Assembly (NCBI RefSeq): GCF_054482595.1
Contig: NZ_CM137008.1
Length of the DNA stretch: 64,000 nucleotides
Strand: one strand, 5' to 3'
Shown: positions 1-64,000 of the stretch, piece after piece
How positions within the stretch are numbered: position 1 is the stretch's first letter
How the letters are laid out: the number at the start of each line of letters is the position of its first letter
Made by a program: the position numbers and the translations under genes
The notes under the pieces: generated by a model
The model's input: the letters and a program-made list of their open reading frames with translations, nothing else
What the model was told of the DNA's origin: nothing
Databases searched by the model: none

Positions 1-190
1 CATTTTCTGCGCCGCCACAAATTTTGGCTGCATCAACAGTTTTCTGCTGTCCAATTCCCGAAACGAAGAAATGATGGGTGATGGTTTCCTTTGGTGTTAC
101 TGCTGTCGGTTTGTTTCCAACAGTAAACGTCTGTTGAGCACATCCTGTAATAAGCATTGCCAGAGCGGCAGAAAACAACATTTTTTTCAT
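1..190 (-). CDS. bor: Bor-family outer-membrane lipoprotein (lambda Bor/Iss-like); N-terminal part only, C-terminus outside window
   Basis: Reverse-strand translation from ATG at 188..190 reads MKKMLFSAALAMLITGCAQQTFTVGNKPTAVTPKETITHHFFVSGIGQQKTVDAAKICGGAEN, lipobox ITGC, matches lambda Bor as recalled. Confidence 0.8.
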   Translation of the reverse strand, partial: MKKMLFSAALAMLITGCAQQTFTVGNKPTAVTPKETITHHFFVSGIGQQKTVDAAKICGGAEN

Positions 191-714
191 CTTATTATCC
201 TGCATTGTTAAAAACGGCAGAATCCTATGTGACAACAATTAAACGATAGTTAAATGGATTGATGAAAATTAAAACTATATAGGTGTACGGTCAGACTATT
301 GGAGGTAGTCAGGATTTGAATGTCAGTCTGTTGTCGGCATTCTGGCAATGCAATTTGGATAAAGCGGGGATTAAAAAGATAGAGGCGAGCCGGTCAGGTA
401 GAAATGAATCAGGCTCAAATTGAAGCGGAAAAGGTCTGTGGCACAAACTGATGCTGCCATAATTACAGCCTGATGACTTGTGGAATGAAACATGTTGAAC
501 CTCCTTAATTGATGTGATTCGAGTGAGGAAGGCATTCTGTCCCTCTATAGTGTCCATTAAATCAAACGGGAAATTTGTCTCATGCGTGAGACAAGTCTCT
601 CCATTAGTGAGTTGTATTGATTGCGACTCTTCAAAGAATCCATTACTGCGTTGATGAAAAAGGTTTACTACGAATGAAGGCAGCTATTTCGCTGGTTTCT
701 TCATTGGAGTACAT

Positions 715-1065
715 ATGCCCCCACGAACCCCAAAAGCCTGCCGTGTTCGCGGCTGCCGCTTTACAACCACGGACCCTTCAGGCTACTGCGAAAGCCACAA
801 AAGCGAAGGCTGGAAGCAATACAAACCTGGACAATCCCGTCATCAGCGCGGCTACGGTTCGAAGTGGGACAGTATCCGCGCGCGTGTCCTGAAGCGTGAC
901 AAAGGCCTGTGTCAGTTATGTCTGCGTGCTGGTGTGGTGCGTGAGGCGAAGACCGTTGACCACATCATCCCTAAATCGCATGGCGGCACTGATGTCGACA
1001 GTAATCTGCAGAGTTTGTGCTGGCCGTGTCATAAGGCGAAGACGGCCCGTGAACGGCTGAAGTAA
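715..1065 (+). CDS. Phage HNH endonuclease (packaging-associated)
   Basis: 116 aa ORF with Cys pairs and DHIIPKSHGG...N motif (His-Me finger); sits immediately upstream of terminase genes as in HK97-like phages. Confidence 0.85.
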   Translation: MPPRTPKACRVRGCRFTTTDPSGYCESHKSEGWKQYKPGQSRHQRGYGSKWDSIRARVLKRDKGLCQLCLRAGVVREAKTVDHIIPKSHGGTDVDSNLQSLCWPCHKAKTARERLK

Positions 1066-1090
1066 GAACCAGTTCCCACTGCCAGAGGGG

Positions 1091-1151
1091 AGGGGCGGGT
1101 CAAATCCCTGTGACCTGACGTCTTCTGGACTGCCCGCCCCATCGTTTTTTT
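1091..1151 (+). terminator. GC-rich long hairpin followed by T-run in HNH-terS spacer
   Basis: ggggcggg ... cccgcccc inverted repeat then atcgttttttta. Confidence 0.35.
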
Positions 1152-1190
1152 ATACCCGCGAAAAATGAAATTTAACCAGGAGTGCCGCAT

Positions 1191-1685
1191 ATGGCTGGAA
1201 CGGCGGGGCGTTCCGGGCGTCGCCCCAAGCCAACGGCGCGCAAGGCGCTGGCCGGAAACCCCGGCAAGCGAGCCCTGAATAAAGATGAACCTGTTTTTAC
1301 GCCCATCAAAGGTGTTGAGCCACCGGAGTGGTTCGCTGAAGAAGATCTCCCTCTCGCCACGATCATGTGGCAACTGACAACCAAAGAACTCTGCGGTCAG
1401 GGCCTGCTGTGCGTGACTGACCTCGCGGTGCTTGAGCGGTGGTGTGTGGCCTATGAGTTCTGGCGACGTGCCGTGAAAAATATTGCCAGACAGGGCAACA
1501 CCATCACCGGTGCAATGGGCGGTATGGTCAAAAATCCTGAGCTGACCGCCAAAAAAGAACAGGAGTCCGAGATGAGCAGTACGGGGGCAATGCTCGGACT
1601 CGACCCCAGCAGCCGCCAGCGTCTGATTGGCCTGGCGGGGCAGAAGAAAGCCACTAACCCGTTTCTGAAAATTATCGAATCATGA
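1191..1685 (+). CDS. Terminase small subunit (P27 family)
   Basis: [14 protein letters not shown]... N-terminus typical of P27-family TerS; aggag SD at 1178..1182; ORF track start 1182 is a GTG three codons upstream. Confidence 0.85.
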
Positions 1686-3415
1686 GCCGGAAATCTTATC
1701 CCAACGTAAATGCTGCCAATCAGTATGCCCGGGATGTCGTTCGCGGAAAGATTGTGGCCTGCCAGTTTGTGATTCAGGCCTGCCAGCGCCATCTTGATGA
1801 CCTGATGGCGGAAAAAAGTAAGTCGTTTCGTTACCGCTTCGACAAGGACCTGGCTGAACGGGCCGCCAAATTTATTCAGCTGTTGCCGCATACCAAGGGT
1901 GAGTGGGCATTCAAACGGATGCCCATCACGCTGGAGCCGTGGCAGCTCTTTGTGATCTGCTGTGCGTTTGGCTGGGTCAATAAAGGTACCCGGCTGCGCC
2001 GCTTCCGGGAGGTGTATACCGAAATCCCCCGTAAGAACGGCAAATCGGCAATCTCTGCCGGTGTCGCCCTGTATTGTTTTGCCTGTGATAACGAGTTTGG
2101 CGCGGAAGTGTATTCCGGTGCCACGACAGAGAAACAGGCGTGGGAAGTCTTTCGCCCGGCGCGACTGATGTGTAAACGCACACCCATGCTGACGGAAGCG
2201 TTCGGGATTGAGGTTAACGCCTCAAACATGAACCGTCCGGAGGATGGCGCGCGGTTTGAGCCGCTGATCGGTAACCCCGGTGATGGTTCATCACCCCACT
2301 GTGCGGTGGTGGATGAATATCACGAGCATGCCACCGATGCACTTTACACCACGATGCTTACCGGGATGGGGGCGCGACGTCAGCCACTGATGTGGGCCAT
2401 CACCACCGCCGGGTACAACATTGAGGGGCCGTGCTACGACAAGCGGCGGGAAGTTCTCGAGATGCTCAACGGTTCGGTACCCAACGATGAACTGTTCGGG
2501 ATCATCTATACCGTTGACGAAGGCGATGACTGGACCGACCCGCAGGTGCTGGAAAAAGCCAATCCAAATATTGGCGTGTCGGTTTATCGCGAATTTTTGT
2601 TAAGTCAGCAGCAGCGTGCGAAAAATAACGCCCGTCTGGCAAACGTCTTTAAAACAAAACACCTCAATATCTGGGTGTCGGCGCGTTCGGCGTATTTCAA
2701 CCTGGTGAGCTGGCAGAGCTGCGAGGATAAATCACTGACCCTTGAGCAGTTCGAGGGGCAGCCGTGCATTCTGGCCTTTGACCTGGCGCGTAAGCTGGAT
2801 ATGAACAGCATGGCGCGACTTTATACCCGCGAGATTGACGGTAAAACGCATTACTACAGTGTGGCCCCGCGTTTCTGGGTACCGTATGACACGGTGTACA
2901 GCGTCGAGAAAAATGAAGATCGACGGACAGCCGAACGCTTTCAGAAATGGGTGGAAATGGGCGTTCTGACCGTTACCGATGGTGCGGAAGTGGATTATCG
3001 CTACATCCTCGAGGAGGCCAAAGCGGCGAACAAAATCAGCCCGGTCAGTGAGTCACCCATCGACCCCTTCGGGGCGACCGGGTTGTCACATGACCTTGCT
3101 GATGAAGACCTGAATCCCGTCACTATCGTCCAGAACTTCACCAATATGTCCGACCCGATGAAAGAGCTGGAAGCGGCGATTGAATCGGGACGTTTTCATC
3201 ATGACGGCAATCCCATCATGACCTGGTGTATCGGCAACGTGGTCGGCAAAACCATTCCGGGTAACGATGATGTGGTGAAGCCCGTCAAAGAGCAGGCGGA
3301 AAACAAAATCGATGGTGCAGTTGCGCTGATTATGGCGGTTGGCAGAGCCATGCTGTACGAGAAAGAAGACACGCTGTCTGACCACATTGAGTCCTATGGG
3401 ATCCGCTCGCTTTAA
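1682..3415 (+). CDS. Terminase large subunit
   Basis: 577 aa ORF directly after TerS with ATGA start/stop overlap; size and position typical of TerL. Confidence 0.9.
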
Positions 3416-3426
3416 CTGAGGTAATT

Positions 3427-3609
3427 ATGATCATGCTGATTCTCGCGCCTCTGGTGGGCGTGCTGGGGGCGCTTTTGCTGGCGTATGGTGCCTGGCTGAT
3501 TTATCCCCCGGCGGGGTTTGTTGTTGCCGGGGCGTTGTGCCTGTTCTGGTCGTGGCTGGTGGCGCGATATCTCGACCGTACACAGTCGTCTGCCGGCGGA
3601 GGTAAATAG
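3427..3609 (+). CDS. Small hydrophobic protein (two predicted TM helices) between terL and portal
   Basis: 60 aa [49 protein letters not shown]; gagg SD 6 nt upstream; tightly packed between terL and portal. Confidence 0.45.
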
Positions 3610-4850
3610 TGTTCTTTTCGGGATTATTTCAACGAAAAAGTGACGCACCGGTGACCACGCCAGCAGAGCTGGCGGATGCTATCGGGTTGTCCTACGACAC
3701 CTATACCGGAAAGCAGATCAGCAGCCAGCGGGCCATGCGACTGACGGCGGTTTTTTCCTGTGTCAGGGTGCTGGCGGAGTCGGTCGGGATGTTGCCCTGC
3801 AACCTGTATCACCTGAACGGCAGCCTGAAGCAGAGAGCCACTGGCGAACGTCTGCATAAGCTGATCTCCACGCATCCCAATGGCTATATGACGCCGCAGG
3901 AGTTCTGGGAGCTGGTGGTCACCTGTCTGTGCCTGCGGGGAAACTTTTACGCCTACAAAGTGAAAGCATTTGGCGAAGTGGCTGAACTGCTGCCCGTCGA
4001 TCCCGGCTGTGTGGTACCGAAGCTTAACAGTAGCTGGGAGCCGGTCTATCAGGTCACATTCCCGGATGGCTCCACGGATGTACTGAGCCAGGAGGATATC
4101 TGGCATGTGCGCACGCTGACGCTGGACGGACTGGTGGGGCTGAATCCCATCGCCTATGCCCGCGAGGCAATATCGCTGGCGGCAGCGACCGAAGAGCACG
4201 GGGCCAGACTGTTCAGCAATGGCGCGGTGACGTCGGGTGTGTTGCGTACAGAGCAGACGCTGTCAGATCAGGCTTATGAGCGCCTGAAGAAAGATTTTGA
4301 GGAGCGTCACACCGGGCTTGGCAATGCTCACCGCCCGATGATCCTTGAGATGGGGCTGGACTGGAAGTCGATGGCGCTGAACGCCGAGGACAGCCAGTTC
4401 CTGGAAACCCGCAGGTTTCAGCTTGAAGAAATCTGTCGTCTGTTCCGGGTGCCGTTGCACATGGTGCAGAACACCGATCGCGCCACCTTCAACAATATCG
4501 AAGAGCTGGGGCTGGGATTTATCAACTATTCACTGGTGCCGTATCTGACCCGCATCGAACAGCGGATCAACACCGGACTGGTACGAAAAAGTAAGCAGGG
4601 CGTTTATTACGCCAAATTTAACGCCGGGGCGTTACTGCGCGGGGATATGAAGTCCCGTTTTGAAGCCTACGCCACCGGGATCAACTGGGGAATTTACTCT
4701 CCCAATGACTGCCGCGACCTGGAAGATATGAATCCGCGTCCCGGTGGTGATGTCTATCTCACACCGATGAACATGACCACGAAACCCTCCGATGGCAGTA
4801 AAGCCGGTAAGCAGAAGGATAACGCCAATGCAGACGAAACAACGTCTTGA
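3609..4850 (+). CDS. Portal protein (HK97 family)
   Basis: 413 aa ORF, GTG start with ggagg SD, position after TerL. Confidence 0.85.
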   Translation: MFFSGLFQRKSDAPVTTPAELADAIGLSYDTYTGKQISSQRAMRLTAVFSCVRVLAESVGMLPCNLYHLNGSLKQRATGERLHKLISTHPNGYMTPQEFWELVVTCLCLRGNFYAYKVKAFGEVAELLPVDPGCVVPKLNSSWEPVYQVTFPDGSTDVLSQEDIWHVRTLTLDGLVGLNPIAYAREAISLAAATEEHGARLFSNGAVTSGVLRTEQTLSDQAYERLKKDFEERHTGLGNAHRPMILEMGLDWKSMALNAEDSQFLETRRFQLEEICRLFRVPLHMVQNTDRATFNNIEELGLGFINYSLVPYLTRIEQRINTGLVRKSKQGVYYAKFNAGALLRGDMKSRFEAYATGINWGIYSPNDCRDLEDMNPRPGGDVYLTPMNMTTKPSDGSKAGKQKDNANADETTS

Positions 4851-5478
4851 TGTACCGCTGAGTCTGAAATCTGTCAGTGACTCCGGTGAGTTTGAAGGGT
4901 ATGGCTCTGTCTTTGGTGTAAAGGACAGCCACGATGATGTGGTGATGTCCGGGGCATTTGCTGCTTCCCTGCGGGCGTGGAGTGACAGAAAAGCGTTACC
5001 TGCACTGCTCTGGCAGCACCGTATGGATGAGCCCATCGGTGTTTACACCGAAATGAAGGAAGACGATGTCGGGCTTTACGTCAGGGGGCGGTTGCTCATT
5101 GATGATGATCCCCTGGCAAAACGCGCACATGCACACATGAAGGCCGGTTCGCTAACCGGCCTTTCTATTGGGTACGTCCTGAAGGACTGGGAATACGACC
5201 GGACGAAAGAAGCCTTTCTGCTGAAAGAAATCGACCTCTGGGAAGTCAGTCTGGTGACGTTTCCGTCTAACGACGAGGCGCGGATCAGCGACGTCAAGAA
5301 CGCGCTGGCCCGCGGGGAAATCCCCGAACAGAAAAAAATCGAAAGAGTCCTGCGTGATGTCGGACTCTCCCGTACCCAGGCCAAAGCATTCATGGCCGGG
5401 GGCTATGGCGCACTGTCCCTGCGCGACGCTGAGGATGTGGGCTCTGCACTGAATGCACTGAAAAATCTGAACTTCTAA
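4828..5478 (+). CDS. Prohead maturation protease (HK97 family)
   Basis: ORF 4792..5478; likely start ATG 4828 (MQTKQRLDVPLSL...) after the portal; position between portal and capsid. Confidence 0.8.
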   Translation: MQTKQRLDVPLSLKSVSDSGEFEGYGSVFGVKDSHDDVVMSGAFAASLRAWSDRKALPALLWQHRMDEPIGVYTEMKEDDVGLYVRGRLLIDDDPLAKRAHAHMKAGSLTGLSIGYVLKDWEYDRTKEAFLLKEIDLWEVSLVTFPSNDEARISDVKNALARGEIPEQKKIERVLRDVGLSRTQAKAFMAGGYGALSLRDAEDVGSALNALKNLNF

Positions 5479-5492
5479 TCAGGAGAAATACG

Positions 5493-6698
5493 ATGGCGGT
5501 TGATATTAAAGATGTCGAACAGGTCGCGCAGGAGCTGCAGCAGAAGTTTGACGACTTCAAAGCAAAGAACGACAAGCGCGTGGATGCGATTGAGCAGGAA
5601 AAAGGCAAGCTTGCCGGGCAGGTGGAAACCCTGAACGGGAAACTCAGCGAGCTGGAAAATCTCAAAAGCGACCTTGAAAAAGAGCTGCTTGAGCTGAAAC
5701 GTCCGGCAGGTGGTGCGCAAAATAAACTGGCCACCGAGCATAAAGAAGCGTTTGTGGGCTTCCTGCGTAAAGGCCGTGAAGACGGTCTGCGCGATCTGGA
5801 GCGTAAGGCATTGCAGGTGGGCACCGATGAAGACGGTGGCTACGCCGTGCCGGAAGCGCTGGATCGCAACATTCTCAACCTGCTGAAAGATGAAGTGGTG
5901 ATGCGTCAGGAAGCCACGGTGATCACCGTTGGCGGTTCCGACTACAAAAAACTGGTGAATCTGGGCGGCACGGCTTCCGGATGGGTGGGGGAAACGGATA
6001 CGCGATCCCAGACTGCCACCTCCAGACTGGAGCTGATTGAACCTCTCATGGGGGAAATCTACGGCAACCCGCAGGCTACCCAGAAAATGCTGGACGATGC
6101 CTTCTTCAACGTGGAAGCATGGATCAACAGCGAGCTGGCAACCGAATTTGCCGAACAGGAAGAAATTGCCTTTACCACCGGCGATGGTACCAAGAAGCCG
6201 AAAGGGTTCCTGGCGTATGAATCCACGGATGAAACCGATAAGGTCCGGGCGTTCGGCAAACTTCAGCATATTGTATCCGGCGACGCGACTGCGGTGACCG
6301 CTGATGCCATTATCAAACTGATTTACACGCTGCGAAAGGCACACCGCACCGGCGCGAAGTTCATGATGAACAACAACAGCCTGTTTGCCATCCGTTTGCT
6401 GAAAGACACCGAGGGTAACTATCTGTGGCGTCCGGGGCTGGAACTGGGGCAGCCGTCCTCTCTGGCGGGTTACGGTATCGCTGAAAACGAACAGATGCCG
6501 GATATCGCCGCTGATGCGAAAGCCATTGCATTTGGTAACTTCAAACGGGGTTACACCATCGTTGACCGTATCGGCACCCGCATTCTGCGTGACCCGTACA
6601 CCAATAAACCGTTTGTCGGTTTTTATACCACCAAGCGCACCGGCGGGATGCTGGTCGATTCGCAGGCCATCAAACTGCTGAAGATTGCAGCGGCGTAA
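5493..6698 (+). CDS. Major capsid protein (HK97 fold)
   Basis: 401 aa ORF with aggag SD, N-terminal coiled-coil-like delta domain (EQVAQELQQKFDDFKAKNDKRV...) typical of HK97-type capsid precursors. Confidence 0.9.
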   Translation: MAVDIKDVEQVAQELQQKFDDFKAKNDKRVDAIEQEKGKLAGQVETLNGKLSELENLKSDLEKELLELKRPAGGAQNKLATEHKEAFVGFLRKGREDGLRDLERKALQVGTDEDGGYAVPEALDRNILNLLKDEVVMRQEATVITVGGSDYKKLVNLGGTASGWVGETDTRSQTATSRLELIEPLMGEIYGNPQATQKMLDDAFFNVEAWINSELATEFAEQEEIAFTTGDGTKKPKGFLAYESTDETDKVRAFGKLQHIVSGDATAVTADAIIKLIYTLRKAHRTGAKFMMNNNSLFAIRLLKDTEGNYLWRPGLELGQPSSLAGYGIAENEQMPDIAADAKAIAFGNFKRGYTIVDRIGTRILRDPYTNKPFVGFYTTKRTGGMLVDSQAIKLLKIAAA

Positions 6699-6701
6699 TC
6701 A

Positions 6702-6732
6702 TTCAGGGGCGCGGAACCGCGCCCCCTGTTCT
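6702..6732 (+). terminator. Hairpin after major capsid gene
   Basis: ggggcgcgg aacc gcgcccc followed by tgttct. Confidence 0.35.
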
Positions 6733-6747
6733 GACGGGTGAAGAATC

Positions 6748-6948
6748 ATGATCCTGAAACAAGATCTGAAATGGTCACCGGACGGTATGCGTGTTGAGGT
6801 CATTCGGGCCGGTGAGTATGACGACGGGGCGCTGCCTGCCCGGGTGCAGGAGATTGCACTTCAGGCCGGGTTAGCAGAGCGCGGAACCAGTGCAAAAAGC
6901 AGTAAAGCGGCAAAAGAGAAAAAAGCCACGACCAGTAAAGAGGGCTGA
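6748..6948 (+). CDS. Small hypothetical head-module protein
   Basis: 66 aa ORF in gene-dense head module, Lys-rich C-terminus. Confidence 0.4.
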   Translation: MILKQDLKWSPDGMRVEVIRAGEYDDGALPARVQEIALQAGLAERGTSAKSSKAAKEKKATTSKEG

Positions 6949-6950
6949 GT

Positions 6951-7274
6951 ATGCTTCTGACAATAGAAGAGATTAAAGCCCAACTCCGGCTGGATGAGGA
7001 TTTCGATACTGATGACCGTCATCTGCAACTGCTGGCCTGTGCGGCGCAAAAGCGGACGGAAACGTATCTGAACCGGAAGCTCTATGCACCGGATGAAACC
7101 ATTCCGGACAGCGATCCGGACGGACTACACCTGCCGGATGATATTCGTCTGGGGATGCTGATGCTTATCAGCCATTTTTACGAAAACCGCTCGTCGGTTA
7201 CGGAAGTGGAGAAACTCGACATGCCGCAGAGTTTTGGCTGGCTTGTCAGCCCGTACAGGTACTTTCCGCAATGA
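6951..7274 (+). CDS. Head-tail connector protein (gp6-like)
   Basis: 107 aa ORF after capsid gene; size, acidic character and position. Confidence 0.65.
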   Translation: MLLTIEEIKAQLRLDEDFDTDDRHLQLLACAAQKRTETYLNRKLYAPDETIPDSDPDGLHLPDDIRLGMLMLISHFYENRSSVTEVEKLDMPQSFGWLVSPYRYFPQ

Positions 7275-7681
7275 AAATTCGTCAGGCGCAGACCAGCGCA
7301 ACCTACATCCTGCCGGACCCCGGCGAACTGAATAAACGCGTCCTGATCCGCCAGCGGGTGGATATGCCCGCGGATAACTTTGGCGTGGAGCCTCAATACC
7401 CGGTTGCGTTCCGGGCATGGGCGAAGGTTATCCAGACCAGTGCCACCACCTGGCAGGAAACCGCGCAGACCGGAGACGCCATCACCCATTACATCACCAT
7501 TCGCTACCGCCGGGGGATCACTGCTGATTATGAGGTGGTCTGTGGTGACAGTGTGTACCGCGTGAAACGTCAGCGTGATCTGAACGGAGCGCGGCGCTTT
7601 CTGCTGCTGGAGTGTACGGAGCTGGGCGAATTTACGCAGAGTCACGGAGGCAACAATGGCGACTTCCTTTTTGCACGTTGA
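7271..7681 (+). CDS. Head closure / head-tail adaptor protein
   Basis: 136 aa ORF translationally coupled to upstream gene. Confidence 0.6.
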   Translation: MKIRQAQTSATYILPDPGELNKRVLIRQRVDMPADNFGVEPQYPVAFRAWAKVIQTSATTWQETAQTGDAITHYITIRYRRGITADYEVVCGDSVYRVKRQRDLNGARRFLLLECTELGEFTQSHGGNNGDFLFAR

Positions 7682-8162
7682 TTTTCAGCAGCCCGCGGAG
7701 ATGCGCTTTAACCGCGCCCGTGTCCGGCGGGCGTTTGTCACGATTGGTCAGCGTCATATGCGTGATGCCCGTCGGCTGGTGATGCGCCGTGTGCGGTCGG
7801 CACCGGGTGAAAACCCCGGTTATCAGACCGGACGCCTGGCTCGTTCGATTGGTTACATGGTACCCAGAGCCAGTAAACATCGCCCTGGTTTTATGGCACG
7901 TATAGCCCCTAACCAGCGTAATGGAGAGGGAAACCGCCGTATCACCGGTGATTTTTATCCGGCTTTTTTGTTCTATGGCGTGAGGCGAGGGGCAAAGCGT
8001 CGTCGCAGCCATCATCGTGGTGCATCCGGTGGCAGCGGCTGGCGACTGGCTCCACGTAATAACTTCATGGTGGAAACGCTTGAAAAGAACCGCAGTTGGA
8101 CACGCTATTTTCTGGCGCGGGAATTGCGTAAATCACTGAAGCCGGAGCGACGACACAGATGA
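7656..8162 (+). CDS. HK97 gp10-like head-tail joining protein
   Basis: 168 aa basic ORF, ggagg SD, position in connector block. Confidence 0.55.
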   Translation: MATSFLHVDFQQPAEMRFNRARVRRAFVTIGQRHMRDARRLVMRRVRSAPGENPGYQTGRLARSIGYMVPRASKHRPGFMARIAPNQRNGEGNRRITGDFYPAFLFYGVRRGAKRRRSHHRGASGGSGWRLAPRNNFMVETLEKNRSWTRYFLARELRKSLKPERRHR

Positions 8163-8719
8163 AACTGACGCCTGTTATTGCTGCACTGCGTGCCCGCTGT
8201 CCGTATTTTGAAAACCGGGTTGCAGGCGCGGCCCAGTTCAAAAATCTGCCGGAGGTCGGAAAGCTGAAACTCCCGGCGGCATATGTTGTACCGGGTGATG
8301 ATTCTCCGGGAGAAAACAAAAGCCAGACCGACTACTGGCAGGAGCTGAAAGAGGGTTTCTCCGTGGTTGTCATACTGAGTAACGGGCGTGATGAGCGCGG
8401 TCAGTTTGCCTCGTATGATGTGGTGGACGATGTCCGGCAGATGCTCTTTAAGGCTCTGCTGGGCTGGAACCCGGAGGCGTGCGGTAACCCGATTACCTAT
8501 GACGGCGGCACGCTGCTGGATCTGAATCGTCATGAGCTGATTTATCAGTTCGATTTTTCGGTCATCAGCGAGCTGACTGAAGACGATACCCGCCAGCAGG
8601 ATGATCTGAACAGTCTGGATGAACTGCAAACGCTGGCGATTGATGTTGATTATCTCGATCCCGGTAACGGGCCTGACGGCGATATCGAACATCACACCGA
8701 AATAACCCTTCCTTCCTGA
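8159..8719 (+). CDS. Tail completion/terminator-like protein (Mu gp37-like)
   Basis: 186 aa ORF immediately upstream of sheath gene. Confidence 0.5.
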   Translation: MKLTPVIAALRARCPYFENRVAGAAQFKNLPEVGKLKLPAAYVVPGDDSPGENKSQTDYWQELKEGFSVVVILSNGRDERGQFASYDVVDDVRQMLFKALLGWNPEACGNPITYDGGTLLDLNRHELIYQFDFSVISELTEDDTRQQDDLNSLDELQTLAIDVDYLDPGNGPDGDIEHHTEITLPS

Positions 8720-8727
8720 GAATCTTC

Positions 8728-8898
8728 ATGTTTGTGAAACCTGTTAAAGGGCGGTCAGTGCCTGACCCTGCCCGCGGTGACCTTTTGCCCACCGAAGGGC
8801 GAAATGTTGACGAGAACAACTACTGGCTGCGCCGTGAAGCAGCGGGTGATATCCGGCGCGTGAATAAAAAGGTGAACACCGATGACGATAAGCTTTAA
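8728..8898 (+). CDS. Small conserved-looking protein preceding the sheath gene (56 aa)
   Basis: Not in ORF track (below 60 aa); read by eye: MFVKPVKGRSVPDPARGDLLPTEGRNVDENNYWLRREAAGDIRRVNKKVNTDDDKL, ends overlapping sheath start. Confidence 0.4.
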   Translation: MFVKPVKGRSVPDPARGDLLPTEGRNVDENNYWLRREAAGDIRRVNKKVNTDDDKL

Positions 8899-19494: not shown

Positions 19495-19904
19495 TGAATG
19501 CGTCATATGCAGTTATTGAAAATGGGATGGTTGTGAATGTCATTGTCTGGGATGGCGAGGCTGAATTCACAGTGCCGGATAATCAGCAGCTCATTGATAT
19601 TTCTGATATCAGTGAGCATCCCGGAATCGGCTGGGGGTATTCAGACGGGGTATTTACTGCGCCGCTCCCTCCGGAACGTTCTCATGATGAACTGGTAGCT
19701 GACGCTGAACAGAAAAAACAGTCGCTGATAGACGCAGCAATGGCCAATATCAGCGTGATTCAGTTAAAGCTGCAGGCCGGGCGCAAACTGACGCAAGAAG
19801 AAACTACCCGACTTAACGTTGTGCTGGATTACATTGACGCGGTGACAGCAACTGATACCAGCACCGCGCCAGATGTCATCTGGCCTGAACTGCCGGAGGC
19901 GTAG
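19494..19904 (+). CDS. Tail fibre assembly protein (Tfa/U-like)
   Basis: Start ATG overlapping fibre stop (taATG); C-terminal ...LDYIDAVTATDTSTAPDVIWPELPEA typical Tfa tail. Confidence 0.75.
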   Translation: MNASYAVIENGMVVNVIVWDGEAEFTVPDNQQLIDISDISEHPGIGWGYSDGVFTAPLPPERSHDELVADAEQKKQSLIDAAMANISVIQLKLQAGRKLTQEETTRLNVVLDYIDAVTATDTSTAPDVIWPELPEA

Positions 19905-20316
19905 GCCATTCAATATCTGGCCCACTGGAAGTATCGACCAGCTCCAGTGCGTCCAGATAATCCAGCCACAAATTATATTGCGCCAGTTCCTCACCTTTCA
20001 GACGACCAATAGCCGCTTTACCAGCCCATTGTTTACTGTTCATATAATCGTTAGCCTGATTAATCAATTGCTGCTTTTCCAGTTCGGCTGCAGCAATCTG
20101 TTCCTCATGTGTTGGTGGTGGAATTTCAGACCATGCAGGAAAACCATTTTCTCCAGCGATACGGATTTTTCCTTTCGGCGGTAATCCGGAAAACTCAATA
20201 TACGCTTGCTCATCAACTTCAACAGCATCATCTGGCCATGAGTCAGCTTGAGTGTAATCCTCTTTCATTTCCAGTGGATAGAAAGAGTTTGTAGTCGCGG
20301 AATATATGTAATTCAT
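19876..20316 (-). CDS. Alternative tail fibre assembly protein (Tfa-prime), inverted orientation
   Basis: 146 aa, convergent with tfa, C-terminus ...WLDYLDALELVDTSSGPDIEWPTPP paralogous to Tfa. Confidence 0.7.
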   Translation of the reverse strand: MNYIYSATTNSFYPLEMKEDYTQADSWPDDAVEVDEQAYIEFSGLPPKGKIRIAGENGFPAWSEIPPPTHEEQIAAAELEKQQLINQANDYMNSKQWAGKAAIGRLKGEELAQYNLWLDYLDALELVDTSSGPDIEWPTPPAVQAR

Positions 20317-20337
20317 TTTTCACTCCATATAGCTAAA

Positions 20338-20730
20338 TTAACAGCCTAACGCTAAAAATGAAGCGCCGAGACCTGGAGTACTGGCTCTGGATATAAATTT
20401 AACCGGGTCGGAACTAAAACCTGCGCAGGCAATATAACCAACAGACCCGCTATCTGGTGTGTAGTCTTGTGAGACCAAAACACGCAGACATCGGTTTGGA
20501 AATGCAATCGGAAAATGGGTTACCACATCCTGTGCAATGCCTGGTGCGCCGATTGAGCCCCACTGAAGAATAAAACCAGATGGTAATTTTTGATATCCAG
20601 TACCTGAAACAGAAAGCGTGAAGCTACCCATATCAGGTATCTGATTCGTCCCTGTCCCCACATTCCTTTTTGCCGCTTCTCCCAAACCAACGTTTATGAA
20701 AATGCAGAAATAACAAGCAAATGGCATCAT
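20338..20730 (-). CDS. Alternative tail fibre variable C-terminal segment (Sv-prime), unexpressed in this orientation
   Basis: Minus-strand ORF upstream of tfa-prime; contains right crossover site and encodes ...FINVGLGE... matching the junction peptide of the expressed fibre. Confidence 0.55.
20678..20700. repeat. Right invertase crossover site (inverted copy)
   Basis: tctcccaaacc AA cgtttatgaa; reverse complement shares ggtttgggaga half-site with left site. Confidence 0.5.
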
Positions 20731-20756
20731 TCCTGCTTTTGTCAGGGAGATCTATC

Positions 20757-20885
20757 ATGCTTATTGGTTATGTACGCGTATCAACAAATGACCAGAATAC
20801 CGATCTACAACGCAATGCGCTGAACTGTGCAGGGTGTGAGCTGATTTTTGAAGACAAGATAAGCGGTACAAAGTCCGAGACCTAG
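20757..20885 (+). pseudogene. pin: Truncated DNA invertase gene (Pin/Gin/Hin family), only about 42 N-terminal codons
   Basis: MLIGYVRVSTNDQNTDLQRNALNCAGCELIFEDKISGTKSET then stop; serine-recombinase N-terminus with catalytic Ser in YVRVSTNDQ; full-length invertases are about 190 aa. Confidence 0.75.
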
Positions 20886-20980
20886 GGCTGACACTGCTGT
20901 TCTTGATGCAAATTAAAGGATTTAATAGTGAGTAGCGGCCTTACTAATGTAAGGCCGCTATAATCATTTTATTAATTGCA

Positions 20981-22870
20981 TTAATCGTGTTTTGGCCATA
21001 CTTTCAATGCAATTTCCCCCAACTTTTTACCCCGCTCCAGGATTTCATCCTCATCCCATTTATCCTTAACTATAAGTGGAATGTTCAGTCGTAGATTGGT
21101 GTGGACGATGAGAGCATCACGTTTTTTCAGAAATACAGCATTCTGAACAGAACGGTTTACGCTAAGGTTAAGCAAAGTTAGATTTCCCAACGTAGCTATC
21201 GCTTGTTGCCGTTTCCTTACCAGTAGCTGTTCAGGGGTAAGATCGGTTCCAGACAGAACAATTTGGTTCAATACCGTAGCATCTGAATTTGTCACCATAT
21301 GACCATTTTCGAGAGGCCAACAGGAAAACCAACTTTGAGGCATAAGATGATCGATATCGAGATTGGAAAGATTTGGACCATCAGGCTTCTCTGTCTTCAC
21401 TTGGCGACAAAGTTCTCTTTCAAGTTCCGTTAACATTGAGCGCATTTTCGGTGCGTCGAGCCTGCCAGGATAAAGTGGAGCATTGATGCAAGCATTGAGA
21501 AATTCTGAGTCACCAGGCCAACGTGAGGCTTCGCCATTTAAGCTATTGAGGATATTACGTAACTCAACACTGGAAATTTCCGTTTTAGACAAGTGCCGCA
21601 ATACATTCATAAATACATTGTTGTAATTCTTTGGCGTCAGGCCACATACGGCTCTTCGTACTACGTAGGAGACAAGATCATTATACATGGCTGCTTTCTC
21701 ATCATCAGCGATGTTAGCTATCGAAATGAACAAAGCAAGCGGATAAAGTGTCGTCACATCATAGTCTGCGATGCGATATCCAAAGTGTGAGATGGGGGTT
21801 GTGCCAAAACCATCAACCAATTCTTTATATTGTGATGCATATTGTTTGAGGCGCTTTACTTGCAGATCTGCTCGTTGTGAAGACAAGTCCTTACTTACAT
21901 AATCACGATACTCATTGTAAAGGCGAGACAGATCAATTTCACGCTGCCTTTCTGATTGCAATGTCGCATGTACTAGCCACTCCATGCGTGGTTTATTAAT
22001 ACGTCCACGGCGTTGCTTTTCCGACCAGTATTTATCTTCAAAGCTCTTCCACTCATTTTCATATAATTCAATAGCATTAATATTTTCATGCTCAGCGCAC
22101 ATAAAGATATAGTTGCGAATAAGATCCGTGGCATGAAGTTCCGCCCCTCGCCCATTTAATGTTTCAAAAATTATTTGGGCATCATCTTCAGCTTCGAGAA
22201 ATATGCTTACCAGTTTCAGATCTGTTAAGACAGCCTCAATTAGAGCTACAGCATTTTCTTGTGGTGAGTGGTTTTCTATTTTAATCCATTTTATAAAGGC
22301 TTCAGTAAAAAAACATAATGCTTCTAGTGATGGCGGGTGATTAAAATGCTTACGCAACGTACCATGCTGCGTGAAACTATCAGAGAATACGTCCCGGAGA
22401 TCGTCAATATTTTCAACATTAAAACTTTGAATAAAATGAGTTTGATCCCGAAAAGTTGGCCATAGTTTGAAGCGTTCTACTTCTTTATTTCGCATTGTGT
22501 CTTCGTTTGAGTTTTTCAGGCAAGGCGAAATGAGAGCCTCTAAGCTGAAAAGATCCGTAGCACGTAATGCTAATCGGATGGATGCCAGAACATATTGAAG
22601 AGTGGTCAATCGTTGCTGACCATCAATAATATGTATGGAATCTACACCTAATAATCCTTTTTTTGATTGAGGTTCCAGTACAACCGCACCAAGGAAATGG
22701 GGAGTTGGTTTTGTACCCGAGAGCCGGGATTGTGCTTTCTCTAGGATATCCTCCAGTAGAGCTGACCATTGGTCTTGCTGAGTCCATACATAGGCACGTT
22801 GATAGAATGGAACACAGTATTGTCGGCGGTCTTGAAAAAGTTGTTGGACAGTTAGCGTCTCGGATTTCAT
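20981..22870 (-). CDS. GmrSD-like type IV restriction endonuclease candidate (DUF262 N-terminal, DUF1524 C-terminal)
   Basis: ORF 20981..22930; motifs FYQRAYVW and IIDGQQRLTTL (DUF262) and NLDIDHLMPQSW (DUF1524 His-Me); probable start MKSETLTVQQ at 22870 with AGG SD; visibly AT-rich. Confidence 0.8.
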   Translation of the reverse strand: MKSETLTVQQLFQDRRQYCVPFYQRAYVWTQQDQWSALLEDILEKAQSRLSGTKPTPHFLGAVVLEPQSKKGLLGVDSIHIIDGQQRLTTLQYVLASIRLALRATDLFSLEALISPCLKNSNEDTMRNKEVERFKLWPTFRDQTHFIQSFNVENIDDLRDVFSDSFTQHGTLRKHFNHPPSLEALCFFTEAFIKWIKIENHSPQENAVALIEAVLTDLKLVSIFLEAEDDAQIIFETLNGRGAELHATDLIRNYIFMCAEHENINAIELYENEWKSFEDKYWSEKQRRGRINKPRMEWLVHATLQSERQREIDLSRLYNEYRDYVSKDLSSQRADLQVKRLKQYASQYKELVDGFGTTPISHFGYRIADYDVTTLYPLALFISIANIADDEKAAMYNDLVSYVVRRAVCGLTPKNYNNVFMNVLRHLSKTEISSVELRNILNSLNGEASRWPGDSEFLNACINAPLYPGRLDAPKMRSMLTELERELCRQVKTEKPDGPNLSNLDIDHLMPQSWFSCWPLENGHMVTNSDATVLNQIVLSGTDLTPEQLLVRKRQQAIATLGNLTLLNLSVNRSVQNAVFLKKRDALIVHTNLRLNIPLIVKDKWDEDEILERGKKLGEIALKVWPKHD

Positions 22871-23140
22871 GGTATACCTGTAAGCGACATTGTACAAAAG
22901 TGAGGAGTTAATCTGATTTAGAACAATCATTTTATTTTGCTATGATACAACGTATTTGTTACCGGTTAAGCAAAAAACGCGTCTGAACGCTGACGTTTTA
23001 GGGCTTTACTGGTTATTCTTTCTTATCTCTTCATCATCCCATCGGCATCCTGTCGAGGTTGTTGACTTGTTGTTATTTATTTTGTCTAGGCGCTGTTTAA
23101 TTATTATTGATAGAACTGATGGTGAGAGGTGATTGAAACC

Positions 23141-23170
23141 GTAGGCACGTCGTTTGCAAGGACGTGCTAC
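23141..23170. other. Stable hairpin in AT-rich spacer
   Basis: gtaggcacgtc gtttgcaag gacgtgctac, about 10 bp stem with one bulge. Confidence 0.3.
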
Positions 23171-23225
23171 GACTGGCTGGTGAATTTCCGATAGTGCGAG
23201 TATTGAATGATTTCCTACGTGCTAA

Positions 23226-23472
23226 CTAGTGAACAAACAACTCTTCAGTAGACTCTCAGGTATCATTCAGAGTTTCCTGAACGAAAGTTTTAGCTCAATC
23301 TTTATCTGCAGTATGTCTAACTGAAAAACTATCGTTGCTGGTGGCTTTTACGATCATCTCCACATCGTCATAACGCTTGCCAATGTGTTGGGTTAATTCT
23401 TCCTTTAACGCGTCCACAGCGCCGTTTGGCATTTGGTCATTTGTCTTTGGCTATGGAGATCTCAATACGCAT
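23226..23472 (-). pseudogene. dinI-family gene remnant disrupted by a frameshift and two in-frame TGA codons
   Basis: Minus strand reads [11 protein letters not shown] then, one nucleotide out of frame, [66 protein letters not shown]; resembles DinI (MRIEVTIAKTSPLPAGAIDALAGEL...SVRY...ILQETWESADDWFV) as recalled; length about 246 nt. Confidence 0.55.
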
Positions 23473-23677
23473 AACACTTCTTTTGTACTGCGTTTGTAGA
23501 CAGTATTATTCTTATCTGTGTAAATAAACAGTATCAAGACTTCGTTTTAGCTGCATAAGAAAAAAGAGATGGATACATTCGGAAAGCTTTTGATGGTGGT
23601 AGGCTAAGTGAATAGCCTAAAGGTGTTTTACCCCAATTATTCCCCGGTATTTCTCCGCATAAAAAACAATCATAAAA

Positions 23678-23710
23678 AAACCAGCCATAATAGGCTGGTT
23701 TTTAAGGGAT
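23678..23710 (-). terminator. proL terminator (hairpin flanked by A and T runs, bidirectional)
   Basis: aaaaaaa ccagcc ataata ggctgg ttttt just 3' of the tRNA on the minus strand. Confidence 0.5.
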
Positions 23711-23713
23711 TTT

Positions 23714-23790
23714 TGGTCGGCACGAGAGGATTTGAACCTCCGACCCCCGACACCCCATGACGGTGCGCTACCAGGCTGCGCTACGTGCCG
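23714..23790 (-). tRNA. proL: tRNA-Pro (anticodon GGG)
   Basis: Reverse complement cggcacgtagcgcagcctggtagcgcaccgtcatggggtgtcgggggtcggaggttcaaatcctctcgtgccgacca; cloverleaf with U33-GGG-G37 anticodon loop, TTCAAAT T-loop and CCA end. Confidence 0.92.
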
Positions 23791-23864
23791 ACTCGTGGCT
23801 GTTAATACTACCGTTTTCCACACCGATTGCAAGTAAGATATTTCGCTAACTGATTTATAATTAA

Positions 23865-25625
23865 TCAGTTAGCGATAAAACGCTTCTCGTCTGTCAGTAC
23901 TTGCAATAACAAACTTAACTGTGGTTTTTCATCTTTCACTCTTTCACCACGTAAGTTGTAAGTGCGGTATTTACCGTTATTGTTCAGCACCAGCGTCTTT
24001 TTCGGGGTGGTAATTGCCAGCGTATCGTTATCCGCTGCGGTAACCCAGTAATGACGGCGTTGAGGGTTGAACAAATCCTGACCTTGCGAATATTCGCTGG
24101 CAGGTGTGCTGACATGTAGCAGGCGTTGCATCAGCGTCGTCATCAGATCGGTATGATCAGTCAGCGCATTAATACGCTGCGCCGGCGTGCCTGGCCAGTG
24201 AATCACTAATGGCACCTGCAGATGACCGTGGGACCAGTCAAAGGTTTCTTCCTCTTCGCTCAGTGGAATACCCCGACCGGCAGTGATAATCACCACCGTG
24301 TTGTCCAGTTTGCCAGAATCACGCAGTGCATTGAGCACGCGGTTGATCTGGTCATCGACATTGCCTGCCGCCCGGCTATATTTCCGTGCAAATGCCTGCT
24401 GATTGCTGTCGTCAATGTTAGTGCCATTGAAAGAGACCCACGAGAACCAGCGGTTATCTTCTTGTGCGTAGCGGCCCAGCCAGTTGATCCACTGCGTGGC
24501 GGTCTGCTCGTCGGATTGGGTGCGTACGCTCGGCATCGAGAAATCTGACAACAATGCCTGGCGATACAGCGGGCTGGTAAAGCCATCTGATGAGAATAAC
24601 CCCAGCTGATAGCCTTGCTGATTAAGCGCAGTAATTAATGCCGCAGGCGTACGGGTCGACAGAATGCCGTCCATATAGCTCGGCGAGATGCCATAGAACA
24701 GGCCAAAGATGCCGTTGTCTGTAGTGTTGCCGGAGCTCATATGGCGCGTAAACGAAATATTTTGCTCAGCAAAACCTGCCAGCGCAGGCATCTGCTTCTC
24801 GAAGCGTGAGTAGTTCAGGCCATCGACAGTAATCAACAGCACATTCTGCCCAGTGCCCATATCGCGATAGCGCAGTTCGCTTAACGGATACTGAACGGAA
24901 ACGGCGTCTGGATTACCTTGCTCAATAAGACGGCGTTGATACTCCTGCGCATCAAGCAGGCCATGCTTCTCAAGAAAACGTCGCGCCGTCATCGGGTACG
25001 AAAGCGGCAGGTTAGCGCGCTGCATGGTGATCGGGCGATAGAAGTTGGCATCGGCCCAGATATACACCACATGCGAGGCGATAAAGGCGATAAATAAGAA
25101 TGCGGCCAGCGGGCGCGCGAAGCGCCGACGACGCGTCAGGCTGCGCAGCTTTTGCCAGCTCCACGTCGCAAACACCAGTTCAAGCAATAAAATAACCGGC
25201 ACGCTGATGAACATCAGCTGCCAGTCGCGCGCCATCTCATTTTCGTCTGGGTTGATAACCAGTTGCCAGACGATGGGATTAAGATGGAGATGGAAACGAG
25301 TAAAGACTTCGCTATCGATCAGTAATAGCGTCATTCCCGCCGTTGCCAGAATGACGGACAAAAACCTCATCAGCCTCTGGGAGCCGACGATAAAGGTCAG
25401 CGGGAAGAGGATCAGCAAGTAGGCGGCGAACACCAGGAAGCTGAAATGGCCGATAATGCTTACGTAGGAATAAATGCGACCAGCAAGCGTGGTCGGCCAG
25501 TCGGCGATAAACAGGTAACGGCTGCCAATGACGAGCGAAAGCAGAATATTGAACAGTGCAAACCAGTGCCCCCAACTGACCATCTGGGAGACTTTTTCAC
25601 GGTAGCGCTGACGATGAGTTACCAT
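23865..25625 (-). CDS. yejM: Inner-membrane cardiolipin/LPS homeostasis protein YejM (PbgA/LapC)
   Basis: 586 aa, N-terminal TM region then sulfatase-like domain; K-12 synteny next to proL. Confidence 0.9.
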   Translation of the reverse strand: MVTHRQRYREKVSQMVSWGHWFALFNILLSLVIGSRYLFIADWPTTLAGRIYSYVSIIGHFSFLVFAAYLLILFPLTFIVGSQRLMRFLSVILATAGMTLLLIDSEVFTRFHLHLNPIVWQLVINPDENEMARDWQLMFISVPVILLLELVFATWSWQKLRSLTRRRRFARPLAAFLFIAFIASHVVYIWADANFYRPITMQRANLPLSYPMTARRFLEKHGLLDAQEYQRRLIEQGNPDAVSVQYPLSELRYRDMGTGQNVLLITVDGLNYSRFEKQMPALAGFAEQNISFTRHMSSGNTTDNGIFGLFYGISPSYMDGILSTRTPAALITALNQQGYQLGLFSSDGFTSPLYRQALLSDFSMPSVRTQSDEQTATQWINWLGRYAQEDNRWFSWVSFNGTNIDDSNQQAFARKYSRAAGNVDDQINRVLNALRDSGKLDNTVVIITAGRGIPLSEEEETFDWSHGHLQVPLVIHWPGTPAQRINALTDHTDLMTTLMQRLLHVSTPASEYSQGQDLFNPQRRHYWVTAADNDTLAITTPKKTLVLNNNGKYRTYNLRGERVKDEKPQLSLLLQVLTDEKRFIAN

Positions 25626-25644
25626 AACCTGTTATCTGTTTCCC

Positions 25645-25872
25645 TTAGTGCGCTTTGTCTTCGTTGATAGAGGACTGTAAGGCGCGGGCAAAAGAGTTGG
25701 CAATTGCCTGGCGTTGGGCCGGGGCAATGCTGGTGTTGATAAGGTTAGTGACCATGTTGCCTAACACCATCAGGGAAAGGTCGGTCGGAGCCTTATGTTT
25801 TTCCAGTACGTTGAGCAGCTCTGCGAGCAATTGTTCAACCTGTTCATCACTGTAGCGGGAAATTTGTGGCAT
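25645..25872 (-). CDS. yejL: UPF0352 protein YejL
   Basis: 75 aa [26 protein letters not shown]... Confidence 0.9.
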
Positions 25873-26053
25873 AAATCGAAATCAGTTAGTTGATGAAAGG
25901 GCAACATATTACCGTAGCAACGGTTTTTTTTCTGCTTTTTTATGCGTTAAATCATTCTCGTTACGCCGCCTTCTGTAAAATGACCGCCATCTTTTATTGC
26001 GTCGCTTAACCGGCGGTGGTTGAATACCGCCCGGTCTTAAAGGAGAGTTTATC

Positions 26054-27061
26054 ATGAGTCTGGATATCAACCAGATTGCTCTGCACCAGCTTATCAAGCG
26101 TGATGAGCAGAACCTTGAGCTGGTGTTGCGCGATTCATTGCTGGAACCGACAGAAACCGTCGTTGAGATGGTGGCAGAACTGCATCGGGTCTATAGCGCC
26201 AAAAATAAAGCTTACGGCTTGTTTAGCGAAGAGAGTGAACTGGCGCAGACGCTGCGCTTACAGCGTCAGGGTGAAGAGGACTTTCTGGCATTTAGCCGCG
26301 CGGCAACCGGTCGCCTGCGTGACGAATTAGCGAAATATCCTTTTGCTGACGGTGGATTCGTGCTGTTTTGCCACTATCGCTATCTGGCGGTGGAGTATTT
26401 GCTGGTGGCAGTTCTGAGCAACCTGAGCAGTATGCGCGTTAACGAAAATCTCGACATCAACCCAACCCATTATCTTGATATCAATCATGCGGATATTGTT
26501 GCGCGTATCGATTTAACCGAATGGGAAACCAATCCAGAGTCCACCCGCTATCTCACTTTCCTGAAAGGGAGAGTAGGGCGCAAAGTGGCGGATTTCTTTA
26601 TGGATTTCCTCGGGGCCAGCGAAGGTTTAAACGCGAAAGCGCAAAACCGTGGGCTGTTGCAAGCGGTTGATGATTTCACTGCCGAAGCACAACTGGATAA
26701 AGCAGAGCGACAGAACGTGCGCCAGCAGGTTTATAGCTACTGTAATGAGCAGCTGCAGGCAGGCGAAGAGATCGAACTGGAATCGCTGTCGAAAGAGCTG
26801 GCAGGCGTAAGCGAAGTGAGCTTCACGGAGTTTGCGGCTGAAAAAGGCTACGAACTGGAAGAGAGCTTCCCGGCAGACCGTAGCACACTGCGTCAGTTGA
26901 CGAAGTTTGCCGGTAGCGGCGGTGGCTTGACTATTAACTTTGATGCGATGCTGTTAGGTGAACGCATCTTCTGGGATCCAGCAACCGATACCTTGACCAT
27001 TAAAGGCACGCCGCCGAATTTGCGCGACCAATTGCAGCGCCGGACGTCCGGCGGCAATTAA
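26054..27061 (+). CDS. yejK: Nucleoid-associated protein YejK (NdpA)
   Basis: 335 aa [19 protein letters not shown]... Confidence 0.9.
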
Positions 27062-27080
27062 TCGGTTTTGTGTTCTGAAT

Positions 27081-27114
27081 GCCAGATGCGGCGTGAACGC
27101 CTTATCTGGCCTGC
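27081..27114. repeat. REP (repetitive extragenic palindromic) element
   Basis: gccagatgcggcgtgaacgccttatctggcctgc, canonical REP consensus. Confidence 0.75.
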
Positions 27115-27155
27115 AAAAAATAGCAATACCGTAATCAGGCATAATCTGCAGATAC

Positions 27156-27184
27156 AAAAAACCCCGCCGGTGCGGGGTTTTTTA
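27156..27184. terminator. Bidirectional rho-independent terminator between yejK and rplY
   Basis: aaaaaa ccccgccggtgcgggg tttttt. Confidence 0.65.
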
Positions 27185-27199
27185 CAACTTATTCAGCAA

Positions 27200-27592
<393 letters not shown>

Positions 27593-27608
27593 TCAATCAA
27601 AACTACCA

Positions 27609-29369
27609 TTAACCGCGTAATTCGTGCGCCCGACGAAAACGACCTTCGTAATCGAACACTTTTTCACGCACTTGCCAGTACTGACCTTTCATGCGGGCAA
27701 CGACAAAATCCGGGTGTCGCAATAAGGCTTGCTGGGCGAGGATATCGGCGGCGGTGATCCAGCGCAGAGGGATGCCCGGTGTGCGCGTATGCGGGCGGAT
27801 AAAAAGCTGCTCGAAAGCAGTTCGCTGGGCGGGCGTTTGCAGACGGAAACGCTCACTCACATCCGCGCCGTCTTCATCGTAATAGGTGATTTTCAACCAT
27901 TCGCCTTTCTCGTCGTGCCCATGCTGCAAAGACATGCCGCTACAGCGTAATACCAGCGCATCTTTCAGTCGTAGCGCCGCTTTTAACATATCATCCGGAT
28001 CAACCAGTACCGTGTCACATTCGCGGCAGCGGCGAGCGGCAATATCATTTTCTGCGTTACATTGCGGGCAATTTTTAAAACGGAAACGGAAGTCACACTG
28101 TTCGCGATGACCGTCGTCATCTTCAAACCATCCCTGACAGCGGCGACCAAAGTGTTCAATCAATGTCCCGTCGGCGGTCGTTTTCCCCCAAAAGGTGTTG
28201 GCAAAACCGCAGGCAGGGCAGAAAACCTGTACCGGAACGTTGTCACTTTTGCCTTTCGGTGTACCAACTTCCGGCGCGTAGAGATCGTGAGGATTACCCG
28301 CATAATCAAGAATTAAACAATCAGTCTTGCCCGGAGCGAGACGCAGACCGCGCCCGACAATTTGTTGGTAAAGACTCACTGATTCGGTAGGGCGCAGAAT
28401 GGCGATAAGATCGACGTGCGGGGCGTCAAATCCGGTGGTCAGTACCGCGACGTTGACCAGATAGCGAAAACGCTGGGCTTTAAAATCTTCAATTAACACA
28501 TCGCGCTCAGCGCCGGGGGTGTCGCCAGTAATCAGTGCAGCATCTTCGGCGGGTAGTAATCCCACAATCTCTTTTGCGTGTTCAACGGTGGCGGCGAAAA
28601 TCATCACCCCTTTGCGCGTTGCAGCAAACTCCATAATCTGGCTGATGATGTGCGGGGTAATACGTTGTTGTTTTTTTAGCTCGCGGTTGAGATCGGCTTC
28701 GCTGAACAGCCCATTACTCTGTGCCTGCAAGCGGCTGAAATCGTATTGCACTACTGGCATATCCAGTCGTTCTGGCGGCGTCAGATAGCCGTGTTTAATC
28801 ATATAACGCAGCGGCAGTTCATAAATGCAGTCACGGAAAAGGGCTTTCTCATCGCCGCGTACCATGCCGTGATAATGGAACTGGTAGATCCAGCCTTTGC
28901 CCAGTCGAAAAGGCGTGGCAGTCAGCCCCAGCAGGCGTAAGTGGGGATTCACTTTTGTCAGGTGAGTGAGGATTTGCTGATACTGGCTCTCTTCATCGTC
29001 ACCAATACGGTGACATTCATCGACAATCAACAGCGAAAATTCACCCTGAAAGGCATCAAGATTACGGGCGACCGACTGCACACTGCCAAATACCACTTTA
29101 CCGTGGCTCTCTTTGCGCTTTAGCCCGGCGGCAAAAATATCGGCTTCCAGTCCCAGTGCCTGATATTTTGCATGGTTTTGCGCCACCAGTTCTTTAACGT
29201 GTGCCAGCACCAGCACGCGACCACGAGCCAGCCGTGCCAGTTCCGCTATCACCAGGCTTTTACCTGCGCCGGTGGGCAGCACGATAACGGCAGGGGTTTT
29301 ATGACGACGAAAATGGTTGAGCGTGGCATCCACGGCTTCTTGCTGATATGGGCGAAGTGTAAAAATCAT
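27609..29369 (-). CDS. radD: ATP-dependent helicase RadD (YejH)
   Basis: 586 aa, [15 protein letters not shown]..., Walker A GAGKS, DECH box, C-terminal zinc-finger cysteines. Confidence 0.9.
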
Positions 29370-29518
29370 GGTCTCGCGTAGGTAGATTATTCTGCTAATA
29401 GTATGCCACGGATCTTTTTCCCTTGAGGGATGTTATTAGACCGCTATACTGGGCAGACAACAGTTCAGATTTTCGGGTCATTACCCGACCTCCGTTTTTT
29501 ACAGGCAAAATCACACAC

Positions 29519-30214
29519 ATGCGACTTGATAAATTTATCGCACAGCAACTCGGTGTTAGCCGTGCTATTGCCGGGCGTGAAATCCGCGGCAATCGTGTCA
29601 CCGTTGATGGCGAAATCGTCCGTAATGCAGCGTTCAAACTGCTTCCTGAACATGATGTCGCTTACGATGGCAACCCGCTGGCGCAGCAACACGGTCCACG
29701 TTACTTCATGCTCAATAAGCCTCAGGGCTATGTTTGCTCCACGGACGACCCTGATCACCCAACGGTGCTCTATTTTCTTGATGAACCAGTGGCGTGGAAA
29801 CTGCACGCCGCAGGGCGGCTGGATATCGATACCACCGGTCTGGTGCTGATGACTGATGATGGTCAGTGGTCGCACCGCATTACTTCTCCGCGCCATCATT
29901 GCGAGAAGACCTATCTGGTGACGCTGGAATCACCCGTAGCTGACGATACGGCAGAGCAATTTGCTAAAGGCGTGCAGCTGCATAACGAAAAAGATCTCAC
30001 TAAGCCGGCGGTGCTGGAAGTGATTACCCCAACGCAGGTTCGTCTGACCATCAGCGAAGGGCGTTATCATCAGGTGAAACGCATGTTCGCCGCTGTGGGT
30101 AACCATGTGGTTGAGCTGCATCGTGAACGTATTGGCGGCATTACGCTGGATGCTGATTTAGCCCCCGGTGAATATCGTCCGTTAACTGAAGAAGAAATTG
30201 CCAGCGTCGTCTAA
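29519..30214 (+). CDS. rsuA: 16S rRNA pseudouridine(516) synthase RsuA
   Basis: [27 protein letters not shown]... S4 domain then pseudouridine synthase; start chosen at internal ATG 29519. Confidence 0.9.
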
Positions 30215-30241
30215 CTTTTCAATGACTTTCAGGAGCCCGTT

Positions 30242-31432
30242 GTGACCACCCGACAGCATTCGTCGTTTGCTATTGTTTTTATCCTTGGCCTGCTGGCCAT
30301 GTTGATGCCGCTGTCGATTGATATGTATCTGCCCGCGCTACCGGTAATTTCAGCGCAGTTTGGCGTACCGGCGGGCAGTACGCAGATGACCCTCAGTACT
30401 TATATTCTGGGCTTTGCGTTGGGGCAGTTAATCTACGGGCCGATGGCAGACAGCTTCGGGCGTAAGCCGGTGGTTCTTGGCGGTACGCTGGTGTTTGCCG
30501 CCGCCGCGGTGGCGTGTGCGTTGGCACAAACCATCGATCAGCTGATTGTGATGCGTTTCTTCCACGGGCTGGCGGCGGCTGCGGCCAGCGTGGTTATCAA
30601 CGCTTTGATGCGTGATATCTACCCGAAAGAAGAGTTCTCGCGGATGATGTCGTTTGTCATGCTGGTGACAACCATTGCACCGCTGATGGCACCGATAGTT
30701 GGCGGCTGGGTGCTGGTGTGGCTGAGCTGGCATTACATCTTCTGGATCCTCGCCGTGGCGGCGATTCTGGCTTCGGCAATGATCTTCTTTCTGATCAAAG
30801 AAACCTTACCACCGGAGCGTCGCCAGCCTTTTCACATTCGTACCACTATTGGTAACTTTGCGGCGCTGTTCCGTCATAAGCGTGTCCTGAGTTATATGCT
30901 GGCCAGTGGTTTCAGCTTTGCCGGGATGTTCTCGTTCTTAAGCGCCGGACCGTTTGTCTACATTGAAATTAACCACGTCGCGCCGGAAAACTTTGGTTAT
31001 TACTTTGCACTAAACATTGTTTTCCTGTTCGTGATGACCATTTTTAACAGCCGCTTCGTCCGCCGCATTGGCGCGTTAAATATGTTCCGCTCGGGGTTGT
31101 GGATACAATTTATTATGGCAGCGTGGATGGTCATCAGTGCGCTGCTGGGGCTGGGATTTTGGTCGCTGGTGGTTGGCGTTGCGGCGTTTGTGGGCTGCGT
31201 GTCGATGGTGTCATCCAATGCGATGGCGGTCATTCTTGATGAGTTTCCCCATATGGCGGGAACGGCATCTTCGCTGGCAGGAACCTTCCGTTTTGGCATA
31301 GGGGCAATTGTTGGCGCATTGCTTTCTCTTGCGACCTTTAACTCTGCATGGCCGATGATTTGGTCAATTGCATTCTGCGCAACCAGCTCCATTCTCTTCT
31401 GTCTGTACGCCAGTCGGCCGAAAAAACGGTGA
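30242..31432 (+). CDS. bcr: Bicyclomycin/multidrug efflux MFS transporter Bcr
   Basis: 396 aa, GTG start, [21 protein letters not shown]..., 12-TM MFS. Confidence 0.9.
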
Positions 31433-31446
31433 TCTATTGCACAACG

Positions 31447-31471
31447 AGGAAGCTAAAAGGCTTCCTTTGTT
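31447..31471 (+). terminator. bcr terminator
   Basis: aggaagc taaaag gcttcct ttgtt. Confidence 0.5.
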
Positions 31472-31764
31472 GATGCATGTCAACCACAAATCTATCATTC
31501 CCCCGATATATGTTTATTTTATGTAAAATCAATTTATGTAAAAAGTCACATCATTGTAGTTAAAAAGGTTGAGTTAGATCGCAGAAACGGGTACATATAG
31601 CCCCGCAAACGTGACCACGCCCGCAGATATTACTTAAATCAGAGCCATAGAGGCCACGCAGGCGAGGCATCAATCTTTACGATCTGTATAAAGACGGATT
31701 GTTGATGATGTGTTAAAATTGATGTAAACAAATTGTGAAGTAAATGTACTTCCGGGGAAAATAA

Positions 31765-32109
31765 GTGACTTCATTACAACTCTCAATCGTCCATCGACTG
31801 CCGCAGAACTATCGCTGGTCTGCTGGTTTCGCAGGTTCGAAGGTTGAACCGATTCCGCAAAATGGACCGTGCGGTGACAACAGCCTGGTGGCGCTTAAAT
31901 TGCTTAGCCCGGATGGTGATAATGCATGGTCGGTGATGTACAAACTAAGCCAGGCGTTAAGCGACATCGAAGTTCCATGTTCGGTGCTGGAGTGTGAAGG
32001 TGAGCCGTGCCTGTTTGTAAATCGCCAGGACGAGTTTGCTGCAACATGCCGATTGAAAAATTTTGGTGTGGCAATTGCCGAACCCTTTTCAAACTACAAT
32101 CCTTTTTAA
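31765..32109 (+). CDS. yejG: Uncharacterized protein YejG
   Basis: 114 aa, GTG start, [18 protein letters not shown]... Confidence 0.85.
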
Positions 32110-32112
32110 GCG

Positions 32113-33702
32113 TCAGCTCAACGCCAGTAGCCGACGCGTATACTCCTGCTGCGGTGTGGCAAACACGCGCGCGCACGGTCCTTGTTCCACTACTTCCCCT
32201 TGTCGCAGTACGATAACCTGATGACATAACGCGCGGACAACGTGCAAATCATGGCTGATAAACAAATAGGCCAGTTGATGCTTTTGTTGCAATGATTTCA
32301 GTAACGTCAATATTTGCGCCTGTACCGTTTTGTCGAGTGATGATGTCGGTTCATCAAGTATGATCAGCGAGGGCTTAAGAATTAATGCCCTGGCAATCGC
32401 AATACGTTGTCGCTGACCACCAGAGAACTCCGCCGGATAACGGTGGCGTGTTTCAGGATCTAATCCCACTTCATGCATCACGGCTATCACTTGTTGTTCG
32501 CGTTGTGCGGCAGAAAGCGTCGGCTGGTGAACCCGTAAGCCTTCCTCAATAATCTGCAAAACGTTGAGTCGTGGGTTGAGCGAGGAGTTTGGATCCTGAA
32601 ATACCACCTGAATGCGATGACGAATAGGTAACAGCTGGCGGCGATTTAAATTTTGCAGTGGCTGACCGTCAAAGATGATGCTGCCCTGAGAATTAATCAG
32701 TCGCAGCAGCGCCAGTCCCGTCGTGCTTTTCCCGGAACCGGACTCGCCCACTAAACCCAGTGTTTCACCCGCCCGTAGCGTAAAACTGATGTTTTTCACC
32801 ACCACATTATGATCCACAATGCGCTTCAAAATCCCTTTGCGAATGGGGAAGGCAACCTGAAGCTGTTCAACATCCAGCAACGTTGGGGCAGGTTCTGGCA
32901 ACGGCACTGGATCGCCTGACGGTTCACTGTTGAGTAGCTTTTGTGTGTAAGGATGAGTGGGTGAGGCAAATAGCGTAGCGGCGTAATTTTGCTCGACACA
33001 GCGACCGTTTTGCATTACCGCCACGCGGTGGGCCAGTTTTCTGACAATGCTGAGGTTATGAGTAATAAACAGCATGCCCATATTCAACTCGCCTTGCAGT
33101 TCGCGCAACAGCTGTAAAATCTGCGCCTGGACAGAGACGTCCAGTGCGGTGGTCGGTTCATCGGCAATTAATAATTCCGGTCGCGTTAACAGCGCCATCG
33201 CAATCATCACCCGCTGGCGTTCGCCGCCGGAGAGCTGATGCGGATAATCTGTCAGCCGTTTTGCCGCCTGGCGGATACCAACGCGATCAAGGCAGTTAAG
33301 AATTTCGCCACGAGCCGCTTCCCGACGCATCCCGCGGTGGAGTGAAAGCACTTCATAAAGCTGTTTTTCCAGGGTATGCAATGGATTTAACGACACCATC
33401 GGCTCTTGAAAAATCATGGCGATCTTATTACCACGTACGCCGCGCAACGTTTGATCGCTGGCATGAAGCAGCGATTCGCCATGAAAACGAATATCGCCGG
33501 AGAGATATTCAACCGGCGGGGAAGGGAGCAGGCGTAAAATTGACAGCGCGGTAACGCTTTTGCCTGAACCAGACTCACCCACCAGCGCCAGCGTTTCGCC
33601 AGCCTCAATCTGTAGTGAAACATCATTTACTACTGTACGTACGGTTTGCTGATGGCGAAAACCCACCGACAAATTTTCAATCGCTAACAGAGTTTGCGTC
33701 AT
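32113..33702 (-). CDS. yejF: Microcin C/oligopeptide ABC transporter ATP-binding protein YejF (two ABC domains)
   Basis: MTQTLLAIENLSVGF..., two Walker A motifs GESGSGKS; start at internal ATG rather than ORF-track 33750. Confidence 0.9.
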   Translation of the reverse strand: MTQTLLAIENLSVGFRHQQTVRTVVNDVSLQIEAGETLALVGESGSGKSVTALSILRLLPSPPVEYLSGDIRFHGESLLHASDQTLRGVRGNKIAMIFQEPMVSLNPLHTLEKQLYEVLSLHRGMRREAARGEILNCLDRVGIRQAAKRLTDYPHQLSGGERQRVMIAMALLTRPELLIADEPTTALDVSVQAQILQLLRELQGELNMGMLFITHNLSIVRKLAHRVAVMQNGRCVEQNYAATLFASPTHPYTQKLLNSEPSGDPVPLPEPAPTLLDVEQLQVAFPIRKGILKRIVDHNVVVKNISFTLRAGETLGLVGESGSGKSTTGLALLRLINSQGSIIFDGQPLQNLNRRQLLPIRHRIQVVFQDPNSSLNPRLNVLQIIEEGLRVHQPTLSAAQREQQVIAVMHEVGLDPETRHRYPAEFSGGQRQRIAIARALILKPSLIILDEPTSSLDKTVQAQILTLLKSLQQKHQLAYLFISHDLHVVRALCHQVIVLRQGEVVEQGPCARVFATPQQEYTRRLLALS

Positions 33703-33703
33703 G

Positions 33704-34729
33704 CTACACCGCCTTATTAGGATCAAATGCGTCGCGGACGGCTTCACCAATAAAGATCAGCAAAGACAACAATATCGCCACCGACAAGAAGGCGGTGATC
33801 CCAAGCCAAGGGGCCTGAAGGTTATTTTTCCCTTGTAACAGCAGTTCGCCGAGTGACGGTGAACCGAGCGGCAGACCGAAGCCGAGGAAATCGAGCGAGG
33901 TCAGGGTGGTTATCGAACTACATAAAATAAACGGTAAAAAGGTGAGGGTCGCGACCATGGCATTAGGCAACATATGACGCAGGATGATACTGCGATCGCT
34001 GACGCCAAGCGCCTGTGCCGCACGAATGTAGTCGAAATTACGAGTACGTAAAAACTCCGCCCGCACCACGCCGACCAGACTCATCCAGCCAAACAAGACA
34101 GTAATTGCCAGCAGCCACCAGAAGTCAGGCTGTACGACGCTGGAAAGTAAAATAATCAAAAACAGCGTCGGCATCCCCGACCATACTTCAATAAAGCGTT
34201 GCCCCCAGAGATCGACTTTACCGCCGTAATAGCCTTGTAGCGCCCCCGCCAGCACGCCCATCACGCTGGAACAGAGAGTCAGCATCAGGCCAAACAGAAC
34301 CGAGATCCGCGTGCCATAGAGAATACGTGCCAGCACATCGCCGCCGTTGGCATCCGTTCCCAGCCAGTTTTGCCGGGAGGGTGGAGAAGGGAAGGGCTTA
34401 TCGGTAGCAAAGTTGATACTGGTAGCACCAAAGCGAATCGGTGCCCACAGTACCCAGCCATTATTTTCCAGCCGTTGTTTCAGCCACGGGTCCTGATAAT
34501 CAGCCTGACTTGCCAGCGGGCCGCCAAAATCGCTTTCGCTGTAGTTTTTCAACAACGGGAAATACCAACTGCCGTCATAACGCACCAGCAACGGTTTATC
34601 GTTGGCGATAAGTTCAGAACACAAACTCAAACCAAACAAAACGAGGAAAATCCATAACGACCAGTAGCCGCGACGGTTATGGCGAAAACGCGCCCAACGG
34701 GCCTGATTGACGGGGCTGAGTCGCGACAT
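33704..34729 (-). CDS. yejE: ABC transporter permease YejE
   Basis: 341 aa, operon position. Confidence 0.9.
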   Translation of the reverse strand: MSRLSPVNQARWARFRHNRRGYWSLWIFLVLFGLSLCSELIANDKPLLVRYDGSWYFPLLKNYSESDFGGPLASQADYQDPWLKQRLENNGWVLWAPIRFGATSINFATDKPFPSPPSRQNWLGTDANGGDVLARILYGTRISVLFGLMLTLCSSVMGVLAGALQGYYGGKVDLWGQRFIEVWSGMPTLFLIILLSSVVQPDFWWLLAITVLFGWMSLVGVVRAEFLRTRNFDYIRAAQALGVSDRSIILRHMLPNAMVATLTFLPFILCSSITTLTSLDFLGFGLPLGSPSLGELLLQGKNNLQAPWLGITAFLSVAILLSLLIFIGEAVRDAFDPNKAV

Positions 34730-35823
34730 TAACGTCCCTCAAAATCTATACGCGGATCGACCAGCGTATAGCTGATATCACTGACAATATTCAGCAGCAG
34801 GCCAATCAGGGTGAAAATATACAAGGTACCAAACATTACAGGATAATCGCGCGAGACGGTCGCTTCGTAGCCCAGTAAGCCAAGACCATTGAGTGAAAAC
34901 ATCACCTCAATCAGCAGCGAGCCGGTAAAAAACATGCTGATAAACGTCGCCGGAAAACCGGCAATCACCAGCAGCATGGCGTTGCGGAACACATGTTTCC
35001 AGAGAATATTTTTTTCACTTACCCCTTTCGCACGCGCGGTCACCACGTATTGCTTGCGCACTTCATCAAGGAATGAGTTTTTGGTCAGCATGGTCAGCGC
35101 CGCAAAGCCACCAATCACTGTCGCCAGCACCGGCAGCGTGATATGCCACAGATAATCGGTGATTTTCTGATACCACGGCAGCGAATCAAAGTTAGCGGAA
35201 ACCAGGCCGCGTAGAGGGAACAGATCGAAATAGCTGCCGCCTGCGAAGAAGACAATCAGCAGGATGGCAAACAAAAAGGCCGGAATGGCGTAGCCGATGA
35301 TGATAAATGCGCTACTCCAGACGTCAAAGCGGCTCCCATTATAAACAGCTTTGCGAATGCCTAACGGAATCGACACCAGATAGATAATCAGCGTGCTCCA
35401 CAATCCGAGGGTGATGGAAACCGGTAGACTGTCTTTAATCAGCGTCAGCACCGAGGCGCTGCGAAACAGGCTATCGCCAAAATCAAAGCGGATGTAGTCC
35501 CAGAGCATTTTGAAGTAACGTTCGTGGATCGGCTTATCGAAACCGTAGCGATGAGTGATCTCAGCGATCACTTCTGGATCTAATCCGCGTCCGCCACGGT
35601 AATTACTGTCGCTGATATTGCCGACACCCGTTTGCGCATGGCTGGCACGAACACCTTCACCGCCTGCGCCGGGTAATACTCCGGCATTACCAAACTCAAT
35701 GGCGGCGATGGCCTGGTCGACCGGACCGCCAGGCGCAATTTGCACGATGAAAAAGTTGATGGTGATAATCGCCCATAATGTTGGGATCACCAGCAACAGA
35801 CGGCGAATCAGGTAAGCGCCCAT
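34729..35823 (-). CDS. yejB: ABC transporter permease YejB
   Basis: 364 aa, operon position. Confidence 0.9.
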
Positions 35824-37638
35824 CTACTCTTCCTGTTGTCTGGCTGACGGCAGTTTGGCCGCTTTATTAACGTCATACCACCAGGTATCGATACCCAGGC
35901 TGTAAACAGGGCGCACAGCAGGTTGGGAGAATTTATCCCACCAGGCGAGACGGTCTTCCGCCATGTACCACATTGGCAGCATGTAATAATTCCACGTTAA
36001 TACGCGATCCAGTGCTCGCCCTAACGGCAGTAATTTTTCTTTATTTCCCTGCGCGGCAATAATTTGGTTGATCAGCGAGTCGATAACCGGGCTTTGCACG
36101 CCGGGGGCATTATAAGTGGAATTGATATATTCCGATGACCAGGAAATCTGTAAATCGGAACTGGGCCACGGCATCGCCCGCCATAGGCGCGGCATCATGT
36201 CATAGTCGCGACTGCGCATGCGGTTAGTGATTTGCGAGTTATCCACCTTGCGAATGTCCATGTTGATACCCAGCCGTTGCAGGCTGTGCTGGAACGGCAA
36301 TACCCACTGACTATTGCTGCTTGCGGGAAGCAATAATTCAAAGCTGAGTGGCTGACCCGTTGTGGCATTAACGCGTTGCTGACCCTTCAGCACCCAGCCC
36401 GCTTCGTTGAGAAGTTTGTCGGCTTTTAACAGGTTGTCACGATCGTAGCCATCGCCTTTAGATACCGGCGGCTGGTAGATTTGTGTGAAGACTTCTGACG
36501 GTAGATCTTTTTTCATTAGTGCCAGAAGCACCAGCTCCGCGGCGTCGGGGTAATTTCTGGCCGCGTATTCGGTATTCTGAAAATAACTGTTCGTGCGACT
36601 CCAGGCATTGTAAAACAACGCCTTGTTCATCCATTCAAAGTCAAAGGCGAGGGTGATTGCTTCCCGGACCCGGCGATCGCTGAATACCGGACGTTGGATA
36701 TTAAACGCCAGCCAGCGCGTATCCTGGGCTGATTCGTTCTTTTGCTCATCTTTGATGATGTATTTTTTATCGAAATTTTTACCGGTATAACGCGTGGCCC
36801 AGTTTTTAGCGTCGTTTTCCATACGCAAATCAAAGGCACCTGCTTTAAACGCTTCAAAGGCGACGTTATCATCGAGGTAATAATCGTAGCGAATGGTGTC
36901 GAAATTCCAGCGTCCACGGTTTACCGGTAAGTTTGCTGCCCAGTAATCTTTCACGCGGGAATAGACAATATTTTGCCCCATTTTCCAGGACGTAATGCGG
37001 TACGGACCACTGGCAAGCGGAGGCGTGGCGAGCGGATCGCTAAGTTTGTGATCCTTCCAGTACTTTTCTGGAAATACCGGCAGCGAAAACAGACTCAACA
37101 TATCTTCTTTGCCGGGTTTAGCTAACTCAATGCGCACGGTTAACGGCGCAATGGCTTTGACGGTGGTGCCTTTGTAGACCAGACGAAATTGCGGCACGCC
37201 TTCGGTCATAAATTTTTGAAAAGTAAACTCTACATCGCGGGCAGTAATGGGCGAACCATCATGAAAACGGGCGCGCGGATTAATAGCGACCTCCACCCAG
37301 GAATAATCGTCAGCATAGCGTGCACTTTCAGCAATCAGCGGGTAATAACTGCCTGGTTCGTCATCGGAAGTCGTAAATAGCGTGTCGTACAACTGCTCGG
37401 TGCGTGCGCCCGGGTTGCCGCGCAGTGCATAGCGGTTGAAATTATCGAAGGTGCCGAGGGCTGACAACGTTATCTGCCCACCTTTTGGCGCGGCGGGGTT
37501 CACATAATCAAAATGGTTGAAATTAAACGCGTACCGGGGTTCGCCCAGCACGGCAAAGGCATAGCTTTCCTTGATAGCCTGCGCCTGCGCACCAAAGGTG
37601 AACAGAGCGATAAACAGCAGCAGTATGCGCACAATCAT
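35824..37638 (-). CDS. yejA: Periplasmic oligopeptide-binding protein YejA
   Basis: about 604 aa with signal peptide [21 protein letters not shown]. Confidence 0.9.
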
Positions 37639-37719
37639 CTGCAACGGATTTCCTTTTACTCATCATTAGCCGCAATCCGGCATGCTTTCACTATGAATAA
37701 TAAGGGACGTAAGCACACC

Positions 37720-39276
37720 TTACCACTGCGGCGTATACGGTTTCTTCAGCCAGCGGACAAAATCGTCCAGCGGTAACGGGCGACTAATCCAGTAGCCTTG
37801 CATGAAATTAACGCCGCGTTCGCTTAGCCATCGCGCCTGTTCCGGCGTTTCGACCCCTTCAGCAACCGTCAGCATATTGAGGCGTTTCGCCAGCGTCAGC
37901 ACCGCGTCAAGTACGGGTGAAGTGATCGTTTCCGTACCGATGGCGTTGATAAATCCACGGTCAATTTTCAGATAATCGAGCGTAAAACGCTCAAGATAGA
38001 TAAGCGCGCTGTGCCCGGTGCCGAAGTCATCAATAGCAATTTCTATGCCGACCGAGTGCAGCCAGGCGAAGAGTTTTGTGGCTTCTTGCTCTTTCAGCAT
38101 ATCGCGCTCGGTAATTTCCAGCACAATCTGGAAATGGTGTGCGGGTAGGGAGGTGAGCAGTTTCTGGATATCTGCTTTAAAGCTTTCGCTGTGCAGATGG
38201 TCCGGCGCAATGTTAATGCCAAATTTGACGCCTACCGGCAGCACTTTTTCTAATTCTGCGGCATCGCGGGCAATTAACTCAAACAGGTGCTGAGTCAGCG
38301 GTACAATCATCTTTTGCGATTCGGCAAAGTTAATGAAGGCATCCGGGGGAATTTCTCCCGCGACAGGATGCCGCCAGCGTAGCAGTACTTCCAGGCCCGT
38401 TACTCGCAAAGCTTGTGTATCCACCACCGGTTGATACGCCACGTAAAATTGTTCGCGCTTGATGGCGGTCATGATTTCTCTGCCGGGGCGCATACGTACG
38501 CTCATCAGGTAATAGCAGAGCAGGCCAACGACAGTTCCACTCATGCCGCCCAGTAAAAATGCGTACCACACATCGTTCCATGTCCAGTCATCTGCATAAA
38601 GCCGAACGGTCAGAGGAATGCCCGCAATTTTAGTTTCACGGACTGGCATGTCGGTTAATTCGTTAACGTTCATCAAACGTGAAGAAAAGGTAGATAGCGC
38701 AGTATTGCCAATAATGAGGGCGACGCCATCGTAATCTTCCTGCCGTGAACTATAAAAGAGTGAAGGCGTCAGGTTGAGATTCAGAGCGGCAAAGACGCCG
38801 CTATTTTTCAGCAAAGGGTTGCGATACCAGATGACGATTGCGGGTTTGTTCGGCACCATCGGCGTGCCGGGTAAGATCGCCATATCGACATTTTTATTAA
38901 TGTCGAGCGCCGGAATCAATTCATTGAGTGGAATGTCCATCTCACCGGTCGCAGATGAACAGAATGTTTTTTTATCTTTCACCAGCACAAACGTTCGGAC
39001 ATTCATGCTAAACGCCGCGCGGGCGGTCAGTTCGGGGTTAGCTTGCTGGCAGGTATCTAAGGTCAGCGGCTGGAGCCGGTCAGTAGTGGATTTCAGGTCG
39101 GCAAAATAGGTATCGAGATACTTTTGTACGTCGGTAATCAGTGTGTCGTATTTGACTTCGTGCTTATGCCAGGCCACTAAAAACTGAAGGCAACTCACCA
39201 GTATCGCAATCATTACGCCTGCAACAATGCAGGTAAGCAGGAGCTTACGTCCAGAATTGGGAGCGCGTATGAACAT
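37720..39276 (-). CDS. rtn: EAL-domain c-di-GMP phosphodiesterase Rtn (PdeN)
   Basis: 518 aa MFIRAPNSGRKLLLTCIVAGVMIAILVSCLQF...; K-12 synteny. Confidence 0.9.
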   Translation of the reverse strand: MFIRAPNSGRKLLLTCIVAGVMIAILVSCLQFLVAWHKHEVKYDTLITDVQKYLDTYFADLKSTTDRLQPLTLDTCQQANPELTARAAFSMNVRTFVLVKDKKTFCSSATGEMDIPLNELIPALDINKNVDMAILPGTPMVPNKPAIVIWYRNPLLKNSGVFAALNLNLTPSLFYSSRQEDYDGVALIIGNTALSTFSSRLMNVNELTDMPVRETKIAGIPLTVRLYADDWTWNDVWYAFLLGGMSGTVVGLLCYYLMSVRMRPGREIMTAIKREQFYVAYQPVVDTQALRVTGLEVLLRWRHPVAGEIPPDAFINFAESQKMIVPLTQHLFELIARDAAELEKVLPVGVKFGINIAPDHLHSESFKADIQKLLTSLPAHHFQIVLEITERDMLKEQEATKLFAWLHSVGIEIAIDDFGTGHSALIYLERFTLDYLKIDRGFINAIGTETITSPVLDAVLTLAKRLNMLTVAEGVETPEQARWLSERGVNFMQGYWISRPLPLDDFVRWLKKPYTPQW

Positions 39277-39384
39277 GATTCCGTTAATTTCCTGAAATTA
39301 CGACAACATTTAAAAGATAACAATGACCGGACTATAGCCTGGATCAAGACGCGGAAACATCATTTTCTCTGATGAATGAAAACA

Positions 39385-39412
39385 AAAAAGCACTGCCTAA
39401 GCAGTGCTTTCA
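39385..39412 (-). terminator. mepS terminator (bidirectional hairpin)
   Basis: aaaaaa gcactgc ctaa gcagtgc ttt. Confidence 0.55.
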
Positions 39413-39456
39413 GTTAACTCGTCAGGATAGCCAAGGGATTGCATCCAAACGGTTTA

Positions 39457-40023
39457 TTAGCTGCGGCTGAGAACCCGGCGTGCTTCGTTGTAACGCTTCT
39501 TCCAGTACGGTTCATTCATGCTGGAAATAATAACACCACTGCTGGTGGAAGCATGGACAAACTGATTGTTGCCGATATAAATACCGACATGGCGTCCCGT
39601 TGAACCGGCACGGAACAGAACTAAATCACCCGTACGCAAATTACTGCGGGAAACAGATTTACCCATTTCCTGCTGTTCGTAAGTCGAACGCGGAAGTTCT
39701 AAGCCAAATTGCTCACGGAATGTACGCTGTACGAAACCAGAACAATCGATACCTTTTTTAGTGCTGCCGCCCAGACGATAACGTACGCCTTTCCAGTCAG
39801 CATACTGATCCATAATTCGCGATTTTACGTCGACATTACGAACCAGGTTTTCAAATTCATCCTGAGAAGCTTGCAGTGATGATGTTTCACTACCCACTGC
39901 ACGTGTCTCAGGATGCATATTCTTTGCGGTGTTATTTGCACTACATGCAGAAAGCAGAACCGCTACTGCAATCGCGGGGATCCCGCGCAAGATATATCTC
40001 AAAATCGGTTGAGATTTGACCAT
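39457..40023 (-). CDS. mepS: Peptidoglycan DD-endopeptidase/LD-carboxypeptidase MepS (Spr), NlpC/P60 lipoprotein
   Basis: 188 aa, lipobox LSAC, catalytic DCSGFV motif. Confidence 0.9.
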
Positions 40024-40434
40024 GTTGTTTGTTTTCCCTTGAAGTCCTTAACGACAAATATCGTTATAAAAAAATGCCAAGCGACACGAGACTAATTACC
40101 TGGGCATGTTGAAACAATTCCTTAAGGCCAAATCTGTGGACTAACGCACAAAATTATATGCTGTGAGGATAATCTACCGCCGAGGCAAAACGAGTTCGAG
40201 ATTACCCGATTGGTGCGGTCTTGGCGAGCGGTTTTACATGATTTTTTATAAGAAAAAGTGATACAGAAAGTTAATAAGCGGGATTGCTCAATTAAAGTAC
40301 GATTGAGTGAAACGCATGCAATCCATTCATTTACTTAGAGAATGATTTTTGCTTTCGATGCATGAAAGCACGGTGCGCATCATCAGGATTATCCTCACTA
40401 TAAAAATAAACCTGATGATGTTAATTACTGTGAG

Positions 40435-41148
40435 TTATTTGTTTTGGAAATGTTTGTTTTTTCCCGGTAGTGATTTGTCAAAAAAGGTGATTAATCGATC
40501 ACTTAATGGCGTCAGCAACACCCAGGGCAAACCGATCAATATCACGGTCATCGAACCGACAATGATGTCAGTAAACCAGTGTGCGCCAATCATTACTCTG
40601 GGAAACGCAAAAATCACAAAAATAATAAGGGCGATAAGACCTGCAACTTTGCCGAAATAACGCCACATGAATGCCGAAAAAATAAGCAGCATCATGCCGT
40701 GATCGCCGGGAAAGCTATCTCGTGAGGCATCTTTCGTGGGGACAGAAAGCAGTTCGCTGACGCGGTTAATATCGGTAAAAGTCAATGTTGGGCTGGCCCG
40801 TTTTACAGGAATTAATGCCTGACCCAGCTGGTTTAATACCACTGCAGTTAATAGCATGACCAGACCAATAATCACGATACGTCGTCTGCCTGGGGCGTTT
40901 TCTTTCAGCCAGAAACTCAGCATCAACATTCCCATCGCCAGCAGTGAACAACCGTCGAAAGCGCGATTGTTGGTCAATGCAACCAGCCACAAAAAGGCCT
41001 TACTTTCGACCAGTTTCTGATTAAAGAAATAAAAAATATCCGCATCAATCGGCAACCAGAATCCATGATTAACGGGAATATACCAGGAAAGAAACAGCGC
41101 GAGGCCGACAATATTCAACAACACTATTTGCGGCAAATTTTTAATCAT
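40435..41148 (-). CDS. lpxT: Lipid A 1-diphosphate synthase LpxT (YeiU), PAP2 family
   Basis: MIKNLPQIVLLNIVGLALFLSWYIP...; start at internal ATG (237 aa). Confidence 0.9.
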   Translation of the reverse strand: MIKNLPQIVLLNIVGLALFLSWYIPVNHGFWLPIDADIFYFFNQKLVESKAFLWLVALTNNRAFDGCSLLAMGMLMLSFWLKENAPGRRRIVIIGLVMLLTAVVLNQLGQALIPVKRASPTLTFTDINRVSELLSVPTKDASRDSFPGDHGMMLLIFSAFMWRYFGKVAGLIALIIFVIFAFPRVMIGAHWFTDIIVGSMTVILIGLPWVLLTPLSDRLITFFDKSLPGKNKHFQNK

Positions 41149-41186
41149 ATTTTCTCTAATTATCTTACTGAAAAACGCAGGCAACC

Positions 41187-42173
41187 TTACGCGGTAGTCG
41201 CTAAACGAAGCTTCAACAGCGCGCTCTGCAAGGCATTCCAGTCAGCTTCGCTGCTGGAAATCAGCTCAATACGGCTGTCCGGTGGCGCAACGTTTTGCGT
41301 TTCAATGTGCAGGTCATCGCCCTGACGGTTGATTCGCACCAGCCCTTCGGGAATACGCAGCACGCCTTTGACGCGTTCCACCGGTGCAAGTCGCGCCCAT
41401 TCCAGAATGCCAATGGTGTCGAATACCGTATCAGCGTCGAATATCCAGCCGCAGGCCTGATGTCCTTGTCCACTGTTCAGACTGCGACGCCAGCGTTGAT
41501 GCTCTGGCAGGCTTAACGCTGCTAACCCTTTTTTCACGACATGCTGATGAGAATGCGCGGCGCTGGCGGGCAACTCGGCTAAATTGCGACGCGGCAAATC
41601 CAGAAGATGACCGTCAACTTTCCCATGCTCACTGTGAATTAATTGTCGATCGCCACCATTTTGCTGCCACCAACGCTGTAGCGCTTGCTCACTTTCGGGC
41701 GTCGCACGGTCGGATTTATTGGCGACAATGATGTCTGCGGCAGCCAGCTGGTCACGGAAGTTTTCATTGCTGGCGCTTTTTTCGTCCAGCAGCAGGCGTG
41801 GATCGAGAATGCACAACGTGGCGCGCAGATCTATCCACGGTTCATAGACTGGTGCGGTTAAGAGATCGAGGATCTGTTTCGGATGGCCCAGCCCGGTCGG
41901 CTCTATCAACAAGCGGTCTGGTTTTCCCTGACGCAGTAAGGTATTCAACCCTACCTGCATGGGTAAACCATTAACGCAGCACATGCAGCCGCCGGGGATC
42001 TCTTTCAGCAATGCGCCGCTGTCGGCGAGCAAAGCACCATCAATTCCGACTTCCCCAAATTCATTAACCAGTACCGCCCATTTTTCGTTGGGATCTTTAT
42101 GGGCTAACAGATGAAGAATCGACGTGGTTTTCCCGCTGCCGAGAAAACCGGTGATGAGGTTGGTCCTGGTCAC
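41187..42173 (-). CDS. yeiR: CobW/COG0523-family zinc-binding GTPase YeiR
   Basis: 328 aa, MTRTNLITGFLGSGKTT Walker A, CxCC motif GGCMCCV. Confidence 0.9.
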   Translation of the reverse strand: MTRTNLITGFLGSGKTTSILHLLAHKDPNEKWAVLVNEFGEVGIDGALLADSGALLKEIPGGCMCCVNGLPMQVGLNTLLRQGKPDRLLIEPTGLGHPKQILDLLTAPVYEPWIDLRATLCILDPRLLLDEKSASNENFRDQLAAADIIVANKSDRATPESEQALQRWWQQNGGDRQLIHSEHGKVDGHLLDLPRRNLAELPASAAHSHQHVVKKGLAALSLPEHQRWRRSLNSGQGHQACGWIFDADTVFDTIGILEWARLAPVERVKGVLRIPEGLVRINRQGDDLHIETQNVAPPDSRIELISSSEADWNALQSALLKLRLATTA

Positions 42174-42290
42174 AACGGCTCCGCAATACTCTGGTAAGTT
42201 AACTGAGCGTTAATCCTGGCTAAAAAAGGCAGAAAAGAGAAGGGGAGAGCGGACGAAGGTGAGCTTCATCCGCTTTAACCGCAGAAATCG

Positions 42291-43757
42291 TTAAATTTTG
42301 AGGGTGTTTAATAGCGCCTGATGTGCGCCGAATTGTACGATTTGTTGCCAGGCTTGTTCGATGGCCTGCACAAAATGCGGGTTATCTGGCAGATCATCAC
42401 CGAAAACTTCACGCAGGGAAAGCAGGGCGGTGACGCGTTGTTCACTGCTGCTGCCCGCAACAAGTTCGCGAATTTTATCGCTAAGCGGATCGCGAACATC
42501 AATGGCATTTCCGGCATCATCAACGCCGCTGACGTAACGCATCCAGCCTGCAACGCCTAATGCCAGCAACGACCAGTCCGTTTCGCGCCCCAGATGTATG
42601 CGAATACCTGCCAGCATGCGTTGCGGTAATTTCTGGCTGCCATCCATCGCGATTTGCCAGGTCTTATGTTTCAGCGCCGGATTAGCAAAACGTGCAATTA
42701 ACTTATCCGCATATTGTGTTAAATCGACATCTTTAATCCGCAGTGTCGGCGCTTGCTCATCCAGCATTAATGTTCTGGCGGCATGGCGAAATGCGCGATC
42801 CTGCATGCAATCACTGATATGGGCGAATCCTGAGAGGTAACCCAGATAAGCGAGAAAAGAGTGGCTGCCATTAAGCATCCGCAGTTTCATCTCTTCCCAT
42901 GGCAGGACATCATTCACCATTTGTACACCTGCGACTTCCCAGGCAGGACGCCCAGCGACGAAGTTATCTTCCACCACCCACTGGATAAACGGTTCGCAGC
43001 TAATCGCGCAGGGATCATTCACCCCCAGATGCTGGCTGATTTCCGCCAGTGATTCGTTGGTTGCTGCCGGAACAATGCGGTCGACCATAGTTCCCGGAAA
43101 ACTGACGTGCTCTTTTATCCACCCGGCGAGTTCTGGCGAACGTTTTTCTGCCATTCCCAGCACCGCGTTTTTCACCACATGGCCATTGTCGGGAATATTG
43201 TCACAGGAGAGCACGGTAAACGGTGTAAGGCCGCGCTCACGGCGGCGTTTCAGTGCTTCGACGAGAATACCCGGTGCGGAGTGAGGTTCTTCAGGGGTTT
43301 GTAGATCGTGAATAATCCGCGGATTGCTGGTGTCGAGTGCACCGGTGGCCGGGTCAATACAATAGCCTTTTTCGGTAATCGTCAGGGAAACAATTGCCAC
43401 CTGTGGCTCGCAAAATTTCTCAATAATTGCCGCTAAGGAATCCAGTTTTGCATTCAGGCATTCGTGAACGGCACCGACAATTATCGCCTGATTGCCGTCC
43501 GCCCCTTTCTCCAGCACGGTGTATAAATGGTTCTGTGCGCGGAGCTGGCTCATCAGTTGATCACCGCTGAACAAGCTGATTTCACAGATCCCCCAGTCAC
43601 CGCCCTGGGCATTCAGCACACGATCGGTCAGTAACGCCTGATGTGCGCGGTGAAAGGCTCCAAAGCCAAAATGAACGATACGTGATTGCAACTGCTGGCG
43701 ATCGTAGCGTGGAGCGTGTACATGATGCGGGAGCGTAACGGAGGCGATTGTATTCAT
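42291..43757 (-). CDS. yeiQ: Mannitol/fructuronate-type dehydrogenase-family oxidoreductase YeiQ
   Basis: about 488 aa, K-12 synteny. Confidence 0.85.
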   Translation of the reverse strand: MNTIASVTLPHHVHAPRYDRQQLQSRIVHFGFGAFHRAHQALLTDRVLNAQGGDWGICEISLFSGDQLMSQLRAQNHLYTVLEKGADGNQAIIVGAVHECLNAKLDSLAAIIEKFCEPQVAIVSLTITEKGYCIDPATGALDTSNPRIIHDLQTPEEPHSAPGILVEALKRRRERGLTPFTVLSCDNIPDNGHVVKNAVLGMAEKRSPELAGWIKEHVSFPGTMVDRIVPAATNESLAEISQHLGVNDPCAISCEPFIQWVVEDNFVAGRPAWEVAGVQMVNDVLPWEEMKLRMLNGSHSFLAYLGYLSGFAHISDCMQDRAFRHAARTLMLDEQAPTLRIKDVDLTQYADKLIARFANPALKHKTWQIAMDGSQKLPQRMLAGIRIHLGRETDWSLLALGVAGWMRYVSGVDDAGNAIDVRDPLSDKIRELVAGSSSEQRVTALLSLREVFGDDLPDNPHFVQAIEQAWQQIVQFGAHQALLNTLKI

Positions 43758-43978
43758 AGGAGTCACGTCTTAGTAACGATTAATTAACAATGACAGTGTA
43801 AAGTTATATGACAGCAATTGAAATTGGTCTGGATTGTTAATGCGATGAAGTGTGAGGGCGATCAATCAACGAGTGAAAATTGAGGGCGTAAGGTGTTCAG
43901 GAAGCGCAAAATAGAAGATTGGTATAATAAATAAAAAAGGGACAGCCTGAGCTATCCCTTTTCTGCATGCGGCTGAAG

Positions 43979-44551
43979 TTAGTCAGCACGCCCCATATAA
44001 CGGCGTTCTTCGATATGGATACGAATTTTTTCGCCCGGGCTTAAGTATTCTGGTACCTGAATCACCAGACCAGTGCTCAATGTCGCCGGTTTGTTACGGG
44101 CGCTGGCAGATGCCCCTTTGATGCCTGGTGCGGTTTCAACGATTTCCAGATCAACGGTCTGCGGCAGCTCAAGCGCCAGCAGTTGACCGTCCCAGGTCAG
44201 CACCTGCATGTCCGGCATGCCGCCTTCTGGCATAAACAGCAACTCTTCTTCAATCTGATCTTTGGTGAAGGTATACGGGGTATAGTCTTCTTTATCCATA
44301 AAGACATATTCGTTACCATCGACATAGGAGAAGTCAACGTAACGGCGGGTCAGCGTCACGGTGTCAACGATATCATCACCTTTGAAACGCTCTTCTACTT
44401 TCAGCCCGGTACGGACATCAGAAAAACGCATTTTGTACAGCGTAGCGGCACCGCGGGCAGTGGGCGACTGAATATCAATGTCCTTAACCAGCAGCAGTTT
44501 GCCGTTGTAATTCAGTACCATACCTTTTTTAATTTCGTTCGCTCTTGGCAT
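43979..44551 (-). CDS. yeiP: Elongation factor P-like protein YeiP (EfpL)
   Basis: [24 protein letters not shown]...; 190 aa; ORF track shows a spurious N-terminal extension to 44806. Confidence 0.9.
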
Positions 44552-44705
44552 CGAAAAATTCCTGTAGTCGAAAATGTCAAAAATATCGCGACAAAGTACT
44601 CGCGACGGGCCTTTCGGGCAAGTGGTATTCGCACTTTTGCTGGTGCAAAAAAGGTGGTACTGTGCGCGCTCATCAATCCGGTGGTTAACCTTAAGAGAAC
44701 AACGT

Positions 44706-44960
44706 ATGGAATGCCGTCCGGGTTGCGGGGCGTGTTGCACTGCCCCTTCAATTTCCAGCCCTATTCCCGGTATGCCAGATGGCAAGCCCGCCAATACGCC
44801 CTGCATTCAGCTTGATGAACAGCAACGCTGTAAAATTTTCACCTCGCCACTGCGGCCGAAAGTCTGTGCAGGCTTACAAGCCAGCGCTGAAATGTGCGGT
44901 AACTCGCGTCAGCAGGCAATGACCTGGCTTATCGATCTGGAAATGCTGACCGCGCCTTAA
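44706..44960 (+). CDS. yeiW: UPF0153 cysteine-rich protein YeiW
   Basis: [45 protein letters not shown]...; 84 aa from internal ATG. Confidence 0.85.
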
Positions 44961-46138
44961 ACATCTTTAATCCGCAGTAAGCAAAACAGAGTGGCGATAA
45001 TCATCACCATCGCAAACCAGAACACAGCGTGATAATTCCAGATCTCGGCGACGATGCCCGCCACTGATCCTGCGATGATCCAGCCCACGCGCGACGTGTT
45101 GGTATAGAGCGTGGTGGCTGAACCTGCCTGACCGGGCATCAAATCCTGAAAATAGAGCATCCCGATGCCGCCCAGAATGCCAATAAAAATAGCATTTAGC
45201 AGCTGCAAGCCCAACAGAATGGCAGGTGAATGCGCCATCAGCATTCCTGCGTAAAAACAGACGCCACCCACGGCAGCAACGCGCATTAAGAAACGCTTAC
45301 CCAGACGTTTGGCAAAATATCCGGCAATCAACATCGTCGGGATTTCCAGCCCGGCGGCGGTCCCCATCATTACGCCTGCCAGTTTCTCGGGAAGATGCAG
45401 TTCGTTGATTATAAATAGCGGCATGTTGATGATGTACAGACTGTTCGAGCCCCACATCAATGTACAAATGACAAACAGCAGCAGCGTATCGCGACGGTTA
45501 CGGCGCGGCGCTTCAAGCGTGCCGGTCGCTAGCGGAAGCTCTTTTTGCATCGACGGTAAAAACAGCCACACCATCACGCCGCAAACAATAAACGCTACCG
45601 CTGCGCTCAGATACATTACCGTAAAGCTAAAACCCATCGCTAAGGCATAAGCCAGCGGCGGGCCAATGACCCATGCCAGTGAAACCTGAGCGCGTAAAAA
45701 AGAGCTGAACATCACCGCTTCACGTCCGGTTTTGTCGGCATGTTCACGGGCAAGGGCAAACATTTGCGGGTTAGCGGTCGAGCCAAAGCTGCTAAGAAAG
45801 ACGCCAACGAATAGCAACACAAAGTAGTTGCGATTCCAGGCAAAAAGGGTGCAGGCCAGCACGCCTAACAGGCAGCAAAAGACAATCAGCGATTTGCGAT
45901 CGCCGCGCTTATCAGAGCACCCGGCGAGAAACTGACTTACCAGAATCCCAATGACAGCGCTGCCGGTAAAGAAGAATCCCACCATCGCCGGACGGGCATG
46001 TACTTCATCGGTAAGAAAAATACTGAGTGTCGGGGTTTGCAGAGCGCCCGCAATACCGGTGAGAAAGGCAACGATTAAAAACGCCGTCGAGGTCAGGTCA
46101 AACGATTTCGCGCTGGAGACTGCGGGGGAGTTATGCAT
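44957..46138 (-). CDS. setB: Sugar efflux transporter SetB (MFS)
   Basis: 393 aa, 12-TM MFS, synteny next to fru operon. Confidence 0.9.
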
Positions 46139-46404
46139 GCTGGTCGATCACTGGAAGAGGAAGACGCGGAGTTTACGCTGCTTGTCAGAAAATAAACAGA
46201 CAGCGAAATCAAAAGCGCCACGAATAATCAAAATGCCATTTCACTGTTGCTGATTGGCTGCTGACGCTGCTGAAATGACATTGCTGATAACGGATTTTCC
46301 CGTCAGCAATTAGGAAAAATGACAAAAAATTGTGCAGCACATCAAACTTTTGCTCATAACTTTACGGCTTTCCTTGCGTGCTGAAACAGAAGTATTATGC
46401 TTTC

Positions 46405-46418
46405 TTGAAACGTTTCAG
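46405..46418. promoter_or_regulatory. Cra (FruR) operator-like palindrome upstream of fruB
   Basis: ttgaaacgtttcag, matches the Cra half-site pattern TGAAWC... Confidence 0.6.
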
Positions 46419-46470
46419 CGCGATCTTGTCTTTAACCCTAAGCCAGGTTGGCGCTTTTTTTCTCATAGAA

Positions 46471-46491
46471 GCTGAATCGTTTCAATTCAGC
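46471..46491. promoter_or_regulatory. Second Cra (FruR) operator-like palindrome upstream of fruB
   Basis: gctgaatcgtttcaattcagc, imperfect palindrome 15 nt before the fruB start. Confidence 0.65.
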
Positions 46492-46505
46492 AAGAGAGGA
46501 GAACT

Positions 46506-47636
46506 ATGTTCCAGTTATCCGTACAGGACATCCATCCGGGCGAAAAGGCCGGAGACAAAGAAGAGGCGATTCGCCAGGTCGCTGCGGCGCTGGTGCAGGC
46601 CGGTAATGTAGCAGAAGGCTACGTCAATGGCATGCTGGCGCGCGAACAGCAAACCTCAACGTTCCTCGGCAATGGTATTGCTATTCCACACGGCACTACC
46701 GACACCCGCGATCAGGTGCTGAAAACCGGCGTTCAGGTATTTCAGTTCCCGGAAGGCGTCACCTGGGGTGACGGTCAGGTAGCGTACGTAGCGATCGGTA
46801 TTGCTGCCAGCTCGGATGAGCATCTGGGCCTGCTACGCCAGCTGACCCACGTACTGAGCGATGATTCCGTTGCTGAACAACTGAAGTCAGCAACAACAGC
46901 AGAAGAACTTCGCGCATTGCTGATGGGCGAAAAGCAGAGTGAGCAGCTGAAGCTCGACAACGAAATGCTGACGCTGGATATCGTCGCCAGCGATCTGCTG
47001 ACTCTTCAGGCGCTGAACGCTGCGCGTCTGAAAGAGGCGGGGGCAGTTGACGCCACTTTCGTCACCAAAGCCATCAATGAACAACCGCTGAATCTCGGAC
47101 AGGGTATCTGGCTGAGCGATAGCGCCGAAGGCAATCTGCGTAGCGCGATTGCGGTAAGCCGTGCGGCAAATGCTTTTTATGTGGACGGCGAAACGGCAGC
47201 CATGCTGGTGAGTGTGGCGATGAATGACGATCAGCCCATTGCGGTTCTTAAGCGTCTCGCTGATTTGTTGCTCGACAATAAAGCTGACCGCTTGCTGAAA
47301 GCGGATGCGGCAACGTTGCTGGCGCTGCTGACCAGCGATGATGCGCCGACCGACGACGTGTTAAGCGCGGAGTTTGTGGTGCGCAATGAACACGGCCTGC
47401 ATGCTCGTCCAGGTACCATGCTGGTCAACACCATTAAACAATTTAGCAGTGATATTACCGTGACAAACCTTGATGGCACCGGCAAACCGGCAAACGGACG
47501 TAGTCTGATGAAAGTTGTGGCACTTGGCGTTAAGAAAGGTCATCGCCTACGCTTTACCGCCCAGGGTGCAGATGCTGAACAGGCGCTGAAAGCAATCGGC
47601 GACGCTATCGCTGCTGGTCTTGGGGAGGGCGCATAA
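46506..47636 (+). CDS. fruB: Fructose PTS diphosphoryl transfer protein FruB (EIIA-M-FPr)
   Basis: 376 aa, [29 protein letters not shown]... Confidence 0.92.
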
Positions 47637-48574
47637 TGAGCAGACGTGTTGCTACTATCACCCTTAATCCGGCTTATGACCTTGTTGGTTTCTGCCCGGA
47701 AATTGAACGCGGCGAAGTGAACCTGGTGAAAACCACCGGTCTGCATGCGGCGGGTAAAGGCATCAACGTGGCCAAAGTATTAAAAGACCTGGGAATTGAT
47801 GTCACCGTTGGCGGCTTCCTGGGTAAAGACAATCAGGATGGTTTTCAGCAACTGTTCAGCGAGCTGGGCATTGCCAACCGTTTCCAGGTTGTACAGGGGC
47901 GCACCCGAATTAACGTTAAGCTGACGGAAAAAGACGGCGAAGTGACCGACTTCAACTTCTCGGGTTTTGAAGTCACTCCCGCCGACTGGGAACGCTTTGT
48001 GACTGATTCTCTGAGCTGGCTCGGTCAGTTCGATATGGTCTGTGTCAGCGGAAGCTTACCGTCAGGCGTCAGCCCGGAAGCGTTCACCGACTGGATGACT
48101 CGCCTGCGTAGTCAGTGCCCTTGCATTATCTTTGATAGTAGCCGTGAAGCGTTAGTAGCAGGTTTGAAAGCGGCACCGTGGCTGGTGAAACCTAACCGCC
48201 GCGAGCTGGAAATCTGGGCAGGCCGTAAACTGCCTGAAATGAAAGATGTGATTGAAGCTGCGCATGCGCTGCGTGAACAAGGTATTGCGCATGTCGTTAT
48301 TTCACTGGGTGCCGAAGGCGCGCTTTGGGTTAATGCCTCCGGCGAATGGATCGCCAAACCACCGTCAGTCGATGTCGTAAGCACCGTTGGCGCAGGGGAT
48401 TCTATGGTTGGTGGCCTGATTTATGGCTTGCTAATGCGTGAATCCAGTGAACACACACTGCGTCTGGCGACTGCTGTTGCAGCCCTGGCGGTAAGTCAAA
48501 GCAATGTGGGTATTACCGATCGTCCGCAGTTGGCCGCAATGATGGCGCGGGTCGACTTACAACCTTTTAACTGA
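47636..48574 (+). CDS. fruK: 1-phosphofructokinase
   Basis: 312 aa, pfkB-family, [18 protein letters not shown]... Confidence 0.92.
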   Translation: MSRRVATITLNPAYDLVGFCPEIERGEVNLVKTTGLHAAGKGINVAKVLKDLGIDVTVGGFLGKDNQDGFQQLFSELGIANRFQVVQGRTRINVKLTEKDGEVTDFNFSGFEVTPADWERFVTDSLSWLGQFDMVCVSGSLPSGVSPEAFTDWMTRLRSQCPCIIFDSSREALVAGLKAAPWLVKPNRRELEIWAGRKLPEMKDVIEAAHALREQGIAHVVISLGAEGALWVNASGEWIAKPPSVDVVSTVGAGDSMVGGLIYGLLMRESSEHTLRLATAVAALAVSQSNVGITDRPQLAAMMARVDLQPFN

Positions 48575-48590
48575 CAGCAGGAGAGGCATA

Positions 48591-50282
48591 ATGAAAACGC
48601 TGCTGATTATTGACGCTAATCTCGGTCAGGCACGCGCCTATATGGCGAAGACCCTGCTGGGCGCGGCGGCGCGAAAAGCAAAACTGGAAATCATCGACAA
48701 TCCGAACGACGCAGAAATGGCGATTGTTCTCGGTGATTCCATCCCGAATGACAGCGCGCTGAACGGTAAAAATGTCTGGCTGGGCGATATTTCCCGGGCA
48801 GTTGCGCACCCTGAGCTGTTCCTGAGTGAAGCCAAAGGCCATGCGAAACCTTACACTGCGCCGGTCGCTGCGACAGCACCGGTTGCCGCCAGCGGTCCGA
48901 AACGCGTAGTTGCGGTGACTGCTTGCCCGACAGGCGTAGCACACACCTTTATGGCGGCTGAAGCCATTGAAACCGAAGCGAAAAAACGTGGCTGGTGGGT
49001 GAAAGTTGAAACCCGTGGTTCTGTTGGTGCGGGTAATGCAATCACCCCCGAAGAAGTAGCCGCAGCGGATCTGGTGATTGTGGCGGCAGATATCGAAGTG
49101 GATCTGGCGAAATTTGCTGGTAAACCGATGTATCGTACCTCTACCGGTCTGGCGCTGAAGAAAACCGCGCAGGAACTGGATAAAGCGGTTGCTGAAGCAA
49201 CGCCGTATGAACCGGCGGGCAAAGCTCAAACGGCGACCTCTGAAGGTAAGAAAGAGAGTGCAGGCGCATACCGTCACTTGCTGACGGGCGTCTCTTACAT
49301 GCTGCCGATGGTCGTTGCAGGTGGTCTGTGTATCGCGCTTTCTTTTGCTTTTGGTATCGAAGCGTTTAAAGAGCCGGGTACGTTGGCAGCGGCGCTGATG
49401 CAGATTGGTGGTGGTTCAGCCTTTGCGCTGATGGTGCCGGTACTGGCAGGTTATATTGCCTTCTCCATTGCCGATCGTCCGGGTCTCACGCCGGGTCTGA
49501 TTGGCGGTATGCTGGCGGTCAGCACCGGTTCTGGCTTCATTGGCGGTATTATTGCGGGCTTCCTGGCTGGTTACATTGCGAAGTTAATCAGTACGCAACT
49601 GAAACTGCCACAGAGTATGGAGGCGCTGAAACCGATCCTGATCATTCCGCTAATTTCCAGTCTGGTGGTCGGTCTGGCGATGATCTACCTGATCGGTAAA
49701 CCGGTTGCTGGCATTCTCGAAGGGTTGACTCACTGGCTGCAGACCATGGGGACTGCGAATGCGGTTCTGCTGGGGGCGATCCTCGGTGGCATGATGTGTA
49801 CTGACATGGGCGGTCCGGTAAATAAAGCAGCGTACGCATTCGGTGTGGGTCTGCTGAGTACTCAAACCTATGGCCCGATGGCGGCGATTATGGCGGCAGG
49901 TATGGTGCCACCGCTGGCAATGGGTCTGGCAACAATGGTGGCGCGTCGCAAATTTGACAAAGCGCAGCAGGAAGGTGGCAAAGCCGCTCTGGTTCTTGGT
50001 CTGTGCTTTATTTCGGAAGGTGCAATTCCGTTTGCTGCTCGTGATCCGATGCGTGTGCTGCCGTGCTGTATCGTGGGTGGGGCGCTGACTGGCGCAATCT
50101 CAATGGCGATTGGTGCGAAACTGATGGCACCGCACGGTGGTCTGTTTGTTCTGCTGATCCCTGGCGCTATTACGCCGGTACTGGGTTACCTGGTAGCAAT
50201 TATTGCCGGTACGCTGGTGGCGGGTTTGGCCTATGCCTTCCTGAAACGTCCGGAAGTGGACGCAGTAGCGAAAGCCGCGTAA
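48591..50282 (+). CDS. fruA: Fructose PTS EIIB-prime/BC permease
   Basis: 563 aa, MKTLLIIDANLGQARAYMAKTLL... Confidence 0.92.
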   Translation: MKTLLIIDANLGQARAYMAKTLLGAAARKAKLEIIDNPNDAEMAIVLGDSIPNDSALNGKNVWLGDISRAVAHPELFLSEAKGHAKPYTAPVAATAPVAASGPKRVVAVTACPTGVAHTFMAAEAIETEAKKRGWWVKVETRGSVGAGNAITPEEVAAADLVIVAADIEVDLAKFAGKPMYRTSTGLALKKTAQELDKAVAEATPYEPAGKAQTATSEGKKESAGAYRHLLTGVSYMLPMVVAGGLCIALSFAFGIEAFKEPGTLAAALMQIGGGSAFALMVPVLAGYIAFSIADRPGLTPGLIGGMLAVSTGSGFIGGIIAGFLAGYIAKLISTQLKLPQSMEALKPILIIPLISSLVVGLAMIYLIGKPVAGILEGLTHWLQTMGTANAVLLGAILGGMMCTDMGGPVNKAAYAFGVGLLSTQTYGPMAAIMAAGMVPPLAMGLATMVARRKFDKAQQEGGKAALVLGLCFISEGAIPFAARDPMRVLPCCIVGGALTGAISMAIGAKLMAPHGGLFVLLIPGAITPVLGYLVAIIAGTLVAGLAYAFLKRPEVDAVAKAA

Positions 50283-50436
50283 TAAAAGGTGTGTTACAGG
50301 GCAGAAATTTACTGCCCTGTATCATTGGATGAGCGCAAAGAGAATGACCGGTTTGTGAATGTAATTTTATGAATTTAAATGGTTTTATCTTTCAGTAGAA
50401 ACCTGAAACGTTCATCAAACACTAAGGTTATTTCCT

Positions 50437-50466
50437 CAAGGGCAGATTCTTTTTTGCCCTTTTTTA
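50437..50466 (+). terminator. fruA operon terminator
   Basis: aagggca gattctttttt tgccctt ttttt. Confidence 0.5.
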
Positions 50467-50705
50467 GTGTTCATGTTCTGTGCATCCCGTCACAAATTCC
50501 TCGCTTTTGTAATTCAGGCATTTAATCGCATTTTGTGAGCCTGCTCAAATCTGCCCGCTTTGCCTCTCTGGCGGCAATTTACTTTACGTAAAACATGCAT
50601 ACTATGAGCACATGTTTAAATATGAACACATGTTTAAACCGTCTTTGCAGTATCTATATCCTTGTGGATTGACAGGGTTGGTAATTTTTTACCAGAGGAC
50701 GTGCT

Positions 50706-51647
50706 ATGCGCGAAAAGGATTATGTCGTAATTATAGGTTCGGCGAATATTGATGTCGCCGGATATTCACATGAATCATTAAATTATGCGGATTCAAATCC
50801 AGGTAAAATAAAATTTACACCTGGTGGAGTAGGGCGAAATATTGCACAAAACCTGGCGTTGCTGGGTAACAAAGCCTGGTTACTGAGCGCAGTAGGTAGT
50901 GATTTTTATGGTCAATCGCTGCTAACGCAAACCAATCAATCTGGCGTTTATGTCGATAAATGCCTGATTGTGCCGGGAGAAAATACGTCGAGTTATTTAT
51001 CATTACTCGATAATACCGGTGAAATGCTGGTTGCTATAAATGACATGAATATTAGCAACGCTATTACAGCTGAATATCTCGCACAGCACCGTGAATTTAT
51101 TCAGAGGGCAAAGGTCATTGTCGCGGACTGTAATATCAGTGAAGAGGCACTGGCATGGATTCTGGATAATGCTGCCAACGTACCCGTATTTGTCGATCCG
51201 GTTTCAGCGTGGAAATGTGTCAAAGTGCGCGACCGTCTAAATCAGATCCACACTCTGAAGCCAAACCGCCTTGAAGCGGAAACACTGAGTGGGATTGCGC
51301 TGTCAGGGCGTGAAGATGTGGCAAAAGTTGCTGCCTGGTTCCATCAACATGGCCTGAACCGACTGGTATTGAGCATGGGCGGCGATGGCGTTTATTACAG
51401 TGATATCAGCGGTGAAAGTGGCTGGTCTGCCCCGATCAAAACCAATGTTATTAATGTTACCGGAGCGGGCGATGCCATGATGGCGGGACTTGCTTCGTGT
51501 TGGGTAGACGGAATGCCGTTTGCCGAATCTGTTCGTTTCGCACAGGGATGTTCGTCAATGGCGCTCTCCTGTGAATACACCAATAACCCCGATTTATCGA
51601 TTGCCAACGTTATATCGTTAGTGGAGAACGCAGAATGTCTGAATTAA
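50706..51647 (+). CDS. psuK: Pseudouridine kinase
   Basis: 313 aa, pfkB-family carbohydrate kinase, MREKDYVVIIGSANIDVAGY... Confidence 0.9.
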   Translation: MREKDYVVIIGSANIDVAGYSHESLNYADSNPGKIKFTPGGVGRNIAQNLALLGNKAWLLSAVGSDFYGQSLLTQTNQSGVYVDKCLIVPGENTSSYLSLLDNTGEMLVAINDMNISNAITAEYLAQHREFIQRAKVIVADCNISEEALAWILDNAANVPVFVDPVSAWKCVKVRDRLNQIHTLKPNRLEAETLSGIALSGREDVAKVAAWFHQHGLNRLVLSMGGDGVYYSDISGESGWSAPIKTNVINVTGAGDAMMAGLASCWVDGMPFAESVRFAQGCSSMALSCEYTNNPDLSIANVISLVENAECLN

Positions 51648-52573
51648 AAATTTCCCCTGAATTATTACAAATTTCCCCGGAAGTGCAGGACGCTTTAAAA
51701 AACAAAAAACCGGTTGTGGCGCTGGAATCGACCATTATTTCTCACGGGATGCCGTTCCCACAAAATGCCCAGACCGCAATTGAAGTTGAAGAAACTATTC
51801 GTAAACAGGGCGCTGTACCTGCCACTATCGCCATTATTGGCGGCGTGATGAAAGTTGGTTTAAGCAAAGAAGAAATTGAATTACTGGGTCGTGAAGGGCA
51901 TAACGTGACCAAAGTTAGTCGTCGCGATTTACCTTTTGTTGTTGCCGCCGGAAAAAATGGCGCAACCACTGTAGCTTCAACGATGATTATTGCGGCGCTT
52001 GCCGGAATTAAAGTATTTGCCACCGGGGGAATTGGTGGTGTGCATCGCGGGGCGGAACATACCTTCGATATTTCTGCCGATTTGCAAGAACTGGCAAATA
52101 CTAATGTCACCGTTGTTTGTGCCGGGGCGAAATCTATTCTCGATTTAGGATTAACCACTGAGTATTTAGAAACCTTCGGTGTGCCGTTAATTGGCTATCA
52201 GACTAAAGCGCTGCCTGCGTTTTTCTGCCGTACCAGCCCGTTTGACGTCAGCATTCGTCTCGACAGCGCCAGTGAAATTGCCCGTGCAATGGCGGTGAAA
52301 TGGCAAAGCGGGCTGAACGGTGGCCTCGTGGTAGCGAACCCGATCCCGGAACAGTTTGCGATGCCAGAACACACTATCAATGCGGCGATCGATCAGGCGG
52401 TAGCTGAAGCTGAAGCGCAGGGTGTTATTGGTAAAGAAAGTACGCCATTCCTGCTGGCGCGCGTTGCTGAACTGACCGGCGGTGACAGCCTGAAATCCAA
52501 CATCCAACTGGTGTTCAACAACGCCATTCTGGCGAGTGAAATTGCCAAAGAATACCAGCGTCTCGCGGGTTAA
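51635..52573 (+). CDS. psuG: Pseudouridine-5-prime-phosphate glycosidase
   Basis: 312 aa, [44 protein letters not shown]... Confidence 0.9.
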   Translation: [312 protein letters not shown]

Positions 52574-52666
52574 TTTCTGACGGGCAGAAAGCCGTCGCCC
52601 GTACTCATCAAACATACTAAAACCTGGCGCTGACGCCGGGTTTACTGGCATGAAGGGAAAATCATT

Positions 52667-53917
52667 ATGGACATAATGAGAAGTGTTGTGGGGATGGTGG
52701 TGTTACTGGCAATAGCATTTCTGTTGTCGGTAAATAAAAAGAGCATCAGTTTGCGCACGGTTGGAGCCGCACTGCTGCTGCAAATCGCTATTGGTGGCAT
52801 CATGCTCTATTTTCCGCCGGGAAAATGGGCAGTAGAACAGGCGGCATTAGGCGTTCATAAAGTGATGTCTTACAGTGATGCCGGTAGCGCCTTCATTTTT
52901 GGTTCGCTGGTCGGGCCGAAAATGGATGTCCTCTTTGACGGTGCGGGTTTTATCTTCGCCTTTCGCGTACTCCCGGCGATTATCTTCGTCACTGCGCTCA
53001 TTAGTCTGCTGTACTACATTGGCGTGATGGGGCTGCTGATTCGCATCCTTGGCAGCATTTTCCAGAAAGCCCTCAACATCAGCAAAATCGAATCTTTTGT
53101 TGCGGTTACCACTATTTTCCTCGGGCAAAATGAGATCCCGGCGATCGTTAAACCGTTTATCGATCGCATGAATCGCAACGAGTTGTTTACCGCAATTTGT
53201 AGCGGGATGGCGTCCATTGCGGGTTCGATGATGATTGGTTATGCCGGAATGGGCGTACCAATTGACTACCTGTTGGCGGCATCGCTGATGGCGATCCCCG
53301 GCGGTATTTTGTTTGCACGTATTCTTAGTCCGGCAACCGAGCCTTCGCAGGTCACATTTGAAAATCTGTCGTTCAGTGAAACGCCGCCAAAAAGCTTTAT
53401 CGAAGCGGCGGCGAGCGGTGCGATGACCGGGTTGAAAATCGCCGCCGGTGTGGCGACGGTGGTAATGGCGTTTGTCGCAATTATTGCGCTGATTAATGGC
53501 ATTATCGGCGGAATTGGCGGCTGGTTTGGTTTTACCAATGCTTCTCTGGAAAGTATTTTTGGCTATGTGCTGGCACCGCTGGCGTGGATCATGGGTGTGG
53601 ACTGGAGTGATGCCAACCTTGCGGGTAGCCTGATTGGGCAGAAACTGGCGATTAACGAATTCGTCGCTTACCTGAGTTTCTCCCCATACCTGCAAACGGG
53701 CGGCACGCTGGAAGTGAAAACCATTGCGATTATCTCCTTTGCGCTTTGTGGTTTTGCTAACTTTGGTTCTATCGGTGTTGTCGTTGGGGCATTTTCGGCT
53801 ATTTCGCCAAAACGTGCACCGGAAATCGCTCAGCTTGGTTTACGGGCGCTGGCAGCAGCAACGCTTTCCAACCTGATGAGCGCGACCATTGCCGGGTTCT
53901 TTATTGGTTTAGCTTGA
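52667..53917 (+). CDS. psuT: NupC-family nucleoside transporter (putative pseudouridine transporter)
   Basis: 416 aa, MDIMRSVVGMVVLLAIAFLLSVNKK...; close paralogue of nupX at 55854. Confidence 0.9.
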   Translation: MDIMRSVVGMVVLLAIAFLLSVNKKSISLRTVGAALLLQIAIGGIMLYFPPGKWAVEQAALGVHKVMSYSDAGSAFIFGSLVGPKMDVLFDGAGFIFAFRVLPAIIFVTALISLLYYIGVMGLLIRILGSIFQKALNISKIESFVAVTTIFLGQNEIPAIVKPFIDRMNRNELFTAICSGMASIAGSMMIGYAGMGVPIDYLLAASLMAIPGGILFARILSPATEPSQVTFENLSFSETPPKSFIEAAASGAMTGLKIAAGVATVVMAFVAIIALINGIIGGIGGWFGFTNASLESIFGYVLAPLAWIMGVDWSDANLAGSLIGQKLAINEFVAYLSFSPYLQTGGTLEVKTIAIISFALCGFANFGSIGVVVGAFSAISPKRAPEIAQLGLRALAAATLSNLMSATIAGFFIGLA

Positions 53918-53923
53918 GTTTCA

Positions 53924-53961
53924 TTGCCGGATGTACTCGCTTATTAAGCGTTGCATCCGGC
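53924..53961. repeat. REP-like palindromic element between convergent psuT and yeiL
   Basis: tgccggatgtactcgcttattaagcgttgcatccggca. Confidence 0.55.
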
Positions 53962-53984
53962 AATCGCGCTATTGCAAATAATTT

Positions 53985-54644
53985 TTACTGCATCATCCCG
54001 GAGAATTTATTCTCCGGGTCCATCTCCAGCGCCAGTCCTGACAACTGCTTTCTGTTTTTAATGAGATACCCTTTCTTGCTTTTAATTAATAAACCGTCGT
54101 GAATGAATTGCGCGAGAACATATAAAAGATGTCGATAAGAAACGCCTAAATACTCTGCCGCTTGCGTATGCTTTTCGTGATAAAGATCACCTTCTTGTGA
54201 GAGTAATATAAATGCTGCCAGGCGATTCACTAACGGAAATGATTGATTCTGAGTTAAAGAAACAATATTACGATAATTTTTATGACTTAAGGTGACGCAA
54301 AGTTTTCGTAAAAATAGGGTGTCGTTTAATAACAGCGGACGGTAATGTTTCATAGGGAGCGCAAGGCACCAACACTCTTCAATAGCCTGTACCGCACGCG
54401 GTTCATGGTCTTTATCGATTAACTCAATCTCACCAATAAAACAGGGGGCGGCAAAGAAATCGATCAGCGACACGCGACCATTAGCTAGCGTGGCGTAAAG
54501 CCTGGCGCGGCCTCGCGTCAGGTAAAACAGCCAGGACGGCTGTTGCCCTTCCTGCACAATGTAGTCACGCGCTAAAAAATGAAACAGCCGCGTATCGGCT
54601 GAAACATCCGTTAAAAAGCAATCCTTAAACGCGGATTCACTCAT
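53985..54644 (-). CDS. yeiL: CRP/FNR-family transcriptional regulator YeiL
   Basis: [23 protein letters not shown]...; cNMP-binding and HTH regions; 219 aa from internal ATG. Confidence 0.85.
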
Positions 54645-54812
54645 CAATTGCTGCTTAAGATCATTATTGTGGATTTCTTTCACGATGTTTATCCGCTATG
54701 AGATTTCTCATATTTAGCATACGTACGCTGTTGTTAAGATTCAATCATCGGCCCGATCGAAATTTCTTTGCTGTAGAAAAAATAACGCAACTGGAAACAG
54801 AGGAAATAAACA

Positions 54813-55754
54813 ATGGAAAAGAGAAAAATTATTCTGGATTGTGATCCGGGTCATGATGATGCTATTGCTATAATGATGGCGGCGAAACATCCGGCAATAG
54901 ATTTATTAGGCATCACTATTGTAGCGGGTAATCAGACGCTTGATAAAACATTAATTAATGGCCTGAATGTTTGCCAGAAACTGGAGATTAATGTTCCGGT
55001 TTATGCGGGGATGCCACAACCCATTATGCGGCAACAAATCGTTGCCGATAATATTCACGGTGATACCGGACTGGATGGCCCGGTATTCGAGCCGCTGACC
55101 CGCCAGGCAGAAAGCACTCATGCGGTGAAATACATCATTGATACCCTGATGGCAAGCGATGGCGATATCACTCTGGTGCCGGTTGGTCCGCTTTCAAATA
55201 TCGCGGTGGCAATGCGTATGCAACCCGCGATCCTGCCCAAAATCCGTGAAATTGTGCTAATGGGCGGCGCTTACGGTACAGGCAACTTCACGCCATCTGC
55301 CGAGTTCAACATCTTTGCTGACCCGGAAGCCGCACGCGTGGTGTTCACCTCTGGCGTTCCATTAGTGATGATGGGCCTCGATCTCACCAACCAGACCGTT
55401 TGCACCCCGGACGTGATTGCACGAATGGAAAGGGCAGGCGGCCCTGCCGGAGAGCTGTTCAGCGACATCATGAACTTCACTCTCAAAACCCAGTTCGAAA
55501 ACTACGGCCTGGCTGGCGGCCCGGTGCACGACGCCACCTGCATCGGTTATCTGATTAACCCTGATGGCATTAAAACCCAGGAGATGTACGTCGAAGTGGA
55601 CGTCAACAGTGGCCCTTGTTATGGGCGTACCGTCTGCGACGAGCTGGGCGTTCTTGGCAAGCCCGCTAATACCAAAGTCGGCATCACTATTGATACCGAC
55701 TGGTTCTGGGGCTTAGTCGAAGAGTGCGTGCGCGGCTACATCAAAACCCATTAA
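54813..55754 (+). CDS. rihB: Pyrimidine-specific ribonucleoside hydrolase RihB
   Basis: 313 aa, [23 protein letters not shown] (nucleoside hydrolase DXDXXXDD motif). Confidence 0.9.
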
Positions 55755-55853
55755 GTGTTGATAACAAGCCGGGCCGGTATCGCAAGATGCAGGCCTGGCT
55801 ATTTCTGATGGGCAGAAAGCCGTCGCCCAATATGACATGAAGAGATAATCACT

Positions 55854-57104
55854 ATGGATGTCATGAGAAGTGTTCTGGGAATGGTGGTATTGCTGACGAT
55901 TGCGTTTTTACTGTCAGTAAACAAGAAGAAGATCAGCCTGCGCACCGTTGGCGCGGCGTTAGTGTTACAGGTCGTGATTGGCGGCATTATGCTTTGGTTA
56001 CCGCCAGGGCGTTGGGTCGCTGAAAAAGTCGCTTTTGGCGTGCATAAAGTGATGGCGTACAGCGACGCGGGTAGCGCATTTATCTTCGGTTCTCTGGTCG
56101 GACCGAAAATGGACACCTTATTTGATGGCGCAGGATTTATCTTTGGTTTCAGAGTATTACCGGCAATTATCTTCGTCACCGCGCTGGTGAGTATTCTCTA
56201 TTACATCGGTGTGATGGGGATCTTAATTCGCATTCTCGGCGGTATCTTCCAGAAAGCATTAAATATCAGCAAGATCGAGTCATTCGTCGCGGTCACTACC
56301 ATTTTCCTCGGGCAAAACGAAATTCCGGCAATCGTCAAACCCTTTATCGATCGGCTGAATCGCAATGAATTATTTACAGCGATTTGTAGTGGCATGGCCT
56401 CAATTGCCGGTTCGACAATGATTGGTTACGCCGCACTGGGCGTACCTGTGGAATATTTGCTGGCGGCATCGTTAATGGCGATCCCAGGCGGGATCTTGTT
56501 TGCCCGCCTGCTAAGCCCGGCTACGGAATCTTCGCAGGTTTCTTTTAATAACCTCTCTTTCACCGAAACACCGCCAAAAAGCATTATTGAAGCCGCCGCG
56601 ACAGGGGCAATGACCGGGCTGAAAATCGCCGCAGGTGTGGCGACAGTAGTGATGGCATTCGTCGCCATCATTGCGTTAATTAACGGTATTATCGGCGGCG
56701 TTGGCGGCTGGTTTGGTTTTGAACATGCCTCGCTGGAGTCCATTGTAGGTTATCTGCTGGCCCCACTGGCGTGGGTAATGGGTGTTGACTGGAGTGATGC
56801 GAATCTTGCCGGGAGTTTGATTGGACAGAAACTGGCAATAAATGAATTTGTCGCTTATCTCAATTTCTCACCTTATCTGCAAACGGCTGGCACTCTGGAT
56901 GCTAAAACCGTGGCGATTATTTCCTTCGCGTTGTGCGGTTTCGCTAACTTTGGTTCTATCGGGGTGGTGGTGGGGGCGTTTTCTGCGGTTGCGCCACACC
57001 GTGCGCCGGAAATCGCCCAGCTTGGTTTACGCGCGCTGGCGGCGGCGACACTTTCTAACCTGATGAGTGCCACCATTGCCGGGTTCTTTATTGGTTTAGC
57101 GTAG
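55854..57104 (+). CDS. nupX: NupC-family nucleoside transporter NupX
   Basis: 416 aa, MDVMRSVLGMVVLLTIAFLLSVNKK..., paralogue of psuT. Confidence 0.9.
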   Translation: MDVMRSVLGMVVLLTIAFLLSVNKKKISLRTVGAALVLQVVIGGIMLWLPPGRWVAEKVAFGVHKVMAYSDAGSAFIFGSLVGPKMDTLFDGAGFIFGFRVLPAIIFVTALVSILYYIGVMGILIRILGGIFQKALNISKIESFVAVTTIFLGQNEIPAIVKPFIDRLNRNELFTAICSGMASIAGSTMIGYAALGVPVEYLLAASLMAIPGGILFARLLSPATESSQVSFNNLSFTETPPKSIIEAAATGAMTGLKIAAGVATVVMAFVAIIALINGIIGGVGGWFGFEHASLESIVGYLLAPLAWVMGVDWSDANLAGSLIGQKLAINEFVAYLNFSPYLQTAGTLDAKTVAIISFALCGFANFGSIGVVVGAFSAVAPHRAPEIAQLGLRALAAATLSNLMSATIAGFFIGLA

Positions 57105-57118
57105 TGTGCGATTTATGA

Positions 57119-57152
57119 GCCGGATAAGATGCGGTCAAGCGTCGAATCCGGC
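57119..57152. repeat. REP-like palindromic element between nupX and yeiI
   Basis: gccggataagatgcggtcaagcgtcgaatccggc. Confidence 0.55.
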
Positions 57153-57159
57153 AACATTG

Positions 57160-58248
57160 TTACACCATTGGCACTAATGAAAGCGCGTTATCGGCAGACA
57201 GGGTAGGGTTGTTTAAGCTGCCGCTGGCGCGTGAAATTGCCGCGCAGGCCATCGCAAAACGGGCGCTGTCACGGAAATTGTTTCCTTCCAGAAAGCTATA
57301 TACCAGGCCCGCCATAAAACCATCGTCAGCACCAAAACTGTCTACTGTCGTATGCGCTGGTGCGGTCAGCAAAAATTGTTCTCCATCCTTTTCGCTGCAA
57401 TAAACTGACTCATCGGGCAAATAAACAAACAGTTGCTGAACACCTTGCTGATGCAACGCATTCACTGCAGCATTACGGTCAGCATCGCTGGTGATCGCCT
57501 GTCCCCATAAAATTTCCAGCTCCGGTAAAGTGGGTTTCAGGGTGTGAATATGCGCCAGCCAGTGTTTGATTTTGCCCGCTTTGAATTCTGAAACGGTATC
57601 GACAAACACCGGGATCTCACCAGCGAGGGTAAAGACCCATTCCAGCGCCTCGGCTGTCAGGTTGCAATCAGCCAGTACCACGCCCGCATGACGAAGTAAA
57701 TCGCGCGACCCGTTCAATAATTGCGGCGATAACTGTTCCAGCAGATGGGTATCGTTAATCGCCAGCACGGTTTCATCGTCTCGATTGGCAATTGCCAGAT
57801 ACGTCGATGTGCTTTGACCATGTAAACGAACGCAGCCGGAGACATTCACGCCGGCGCGGCGCGTTTCTTCCAGGAGCATTTCGCCATAAAAGTCATCGCC
57901 AATCACTGAAAGCAAATGGACGTCACGGCCTAACAGCGCCAGATTGTGGGCGATGTTGCGTCCCACGCCGCCCGCTGAGCAATGAATTGTACCGGGATGA
58001 GAAGCCGATTGCGGGTAACGGATATCCGCCATCCCGCGAATATCCATATTGATTGTCCCCACCACTACGCAGTATTCCTGCTCGGTGAGAATGTAACCTT
58101 TGCCTTTAATCCGGCCTTTGCGCATTAAATCCATAATATGCGCCGCAACGCGCGAACGACTGATTTGCAGCATGTCCGCAATTTCGTTCTGCTGAATCAG
58201 CGGGTTACGCCGTAAAATTGCAAGGATCTCCTTTTCCCGGTTATTCAT
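57160..58248 (-). CDS. yeiI: Sugar kinase with N-terminal HTH (YeiI)
   Basis: 362 aa, MNNREKEILAILRRNPLIQQNEIADMLQISRSRV... then pfkB-like kinase. Confidence 0.85.
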   Translation of the reverse strand: MNNREKEILAILRRNPLIQQNEIADMLQISRSRVAAHIMDLMRKGRIKGKGYILTEQEYCVVVGTINMDIRGMADIRYPQSASHPGTIHCSAGGVGRNIAHNLALLGRDVHLLSVIGDDFYGEMLLEETRRAGVNVSGCVRLHGQSTSTYLAIANRDDETVLAINDTHLLEQLSPQLLNGSRDLLRHAGVVLADCNLTAEALEWVFTLAGEIPVFVDTVSEFKAGKIKHWLAHIHTLKPTLPELEILWGQAITSDADRNAAVNALHQQGVQQLFVYLPDESVYCSEKDGEQFLLTAPAHTTVDSFGADDGFMAGLVYSFLEGNNFRDSARFAMACAAISRASGSLNNPTLSADNALSLVPMV

Positions 58249-58250
58249 CT

Positions 58251-59108
58251 TCAGGCTACCGCTTTTTCAGTTTGTTGCGCTTTCAGCCAGGCGATCTCTT
58301 CTGCCCAGATATCCGGGTTGATGGTTTCGAGGATCAGCGGAATGCCGTCGAAACGGTCGTCCTGCATGATCCAGCGGAACGCATCATGACCGATATTGCC
58401 TTCACCGAGGCTATGATGGCGGTCAACGCGGCTGCCAAAGGTGCTTTTCGCATCGTTAAGGTGCATCCCGCGCAGATACTTAAAGCCAACAATACGGGCA
58501 AAATCCGCGAACGTTTTCTCGCATTCGGCTGGAGTACGCAAATCATACCCGGCAGCGAAAGCATGGCAGGTATCAATGCAGACGCCGACACGGGATTTAT
58601 CTTCCACGCCGTCGATAATCGCCGCGAGATGTTCGAATTTAAACCCTAAGTTACTGCCCTGACCGGCGGTATTTTCAATCACCGCGGTCACACCTTGAGT
58701 TTTATCCAGCGCAATGTTGATGGATTCGGCAATACGCGCAAGGCAATCCTCTTCTGAAATCTGCATCAGATGGCTGCCAGGGTGGAAGTTGAGCAAAGAA
58801 AGCCCCAGCTGTTCGCAACGCTGCATTTCATCTATAAAGGCATCGCGCGATTTTTCCAGAGCTTCAGTGACCGGATGTCCGAGGTTAATCAGATAGCTGT
58901 CGTGGGGAAGAATTTGCGCCGATGTGTAGTGATATTTTTCACAGGCGGCTTTGAATTCATCGATGGTTTGCGTCGTGAGCGGCGCGGCACGCCACTGACG
59001 TTGGTTTTTGGTGAACAAGGCAAACGCGGTTGCGTCGATTTCGGCGGCGCGAATTGCGGCATTTGCCAGACCGCCAGCAGCACTAACGTGCGCTCCAATG
59101 TATTTCAT
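58251..59108 (-). CDS. nfo: Endonuclease IV
   Basis: 285 aa, [39 protein letters not shown]... Confidence 0.92.
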
Positions 59109-59181
59109 GCGAGGACTCCTGTTAAACCCGCTGGAGGAAAACGGTAATGATAGCGGGTTAACAGGAGCAAGATGTAGTGGT

Positions 59182-60231
59182 TTATGCGATGACGCTTTGA
59201 ATCACATAGTTAATCGCACCACCACCAACAATCAGCCAGGCAAACAGTACCAGTGCCATCAGCAGAGGTTTCGCCCCGGCTTTTTTCAGCGCGCTGACGT
59301 GAGTGGTCAGACCCAGCGCCGCCATCGCCATTGCCAGCAGGAAGGTATCCAGCGTTACCAGCATGTTCACCACGCTCTGCGGTAACAGGTGGAACGAGTT
59401 AAAGATGGCAACTACGATGAACAAGATGGCAAACCACGGAATAGTGATTTTGCTTTTCTCGCCGCTGTTCGCCCCAGACAGCTGTTTAACACGCGCCGCC
59501 AGCAGGATGAGGAACGGAGCCAGCATCATCACGCGCAGCATTTTGGAAATAACTGCTGCGTTTTCCGCATCCGGGCTGATGGCATGACCTGCCGCCACCA
59601 CCTGCGCCACTTCGTGCACAGTAGAACCAATGTAGATACCGAAAGTTTCCGGACTAAACCATTGAGACATCAGCGGATATATCGCCGGGTAGAGGAAAAT
59701 CGCGACGGTCCCGAAGATAACAACGGTTGCAACAGCCACGGTTACTTTACTGGCTTCCGCTTTCACTACCGGCTCAGTCGCCAGTACCGCTGCAGCACCA
59801 CAGATACTGCTACCGGCACCGATCAACCAGCTGGTGTGCTTATCCAGACCAAACACTTTCTGCCCCAGGAAGCAAGCCAGCAGGAAGGTACTGGACAGCG
59901 TCAACACGTCAATGATGATCCCACTGATACCGACATCGGCAATTTGCGAGAACGTCAGACGGAAGCCATAAAGAATGATACCCAGACGTAATAAATATTG
60001 CTTGGCAAACAGCACACCACCGTCACAGCTTTTCCAGATGTGCGGATAGATGGTGTTGCCTAAAACCATCCCCAACAAGATTGCGAGGGTGAGGGCACTA
60101 AACCCGGCACCCGCAACCGCGGGAATGGAACCACCCCACAGGGCGACCCCGGTGATAACTGCACTCAGGGCTAACCCCGGAATAAAATGCCACAGTGTAC
60201 GATGTTGTTTCTGTAAGGTGATATTCGTCAT
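59182..60231 (-). CDS. yeiH: UPF0324 inner membrane protein YeiH
   Basis: 349 aa polytopic membrane protein, divergent from yeiE. Confidence 0.85.
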
Positions 60232-60329
60232 AACCCTCTCCTTTAACCGGGCATAAGGTTACGACTAACTGGTTTAAAAATAAAATTGATTATATATTTA
60301 TAATTAATCTTTATAAGTGGTAAGCGACT

Positions 60330-61211
60330 ATGCACATCACCCTCCGGCAGTTGGAAGTTTTTGCAGAAGTATTGAAAAGTGGATCAACCACCCAGGCGTC
60401 GGTGATGCTGGCGTTGTCGCAATCAGCAGTGAGCGCAGCCTTGACCGACCTGGAAGGGCAGCTTGGCGTGCAACTGTTTGATCGCGTGGGGAAAAGACTG
60501 GTTGTTAATGAACACGGGCGGCTGCTCTATCCGCGTGCGTTGGCATTGCTTGAACAGGCGGTTGAAATCGAACAACTGTTTCGCGAAGACAACGGCGCGA
60601 TTCGTATCTATGCCAGTAGTACCATCGGTAACTACATTCTGCCTGCAGTTATCGCCCGTTATCGCCATGATTATCCGCAGTTGCCGATTGAACTTAGCGT
60701 TGGGAACAGCCAGGACGTGATGCAAGCGGTGCTGGATTTCCGCGTTGATATTGGCTTTATTGAAGGACCGTGCCACAGCACTGAAATCATTTCTGAACCG
60801 TGGCTGGAAGACGAGCTGGTGGTTTTCGCCGCGCCGACTTCGCCATTGGCTCGTGGTCCGGTCACCTTAGAACAGCTGGCCGCTGCGCCGTGGATCCTGC
60901 GTGAACGCGGCTCCGGCACGCGGGAGATTGTCGATTATCTGTTGCTGTCACATTTACCGAAGTTTGAGATGGCGATGGAATTAGGTAACTCCGAGGCAAT
61001 CAAACATGCGGTGCGTCATGGGTTGGGAATTAGTTGCCTGTCGCGACGGGTGATTGAAGACCAATTGCAGGCAGGCACATTAAGTGAAGTTGCGGTCCCT
61101 CTGCCGCGCCTGATGCGTACGTTGTGGCGTATACATCATCGGCAAAAACACCTTTCCAACGCGCTACGGCGCTTTCTGGACTATTGCGATCCCGCGAATG
61201 TCCCGCGTTAA
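60330..61211 (+). CDS. yeiE: LysR-family transcriptional regulator YeiE
   Basis: 293 aa, [24 protein letters not shown]... HTH then LysR substrate domain. Confidence 0.88.
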
Positions 61212-61415
61212 GTTGCTGTACAAGAACATGCTGGTGCTGTGTCGATTTCGTGACGCAGCGCCTTCAGCATGCATTCGCCAGAAAAGAGATTGGCTGCTTT
61301 ACTTATAATCCCTGGGCGATCATGAAGGTGTCTTATAACCGTGTATTTCTGCCGGAAGGATTGCCAATCGTCTGCTACAATCGCGCCTCATTTTTTAGAT
61401 GGATAGCATTTTTGT

Positions 61416-62885
61416 ATGGTTTCGGAAACTAAAACCACAGAAGCGCCGGGCTTACGCCGTGAATTAAAGGCGCGTCACCTGACGATGATTGCCATTGGTG
61501 GTTCCATCGGTACAGGTCTTTTTGTTGCCTCTGGCGCAACGATTTCTCAGGCAGGTCCGGGCGGGGCATTGCTCTCGTATATGTTGATTGGCCTGATGGT
61601 TTACTTCCTGATGACCAGTCTCGGTGAACTGGCTGCATATATGCCGGTTTCCGGTTCGTTTGCCACTTACGGTCAGAACTATGTCGAAGAAGGCTTTGGC
61701 TTCGCGCTGGGCTGGAACTACTGGTACAACTGGGCGGTGACTATTGCCGTTGACCTGGTTGCAGCTCAGCTGGTCATGAGCTGGTGGTTCCCGGATACAC
61801 CGGGCTGGATCTGGAGTGCGTTGTTCCTCGGCGTTATCTTCCTGCTGAACTACATCTCTGTTCGCGGCTTTGGTGAAGCGGAATACTGGTTCTCACTGAT
61901 CAAAGTCACGACAGTTATTGTCTTTATCATCGTTGGCGTGCTGATGATTATCGGTATCTTCAAAGGCGCGCAGCCTGCGGGCTGGAGCAACTGGACAATC
62001 GGCGAAGCGCCGTTTGCTGGTGGTTTTGCGGCGATGATCGGCGTAGCTATGATTGTCGGCTTCTCTTTCCAGGGAACCGAGCTGATCGGTATTGCTGCAG
62101 GCGAGTCCGAAGATCCGGCGAAAAACATTCCACGCGCGGTACGTCAGGTGTTCTGGCGAATCCTGTTGTTCTATGTGTTCGCGATCCTGATTATCAGCCT
62201 GATTATTCCGTACACCGATCCGAGCCTGCTGCGTAACGATGTTAAAGACATCAGCGTTAGTCCGTTCACCCTGGTGTTCCAGCACGCGGGTCTGCTCTCT
62301 GCGGCGGCGGTGATGAACGCAGTTATTCTGACGGCGGTGCTGTCAGCGGGTAACTCCGGTATGTATGCGTCTACTCGTATGCTGTACACCCTGGCGTGTG
62401 ACGGTAAAGCGCCGCGCATTTTCGCTAAACTGTCGCGTGGTGGCGTGCCGCGTAATGCGCTGTATGCGACGACGGTGATTGCCGGTCTGTGCTTCCTGAC
62501 CTCCATGTTTGGCAACCAGACGGTATACCTGTGGCTGCTGAACACCTCCGGGATGACCGGTTTTATCGCCTGGCTGGGGATTGCCATTAGCCACTATCGC
62601 TTCCGTCGCGGTTACGTATTGCAGGGACACGACATTAACGATCTGCCGTACCGTTCAGGTTTCTTCCCACTGGGTCCGATCTTCGCATTCATTCTGTGTC
62701 TGATTATCACTTTGGGCCAGAACTACGAAGCATTCCTGAAAGATACCATTGACTGGGGCGGCGTAGCGGCAACGTATATTGGTATCCCGCTGTTCCTGAT
62801 TATTTGGTTCGGCTACAAGCTGATTAAAGGAACCCACTTCGTACGCTACAGCGAAATGAAGTTCCCGCAGAACGATAAGAAATAA
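61416..62885 (+). CDS. lysP: Lysine-specific permease (APC family)
   Basis: 489 aa, MVSETKTTEAPGLRRELKARHLTMIAIGGSIGTGLFVASG... Confidence 0.92.
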   Translation: MVSETKTTEAPGLRRELKARHLTMIAIGGSIGTGLFVASGATISQAGPGGALLSYMLIGLMVYFLMTSLGELAAYMPVSGSFATYGQNYVEEGFGFALGWNYWYNWAVTIAVDLVAAQLVMSWWFPDTPGWIWSALFLGVIFLLNYISVRGFGEAEYWFSLIKVTTVIVFIIVGVLMIIGIFKGAQPAGWSNWTIGEAPFAGGFAAMIGVAMIVGFSFQGTELIGIAAGESEDPAKNIPRAVRQVFWRILLFYVFAILIISLIIPYTDPSLLRNDVKDISVSPFTLVFQHAGLLSAAAVMNAVILTAVLSAGNSGMYASTRMLYTLACDGKAPRIFAKLSRGGVPRNALYATTVIAGLCFLTSMFGNQTVYLWLLNTSGMTGFIAWLGIAISHYRFRRGYVLQGHDINDLPYRSGFFPLGPIFAFILCLIITLGQNYEAFLKDTIDWGGVAATYIGIPLFLIIWFGYKLIKGTHFVRYSEMKFPQNDKK

Positions 62886-62904
62886 GTTTCTCCCTTCCTT
62901 GCTA

Positions 62905-62931
62905 AGCCCTCTCAACCGAGAGGGCTTTTTC
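62905..62931 (+). terminator. lysP rho-independent terminator
   Basis: agccctctc aacc gagagggct ttttt. Confidence 0.7.
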
Positions 62932-62977
62932 AATTCCATTTCCCTGACAAATCATGCGGATATAAAATTTAACATTT

Positions 62978-63012
62978 GGATTGATAATTGTTATCGTTTG
63001 CATTATCGTTAC
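62978..63012. promoter_or_regulatory. Fur box(es) in cirA promoter
   Basis: ttggattgataattgttatcgtttgcattatcgtta contains overlapping GATAAT/ATTATC hexamers matching the Fur consensus GATAATGATAATCATTATC. Confidence 0.6.
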
Positions 63013-63177
63013 GCCGCAATCAAAAAAGGCTGACAAATCAGAGGCTGTTCCGGCTTTCTGGGATGATCACCTGCATACAAATAAGTCCACCGCGATGCTG
63101 CCGTACGCAAGGGGACGTGAAGAAGATGTGAGCGATAACCCATTTTATTTTCGTAGTTACCTCATGGAGATATGGAA

Positions 63178-64000
63178 TGTTTAGGTTGAACCCTTTCGTA
63201 CGGGTCGGGCTGTGTTTGTCCGCTATTTCTTGTGCATGGCCTGTGTTAGCGGTCGATGACGATGGCGAAACGATGGTTGTCACTGCATCTTCCGTTGAAC
63301 AAAACCTTAAAGATGCACCCGCCAGTATCAGCGTCATTACCCAGGAAGACCTGCAGCGAAAACCGGTACAGAATCTGAAGGATGTCCTCAAAGAAGTGCC
63401 TGGCGTACAACTGACGAACGAAGGGGATAACCGTAAGGGCGTTAGTATTCGTGGTCTGGACAGCAGCTACACCCTGATTCTCGTCGACGGTAAACGCGTT
63501 AACTCCCGCAATGCCGTCTTCCGCCACAATGATTTCGATCTGAACTGGATCCCGGTCGATTCCATCGAACGTATTGAAGTGGTTCGTGGCCCGATGTCGT
63601 CGCTGTACGGCTCCGATGCGCTCGGCGGTGTAGTGAATATCATCACCAAAAAAATCGGTCAGAAATGGTCGGGTACCGTTACCGTCGATACCACCATTCA
63701 GGAACATCGCGATCGCGGTGATACCTATAACGGTCAGTTCTTTACCAGTGGACCATTAATTGATGGTGTGCTGGGAATGAAAGCTTACGGCAGCCTGGCA
63801 AAACGTGAAAAGGATGACCCGCAAAACTCAACGACCACCGATACCGGAGATACGCCGCGTATTGAAGGATTCTCCAGCCGCGACGGCAATGTCGAATTTG
63901 CCTGGACACCGAATCAAAATCACGATTTTACTGCCGGATACGGTTTCGACCGTCAGGATCGTGATTCCGACTCGCTGGACAAAAACCGCCTGGAACGCCA
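63178..64000 (+). CDS. cirA: Colicin I receptor / catecholate siderophore TonB-dependent receptor CirA (N-terminal part, continues beyond window)
   Basis: [62 protein letters not shown]... signal peptide, TonB box ETMVVTA, plug domain; runs off window end. Confidence 0.9.

What the first reader, a model, noticed from the sequence alone, without database searches (positions are those of the whole stretch)
20981..22930. Single-gene GmrSD-like (DUF262 + DUF1524) defence candidate in a visibly AT-rich island at the prophage end
One long minus-strand ORF in a stretch that is visibly more AT-rich than the flanking phage and host DNA. Its N-terminal half has the DUF262 signature (YCVPFYQRAYVW, IIDGQQRLTTL) and its C-terminal part the DUF1524 His-Me finger signature (NLDIDHLMPQSW). 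This two-domain architecture is that of GmrSD/BrxU-type type IV restriction enzymes that cut modified phage DNA. It lies between the tail-fibre/invertase block and the att-proximal tRNA. It is a prophage-borne defence cargo gene with no visible partner gene. The first 20 codons of the ORF call are probably not translated (an AGG SD sits before the ATG at 22870).
Basis: partly seen in the sequence, partly recalled or inferred. Interest (0 to 1): 0.75.

Follow-up and report, generated by a model that had tools for sequence, protein, structure and literature searches.

The report
Known GmrSD restriction enzyme, UTI89-type allele

Summary
A minus-strand ORF at 20981-22930 carries the quoted motifs. 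It lies in the most AT-rich 2.8 kb of the window (40.6% GC, against 54% in the phage DNA and 51% in the host DNA), between a tail-fibre/invertase block and tRNA-Pro (proL).

Pfam finds GmrSD_N (7e-34) and GmrSD_C (2e-19). PADLOC's mREase_IV model matches end to end (1418 bits).

The protein is not merely GmrSD-like. It is 98.7% identical (8 substitutions) to UTI89GmrSD, the "UT enzyme". It is 93.3% identical to Eco94GmrSD and CT596 GmrSD, the prototype Type IV enzymes that cut glucosyl-hmC/hmC DNA. The mutationally defined catalytic residues D507, H508 and N522 are at the same positions.

The published context is the same: the end of an SfII-like prophage, just after the tail-fibre genes. About 5.6% of complete E. 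coli genomes carry the gene, under purifying selection.

One small new point: UT-type and CT-type alleles differ almost only in the first 180 codons (dS 0.73 against about 0.06), which looks like an exchanged N-terminal module.

Verdict: already known, low interest.

The parts
20981..22870 (-). [quoted passage not shown]
   Evidence: ORF. Pfam GmrSD_N covers residues 8-256 and GmrSD_C covers 451-619. PADLOC mREase_IV scores 1418 bits over 1-629. 98.7% identical to UTI89GmrSD and 93.3% to Eco94GmrSD. The identical RefSeq CDS is WP_000834400.1.
22871..22930 (-). 20-codon upstream extension of the mechanical ORF call; most likely untranslated 5' leader
   Evidence: RefSeq and all published GmrSD proteins start at MKSETLT. 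AGG lies 6 nt before the ATG at 22870, and there is no such site before the ATG at 22930.
22942..22969 (-). promoter-like site (TTAACC, 16 nt spacer, TATCAT) 72-99 nt upstream of the start codon; weak evidence only
   Evidence: Consensus scan. The number of sites found was no more than chance expects (9 found, 7.8 expected). The site lies inside the segment conserved in all four prophage contexts.
20932..20961 (.). 13-bp G+C-rich hairpin 20 nt after the stop codon, between gmrSD and the invertase stub; probable terminator
   Evidence: The sequence was read.
20757..20885 (+). 42-codon N-terminal stub of a Pin/Gin-type DNA invertase (pseudogene); left junction of the AT-rich gmrSD cassette
   Evidence: PHROG DNA invertase 1e-29, covering profile positions 18-61 of 254 only. 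RefSeq note: 'recombinase family protein, incomplete, missing C-terminus'.
23256..23473 (-). DinI-like gene, frameshifted with an internal stop (pseudogene), upstream of gmrSD
   Evidence: RefSeq annotation of a 99.8%-identical segment. Also present next to gmrSD in strain O18. The sequence was read.
23714..23790 (-). tRNA-Pro(GGG), proL; attachment site at the right end of the prophage
   Evidence: ARAGORN and Rfam. Similarity to K-12 falls off downstream of the tRNA's 3' end. The 3' 58 nt of the tRNA (23714-23771) travel with the cassette in a prophage at another chromosomal site.
18852..20695 (.). context: invertible tail-fibre segment bounded by 18-nt inverted repeats (18852-18869 and 20678-20695), holding alternative tail-fibre ends and two opposed tail-fibre assembly genes
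   Evidence: Inverted repeat I2, 94% complementary. PHROG tail fibre and tail fibre assembly hits.

Best explanation
The gene encodes GmrSD, a single-chain, modification-dependent (Type IV) restriction endonuclease. It is cargo at the end of an SfII/SfV-like prophage integrated at proL in E. coli.

Shown here: the protein is a 629-aa fusion of two domains. The N-terminal domain is DUF262/GmrS, with a ParB/Srx-like fold and the DGQQR motif at 83-87. The C-terminal domain is DUF1524/GmrD, a His-Me finger nuclease with D507, H508 and N522. The protein is nearly identical to the enzymes studied in the laboratory.

Taken from published work on those enzymes: the protein acts alone. It binds DNA carrying glucosyl-5-hydroxymethylcytosine or 5-hydroxymethylcytosine and cuts it in a reaction stimulated by nucleotide triphosphates. 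The lysogen thereby excludes T-even phages. T4 counters it with the injected inhibitor IPI*.

Inferred: the window's allele carries the UT-type N-terminal module. It should therefore behave like the UTI89 enzyme, which is insensitive to IPI*, restricts T2/T6-like phages, and does not restrict T4.
For: - Pfam finds GmrSD_N at 7e-34 and GmrSD_C at 2e-19, in the right order.
- PADLOC's 'Type IV methyl-directed restriction enzyme' model PDLC03655 matches positions 1-629 of 629 with 1418 bits.
- The protein has 8 differences in 629 residues from UTI89GmrSD, and 42 from Eco94GmrSD and from CT596 GmrSD (sequences).
- D507, H508, C517, N522, N528 and N535 carry the same numbering as in Eco94GmrSD. There, D507A, H508A and N522A abolish activity.
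- Eco94GmrSD expressed alone cuts T4 (glc-5hmC) and T4gt (5hmC) DNA with ATP stimulation, and restricts T4 delta-ip1 about a million-fold.
- The published genes lie in the same place, directly after the tail-fibre genes of an SfII-like prophage. The window's late region is 97% identical to SfII over about 17 kb.
- The gene is intact and constrained. Pairwise dN/dS is 0.12-0.25. 299 of the 305 complete genomes that carry the gene match at least 80% of it. The exact protein was seen on at least 1000 contigs.
- No methyltransferase, BREX, Dnd or Ssp genes are nearby.
Against: - No experiment exists on this exact allele.
- The closest characterised protein, UTI89_C2960, was inactive in vitro on T4, T2 and T6 DNA and on modified oligonucleotides under every condition tried (He et al. 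supplement). Its activity rests on strain phenotypes alone.
- Three of the eight differences from UTI89 are private to the window allele: F108, G498 and F515. Two of these flank the D507/H508 site.
- Expression from the prophage is not shown. The only promoter-like site is a weak consensus match, and such matches are no more frequent here than chance.
- Both neighbouring genes are pseudogenes.
Confidence: 0.92

Rival explanations
1. The ORF is intact but the enzyme is not active or not expressed. On this reading it is a decaying cargo gene in a defective prophage, kept by hitch-hiking rather than by defence.
For: - Both neighbours are pseudogenes: the invertase stub and the frameshifted DinI-like gene.
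- The 98.7%-identical UTI89 protein had no detectable activity in vitro, and the UTI89 prophage could not be induced.
- The gene is interrupted by an IS3-family element in at least one strain (H26).
- No isolated phage genome among 50,697 records carries the gene.
Against: - Pairwise dN/dS of 0.12-0.25 shows selection on the protein.
- The gene matches over at least 80% of its length in 299 of 305 carrier genomes, at four different chromosomal sites.
- All motif and catalytic residues are kept.
- According to He et al., the UTI89 strain restricts T2 and T6.
Confidence: 0.06
2. It works as a different DUF262-DUF1524 effector: a BrxU-like partner of BREX, or an SspE/DndI-like sensor of phosphorothioate DNA, rather than an hmC-directed GmrSD.
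For: - PADLOC also gives hits to SspE (1e-15, N-terminal 120 residues only) and to Orf5 and HEC-06 models.
- The only solved structure reached by sequence is 9jfl, deposited as a 'DUF262 domain-containing protein'. That code appears in the DndI paper PMC11662687.
Against: - Those hits are far weaker than the 1418-bit full-length match.
- No brx, ssp or dnd genes lie in the neighbourhood.
- Identity of 93-99% to enzymes with shown hmC/glc-hmC specificity leaves little room for another role.
Confidence: 0.02

Closest known systems
UTI89GmrSD (UTI89_C2960, the 'UT enzyme') of E. coli UTI89
   Same: 629 aa, 98.7% identical, with the same UT-type N-terminal 180 residues. It has the same cassette (DinI-like pseudogene, gmrSD, invertase stub, tail-fibre genes) in an SfII-like prophage. 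The copy in strain O18 encodes a protein 100% identical to the published UTI89 sequence.
   Different: There are eight substitutions. Written as window residue, position, UTI89 residue, they are A46V, F108S, S428A, S443N, G498V, F515Y, H524R and A559S. At five of these sites the window agrees with Eco94GmrSD. Three (F108, G498, F515) are private to the window allele. The prophage sits at proL here and near ssrA in the O18/UTI89-type strain.
Eco94GmrSD (ECSTEC94C_1402) and CT596 GmrSD, the prototype GmrSD enzymes
   Same: Same length, 93.3% identity, and the same D507/H508/N522 site and DGQQR motif. They occupy the same position after the tail-fibre genes of an SfII-like prophage and act as single genes.
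   Different: There are 42 substitutions, and 29 of them fall in the first 186 residues. At DNA level the first 540 nt differ by 11-25 mismatches per 90 nt and the rest by 0-6. According to He et al., the CT type restricts T4 lacking IPI* and is inhibited by IPI*, whereas the UT type is not inhibited by IPI* and does not restrict T4.
BrxU (GmrSD-family enzyme in a BREX defence island; first solved structure of the family)
   Same: Same two-domain family. It cuts modified cytosine DNA in a nucleotide-dependent way. Nucleotide binding turns its dimers into monomers, and it is inhibited by IPI*.
   Different: Too distant to be found by phmmer against PDB sequences at E up to 10. It is plasmid-borne next to BREX rather than prophage cargo.
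McrA of the e14 element in E. coli K-12 (from my own knowledge of the e14 map)
   Same: A Type IV enzyme placed between the pin invertase and the attachment site of a defective prophage. In strain 1190, gmrSD occupies that same place in a prophage at icd, which is the e14 site.
   Different: An unrelated protein with a different target (methylated cytosine). In e14 the invertase is intact.

Membership tests
GmrSD family of Type IV restriction enzymes | N-terminal DUF262 / GmrS domain (PF03235) | tested here: met
   Pfam GmrSD_N, i-E 7.1e-34, residues 8-256, model positions 1-199 of 199.
GmrSD family of Type IV restriction enzymes | C-terminal DUF1524 / GmrD domain (PF07510) | tested here: met
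   Pfam GmrSD_C, i-E 2.1e-19, residues 451-619, model positions 1-137 of 138.
GmrSD family of Type IV restriction enzymes | DGQQR (DGQHR-like) motif and the FxxxN motif of the ParB/Srx-like domain | tested here: met
   DGQQR at 83-87 and FETLNGRG at 235-242. The motifs are defined in Machnicka et al. 2015.
GmrSD family of Type IV restriction enzymes | His-Me finger catalytic residues D-H...N (D507, H508, N522 in Eco94GmrSD) | tested here: met
   D507, H508 and N522 are present at the same numbering. Mutational evidence is in He et al. 2015.
GmrSD family of Type IV restriction enzymes | Close sequence relationship to an experimentally characterised member | tested here: met
   98.7% identical to UTI89GmrSD and 93.3% to Eco94GmrSD and CT596 GmrSD, ungapped over 629 residues.
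GmrSD family of Type IV restriction enzymes | Stand-alone gene with no cognate methyltransferase | tested here: met
   The only neighbours are an invertase stub, a DinI-like pseudogene and a tRNA.
GmrSD family of Type IV restriction enzymes | NTP-stimulated cleavage of glc-5hmC / 5hmC DNA, but not of unmodified DNA | not testable with these tools
   Shown for Eco94GmrSD. Not reproduced in vitro for the UT-type protein.
GmrSD family of Type IV restriction enzymes | Restriction of T-even phages in vivo | not testable with these tools
   Published for CT596, Eco94 and the UTI89 strain. Never tested for this allele.
BrxU-type (BREX-associated GmrSD) | Location in or beside a BREX gene cluster | tested here: not met
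   No brx genes lie in the prophage end or in the host flank.
SspE / DndI-type phosphorothioate-sensing DUF262 effectors | Full-length match to SspE/DndI models, and adjacent ssp or dnd modification genes | tested here: not met
   PADLOC SspE hits cover only residues 8-121. The 9jfl match covers only residues 2-263 at E 9e-8. No ssp or dnd genes are nearby.

The most novel reading that the evidence does not exclude
UT-type and CT-type GmrSD alleles form a mosaic. The first ~180 codons are two old alternative modules (dS 0.73, about 15% amino-acid difference), joined to an almost identical remainder (dS about 0.06).

If this N-terminal module alone sets both sensitivity to the T4 inhibitor IPI* and the choice of sugar-modified phage DNA, then module swapping among prophages would be how E. 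coli escapes phage anti-restriction.

The window's allele is among the commonest alleles (129 of 305 carrier genomes match it at 99% or more). It might then have a substrate not yet tried. That could also explain why the UT enzyme was silent in vitro.
Probability: 0.3. Interest if true: 0.3.

Novelty: already known. Interest (0 to 1): 0.1.

Why it matters
It matters little as a discovery. GmrSD was described in 2007. The single-chain form was purified and mutated in 2015. The family has a solved structure (BrxU), and defence-finding tools already hold a model built on this very protein.

The practical value lies in annotation. RefSeq still calls the gene a 'DUF262 domain-containing protein', although it is 93-99% identical to named enzymes.

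There is a modest point for people working on the T4 IPI*-GmrSD arms race. The two functional types of E. coli GmrSD differ essentially only in the first 180 residues. Chimeras would therefore be a direct test of where inhibitor sensitivity and phage range reside.

Tried and rejected
- NCBIfam has no model for the protein: 0 families at E up to 0.01.
- A nucleotide search of 50,697 phage records found no copy of the gene. A protein search found only homologues of 25% identity or less in unrelated phages. So the gene is known only from prophages, not from isolated phages.
- phmmer against PDB sequences reached only 9jfl (596 aa, E 9e-8, N-terminal domain), even at E up to 10. BrxU was not reached, so no structural statement is made from sequence alone.
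- I did not run structure prediction or the large protein searches. Identity of 93-99% to characterised enzymes already settles membership.
- Rifat et al. 2008, the primary source on the UT enzyme's phage range, is not held. That information is taken second-hand from He et al. 2015.
- Rfam found only the tRNA. A hit to an archaeal snoRNA family (sR41, 23.7 bits against a gathering score of 54) inside the CDS is chance.
- I considered positive selection as the cause of the clustered N-terminal substitutions and rejected it. dN/dS there is 0.12 and dS is ten times higher than in the rest of the gene, which points to recombination between old alleles.
- The promoter and terminator scans gave no more sites than chance expects.

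Full report
**Observation**

The six-frame ORF list shows a 649-aa minus-strand ORF at 20981..22930.

Counted from the second ATG (22870), DGQQR is at residues 83-87, FETLNGRG at 235-242 and DHLMP at 507-511.

The stretch from the end of the invertase stub to the tRNA (20886-23713) has 40.6% GC. The prophage DNA on the left has 54.4% and the host DNA on the right has 50.8%. That is 12 standard deviations below the rest of the window, and it is the lowest-GC stretch of that size anywhere in the 64 kb.

A tRNA-Pro(GGG) lies at 23714-23790 on the minus strand. It is followed by yejM, yejL and yejK, the proL locus of E. coli.

**Start codon**

This is right on three grounds:
- RefSeq annotates the identical gene as a 629-aa protein starting at the ATG that corresponds to 22870 (WP_000834400.1).
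- The three published GmrSD proteins all start MKSETLT.
- AGG lies 6 nt before that ATG, while the upstream ATG is preceded by AAAATAAA.

**What the protein is**

- Pfam finds GmrSD_N (PF03235, 7.1e-34, residues 8-256) and GmrSD_C (PF07510, 2.1e-19, residues 451-619).
- PADLOC's model PDLC03655, 'Type IV methyl-directed restriction enzyme', matches positions 1-629 of 629 with 1418.6 bits. That means the model was built on essentially this protein.
- NCBIfam has no model. This explains the RefSeq name 'DUF262 domain-containing protein'.

A literature search led to He et al. 2015 (PMC4437046). The paper describes Eco94GmrSD as a 629-aa protein, encoded directly downstream of the tail-fibre genes of an SfII-like prophage. 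Its catalytic residues are D507, H508 and N522.

I took the Eco94GmrSD, CT596 GmrSD and UTI89GmrSD sequences from the paper's Supplementary Figure S1. I compared them with the window protein, ungapped over 629 residues:

| Compared with | Identity | Differences |
|---|---|---|
| UTI89GmrSD | 98.7% | 8 |
| Eco94GmrSD | 93.3% | 42 |
| CT596 GmrSD | 93.3% | 42 |

Residues D507, H508, C517, N522, N528 and N535 fall at the published numbering. The window gene is therefore an allele of GmrSD itself, of the UTI89 ('UT') type.

**Surroundings**

The left 20 kb of the window is the late region of an SfII/SfI/SfV-like myovirus, 97% identical to SfII over about 17 kb. The prophage runs off the left end of the window.

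At its right end lies a classical invertible tail-fibre segment:
- It is bounded by 18-nt inverted repeats at 18852-18869 and 20678-20695.
- It holds alternative tail-fibre ends and two opposed tail-fibre assembly genes.

The invertase next to it is cut after about 42 codons (RefSeq note), so the segment can no longer be inverted by its own enzyme.

Then come, in order:
- a G+C-rich 13-bp hairpin (20932-20961);
- gmrSD;
- about 385 bp of non-coding DNA;
- a frameshifted DinI-like pseudogene (23256-23473);
- the tRNA.

No methyltransferase, BREX, Dnd or Ssp gene is present. The gene stands alone, as expected for a Type IV enzyme and as shown experimentally for Eco94GmrSD.

**Distribution**

Of 5426 complete E. 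coli genomes, 305 carry the gene, always on the chromosome. In 299 of them the match covers at least 80% of the gene. The whole 3.3-kb segment including proL is present in 146. The exact protein is recorded on at least 1000 contigs.

The gene, about 100 bp upstream of it, the hairpin and the invertase stub occur together in related prophages at four chromosomal sites:
- proL, in the window and strain MLI107;
- beside ssrA, in strain O18;
- icd, the e14 site, in strain 1190;
- the ydfV region, in strain LAU-OXA.

So one old insertion into the invertase gene has since spread by recombination among these prophages.

No deposited phage genome carries the gene. Only homologues of 25% identity or less occur in unrelated phages.

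**Selection and mosaic structure**

The O18 copy encodes a protein identical to the published UTI89 sequence. The strain 1190 copy is 99.8% identical to Eco94GmrSD and CT596 GmrSD.

Pairwise dN/dS values are 0.12-0.25, so the protein is under purifying selection.

The 42 differences between the window allele and the CT type are not evenly spread:

| Region | Mismatches per 90 nt | dS |
|---|---|---|
| First 540 nt (about 180 codons) | 11-25 | 0.73 |
| Rest of the gene | 0-6 | 0.055-0.069 |

Of the 42 amino-acid differences, 29 fall in the first 186 residues. dN/dS in the divergent part is 0.12. This is an exchange of an old alternative N-terminal module, not positive selection. It is the only point here that I did not find stated in the papers I read.

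**Mechanism**

Shown here: the two domains, the motifs, the catalytic residues, the near-identity to characterised enzymes, and the stand-alone organisation.

Taken from published work:
- Eco94GmrSD cuts T4 DNA (glucosyl-5hmC) and T4gt DNA (5hmC) with ATP stimulation. It loses activity in D507A, H508A and N522A. It restricts T4 delta-ip1 about a million-fold, but wild-type T4 only weakly, because T4 injects the inhibitor IPI*.
- The N-terminal domain has a predicted ParB/Srx-like fold, proposed to bind NTP through DGQQR. The C-terminal domain is an HNH/His-Me nuclease.
- In the distant relative BrxU, nucleotide binding turns dimers into monomers.

Inferred: because the window allele has the UT-type N-terminal module, it should share the UT phenotype reported by He et al. 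That phenotype is insensitivity to IPI*, no restriction of T4, and restriction of T2, T6 and other T-even phages.

**Caveats**

- The purified UTI89 protein showed no activity in vitro under any condition tried.
- The window allele has three private substitutions (F108, G498, F515), two of them close to D507/H508.
- Expression from the prophage has not been shown. The only promoter-like site (22942-22969) is a weak match, in a scan that found no more sites than chance expects.

**Comparison and verdict**

Every sequence-level defining feature of the GmrSD family is met. The enzymatic and phage-plating features cannot be tested with these tools.

The gene is not BREX-associated like BrxU. It shows only partial N-terminal similarity to SspE and to the PDB entry 9jfl.

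The finding is an already known enzyme, in its already published genomic context, and it deserves a low interest score. Its use lies in correcting an uninformative annotation, and in pointing to residues 1-180 as the place to look for IPI* sensitivity and phage range.

Noticed in passing
window 20757-20885 (+) and 18852-20695: The Pin/Gin-type invertase is cut after about 42 codons by the AT-rich gmrSD cassette. The invertible tail-fibre segment (18-nt inverted repeats at 18852-18869 and 20678-20695) is still in place, so the tail-fibre switch is probably frozen in one orientation. The same stub accompanies gmrSD in all four prophage contexts examined.
   Followed up: partly
L002 (strain O18, near ssrA), L003 (strain 1190, icd), L004 (strain LAU-OXA, ydfV region), each at 4884-7197 or wider: The gmrSD plus invertase-stub cassette occurs at the end of related prophages at four chromosomal sites. 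In strain 1190 it lies at the icd site, in the place that mcrA (another Type IV enzyme) occupies in e14 of K-12 (from my own knowledge of e14). This suggests a recurrent slot for Type IV enzymes between the invertase and the attachment site.
   Followed up: partly
window 22331-22870 (-), codons 1-180 of gmrSD: UT-type and CT/Eco94-type alleles differ by about 17% at DNA level here (dS 0.73) but by about 2% in the rest of the gene (dS about 0.06). This is a recombinational mosaic. The LAU-OXA allele has a third pattern, with a divergent middle part (codons 191-450, dS 0.19).
   Followed up: yes
L006 2750-3978 (strain ACN001); corresponds to about window 23049: Most strains with the proL prophage (22 of the 25 listed hits) carry an IS2 about 178 bp upstream of the gmrSD start codon, between gmrSD and the DinI-like pseudogene. 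The window lacks it. The IS2 could change gmrSD expression. One strain (50EVA) has an IS3-family element inside the gene.
   Followed up: partly
window 13010-13456 (-): An AT-rich (about 44% GC) opposite-strand gene sits between the tape-measure and DNA-circulation genes. It encodes a 148-aa protein with an N-terminal hydrophobic segment and matches the PHROG family 'superinfection exclusion Sie-like' (7e-49). It looks like a second defence-type cargo gene in the same prophage.
   Followed up: partly
window 23256-23473 (-): A DinI-like gene with a frameshift and an internal stop lies upstream of gmrSD. The same pseudogene lies upstream of gmrSD in strain O18.
   Followed up: partly
window 23714-23771; L002 from 4099: The 3' 58 nt of tRNA-Pro and the hairpin after it are 98% identical in the O18 prophage, which is not at proL and has no tRNA there (ARAGORN finds none). 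The tRNA's 3' part in the window is therefore probably phage-derived attachment-site DNA. This fits with the hairpin after the tRNA differing from the K-12 sequence.
   Followed up: partly
window 715-1065 (+): A 116-aa ORF with an HNH motif (HIIPKSHGG...N...CWPCH) lies just upstream of the small terminase gene. This is the usual HNH endonuclease partner of terminase in cos-type phages.
   Followed up: no

What the first reader, a model, noticed from the sequence alone, without database searches (positions are those of the whole stretch)
23226..23472. Decayed dinI-family gene (one frameshift, two in-frame TGA) between the defence gene and proL
Reading the minus strand gives [11 protein letters not shown], then, one nucleotide out of frame, [22 protein letters not shown]...SVRH... 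and, after two TGA codons, ...QETLNDT...EELFVH. This tracks E. coli DinI as recalled along its length. The total span (about 246 nt) equals an intact 81-codon dinI-like gene. DinI-like genes are common near tail-fibre ends of lambdoid prophages. Three disabling lesions in so short a gene indicate the right end of this prophage is eroding while the structural module stays intact. The ORF track missed it because no frame exceeds 60 codons.
Basis: partly seen in the sequence, partly recalled or inferred. Interest (0 to 1): 0.4.

Follow-up and report, generated by a model that had tools for sequence, protein, structure and literature searches.

The report
Dead prophage dinI-like gene beside proL
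This is an ordinary, already-annotated dead copy of a small phage-borne SOS-response gene (dinI-like) at the edge of an E. coli prophage; the damage is old and shared by about 150 other genomes.

Summary
Window 23226-23472 (minus strand) is a 247-nt remnant of an 82-codon DinI-family gene: Pfam DinI E 2.5e-9, tblastn to an intact homologue E 1e-31, and a full-length alignment to E. coli DinI (1GHH).

RefSeq/PGAP already annotates identical DNA as "DinI-like family protein; frameshifted; internal stop".

- There are four disabling lesions, not three. Two are separate 1-nt deletions in A4 runs (23440-23442 and 23432-23434). Two are nonsense substitutions, TCA>TGA at Ser60 and TGG>TGA at Trp73. 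W79L is an additional damaging change.
- The host prophage is e14/SfV-like (HK97-type head, Mu-like contractile tail, lambdoid early genes).
- The decay is not local erosion. One deletion and both stops are shared by roughly 155 complete E. coli genomes, at proL and at ssrA. Only the first A-run deletion is nearly private, seen in the window and strain 50EVA.
- Allele classes differ by a recombination tract that starts near codon 28.

The sigma-70-like promoter and two tandem LexA boxes, the only such sites in the 64 kb, survive. SOS-inducible transcription of a non-coding remnant is therefore likely.

The finding is ordinary and already known, so interest is low.

The parts
23226..23472 (-). 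DinI-family pseudogene (247 nt; the intact homologue is 249 nt, 82 codons plus stop)
   Evidence: PGAP annotates identical DNA as 'DinI-like family protein; frameshifted; internal stop'.
23440..23442 (-). First A-run, A4>A3: a 1-nt deletion after codon 10. Seen only in the window and strain 50EVA among the 60 best genomes.
   Evidence: Alignments. Match lengths are 748 nt for 50EVA against 749 or 752 nt for the others.
23437..23439 (-). TGA created by the first deletion. It ends translation from the original start after 11 codons ([11 protein letters not shown]).
23432..23434 (-). Second A-run, A4>A3: a 1-nt deletion shared by every allele of this lineage examined, at proL and at ssrA
   Evidence: L002, L003, L007, L008, L009 all carry it; intact L004 has AAAA
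23295..23432 (-). Residual 45-codon ORF, corresponding to residues 15-59 of the intact protein, with no obvious Shine-Dalgarno sequence
   Evidence: PF06183, 31.9 bits; the sequence
23295..23297 (-). Nonsense codon: TCA (Ser60) > TGA
23256..23258 (-). Nonsense codon: TGG (Trp73) > TGA. It aligns to the Trp of ETWES in E. coli DinI.
23238..23240 (-). TGG>TTG (W79L), which removes the second conserved C-terminal Trp
23508..23537 (-). Sigma-70-like promoter: TTGATA, 18-nt spacer, AAGAAT. A promoter-like site sits at the same position upstream of the intact homologue.
   Evidence: a promoter is annotated at the equivalent place in phage mEp460
23514..23533 (-). Distal LexA-box-like site TACTGTTTATTTACACAGAT (15/20 matches to consensus), overlapping the promoter spacer
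   Evidence: conserved in the intact homologue
23486..23505 (-). Proximal LexA-box-like site TACTGTCTACAAACGCAGTA (15/20 matches), between the -10 element and the start codon
   Evidence: These are the only two sites in the 64 kb with CTG-N10-CAG and at least 14/20 matches; the simulated mean is 0.07.
23139..23172 (-). Conserved hairpin about 55 nt downstream of the stop codon, without a U-tract. It is also present beside intact dinI-like genes.
   Evidence: one compensatory pair relative to L004
23712..23762 (.). Prophage attR core: a 51-bp direct repeat equal to the 3' part of proL. The second copy lies outside the window, at L005:6959-7009 in strain 50EVA.
20981..22930 (-). Co-oriented downstream cargo gene, a GmrSD-family type IV restriction enzyme (649 aa). 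This is context, not part of the pseudogene.

Best explanation
The segment is a non-functional remnant of a phage-borne, LexA-regulated dinI-like gene. It lies 240 nt inside the attR end of an e14/SfV-like prophage integrated in proL.

Ancestral function (established knowledge). The 82-aa protein would be made during the SOS response and would bind RecA filaments through its acidic C-terminal helix, modulating RecA co-protease activity. This rests on Yasuda 1998 and Voloshin 2001, as cited in PMC10575684 and PMC3121763.

Why it cannot work here (shown). The reading frame is broken by two 1-nt deletions in A4 runs. Downstream it carries two nonsense codons (Ser60, Trp73) and a W79L change. Translation from the original ATG stops after 11 codons. 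The only remaining ORF, 45 codons, lacks the first beta-strand and the whole C-terminal RecA-binding helix.

What may remain (inferred). The promoter and two tandem LexA boxes are intact in sequence, so the locus is probably still LexA-bound and transcribed on DNA damage, yielding a non-coding transcript.

History (shown by comparison). The second deletion and both stops are ancestral to a phage lineage present in about 155 complete E. coli genomes at two integration sites. The first A-run deletion is a recent, nearly private addition. Allele classes differ by a recombination tract beginning near codon 28, not by stepwise decay in place.
For: Family identity: Pfam PF06183, tblastn E 1.35e-31 in two frames, 1GHH alignment, and 82-83% DNA identity to intact genes in genomes and phages.

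Lesions: alignments A1; codon table; coordinates.

Independent annotation: PGAP labels it 'frameshifted; internal stop' in 50EVA, ExPEC XM, APEC O78 and T309.

Loss of constraint: dN/dS is 0.10 between the intact and Ec1115-type alleles and 0.33 towards the window-type allele, which carries 15 non-synonymous changes including both stops and W79L.

No intact version of this allele was found among 5.8 billion protein clusters. The closest entries stop at the first TGA (P0032, P0041, P0107) or are code-4 mis-calls (P0004).

LexA boxes and promoter.

Shared ancestry across sites:
- 248 genomes carry at least 80% of the region.
- 48 window-type alleles at proL among the 60 best hits.
- 107 genomes show the ssrA-context junction.
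- a relic proL core sits next to the pseudogene inside an element bounded by ssrA repeats.

Mosaic structure: 0/162 differences upstream, 2/80 in codons 1-27 and 26/168 in codons 28-83 between the allele classes.
Against: No expression data were available, so silence of the 45-codon ORF and LexA binding are both inferred.

The dN/dS of 0.33 is below 1. Part of the divergence of the 3' half therefore accrued while that allele was still under selection, or it was imported by recombination.

A protein-database variant with an intact N-terminal frame but the first TGA (P0032), and one with a 7-nt duplication that restores the frame (P0041), show that the order of lesions is not a simple linear series.

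The counts of allele types per site are estimates from ranked BLAST tables. They are not a per-genome genotyping.
Confidence: 0.94

Rival explanations
1. The lesions are sequencing or assembly artefacts and the gene is really intact.
For: Two of the four lesions are 1-nt changes in homopolymer runs, a typical long-read error class. The first A-run deletion was seen in only one other genome, 50EVA.
Against: The two TGA substitutions and the second deletion are identical in every related assembly inspected (ExPEC XM, APEC O78, T309, 50EVA). About 155 complete genomes are at least 98-99% identical over the region. The A runs are only 3-4 nt long. The private deletion occurs in two different genomes, the window and 50EVA, which differ elsewhere by an IS3 insertion and a tail-fibre inversion.
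Confidence: 0.02
2. The coding part is dead, but the LexA-controlled promoter has been kept because it drives SOS-inducible read-through transcription into the co-oriented cargo gene downstream, here the GmrSD type IV restriction enzyme.
For: The promoter and both LexA boxes are intact. The simple scan finds no minus-strand terminator-like site between the dinI-like gene and the cargo gene in the window, L003 or L004. In all four chromosomal prophage loci inspected that carry a gene in this slot, that gene is co-oriented with and downstream of the dinI-like gene or, at the fourth, of the conserved stub that follows it (GmrSD, DUF4236/DUF2971, ipaHd, DUF4145). [quoted passage not shown]
Against: A promoter-like site lies directly upstream of the GmrSD gene (22969-22942), so it need not depend on read-through. 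A conserved hairpin (23139-23172) lies in between and may terminate or process the transcript. The identical upstream sequence is equally explained by linkage to the att module and by recent common ancestry. There are no expression data.
Confidence: 0.08
3. The 45-codon ORF (23295-23432) encodes a truncated but active DinI fragment.
For: The ORF alone passes the Pfam DinI gathering threshold (31.9 against 24.2 bits) and starts with ATG.
Against: There is no Shine-Dalgarno-like sequence in the 15 nt upstream. The ORF lacks the N-terminal strand (MRIE...) and the whole C-terminal helix, including both conserved Trp residues, which is the RecA-interacting part of DinI (Voloshin 2001 as cited in PMC3121763). 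The substitutions within it are mostly non-conservative.
Confidence: 0.03
4. The TGA codons are recoded (read as Trp or Sec, or suppressed), so a full-length protein is still made.
For: All three in-frame stops are TGA. One replaces a Trp codon. A metagenomic gene caller produced an 84-aa product reading them as W (P0004).
Against: E. coli uses code 11, and P0004 is a code-4 mis-call on contigs of about 580 nt. The Ser60 TGA derives from TCA, not TGG. No SECIS-like context was seen. Frame restoration across two deletions would also be needed.
Confidence: 0.01

Closest known systems
Prophage/phage DinI-like family proteins of lambdoid and Stx phages (e.g. WP_001217553.1; mEp460 gp021; 'RecA filament binding protein DinI' of phage 2H10)
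   Same: DNA identity is 82-83% and protein identity about 77% over residues 14-82. The 82-codon architecture, the position between the tail-fibre/cargo region and attP/int, and the promoter with two CTGT-N8-ACAG boxes are all shared.
   Different: The window copy has two frameshifting deletions, two nonsense codons, W79L and a 15-nt deletion just after the stop codon. It is not a functional member.
E. coli chromosomal DinI (PDB 1GHH / 7YWA)
   Same: The alignment is full-length and collinear (residues 1-81 against 1-79). The MRIE N-terminus, the GA(I/V)DAL motif and the C-terminal QETW(E)S..(D/E)WFV helix are shared, and both are LexA-regulated (for the boxes).
   Different: Similarity is only moderate (E 1.1e-5). 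This copy is prophage-borne, has two LexA boxes and is inactivated.
Gifsy-1/2/3 LexA-controlled dinI-antirepressor-irsA operon (Lemire et al. 2011, PMC3121763)
   Same: A dinI homologue sits directly downstream of a LexA box and promoter within a prophage accessory region, as the first gene of an SOS-controlled unit.
   Different: No antirepressor-sized ORF follows here; the only candidate is a 20-codon TTG ORF at 23097-23159. The prophage repressor is a LexA/S24-family protein, YmfK in the 50EVA annotation, which is expected to be RecA-cleavable, so an antirepressor is not required.
Coliphage 186 Tum (antirepressor fused to a DinI-like C-terminal half)
   Same: A DinI-like module under LexA control in a temperate phage (PMC3121763).
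   Different: Tum is 146 aa with an N-terminal antirepressor half. The ancestral gene here is a stand-alone 82-aa DinI-like protein.

Membership tests
DinI-like family (Pfam PF06183) | Sequence match to the family profile above the curated threshold | tested here: met
The intact homologue scores 70.9 bits.
DinI-like family (Pfam PF06183) | Uninterrupted ORF of about 80 codons encoding the whole alpha/beta domain | tested here: not met
   Two 1-nt deletions and two nonsense codons break the frame; the longest ORF is 45 codons. It is therefore a pseudogene derived from the family, not a functional member.
DinI-like family (Pfam PF06183) | C-terminal acidic helix with conserved Trp residues (the RecA-interacting surface of DinI) | tested here: not met
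   Trp73 is now TGA and Trp79 is Leu. The helix lies downstream of both stops.
DinI-like family (Pfam PF06183) | Binding to RecA filaments and modulation of co-protease activity | not testable with these tools
   This needs biochemistry. It is predicted to be absent because no full-length product can be made.
SOS (LexA) regulon gene | LexA box (CTG-N10-CAG, close to TACTGTATATATATACAGTA) overlapping the promoter | tested here: met
   Two boxes, each 15/20 matches, lie at 23514-23533 and 23486-23505, flanking the -10 element. They are the only such sites in the 64 kb (simulated mean 0.07) and are conserved upstream of the intact homologue.
SOS (LexA) regulon gene | LexA binding and DNA-damage-inducible transcription | not testable with these tools
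   This needs ChIP, EMSA or RNA-seq after mitomycin C.
Gifsy-type LexA-controlled dinI-antirepressor operon | Small antirepressor gene immediately downstream of the dinI homologue | tested here: not met
   There is no minus-strand ORF above 20 codons between 22931 and 23225. The next gene is GmrSD.

The most novel reading that the evidence does not exclude
The dead dinI-like gene may persist as an SOS-controlled transcriptional 'launch pad'. Under this reading its intact LexA-regulated promoter, with no recognisable terminator before the co-oriented cargo slot, makes whatever cargo gene lands downstream DNA-damage-inducible. Here that cargo is a GmrSD type IV restriction enzyme; elsewhere it is ipaH, DUF4236 or DUF4145. 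Anti-phage defence or effector expression would then be coupled to the SOS response.
Probability: 0.08. Interest if true: 0.35.

Novelty: already known. Interest (0 to 1): 0.07.

Why it matters
It matters little. The locus is a routine pseudogene that NCBI's pipeline already labels correctly.

Its modest value is as a worked example of three points:
- Pseudogenes at prophage ends can be ancestral baggage of a still-mobile or recombining phage lineage, found here at two att sites in about 155 genomes. They are not necessarily evidence that a given prophage is decaying in place.
- Homologous recombination between dinI-like paralogues produces mosaic pseudogene alleles.
- Short-contig gene callers can 'rescue' such pseudogenes by wrongly choosing genetic code 4.

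The surviving LexA-controlled promoter next to a defence-gene cargo slot is the only feature that might merit an experiment.

Tried and rejected
- On first reading I suspected a 7-nt duplication (CCAAATG CCAAACG) as the cause of the frameshift. Alignment to intact homologues rejected this: the AAAATGACYAAAATGCC repeat is native and the lesions are two 1-nt deletions. A real 7-nt duplication does occur in another variant (P0041).
- I considered that three TGA codons might indicate recoding or a systematic TGG>TGA process. This was rejected because one TGA is a by-product of the frameshift, one derives from TCA, and only one derives from TGG.
- I tested for a known sRNA or cis-regulatory RNA in 22850-23900. 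Rfam returned only the tRNA; every other hit was far below gathering scores.
- I looked for an antirepressor gene downstream, as in Gifsy prophages, and found no suitable ORF.
- The downstream hairpin is not more stable than shuffled sequence when folded in context (z = -0.59), and the simple terminator scan does not call it.
- I tried to read the allele series as a linear order of decay. The mosaic pattern and the variants P0032 and P0014 show that recombination confounds it.
- The 'capsid protein' annotation under hundreds of short matches to 23150-23218 turned out to be an 81-nt PGAP fragment call.

Full report
**1. Observation**

On the minus strand, ATG lies at 23472-23470 and TAG at 23228-23226, a span of 247 nt. 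One frame reads [11 protein letters not shown] followed by TGA. Another reads [75 protein letters not shown]. The longest ORF is 45 codons (23295-23432).

**2. Is it DinI-like, beyond chance?**

- tblastn of an intact 82-aa homologue (WP_001217553.1, read from L004) against the whole window returns only this locus. Residues 14-82 match at 76.8% identity (E 1.35e-31) in one frame and residues 1-11 match in another.
- E. coli DinI (1GHH) aligns collinearly over its whole length (E 1.1e-5). The second TGA falls on the Trp of ETWES.
- RefSeq/PGAP annotates identical DNA in strain 50EVA, and near-identical DNA in ExPEC XM, APEC O78 and T309, as "DinI-like family protein; frameshifted; internal stop".

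The call is therefore already in public annotation.

**3. Lesions**

I aligned the window to an intact gene (L004) and to related pseudogene alleles. This shows four disabling lesions plus one damaging missense change:

- A4>A3 at 23440-23442. This puts TGA in frame at 23437-23439, so translation from the native ATG ends after 11 codons.
- A4>A3 at 23432-23434.
- TCA>TGA at codon 60 (23295-23297).
- TGG>TGA at codon 73 (23256-23258).
- TGG>TTG at codon 79 (W79L).
- In addition, TAA>TAG at the stop codon and a 15-nt deletion just after it.

The intact length is 82 codons (249 nt with the stop), not 81.

**4. Regulatory region**

A promoter-like site (TTGATA, 18-nt spacer, AAGAAT; 23537-23508) lies upstream, and a promoter-like site sits at the same position before the intact homologue. 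It is flanked by two LexA-box-like sites, TACTGTTTATTTACACAGAT (23533-23514) and TACTGTCTACAAACGCAGTA (23505-23486). These are the only two sites in the 64 kb with CTG-N10-CAG and at least 14/20 matches to the consensus; the mean in 100 Markov simulations is 0.07. Both are conserved upstream of the intact gene. SOS-regulated transcription is thus probably retained. This is an inference.

**5. Context**

proL (tRNA-Pro GGG) lies at 23714-23790 and yejM follows it.

In strain 50EVA the prophage is bounded by a 51-bp direct repeat equal to the 3' part of proL. This repeat corresponds to window 23712-23762; the left copy lies outside the window.

The prophage carries e14-type gene names (ymfK/T/L/R/Q), a HK97-type head, a Mu-like contractile tail and lambdoid lysis and early genes. 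It is therefore e14/SfV-like and not a classical lambdoid siphovirus.

Downstream of the pseudogene and co-oriented with it is a full-length GmrSD type IV restriction gene (20981-22930; PADLOC mREase_IV 1418 bits; Pfam GmrSD_N and GmrSD_C).

In isolated phages the DinI-like gene occupies the same slot. In mEp460 the order is side tail fibre, DinI-like, promoter, integrase. In total, 177 phage records carry homologues.

**6. Population and history**

Of 5426 complete E. coli genomes, 248 carry at least 80% of window 23150-23720.

Among the best 60 hits that span into yejM, 48 carry the window-type allele at proL. Match lengths indicate that only 50EVA shares the first A-run deletion. Further proL genomes carry an "Ec1115-type" allele that has only the second deletion and no stops.

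A further 107 genomes carry the pseudogene in a different context. In ExPEC XM the same prophage type sits in an element bounded by repeats of the ssrA 3' end. The pseudogene there carries the second deletion and both TGAs and is followed by a relic, single-copy proL att core.

Three of the four lesions therefore predate the present lysogeny and have moved with the phage, by re-integration after an int/att module swap or by inter-prophage recombination. They do not show that this prophage's right end is eroding in place.

The two allele classes are mosaic. They show 0/162 differences upstream, 2/80 in codons 1-27 and 26/168 in codons 28-83, while the Ec1115-type 3' half differs from the intact gene at only 6/168 sites. 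This indicates a recombination breakpoint near codon 27/28.

dN/dS rises from 0.10 (intact against Ec1115-type) to 0.33 towards the window-type allele. That is consistent with relaxed constraint, but recombination confounds the estimate.

The protein database holds no intact version of the window-type allele. P0032 and P0041 end at the first TGA, P0107 is the 45-aa ORF, and P0004 reads TGA as Trp, a code-4 mis-call. P0041 carries a 7-nt duplication that restores the frame.

**7. Mechanism**

The ancestral protein would be an SOS-induced RecA-filament binder (DinI: Yasuda 1998; Voloshin 2001; Lusetti 2004, as cited in PMC10575684 and PMC3121763). In a prophage whose repressor is a LexA/S24-family protein (YmfK), such a protein could tune RecA-stimulated repressor cleavage. 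This is inference.

Non-polar deletion of the Gifsy dinI homologues had no measurable effect on induction (PMC3121763). That fits a dispensable gene that can decay without disabling the phage. In the window the product cannot be made.

**8. Rivals**

- Assembly error is excluded for the shared lesions and is unlikely for the private one, which occurs in two distinct genomes.
- A functional 45-aa fragment is unlikely. It has no Shine-Dalgarno sequence and lacks the RecA-binding helix.
- TGA recoding is very unlikely.
- SOS-driven read-through into the defence gene cannot be excluded. No terminator-like site is found in three loci. Against it, GmrSD has its own promoter-like site and a conserved hairpin intervenes.
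- No antirepressor ORF of the Gifsy type is present.

**9. Verdict**

The feature is already known and ordinary.

Noticed in passing
window 18852-20695 (invertible segment 18870-20677); invertase stump 20757-20879 (+): The 1808-nt tail-fibre segment, flanked by 18-nt inverted repeats (AAACCTTGGTTTGGGAGA), is the exact reverse complement of the same segment in the otherwise near-identical prophage of strain 50EVA. The adjacent invertase gene is only a 123-nt stump in both, and also in ExPEC XM. Inversion after the truncation implies a trans-acting Pin/Gin-family invertase elsewhere in the genome.
   Followed up: partly
window 23139-23172 (-), within the conserved stretch 23150-23218: A conserved hairpin lies about 55 nt downstream of the dinI-like stop codon. 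It is also present next to intact dinI-like genes and shows one compensatory pair (U-A to C-G) relative to L004. About 650 further E. coli genomes match only this stretch of roughly 65 nt, and PGAP labels such stubs as 'capsid protein' fragments, which looks like a mis-annotation.
   Followed up: partly
protein P0004 (ENA metagenome contigs of about 580 nt), corresponding to window 23226-23480: A gene caller produced an 84-aa 'protein' from this pseudogene by reading both TGA codons as Trp, presumably using genetic code 4 on short contigs. The cluster has 24 member sequences. This is a database artefact.
   Followed up: yes
L002:4572-4625 / L006:5308-5355 (ExPEC XM); window 23712-23762: Relatives of this prophage integrated at ssrA (107 genomes) keep a single relic copy of the proL att core, with a 1-nt deletion, next to the pseudogene. 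This indicates a past int/att module exchange between proL- and ssrA-targeting phages.
   Followed up: partly
window 23676-23703 (-) and 23672-23762: The intrinsic terminator directly after proL lies inside the phage-derived attR arm. Genomes without the prophage match this stretch of about 100 nt at only 86-88% identity. The prophage therefore supplies both the 3' end of the tRNA and its terminator.
   Followed up: partly
window 20981-22930 (-) compared with L001:496-3507: The GmrSD type IV restriction gene is intact in the window (649 aa). In strain 50EVA an IS3-family element is inserted at its 5' end, leaving a 602-aa annotation. In APEC O78 an IS2 lies next to the pseudogene. This cargo slot is a hotspot for insertions.
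   Followed up: no
window 13010-13456 (-): A small reverse-oriented 'OB-fold protein' gene sits between the tape-measure gene and the DNA-circularisation gene of the tail module. It looks like a cargo-gene insertion inside the structural operon. The annotation was transferred from 50EVA; the window copy is not identical.
   Followed up: no

Follow-up and report, generated by a model that had tools for sequence, protein, structure and literature searches.

An exact 11-bp direct repeat upstream of yejG probably consists of transcription-factor recognition elements, one of which belongs to a published ArcA-P site

The two identical 11-mers TTTATGTAAAA in the spacer between bcr and yejG of Escherichia coli are best explained as transcription-factor recognition elements upstream of the sigma-70 promoter yejG P2, with copy 1 serving as an ArcA element, a reading to which we assign a probability of roughly 0.75. 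The two copies probably do not form one functional unit, and it is likely that they are neither RNA nor translation signals. The ArcA site that includes copy 1 is already known, having been printed in the 2013 supplement of Park et al. (PLoS Genet 9:e1003839, PMC3798270), and what is still undescribed is only the duplicate that is out of phase and how exceptionally well the block as a whole is conserved.

The DNA analyzed here, hereafter the window, is a stretch of 64,000 nucleotides of the E. coli assembly GCF_054482595.1 (contig NZ_CM137008.1). Its gene order around the repeat is rsuA (29423-30214), bcr (30242-31432), yejG (31765-32109), and yejF (32113-33750, minus strand); bcr and yejG both lie on the plus strand with a spacer of 332 bp between them, and the repeat region is identical to that of MG1655. 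The original prediction described two identical 11-mers in this spacer, 15 bp apart and each with an ATG directly before a TAA, and the description is borne out by the sequence (Table 1). The figure of 15 bp is true as the start-to-start distance, the linker between the copies being 4 bp (TCAA), and ATGTAA is present in both copies, at 31521-26 in copy 1 and at 31536-41 in copy 2. Since the bases flanking the two copies are unlike, the length of the repeat is exactly 11 bp.

Table 1. Coordinates in the window of the repeat copies and of the features discussed with them
Feature	Position	Strand	Location and basis
Copy 1, TTTATGTAAAA	31518-31528	+	-87..-77 of yejG P2; sequence
Copy 2, TTTATGTAAAA	31533-31543	+	-72..-62 of yejG P2; sequence
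ArcA-P site yejG2, ATGTTTATTTTATGTAAAATCAATTTATGTA	31510-31540	+	-95..-65 of P2; Park et al. 2013, Tables S1, S2, and S4
ArcA-P site yejG1	31699-31742	+	Over yejG P1; Park et al. 2013, Tables S1, S3, S4, and S6
yejG P2 core promoter	31569-31605	+	Primer-extension start site and conservation
Candidate weak CRP site, TATGTAAAAAGTCACA	31535-31550		Center 31542.5, or -62.5 of P2; predicted by matrix
bcr 3′ terminator-like hairpin	31438-31477	+	Between bcr and the repeats; RNA fold
17-codon ORF, MFILCKINLCKKSHHCS	31510-31563	+	Contains both repeats in frame

The pair is not remarkable as a matter of sequence statistics. We counted exact 11-mer pairs within 30 bp of each other in simulated 64-kb sequences generated by first- and third-order Markov models. 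The simulations gave 0.7 to 0.85 such pairs per 64 kb, with at least one pair in 38 to 52% of the simulated windows, while the real window has three loci with close exact 11-mer pairs. The chance of finding such a pair in the 332-bp bcr-yejG spacer alone is about 0.004, a value that loses its significance after correction for the number of spacers. By sequence statistics alone the TTTATGTAAAA pair is within chance for a 64-kb window, and because it is nonsignificant on this basis, the reality of the feature rests on its conservation. The other close exact repeats in the window are GTTAACCAGTT at 10310 and 10337, 27 bp apart, and CACATGTTTAAA (12 bp) at 50609 and 50627, 18 bp apart; near the latter pair, at 50583-93, is TTTACGTAAAA, which differs from TTTATGTAAAA by one mismatch.

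Two sigma-70 start sites of yejG have been mapped by primer extension, P1 at 2,276,299 and P2 at 2,276,419 in U00096.2 coordinates (the dPeak paper, PMC3798280). The coordinate map was anchored on the ArcA site ATGTTTATTTTATGTAAAATCAATTTATGTA, which Park et al. print as 2276484-2276514 on the minus strand. As this string occupies positions 31510-31540 of the window, the offset between U00096.2 and U00096.3 is fixed at +1978, and a window position equals 2,310,002 - (v2 coordinate + 1978). Converted in this way, the start sites fall at ~31605 (P2) and ~31725 (P1), and both are preceded by sensible promoter elements. P2 has the -35 element TTGAGT (31569-74), a conserved 17-bp spacer containing GATC, and the -10 element TACATA(TA) (31592-99). 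P1 has an extended -10 element, TGTTAAAAT, at 31711-19, which in most genera reads TGTTAATAT instead. Both copies of TTTATGTAAAA are located upstream of both mapped start sites, in DNA that is untranscribed as far as it has been mapped. Moreover, the terminator-like hairpin downstream of bcr, with a core of GGAAGC-TAAAAG-GCTTCC followed by TTTGTT, folds at -21.6 kcal/mol (z = -5.5), and none of 200 shuffled sequences folds as well. A promoter/terminator scanner missed both P1 and P2 and returned only TTGATG-17-TATCAT at 31470-98, the hexamers printed for yejG by Shimada 2014. Given that conservation of the -10 hexamer TATCAT stops at Escherichia, Citrobacter, and Salmonella, we did not take 31470-98 to be the main yejG promoter.

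The original prediction held that a lack of conservation of the repeats among close relatives would refute it. One genome per species with YejG was used, which gave 80 loci across the Enterobacteriaceae and 79 distinct upstream sequences for comparison, and conservation among these is clear. Copy 1 is exact in 66 of the 79 upstream regions, and none of the 79 departs from its TGTAAA. Copy 2 is exact in 32, with TTTGTGTAAAA as the commonest variant, and its position 31536 is A in 44 sequences and G in 33. Unlike A31536, the corresponding base of copy 1 (A31521, just before TGT) is invariant. The 26-bp span and its 15-bp register are kept in 75 of the 79 regions, and the string TGTTT-N6-TGTAAA is almost invariant across the whole set. 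That the two copies are under different constraint, with A31521 fixed and A31536 alternating with G, argues that their 11-bp identity in E. coli would not itself be the selected feature.

The conservation extends well beyond the repeats. A block of ~90 bp (31511-31601) has a mean identity of 91% to E. coli, compared to 52% directly upstream and 43% in the P2 5′ leader, and it stops a few bases short of the P2 start site. Copy 1 and the -10 element of P2 are separated by 70 bp in E. coli and by 69 to 71 bp in other genera. By these comparisons, the block carries the signature of promoter-upstream regulatory DNA, and the ArcA box alone does not account for its conservation. The block also includes the whole spacer between the -35 and -10 elements of P2, with its conserved GATC at 31577-80, as well as TTGTAGTTAAAAAGG at -51..-37, and published sigma-32 SELEX and ChIP signals (2,276,452 and 2,276,466) map into it. 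Comparison within E. coli was uninformative, as 5,180 of 5,424 genomes share the same sequence from 31500 to 31560; the strains that diverge most do so at 31475, 31508, 31514, and 31530, with both copies intact. In the Klebsiella oxytoca group (five loci), copy 2 is lost, as in ATCGTTCAAAA. In the same group, within the sequence aligned to 31533-31560, TCACA-TCAT-TGTAG has changed to a perfect inverted repeat, TCGCA-N4-TGCGA. These paired changes in the two arms suggest that whatever binds at -60..-45 may have undergone a lineage-specific rewiring.

The evidence that copy 1 is an ArcA element comes mainly from Park et al. (PMC3798270), who list two ArcA-P sites at yejG, designated yejG2 and yejG1. 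The ChIP-seq peak of yejG2 is at 2,276,488 (window position 31536), with 1.9-fold enrichment, and was found by ChIP-seq only, not by ChIP-chip. Its ArcA box scores 17.6 bits, and its repeat elements at 2276511, 2276500, and 2276490 (window positions 31513, 31524, and 31534) score 8, 8.5, and 1.4 bits, respectively. In the window, DR1 of yejG2 is TGTTT at 31511-15, DR2 is TGTAA at 31522-26, and DR3 is weak, which makes the ATGTAAA of copy 1 (31521-27) DR2 of the published site, with the TGTTT of DR1 11 bp upstream. As in the ArcA-P operators of that study, copy 1 and the upstream TGTTT, tabulated there as yejG2, are two TGTTA-type direct repeats 11 bp apart from center to center, which is the pattern by which an ArcA box is recognized, and they are accompanied by a ChIP-seq peak and by ArcA-dependent repression of yejG.

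Scoring of the window gave a similar picture. We built an ArcA-box matrix from 114 published boxes (training median, 16.0 bits), from which yejG1 was left out. The 18-mer at 31510-27, ATGTTTATTTTATGTAAA, scored 18.1 bits and ranked fourth of 127,966 window positions. The top four matches were yeiQ (a training site), 31722 (19.1 bits), 31699 (18.9 bits), and 31510 itself, the two nontraining matches above it being the P1 boxes in the same spacer. Under a single-DR matrix, ATGTAAA scores 8.8 bits as a single element in both copies, within the top 0.03% of window 7-mers. The second published site, yejG1, has 8-fold ChIP enrichment, spans -26..+18 of P1, and comprises four repeat elements of 8.6, 9.7, 9.8, and 5.3 bits (PMC3798270). 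These elements are TTGTTGA, GTGTTAA, ATGTAAA, and TTGTGAA, spaced by 11, 12, and 11 bp, and both their sequence and their spacing are conserved across genera. The third ATGTAAA of the spacer, at 31722-28, is DR3 of this site.

Several observations weigh against a simple account of copy 1 as an ArcA operator. The ChIP signal at yejG2 is weak and is confined to ChIP-seq, and Table S6 of Park et al. names the P1 site alone as responsible for repressing yejG. The published expression data reflect P1 and P2, and likewise yejG2 and the P1 site, together. The invariance of A31521 is not explained by ArcA, as this position of the box varies among the 114 boxes. Most ArcA repression sites overlap the core promoter, and yejG2 differs from them in being located upstream of it. 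We also considered phased looping between the two ArcA sites, which in E. coli are 189 bp, or 18 helical turns, apart; this was rejected, as the distance in 77 relatives ranges from 138 to 200 bp and shows no phase preference (R = 0.12 to 0.17, P = 0.6 to 0.8).

Expression data place yejG among genes repressed by ArcA. In an arcA mutant, yejG is derepressed 11.9-fold, and it was classed as directly repressed (Park et al. 2013, Tables S5 and S6, PMC3798270); in a Salmonella arcA mutant, it is up 2.9-fold. The sigma-70 ChIP signal at yejG is 1461 under aerobic and 56 under anaerobic conditions (Myers 2013, Table S2), and expression has been reported to differ 4-fold between aerobic and anaerobic growth, a difference whose direction we have assumed. 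Other reported responses of yejG are an acid-specific induction in E. coli and an induction by H2O2 in Salmonella. One expression study puts yejG under Cra repression, and published work also locates an operator predicted for GalR, GCGGAATCGGTTCAAC, and a site of Cra detected by ChIP-exo inside the gene, at about 31843-31858 of the window.

The preferred reading of copy 1 as an ArcA element joins published results to a proposed role for the upstream site. The literature shows that, when respiration is restricted, phosphorylated ArcA binds weakly at yejG2 and strongly at the four-repeat site over P1 (31699-31742). Occupancy of the yejG promoters by sigma-70 polymerase then collapses, and yejG undergoes ~12-fold ArcA-dependent repression. 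At yejG2, ArcA-P would act on P2 from -95..-65, in addition to the stronger site downstream, which would occlude P1 directly. Because yejG2 keeps a conserved distance from the -10 element of P2 but is clear of the core promoter, it most likely hinders a factor that works from upstream, at about -60 to -90, which might be an activator or the alpha-CTD/UP contacts of the polymerase.

The role of copy 2 is less clear, and we hold any specific role for it with low confidence. Park et al. do not mention the exact 11-bp direct repeat within yejG2; the third element that they score is 10 bp from DR2 (1.4 bits), whereas the TGTAAA of copy 2, a better match, lies outside the spacings that they considered. 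Distances of 15 bp to DR2 and 26 bp to DR1 put the TGT of copy 2 out of the helical phase (10 to 11 bp or about 22 bp) at which extra ArcA elements are placed. With a spacing from DR2 that is neither 11 nor 22 bp, copy 2 is not a canonical in-phase ArcA partner. The 7-mers 11 bp to either side of it (AAAATCA and CACATCA) fell below the 4-bit cutoff of our spacer listing, and at putP a third repeat was unprotected even at a 12-bp spacing (Park et al., PMC3798270). We think that copy 2 is an ArcA element of orphan or auxiliary type, or else the left half of a class-I CRP site, itself weak, that would be occluded when ArcA binds. The auxiliary ArcA role is a tentative suggestion, and we give it a weight similar to that of the CRP reading.

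The CRP reading holds that copy 2 and the conserved GTCACA that follows it form a composite ArcA/CRP element, in which a class-I CRP activator site for P2, centered at -62.5, is antagonized by ArcA bound next to it. The likeness of copy 2 to copy 1 would then be incidental, since both motifs begin with (A/T)TGT. We regard this as possible but doubtful. A CRP matrix built from 56 RegulonDB sites (training median, 10.4 bits; 10th percentile, 7.2 bits) gives the candidate site 8.3 bits, which is within the range of real sites and ranks 30th of 63,985. The candidate 16-mer matches the core at 8 of 10 positions, including the key G4 and C13, although 8/10 core matches occur 26 times in the window. 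Its center is 1 bp off the canonical -61.5, within mapping error, and a TATGA left half is also present in the known CRP sites of aldA, murQP, and glpF. The G at 31536 found in 33 of the 79 relatives strengthens the match, and TGTGTAAAAAGTCACA, the form with this G in other genera (TGTGT-N6-TCACA), scores 11.1 bits by the same matrix. The TCACA half is conserved, but it can also be read as a minus-strand ArcA-like element (ATGTGAC, 6.2 bits). A CRP site placed on copy 1 was rejected at -9.5 bits.

In published genomic SELEX, whether read out from clones or on a chip, CRP selected the bcr-yejG spacer. However, this signal is better explained by GGTGATCTATTGCACA at 31428-43, which was the authors' own pick: the CRP boxes that Shimada 2011 predicted for the bcr-yejG SELEX peak are at 31428-43 and 31568-83 and not at 31535-50. 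GGTGATCTATTGCACA overlaps the bcr stop codon, is the rank 6 match of our CRP matrix at 12.2 bits, and is not conserved across genera. Park et al. offer precedents for activator sites that lie within ArcA sites, for example that for CRP at paaA (PMC3798270). Similar to class-I CRP sites in or beside ArcA sites such as that at paaA, the candidate is a CRP-like 16-mer near -62 that shares bases with an ArcA site at the latter's 3′ end, in a spacer that is a CRP genomic-SELEX target. It differs from them in that the E. coli match is weak and remains a candidate and in that a stronger CRP box is found elsewhere in the spacer. CRP-dependent expression of yejG was not found in the literature, and the Cra assignment mentioned above comes from one study.

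Alternatively, the exact duplication may itself be functional, an idea that we consider improbable. A full-strength ArcA-type element that is half a helical turn out of phase and is also a CRP half-site could make a switch, in which cAMP-CRP would compete with ArcA-P, or one ArcA dimer with another on the opposite face of the helix, for overlapping DNA at the fixed distance of 70 bp (69 to 71 bp) from the -10 element of P2. If true, this would be an architecture outside the 10/11/22-bp rules of ArcA, and it would help to explain the near-invariant 90-bp block across the Enterobacteriaceae.

Regulators of the OmpR/PhoB family other than ArcA might use the same tandem element, TGTTTA-N5-TGTAAA, in place of ArcA or besides it, and among these PhoP is the most plausible. 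Such binding would link yejG to acid or Mg2+ signals. The tandem hexamers at 31511-27, with their 11-bp period, match the PhoP box (T/G)GTTTA-N5-(T/G)GTTTA at 10 of 12 positions, and another 10/12 match is found at 31700-16; the second hexamer is TGTAAA at yejG and TGTTTA in the PhoP box, so that the site is a candidate by sequence match, and 10/12 matches occur 26 times on both strands of the window. In a Shigella phoPQ mutant, yejG was derepressed 2.7-fold by array and 3.9-fold by quantitative reverse transcription-PCR, and the acid-specific induction of yejG in E. coli points in the same direction. However, the 38 PhoP-box candidates of the Shigella study exclude yejG, and binding was not tested there. 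The effect of PhoP could be indirect, whereas the evidence for ArcA is direct (ChIP and mutant), and we judge a role for PhoP at the repeat to be decidedly unlikely.

Other regulators were considered and rejected as binders of the repeat. For CpxR (GTAAA-N5-GTAAA), no match of at least 9/10 was found in the spacer, where the GTAAA pairs are spaced by 10 to 11 nt and not by 5. By inspection, TyrR, OmpR, Fis, IHF, and LysR-type regulators (T-N11-A), as well as Fur, Zur, KdgR, and EvgA, have the wrong spacing or a poor second half-site. FNR was rejected as well, given that the FNR-like site lies outside the repeat and is reportedly unoccupied. That site, TTGATGCATGTCAA at 31470-31483, is one mismatch from the FNR consensus TTGAT-N4-ATCAA and is centered at -128.5 of P2. 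Most other genera have a perfect palindrome here, with an N4 that varies freely, as would be expected of a genuine protein site. In Myers 2013, TTGATGCATGTCAA is listed among the predicted FNR sites with 14.14 bits and is located beneath a ChIP-seq peak of Fis, and yejG is absent from the FNR ChIP-peak tables and from the fnr-dependent expression tables of that study.

The original prediction had offered two readings of the repeats, as regulator binding sites or as minimal start-stop elements. The first agrees with the published ArcA-P site and with the conservation described above, while the second did not hold up on position, terminator, Shine-Dalgarno sequence, or conservation. As start-stop mini-ORFs, the two ATGTAA would capture ribosomes on a long yejG leader or on RNA that reads through from bcr and would thereby tune downstream expression. 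It is true that ATG stands directly before TAA in both copies and that the ATGTAA of copy 1 is kept in 77 of the 79 relatives; at copy 2, 43 relatives have ATGTAA, 24 have GTGTAA, and 3 have a gapped GTGT-A. A transcript from the sigma-70-like TTGATG-17-TATCAT would begin near 31505, upstream of the repeats, but the -10 hexamer of that promoter is confined to the three genera named above, both mapped start sites are downstream of the repeats, and the strong hairpin separates the repeats from bcr. Within 20 nt upstream of the two ATGs, AGGAGG is matched at no more than 2 of 6 positions. Conservation also follows a DNA motif: it spreads evenly to the TTTT, AAAA, and TGTTT that a start-stop does not need, while 33 of the 79 relatives have G in place of the A of the second ATG and the copy is lost in some Klebsiella, with TGTAAA kept.

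A comparison with known start-stop sites leads to the same view. The E. coli start-stops shown by Meydan et al. 2019 using Ribo-RET (yecJ and hslR; their Figure 5A) likewise have an ATG followed immediately by a stop codon, as in ATGTAA. The known E. coli start-stops, however, are all located within transcribed genes, and the two illustrated have SD-like sequences and initiating-ribosome peaks, whereas the repeats are without a mapped transcript and without an SD sequence. The main text of Meydan et al. 2019 does not mention yejG. Since the repeats are upstream of both start sites, lack an SD sequence, and have the bcr terminator upstream of them, the start-stop reading is unsupported, and we regard it as very improbable.

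Least probable of all is that the repeats encode part of a small protein, for which speak the 15-bp period, a multiple of three, that places both copies in frame in a 17-codon ORF, each encoding Leu-Cys-Lys, and the intact 17-codon frame in 42 of the 79 relatives (exact peptide in 23), and against which speak a start codon that is ATG in 42 and TTG in 37, stops after 7 to 11 codons in many relatives (lengths, 1 to 43 codons), no third-position excess (variability of 0.127, 0.088, and 0.098 at codon positions 1, 2, and 3), and the lack of a Shine-Dalgarno sequence and of a mapped transcript over the ORF. The comparison of start codons, frames, and codon positions ruled out 31510-31563 as coding. 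An Rfam scan of 30800-32400 (E ≤ 1) returned no known RNA family and only a meaningless match to a eukaryotic lncRNA.

These results provide a clean negative, in that an eye-catching ATG-TAA pair is ordinary operator DNA and should not be kept as a translational candidate. Some interest remains in yejG, a conserved gene of unknown function whose regulatory DNA is conserved and crowded to an unusual degree, with two ArcA sites, CRP-like boxes, and a palindrome of FNR-consensus type that is apparently unoccupied. Although the advance would be incremental and would concern well-known regulator families, identifying the proteins that bind copy 2 and the other parts of the block could help to show under which conditions yejG is required.

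Follow-up and report, generated by a model that had tools for sequence, protein, structure and literature searches.

A conserved leader hairpin, predicted to form in the mRNA, ahead of the psuT and nupX transporter genes of enterobacteria

The window, that is, the whole stretch of 64,000 nucleotides analysed here, holds two paralogous transporter genes, psuT and nupX, whose leaders share a 27-nt motif in nearly identical form. The initial annotation, made from the sequence alone, proposed that this motif had been retained after the duplication while the rest of the leader diverged, that its core could fold into a small hairpin, and that it represents a shared cis-regulatory element of RNA or DNA. 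This raises the question of what the motif is, why its two copies are so similar, and whether it would act as DNA or as RNA. Loci for comparison were gathered by a genome scan, from NupX homologs and by a pattern scan of metagenomes.

The region of interest is the E. coli psu/rih cluster (psuK, psuG, psuT, yeiL, rihB, nupX, yeiI and nfo). Strain K-12 MG1655 has the same gene names at the same cluster and an identical motif in both leaders. The genes needed here are placed as follows.

50706-51647: psuK
51635-52573: psuG, with its stop codon TAA at 52571-52573
52667-53917, + strand: psuT, a CNT-family (NupC-type) transporter of 416 aa
53985-54683, minus strand: yeiL
54813-55754: rihB
55854-57104, + strand: nupX, a CNT-family transporter of 416 aa
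57160-58248, minus strand: yeiI

Their description as closely related 416-residue transporters holds: PsuT and NupX share 88% amino acid identity over 416 aa, and psuT/nupX homologs carry the Pfam domains Nucleos_tra2_N, Gate and Nucleos_tra2_C. The coding sequences are 78.5% identical and agree at 48% of fourfold-degenerate sites (91/190); by their sequences, the duplication that produced the two genes is an old one at the DNA level. NupX carries uridine and cytidine weakly, and for PsuT no substrate was detected (PMC11241209). PsuT is linked to pseudouridine only through its operon context. The nupX gene is dispensable, with an internal deletion in some E. coli strains. Two neighbouring genes encode putative regulators: YeiL belongs to the CRP/FNR family, and YeiI combines an HTH with PfkB.

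The motif itself, TTTCTGA[C/T]GGGCAGAAAGCCGTCGCCC, was found exactly where the initial annotation had placed it, and its copies are 26/27 identical.

52574..52600, + strand: psuT copy of the 27-nt motif, beginning right after the psuG stop codon
55802..55828, + strand: nupX copy of the 27-nt motif

No further match occurs in the window at three or fewer mismatches, and shuffled sequences gave an expectation of 0. When the psuT and nupX coding sequences were aligned, an identity of 26/27 was reached in only 8 of the 1225 windows of 27 nt, and the probability of at least 26 matches in 27 at the synonymous-site rate is ~7e-8. A non-coding match of 26/27 is therefore not what neutral retention would leave.

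From the upstream stop codons to the start codons, the two leaders contain the elements listed below, which we label hp0, hp1 and hp2 where they are hairpins.

52580..52602, + strand: hp1 of the psuT leader, in which A-CGGGC (52580-52585) pairs with GCCCG-U (52597-52602) around an 11-nt loop, AGAAAGCCGUC (52586-52596)
55809..55829, + strand: hp1 of the nupX leader, in which UGGGC (55809-55813) pairs with GCCCA (55825-55829)
52602..52622, + strand: G-free, C/A-rich spacer of the psuT leader, UACUCAUCAAACAUACUAAAA
52619..52643, + strand: hp2 of the psuT leader, AAAA-CCUGGCG-CUGA-CGCCGGG-UUU, a terminator-like hairpin with a short U tract
55767..55800, + strand: hp0 of the nupX leader, AGCCGGGCC...GCAA...GGCCUGGCU, a hairpin after the rihB stop
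52649..52669, + strand: proximal shared segment of psuT, with Shine-Dalgarno region CAUGAAGGGAAAAUCAUU and the start codon at 52667
55836..55856, + strand: proximal shared segment of nupX, with Shine-Dalgarno region CAUGAAGAGAUAAUCACU and the start codon at 55854

The similarity that the initial annotation saw near the start codons was confirmed: around the ribosome-binding site, catgaagGgaAaatcaTtatgga and catgaagAgaTaatcaCtatgga are identical at 20/23 positions. The divergence that it described for the rest of the leader was not. Aligned with each other, the psuT and nupX leaders are homologous throughout, and their differences are indels rather than divergence. A 41-nt block containing hp2 is present in psuT and gone from most nupX leaders between CTGG (CCTGGC) direct repeats, and the nupX leader of this strain has a further 12-nt deletion relative to another E. 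coli lineage; the E. coli nupX leader has no hp2. Homology between the two loci begins at the 5' flank of hp1. The nupX hairpin hp0 is species-specific, and in other genera an unrelated hairpin occupies the same place.

The GACGG/CCGUC hairpin of the initial annotation (52579-52596) overlaps hp1, and the following Escherichia-only alternative is mutually exclusive with both.

52574..52590, + strand: alternative hairpin UUUCUG-ACGGG-CAGAAA

The GACGG/CCGUC hairpin can indeed pair in psuT, and in nupX it becomes GAUGG/CCGUC with one U.G. As a conserved structure we rejected it, given a paired fraction of 65.7% across the leaders, equal to that of shuffles, and one pair open in 22/28 sequences. 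The conserved hairpin is instead hp1, a stem of 5-6 bp, (A)YGGGC/GCCCR(U), that closes 11 nt and has arms of the form YRGGY / RCCYR. RNAalifold, given 20 leaders, predicts exactly the 6-bp form. As an isolated element, hp1 of psuT has a minimum free energy of -11.1 kcal/mol (z -2.4), and hp1 of nupX alone folds no better than its shuffles (z -0.9).

Covariation across Enterobacteriaceae leaders had been put forward as a check on the motif. Among 28 distinct leaders, drawn from some ten genera of enterobacteria, 94.6% of the stem cells of hp1 are paired. The outer sixth pair is A-U in 12, G-C in 7 and G-U in 1 of these sequences and unpaired in 8/28. The closing pair is C-G in 20, U-A in 5 and U-G in 2 of the 28, and one nupX leader (L143) has a U/U mismatch there. 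The pair next inside it is G-C in 27 and A-U in 1, the pair next to the loop is C-G in 26 and U-G in 2, and two G-C pairs are invariant in a sample for which 10/28 sequences came from a scan pattern with GGGC/GCCC fixed. Compensatory changes occur at 3/6 pairs (C-G/U-A, G-C/A-U and A-U/G-C). The number of paired cells, the number of double-change cells and the covariation score all exceeded 500/500 shuffles and every slid register. The single C/T difference between the E. coli motif copies falls in a pair whose other half has changed to match: the closing pair is U-A in nupX and C-G in psuT, and the loops are identical.

The half-changed states are informative about the strand. In the five core pairs, all of them are G.U wobbles on the sense strand and none is A.C, which fits an RNA structure of the mRNA strand better than it fits a DNA palindrome or an antisense RNA. 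One such wobble is polymorphic within E. coli, in the psuT leader of strain DETEC-P622 (CUGGUGGGC...GCCCGU). Pairs kept by compensatory and wobble changes on the transcribed strand, which we used as the test for a conserved cis-regulatory RNA structure, were found for hp1, and the data point to hp1 being an RNA structure on the mRNA strand. The hairpin is small, and two of its six pairs never vary. Its compensatory events are few and partly inherited, U-A being mostly nupX-type and the G-C form of the sixth pair clustering in few clades.

The 11-nt loop is itself partly structured outside Escherichia and Citrobacter, where it consists of an A.C mismatch, two or three pairs (mostly G.U wobbles) and a small apical loop. 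Loop positions L2 and L10 pair in 17/18 of these sequences, as G.U, and L3 and L9 in 18/18, as U.G, C-G or U-A; the third pair is variable. Over all 28 sequences, the A.C mismatch is kept in 22/28, the U at L10 is invariant, and GCGGUC is found in most. The Leclercia-type copies have a very different loop. Pairing of the loop with the downstream leader as a pseudoknot scored no better than with shuffled loops.

We found hp1 in 20/21 psuT/nupX leaders, 25-69 nt ahead of the start codon, in Escherichia, Citrobacter, Kluyvera, Klebsiella, Leclercia, Buttiauxella, Superficieibacter, Entomohabitans and Dryocola, among others, as well as in 18 metagenome contigs; 102 of the 120 metagenome pattern matches do not adjoin psuT/nupX homologs. 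Between genera that bear hp1, fourfold-degenerate sites are saturated (36-52% identity). Gene order varies around the hairpin. In E. albertii, Citrobacter and K. michiganensis, psuKGT-yeiI-nfo is present and yeiL-rihB-nupX missing; Leclercia, Buttiauxella and a Salmonella-labelled contig show the reverse, having yeiL-rihB-nupX but neither psuKGT nor yeiI; the E. coli order is also present in Kluyvera and Entomohabitans. The two groups, yeiL-rihB-nupX and psuKGT-yeiI, therefore behave as separate modules. The hairpin lies behind two unrelated upstream genes, psuG and rihB, and always ahead of a paralogous transporter gene; across these loci, the leader with hp1 travels with the transporter gene and not with the upstream enzyme gene.

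The order of elements within the leader is also shared: hp1 is followed by a C/A-rich box, AUAUCARAC(A/C)UACCRAAA, of which the spacer UACUCAUCAAACAUACUAAAA is the E. coli form, then by an optional hp2, then by the ribosome-binding region. The hp2 consensus, AAAACCUGGCG-N4-CGCCGGGUUU, is kept in psuT leaders and in nupX of K. spallanzanii. The psuT leader of Entomohabitans has no hp1 and carries a different, longer hairpin instead, and psuT leaders of Serratia and Hafnia have a different stable hairpin in the same place. This replacement of hp1 by unrelated stable hairpins argues for a structural role. A structural role alone leaves unexplained the conserved 3' half of the loop (GCGGUC) and the identity of the E. 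coli copies.

Several searches addressed whether the element belongs to a known or dispersed family. A covariance model of hp1 identified only psuT/nupX leaders in the window, 84 related loci and 100 metagenome contigs (1.5 Mb); extra matches in a Vibrio locus and a GC-rich metagenome contig (L066 and L133) lie inside ORFs and were set aside as chance. The leader occurs at a median of 2 places per E. coli genome and at most 3, under psuG/psuT and rihB/nupX, and with that median we rejected a REP/BIME or other dispersed intergenic repeat. Rfam 15 has no family at gathering threshold over the window element or the K. spallanzanii leader. The sub-threshold matches are the sRNA models isrJ (21.2/37 bits), Yfr1 (18.1/38) and FsrA (13.9/80), covering 52570-52645. 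Taken with the pairing data, hp1 is by sequence criteria a small hairpin that is conserved in the leaders of PsuT/NupX mRNAs, had not been catalogued before and has a putative regulatory function.

Long-term constraint on hp1 does not by itself account for the E. coli copies. Retention since the duplication was offered as the cause of their likeness, yet the other genomes with both paralogs share only 17/27 (Kluyvera) and 15/27 (locus L089) positions, and orthologs across genera share 15-22/27. The E. coli paralogs, at 26/27 over the motif and 11/11 in the loop, also have states in common that are confined to Escherichia, namely the loop AGAAAG, a C at loop position 8 and a hybrid flank TTTCTGA. 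Because of the excess of 26/27 over 15-17/27 in other two-paralog genomes and of these shared Escherichia-only states, the near-identity points to concerted evolution on top of long-term shared constraint. No recent exchange is visible in the coding sequences, where the fourfold identity of 48% resembles that of inter-genus comparisons. Most simply, the route would be gene conversion over a very short tract, or selection acting in parallel on both copies through a common partner. The closing pair differs in a compensated way inside such a tract, which argues that pairing itself is selected.

As to how the leaders would be transcribed, no sigma-70-like promoter was predicted upstream of either leader on the + strand, and the Adams 2021 data list no TSS for either of the spacers; both results are consistent with an intercistronic location of the leaders. 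Within psuG, ~220 bp ahead of the stop codon, SELEX with the RpoS holoenzyme gave a weak peak (PMC5493296), which leaves room for an internal promoter. Hfq-CLASH chimeras of CpxQ with psuT, and of CpxQ and CyaR with nupX, involve coding regions and not the motif (PMC7213987). Our literature search found nothing on regulation of the psuT/nupX leaders, and no reporter, RACE or probing data.

Familiar mechanisms of leader control were also considered. An intrinsic terminator was rejected for hp1, which is followed by GUACUCAUC in psuT and AAUAUGAC in nupX and drew no call in the terminator scan; hp2 drew none either, and its U tract has only 3-4 U. In a search for a riboswitch-type expression platform, neither hp2 nor the Shine-Dalgarno region showed a conserved alternative pairing with hp1. 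The C/A-rich box suggested a GcvB target, and its duplexes with nt 56-100 of K-12 GcvB gave z values from -1.4 to +1.65 against shuffles in 15 leaders. That pairing is explained by composition alone. A SECIS-like reading, with a UGA before a hairpin that contains GGUC, was discarded, the UGA being out of the psuG frame and not conserved. The likeness of GCCCGUCAC to the 1400 region of 16S rRNA amounts to a match of 7-9 nt, presumably what chance would give.

On balance we lean towards hp1 being a sense-strand mRNA hairpin of PsuT/NupX-type leaders that serves post-transcriptional control of the transporter, its near-identity in E. coli reflecting concerted evolution. The initial proposal of a shared cis-regulatory element of RNA or DNA thus survives as a selected cis element for which RNA is the best reading, while the DNA palindrome turned out to be Escherichia-only. 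Taken as a whole, the comparative data suggest that hp1 is probably a post-transcriptional control element. The transporter cistron would share a transcript with the enzyme gene that precedes it, psuG or rihB, and hp1, acting at the RNA level, would allow transporter expression to be set independently of the enzymes. Its most likely route would be that of an mRNA processing or stability determinant, whether it shields a processed end or forms a barrier between cistrons; alternatively, it may be the docking site of a trans-acting factor.

The last of these routes can be sharpened into an explanation of its own, with hp1 as the docking hairpin of a specific regulator (protein, sRNA or ligand) that couples transporter synthesis to nucleosides. 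Loop positions are conserved beyond the needs of pairing (the A.C mismatch, the invariant U at L10 and GCGGUC), and the E. coli copies have identical loops and shared Escherichia-only changes, as if fitting one partner. However, no regulator is universally encoded at the locus, yeiL tracking rihB-nupX and yeiI tracking psuKGT; hp1 is too small for a typical riboswitch and forms no pseudoknot with downstream sequence; the Leclercia-type loop is very different, and other lineages replace hp1 with unrelated hairpins. We regard docking as unlikely. The same doubtful standing applies to its most specific form, in which hp1 would be the recognition hairpin of an undescribed PsuT/NupX-specific riboregulatory system in Enterobacteriaceae: a protein, small RNA or nucleoside-derived ligand would bind the conserved A.C/G.U upper part and govern synthesis of the transporter independently of the operon promoters and, if this were true, the identical E. 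coli loops would represent co-evolution with a single partner. We know of no binding partner for hp1 in Enterobacteriaceae. No better a prospect, in our estimate, is that the elements serve the upstream cistron, with hp1, the C/A box and hp2 forming a 3'-UTR unit of psuG (and hp0 with hp1 one of rihB) that either protects the enzyme mRNA from 3' exonucleases once transcription has partly terminated or the RNA has been cleaved, or yields a ~70-nt 3'UTR-derived sRNA with the C/A box as seed. Although the distance from the psuG stop to the start of hp1 is 8-16 nt in psuT-type leaders, the genes that precede hp1 at the two loci are unrelated, and its inheritance goes with the leader and coding sequence of the transporter. 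The stretch from hp1 to hp2 has the shape of an sRNA, with sub-threshold sRNA models as its only Rfam near-matches, and hp2 combines a GC stem with flanking A and U tracts, yet most nupX leaders have hp1 without hp2, the U tract is 3-4 U with no terminator called there, nupX leaders have their own hairpin hp0 after rihB, and no 3' end is reported at this place in the Adams 2021 data.

The remaining explanations fare worse against the comparative data. A DNA operator, either TTTCTG-N5-CAGAAA or CGGGC-N11-GCCCG, for a factor such as YeiL or YeiI is suggested by regulator genes within the locus, by a perfect 6+6 palindrome in both E. coli copies and by a looser TTTCT-N7-AGAAA repeat in the yeiL-rihB promoter region (54763-54779). 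We rejected TTTCTG-N5-CAGAAA in this role, as the palindrome is Escherichia-only and states with T opposite G break DNA symmetry; the latter keep RNA pairing. At none of the loci did the covariance model place a copy in the promoter region of psuK or rihB, the genes on either side of the site run in the same direction with no promoter predicted between them, and neither yeiL nor yeiI is present in all hp1-bearing genomes, so that we consider an operator quite improbable. About as improbable, and perhaps slightly more so, is a functionless motif, left over from the duplicated leader and turned identical in E. coli through a recent short gene-conversion tract. That would fit the 26/27 identity against 15-17/27 elsewhere, the shared Escherichia-only states and hybrid 5' flank, and the dispensability of nupX, but not the persistence of hp1 across genera with saturated synonymous sites, nor the compensatory and wobble changes that keep it paired, nor the compensated difference at the closing pair inside the putative tract. 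Least of all do we expect hp1 to overlap a short upstream ORF whose translation controls the transporter. The closing U does make an AUG, as in E. coli nupX (AUG GGC AGA AAG CCG UCG CCC AAU AUG ACA UGA), and several nupX leaders have such ORFs of 3-24 codons, one of them, in Buttiauxella, in frame with nupX. This AUG is found only in U-A-type copies, though, where it sits inside the stem without a Shine-Dalgarno sequence; a start codon is absent from all C-G-type copies (ACG), among them every psuT-type leader, and length, frame and peptide are not conserved.

Returning to the post-transcriptional reading that we favour, we compared the leader with systems known from other genes. In the ompA 5'-UTR stabiliser, reportedly described by Emory, Bouvet and Belasco in 1992, a hairpin, a single strand and a second hairpin precede the Shine-Dalgarno region. 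The psuT leader similarly consists of hp1, an unpaired spacer, hp2 and the ribosome-binding site ahead of a membrane-protein gene, and the likeness extends to a role that would rest on structure more than on sequence. However, the ompA hairpin works at the extreme 5' end of the primary transcript, whereas hp1 appears intercistronic and has a loop that is conserved in sequence. As a short hairpin that is conserved, keeps certain loop residues and precedes a transporter gene related to nucleosides, hp1 also recalls the protein- or ligand-binding hairpins in leaders of nucleoside and nucleobase genes, such as the PyrR binding loop and the small riboswitch preQ1-I, but it has no Rfam match, no terminator/antiterminator overlap and no pseudoknot. 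With 3'UTR-derived Hfq sRNAs, isrJ and Yfr1, the psuT leader shares a 5' hairpin, an unpaired conserved stretch and a terminator hairpin; it differs from sRNAs of the isrJ/Yfr1 type in its score (21 vs 37 bits), its short U tail and the gene directly after it, and most nupX leaders have no hp2.

If hp1 acts as proposed, it would offer a mutable handle on setting transporter levels separately from co-transcribed catabolic enzymes, and it opens the question of a shared post-transcriptional regulator for psuT and nupX. Its two E. coli copies bear on whether paralogous regulatory elements are kept alike by short tracts of gene conversion. As an added candidate among enterobacterial cis-regulatory RNAs, hp1 may also be relevant to engineering the uptake or export of pseudouridine and nucleosides in production strains.

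An intercistronic precedent is the malE-malF region, for which Newbury et al. are said to have described, in 1987, stem-loops and REP elements that give differential cistron expression. The psu/rih leaders resemble it in that a stable hairpin separates the gene of a soluble protein from that of a membrane transporter further downstream in the same putative operon; unlike the malE-malF REP sequences, hp1 has two copies per genome and is inherited with the downstream gene. True REP-like elements do occur at this locus, located downstream of psuT and nupX.

Gene order across related loci gathered for comparison (L002-L005 and L081-L090) indicates that psuKGT-yeiI and yeiL-rihB-nupX behave as independent modules: either one can be missing, and in L089 the two are present in swapped order. 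E. coli NupX lies at a roughly equal distance (88-89%) from all sampled PsuT and NupX proteins, and therefore sits on a long branch. Some E. coli lineages carry an internal nupX deletion, in which a 66-nt 5' remnant is joined to the 3' end; its copy of the small conserved leader hairpin, hp1, carries two substitutions but keeps an intact stem. An IS1-associated deletion extends from psuG to rihB in another E. coli strain. The E. coli loci showing these deletions are as follows.

L212, 6694-6800 (DETEC-P622)
L213
L214, 1400-2950 (13C1065T)

Several repeats and hairpins flank the genes of the two modules, at these window positions.

50606-50638, GA(G/A)CACATGTTTAAA, a direct repeat present as two tandem copies at a spacing of 18 nt
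53918-53970, REP-like palindromes GCCGGATG...CATCCGGC, immediately 3' of the psuT stop codon
54763-54779, inverted repeat TTTCT-ttgctgt-AGAAA, divergent yeiL-rihB promoter region
55767-55800, stable hairpin directly 3' of the rihB stop, with equivalents in L011 and L082-L090
57105-57160, REP-like palindromes GCCGGATAAG...GAATCCGGC, immediately 3' of the nupX stop codon

The tandem repeat, ~70-100 bp 5' of the psuK start (50706), is a candidate operator in the psu operon promoter. Because yeiI, which encodes HTH_24 and PfkB domains, is found together with psuKGT across genomes, we consider YeiI a candidate regulator of that operon. Published transcription start sites (Adams 2021, PMC7815308 supplement) include an 'orphan' site 237 nt 5' of psuK (window ~50469, + strand; K-12 2259533, - strand) and one antisense to the yeiL 3' end and directed towards rihB (window ~54011, + strand; K-12 2255991, - strand); neither the psuG-psuT spacer nor the rihB-nupX spacer contains a listed site.

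The inverted repeat ~35 bp 5' of the rihB start loosely resembles the TTTCTG-N5-CAGAAA palindrome of the 27-nt leader motif that overlaps hp1, a palindrome itself confined to Escherichia. A stable hairpin just after the rihB stop, with a GCAA tetraloop in E. coli, is present in every nupX leader, with sequences unrelated from genus to genus; its position is thus kept and its sequence is not. In the more distant Serratia, Hafnia and Klebsiella sp. (L006-L009), the psuG-psuT spacer holds a different long hairpin, CCUGAAAGGUGG...CCUUUCAGG, 60-190 nt 5' of position 4001, with conserved arms and a variable interior.

Around the translation starts, the psuT start codon falls inside a perfect 7-bp local hairpin (UCAUUAU-GGAC-AUAAUGA, window 52667-52686), and in nupX AUGACAU of the leader can instead pair with AUGUCAU of codons 2-4. 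Small-RNA contacts have been reported for three of the genes: Hfq-CLASH chimeras join CpxQ to psuT codons ~6-22 (window ~52682-52735) and both CpxQ and CyaR to the nupX coding sequence (PMC7213987 supplements), and psuK appears as an RprA target in TRIC-seq and RIL-seq lists (bioRxiv 10.1101/2025.09.11.675593).
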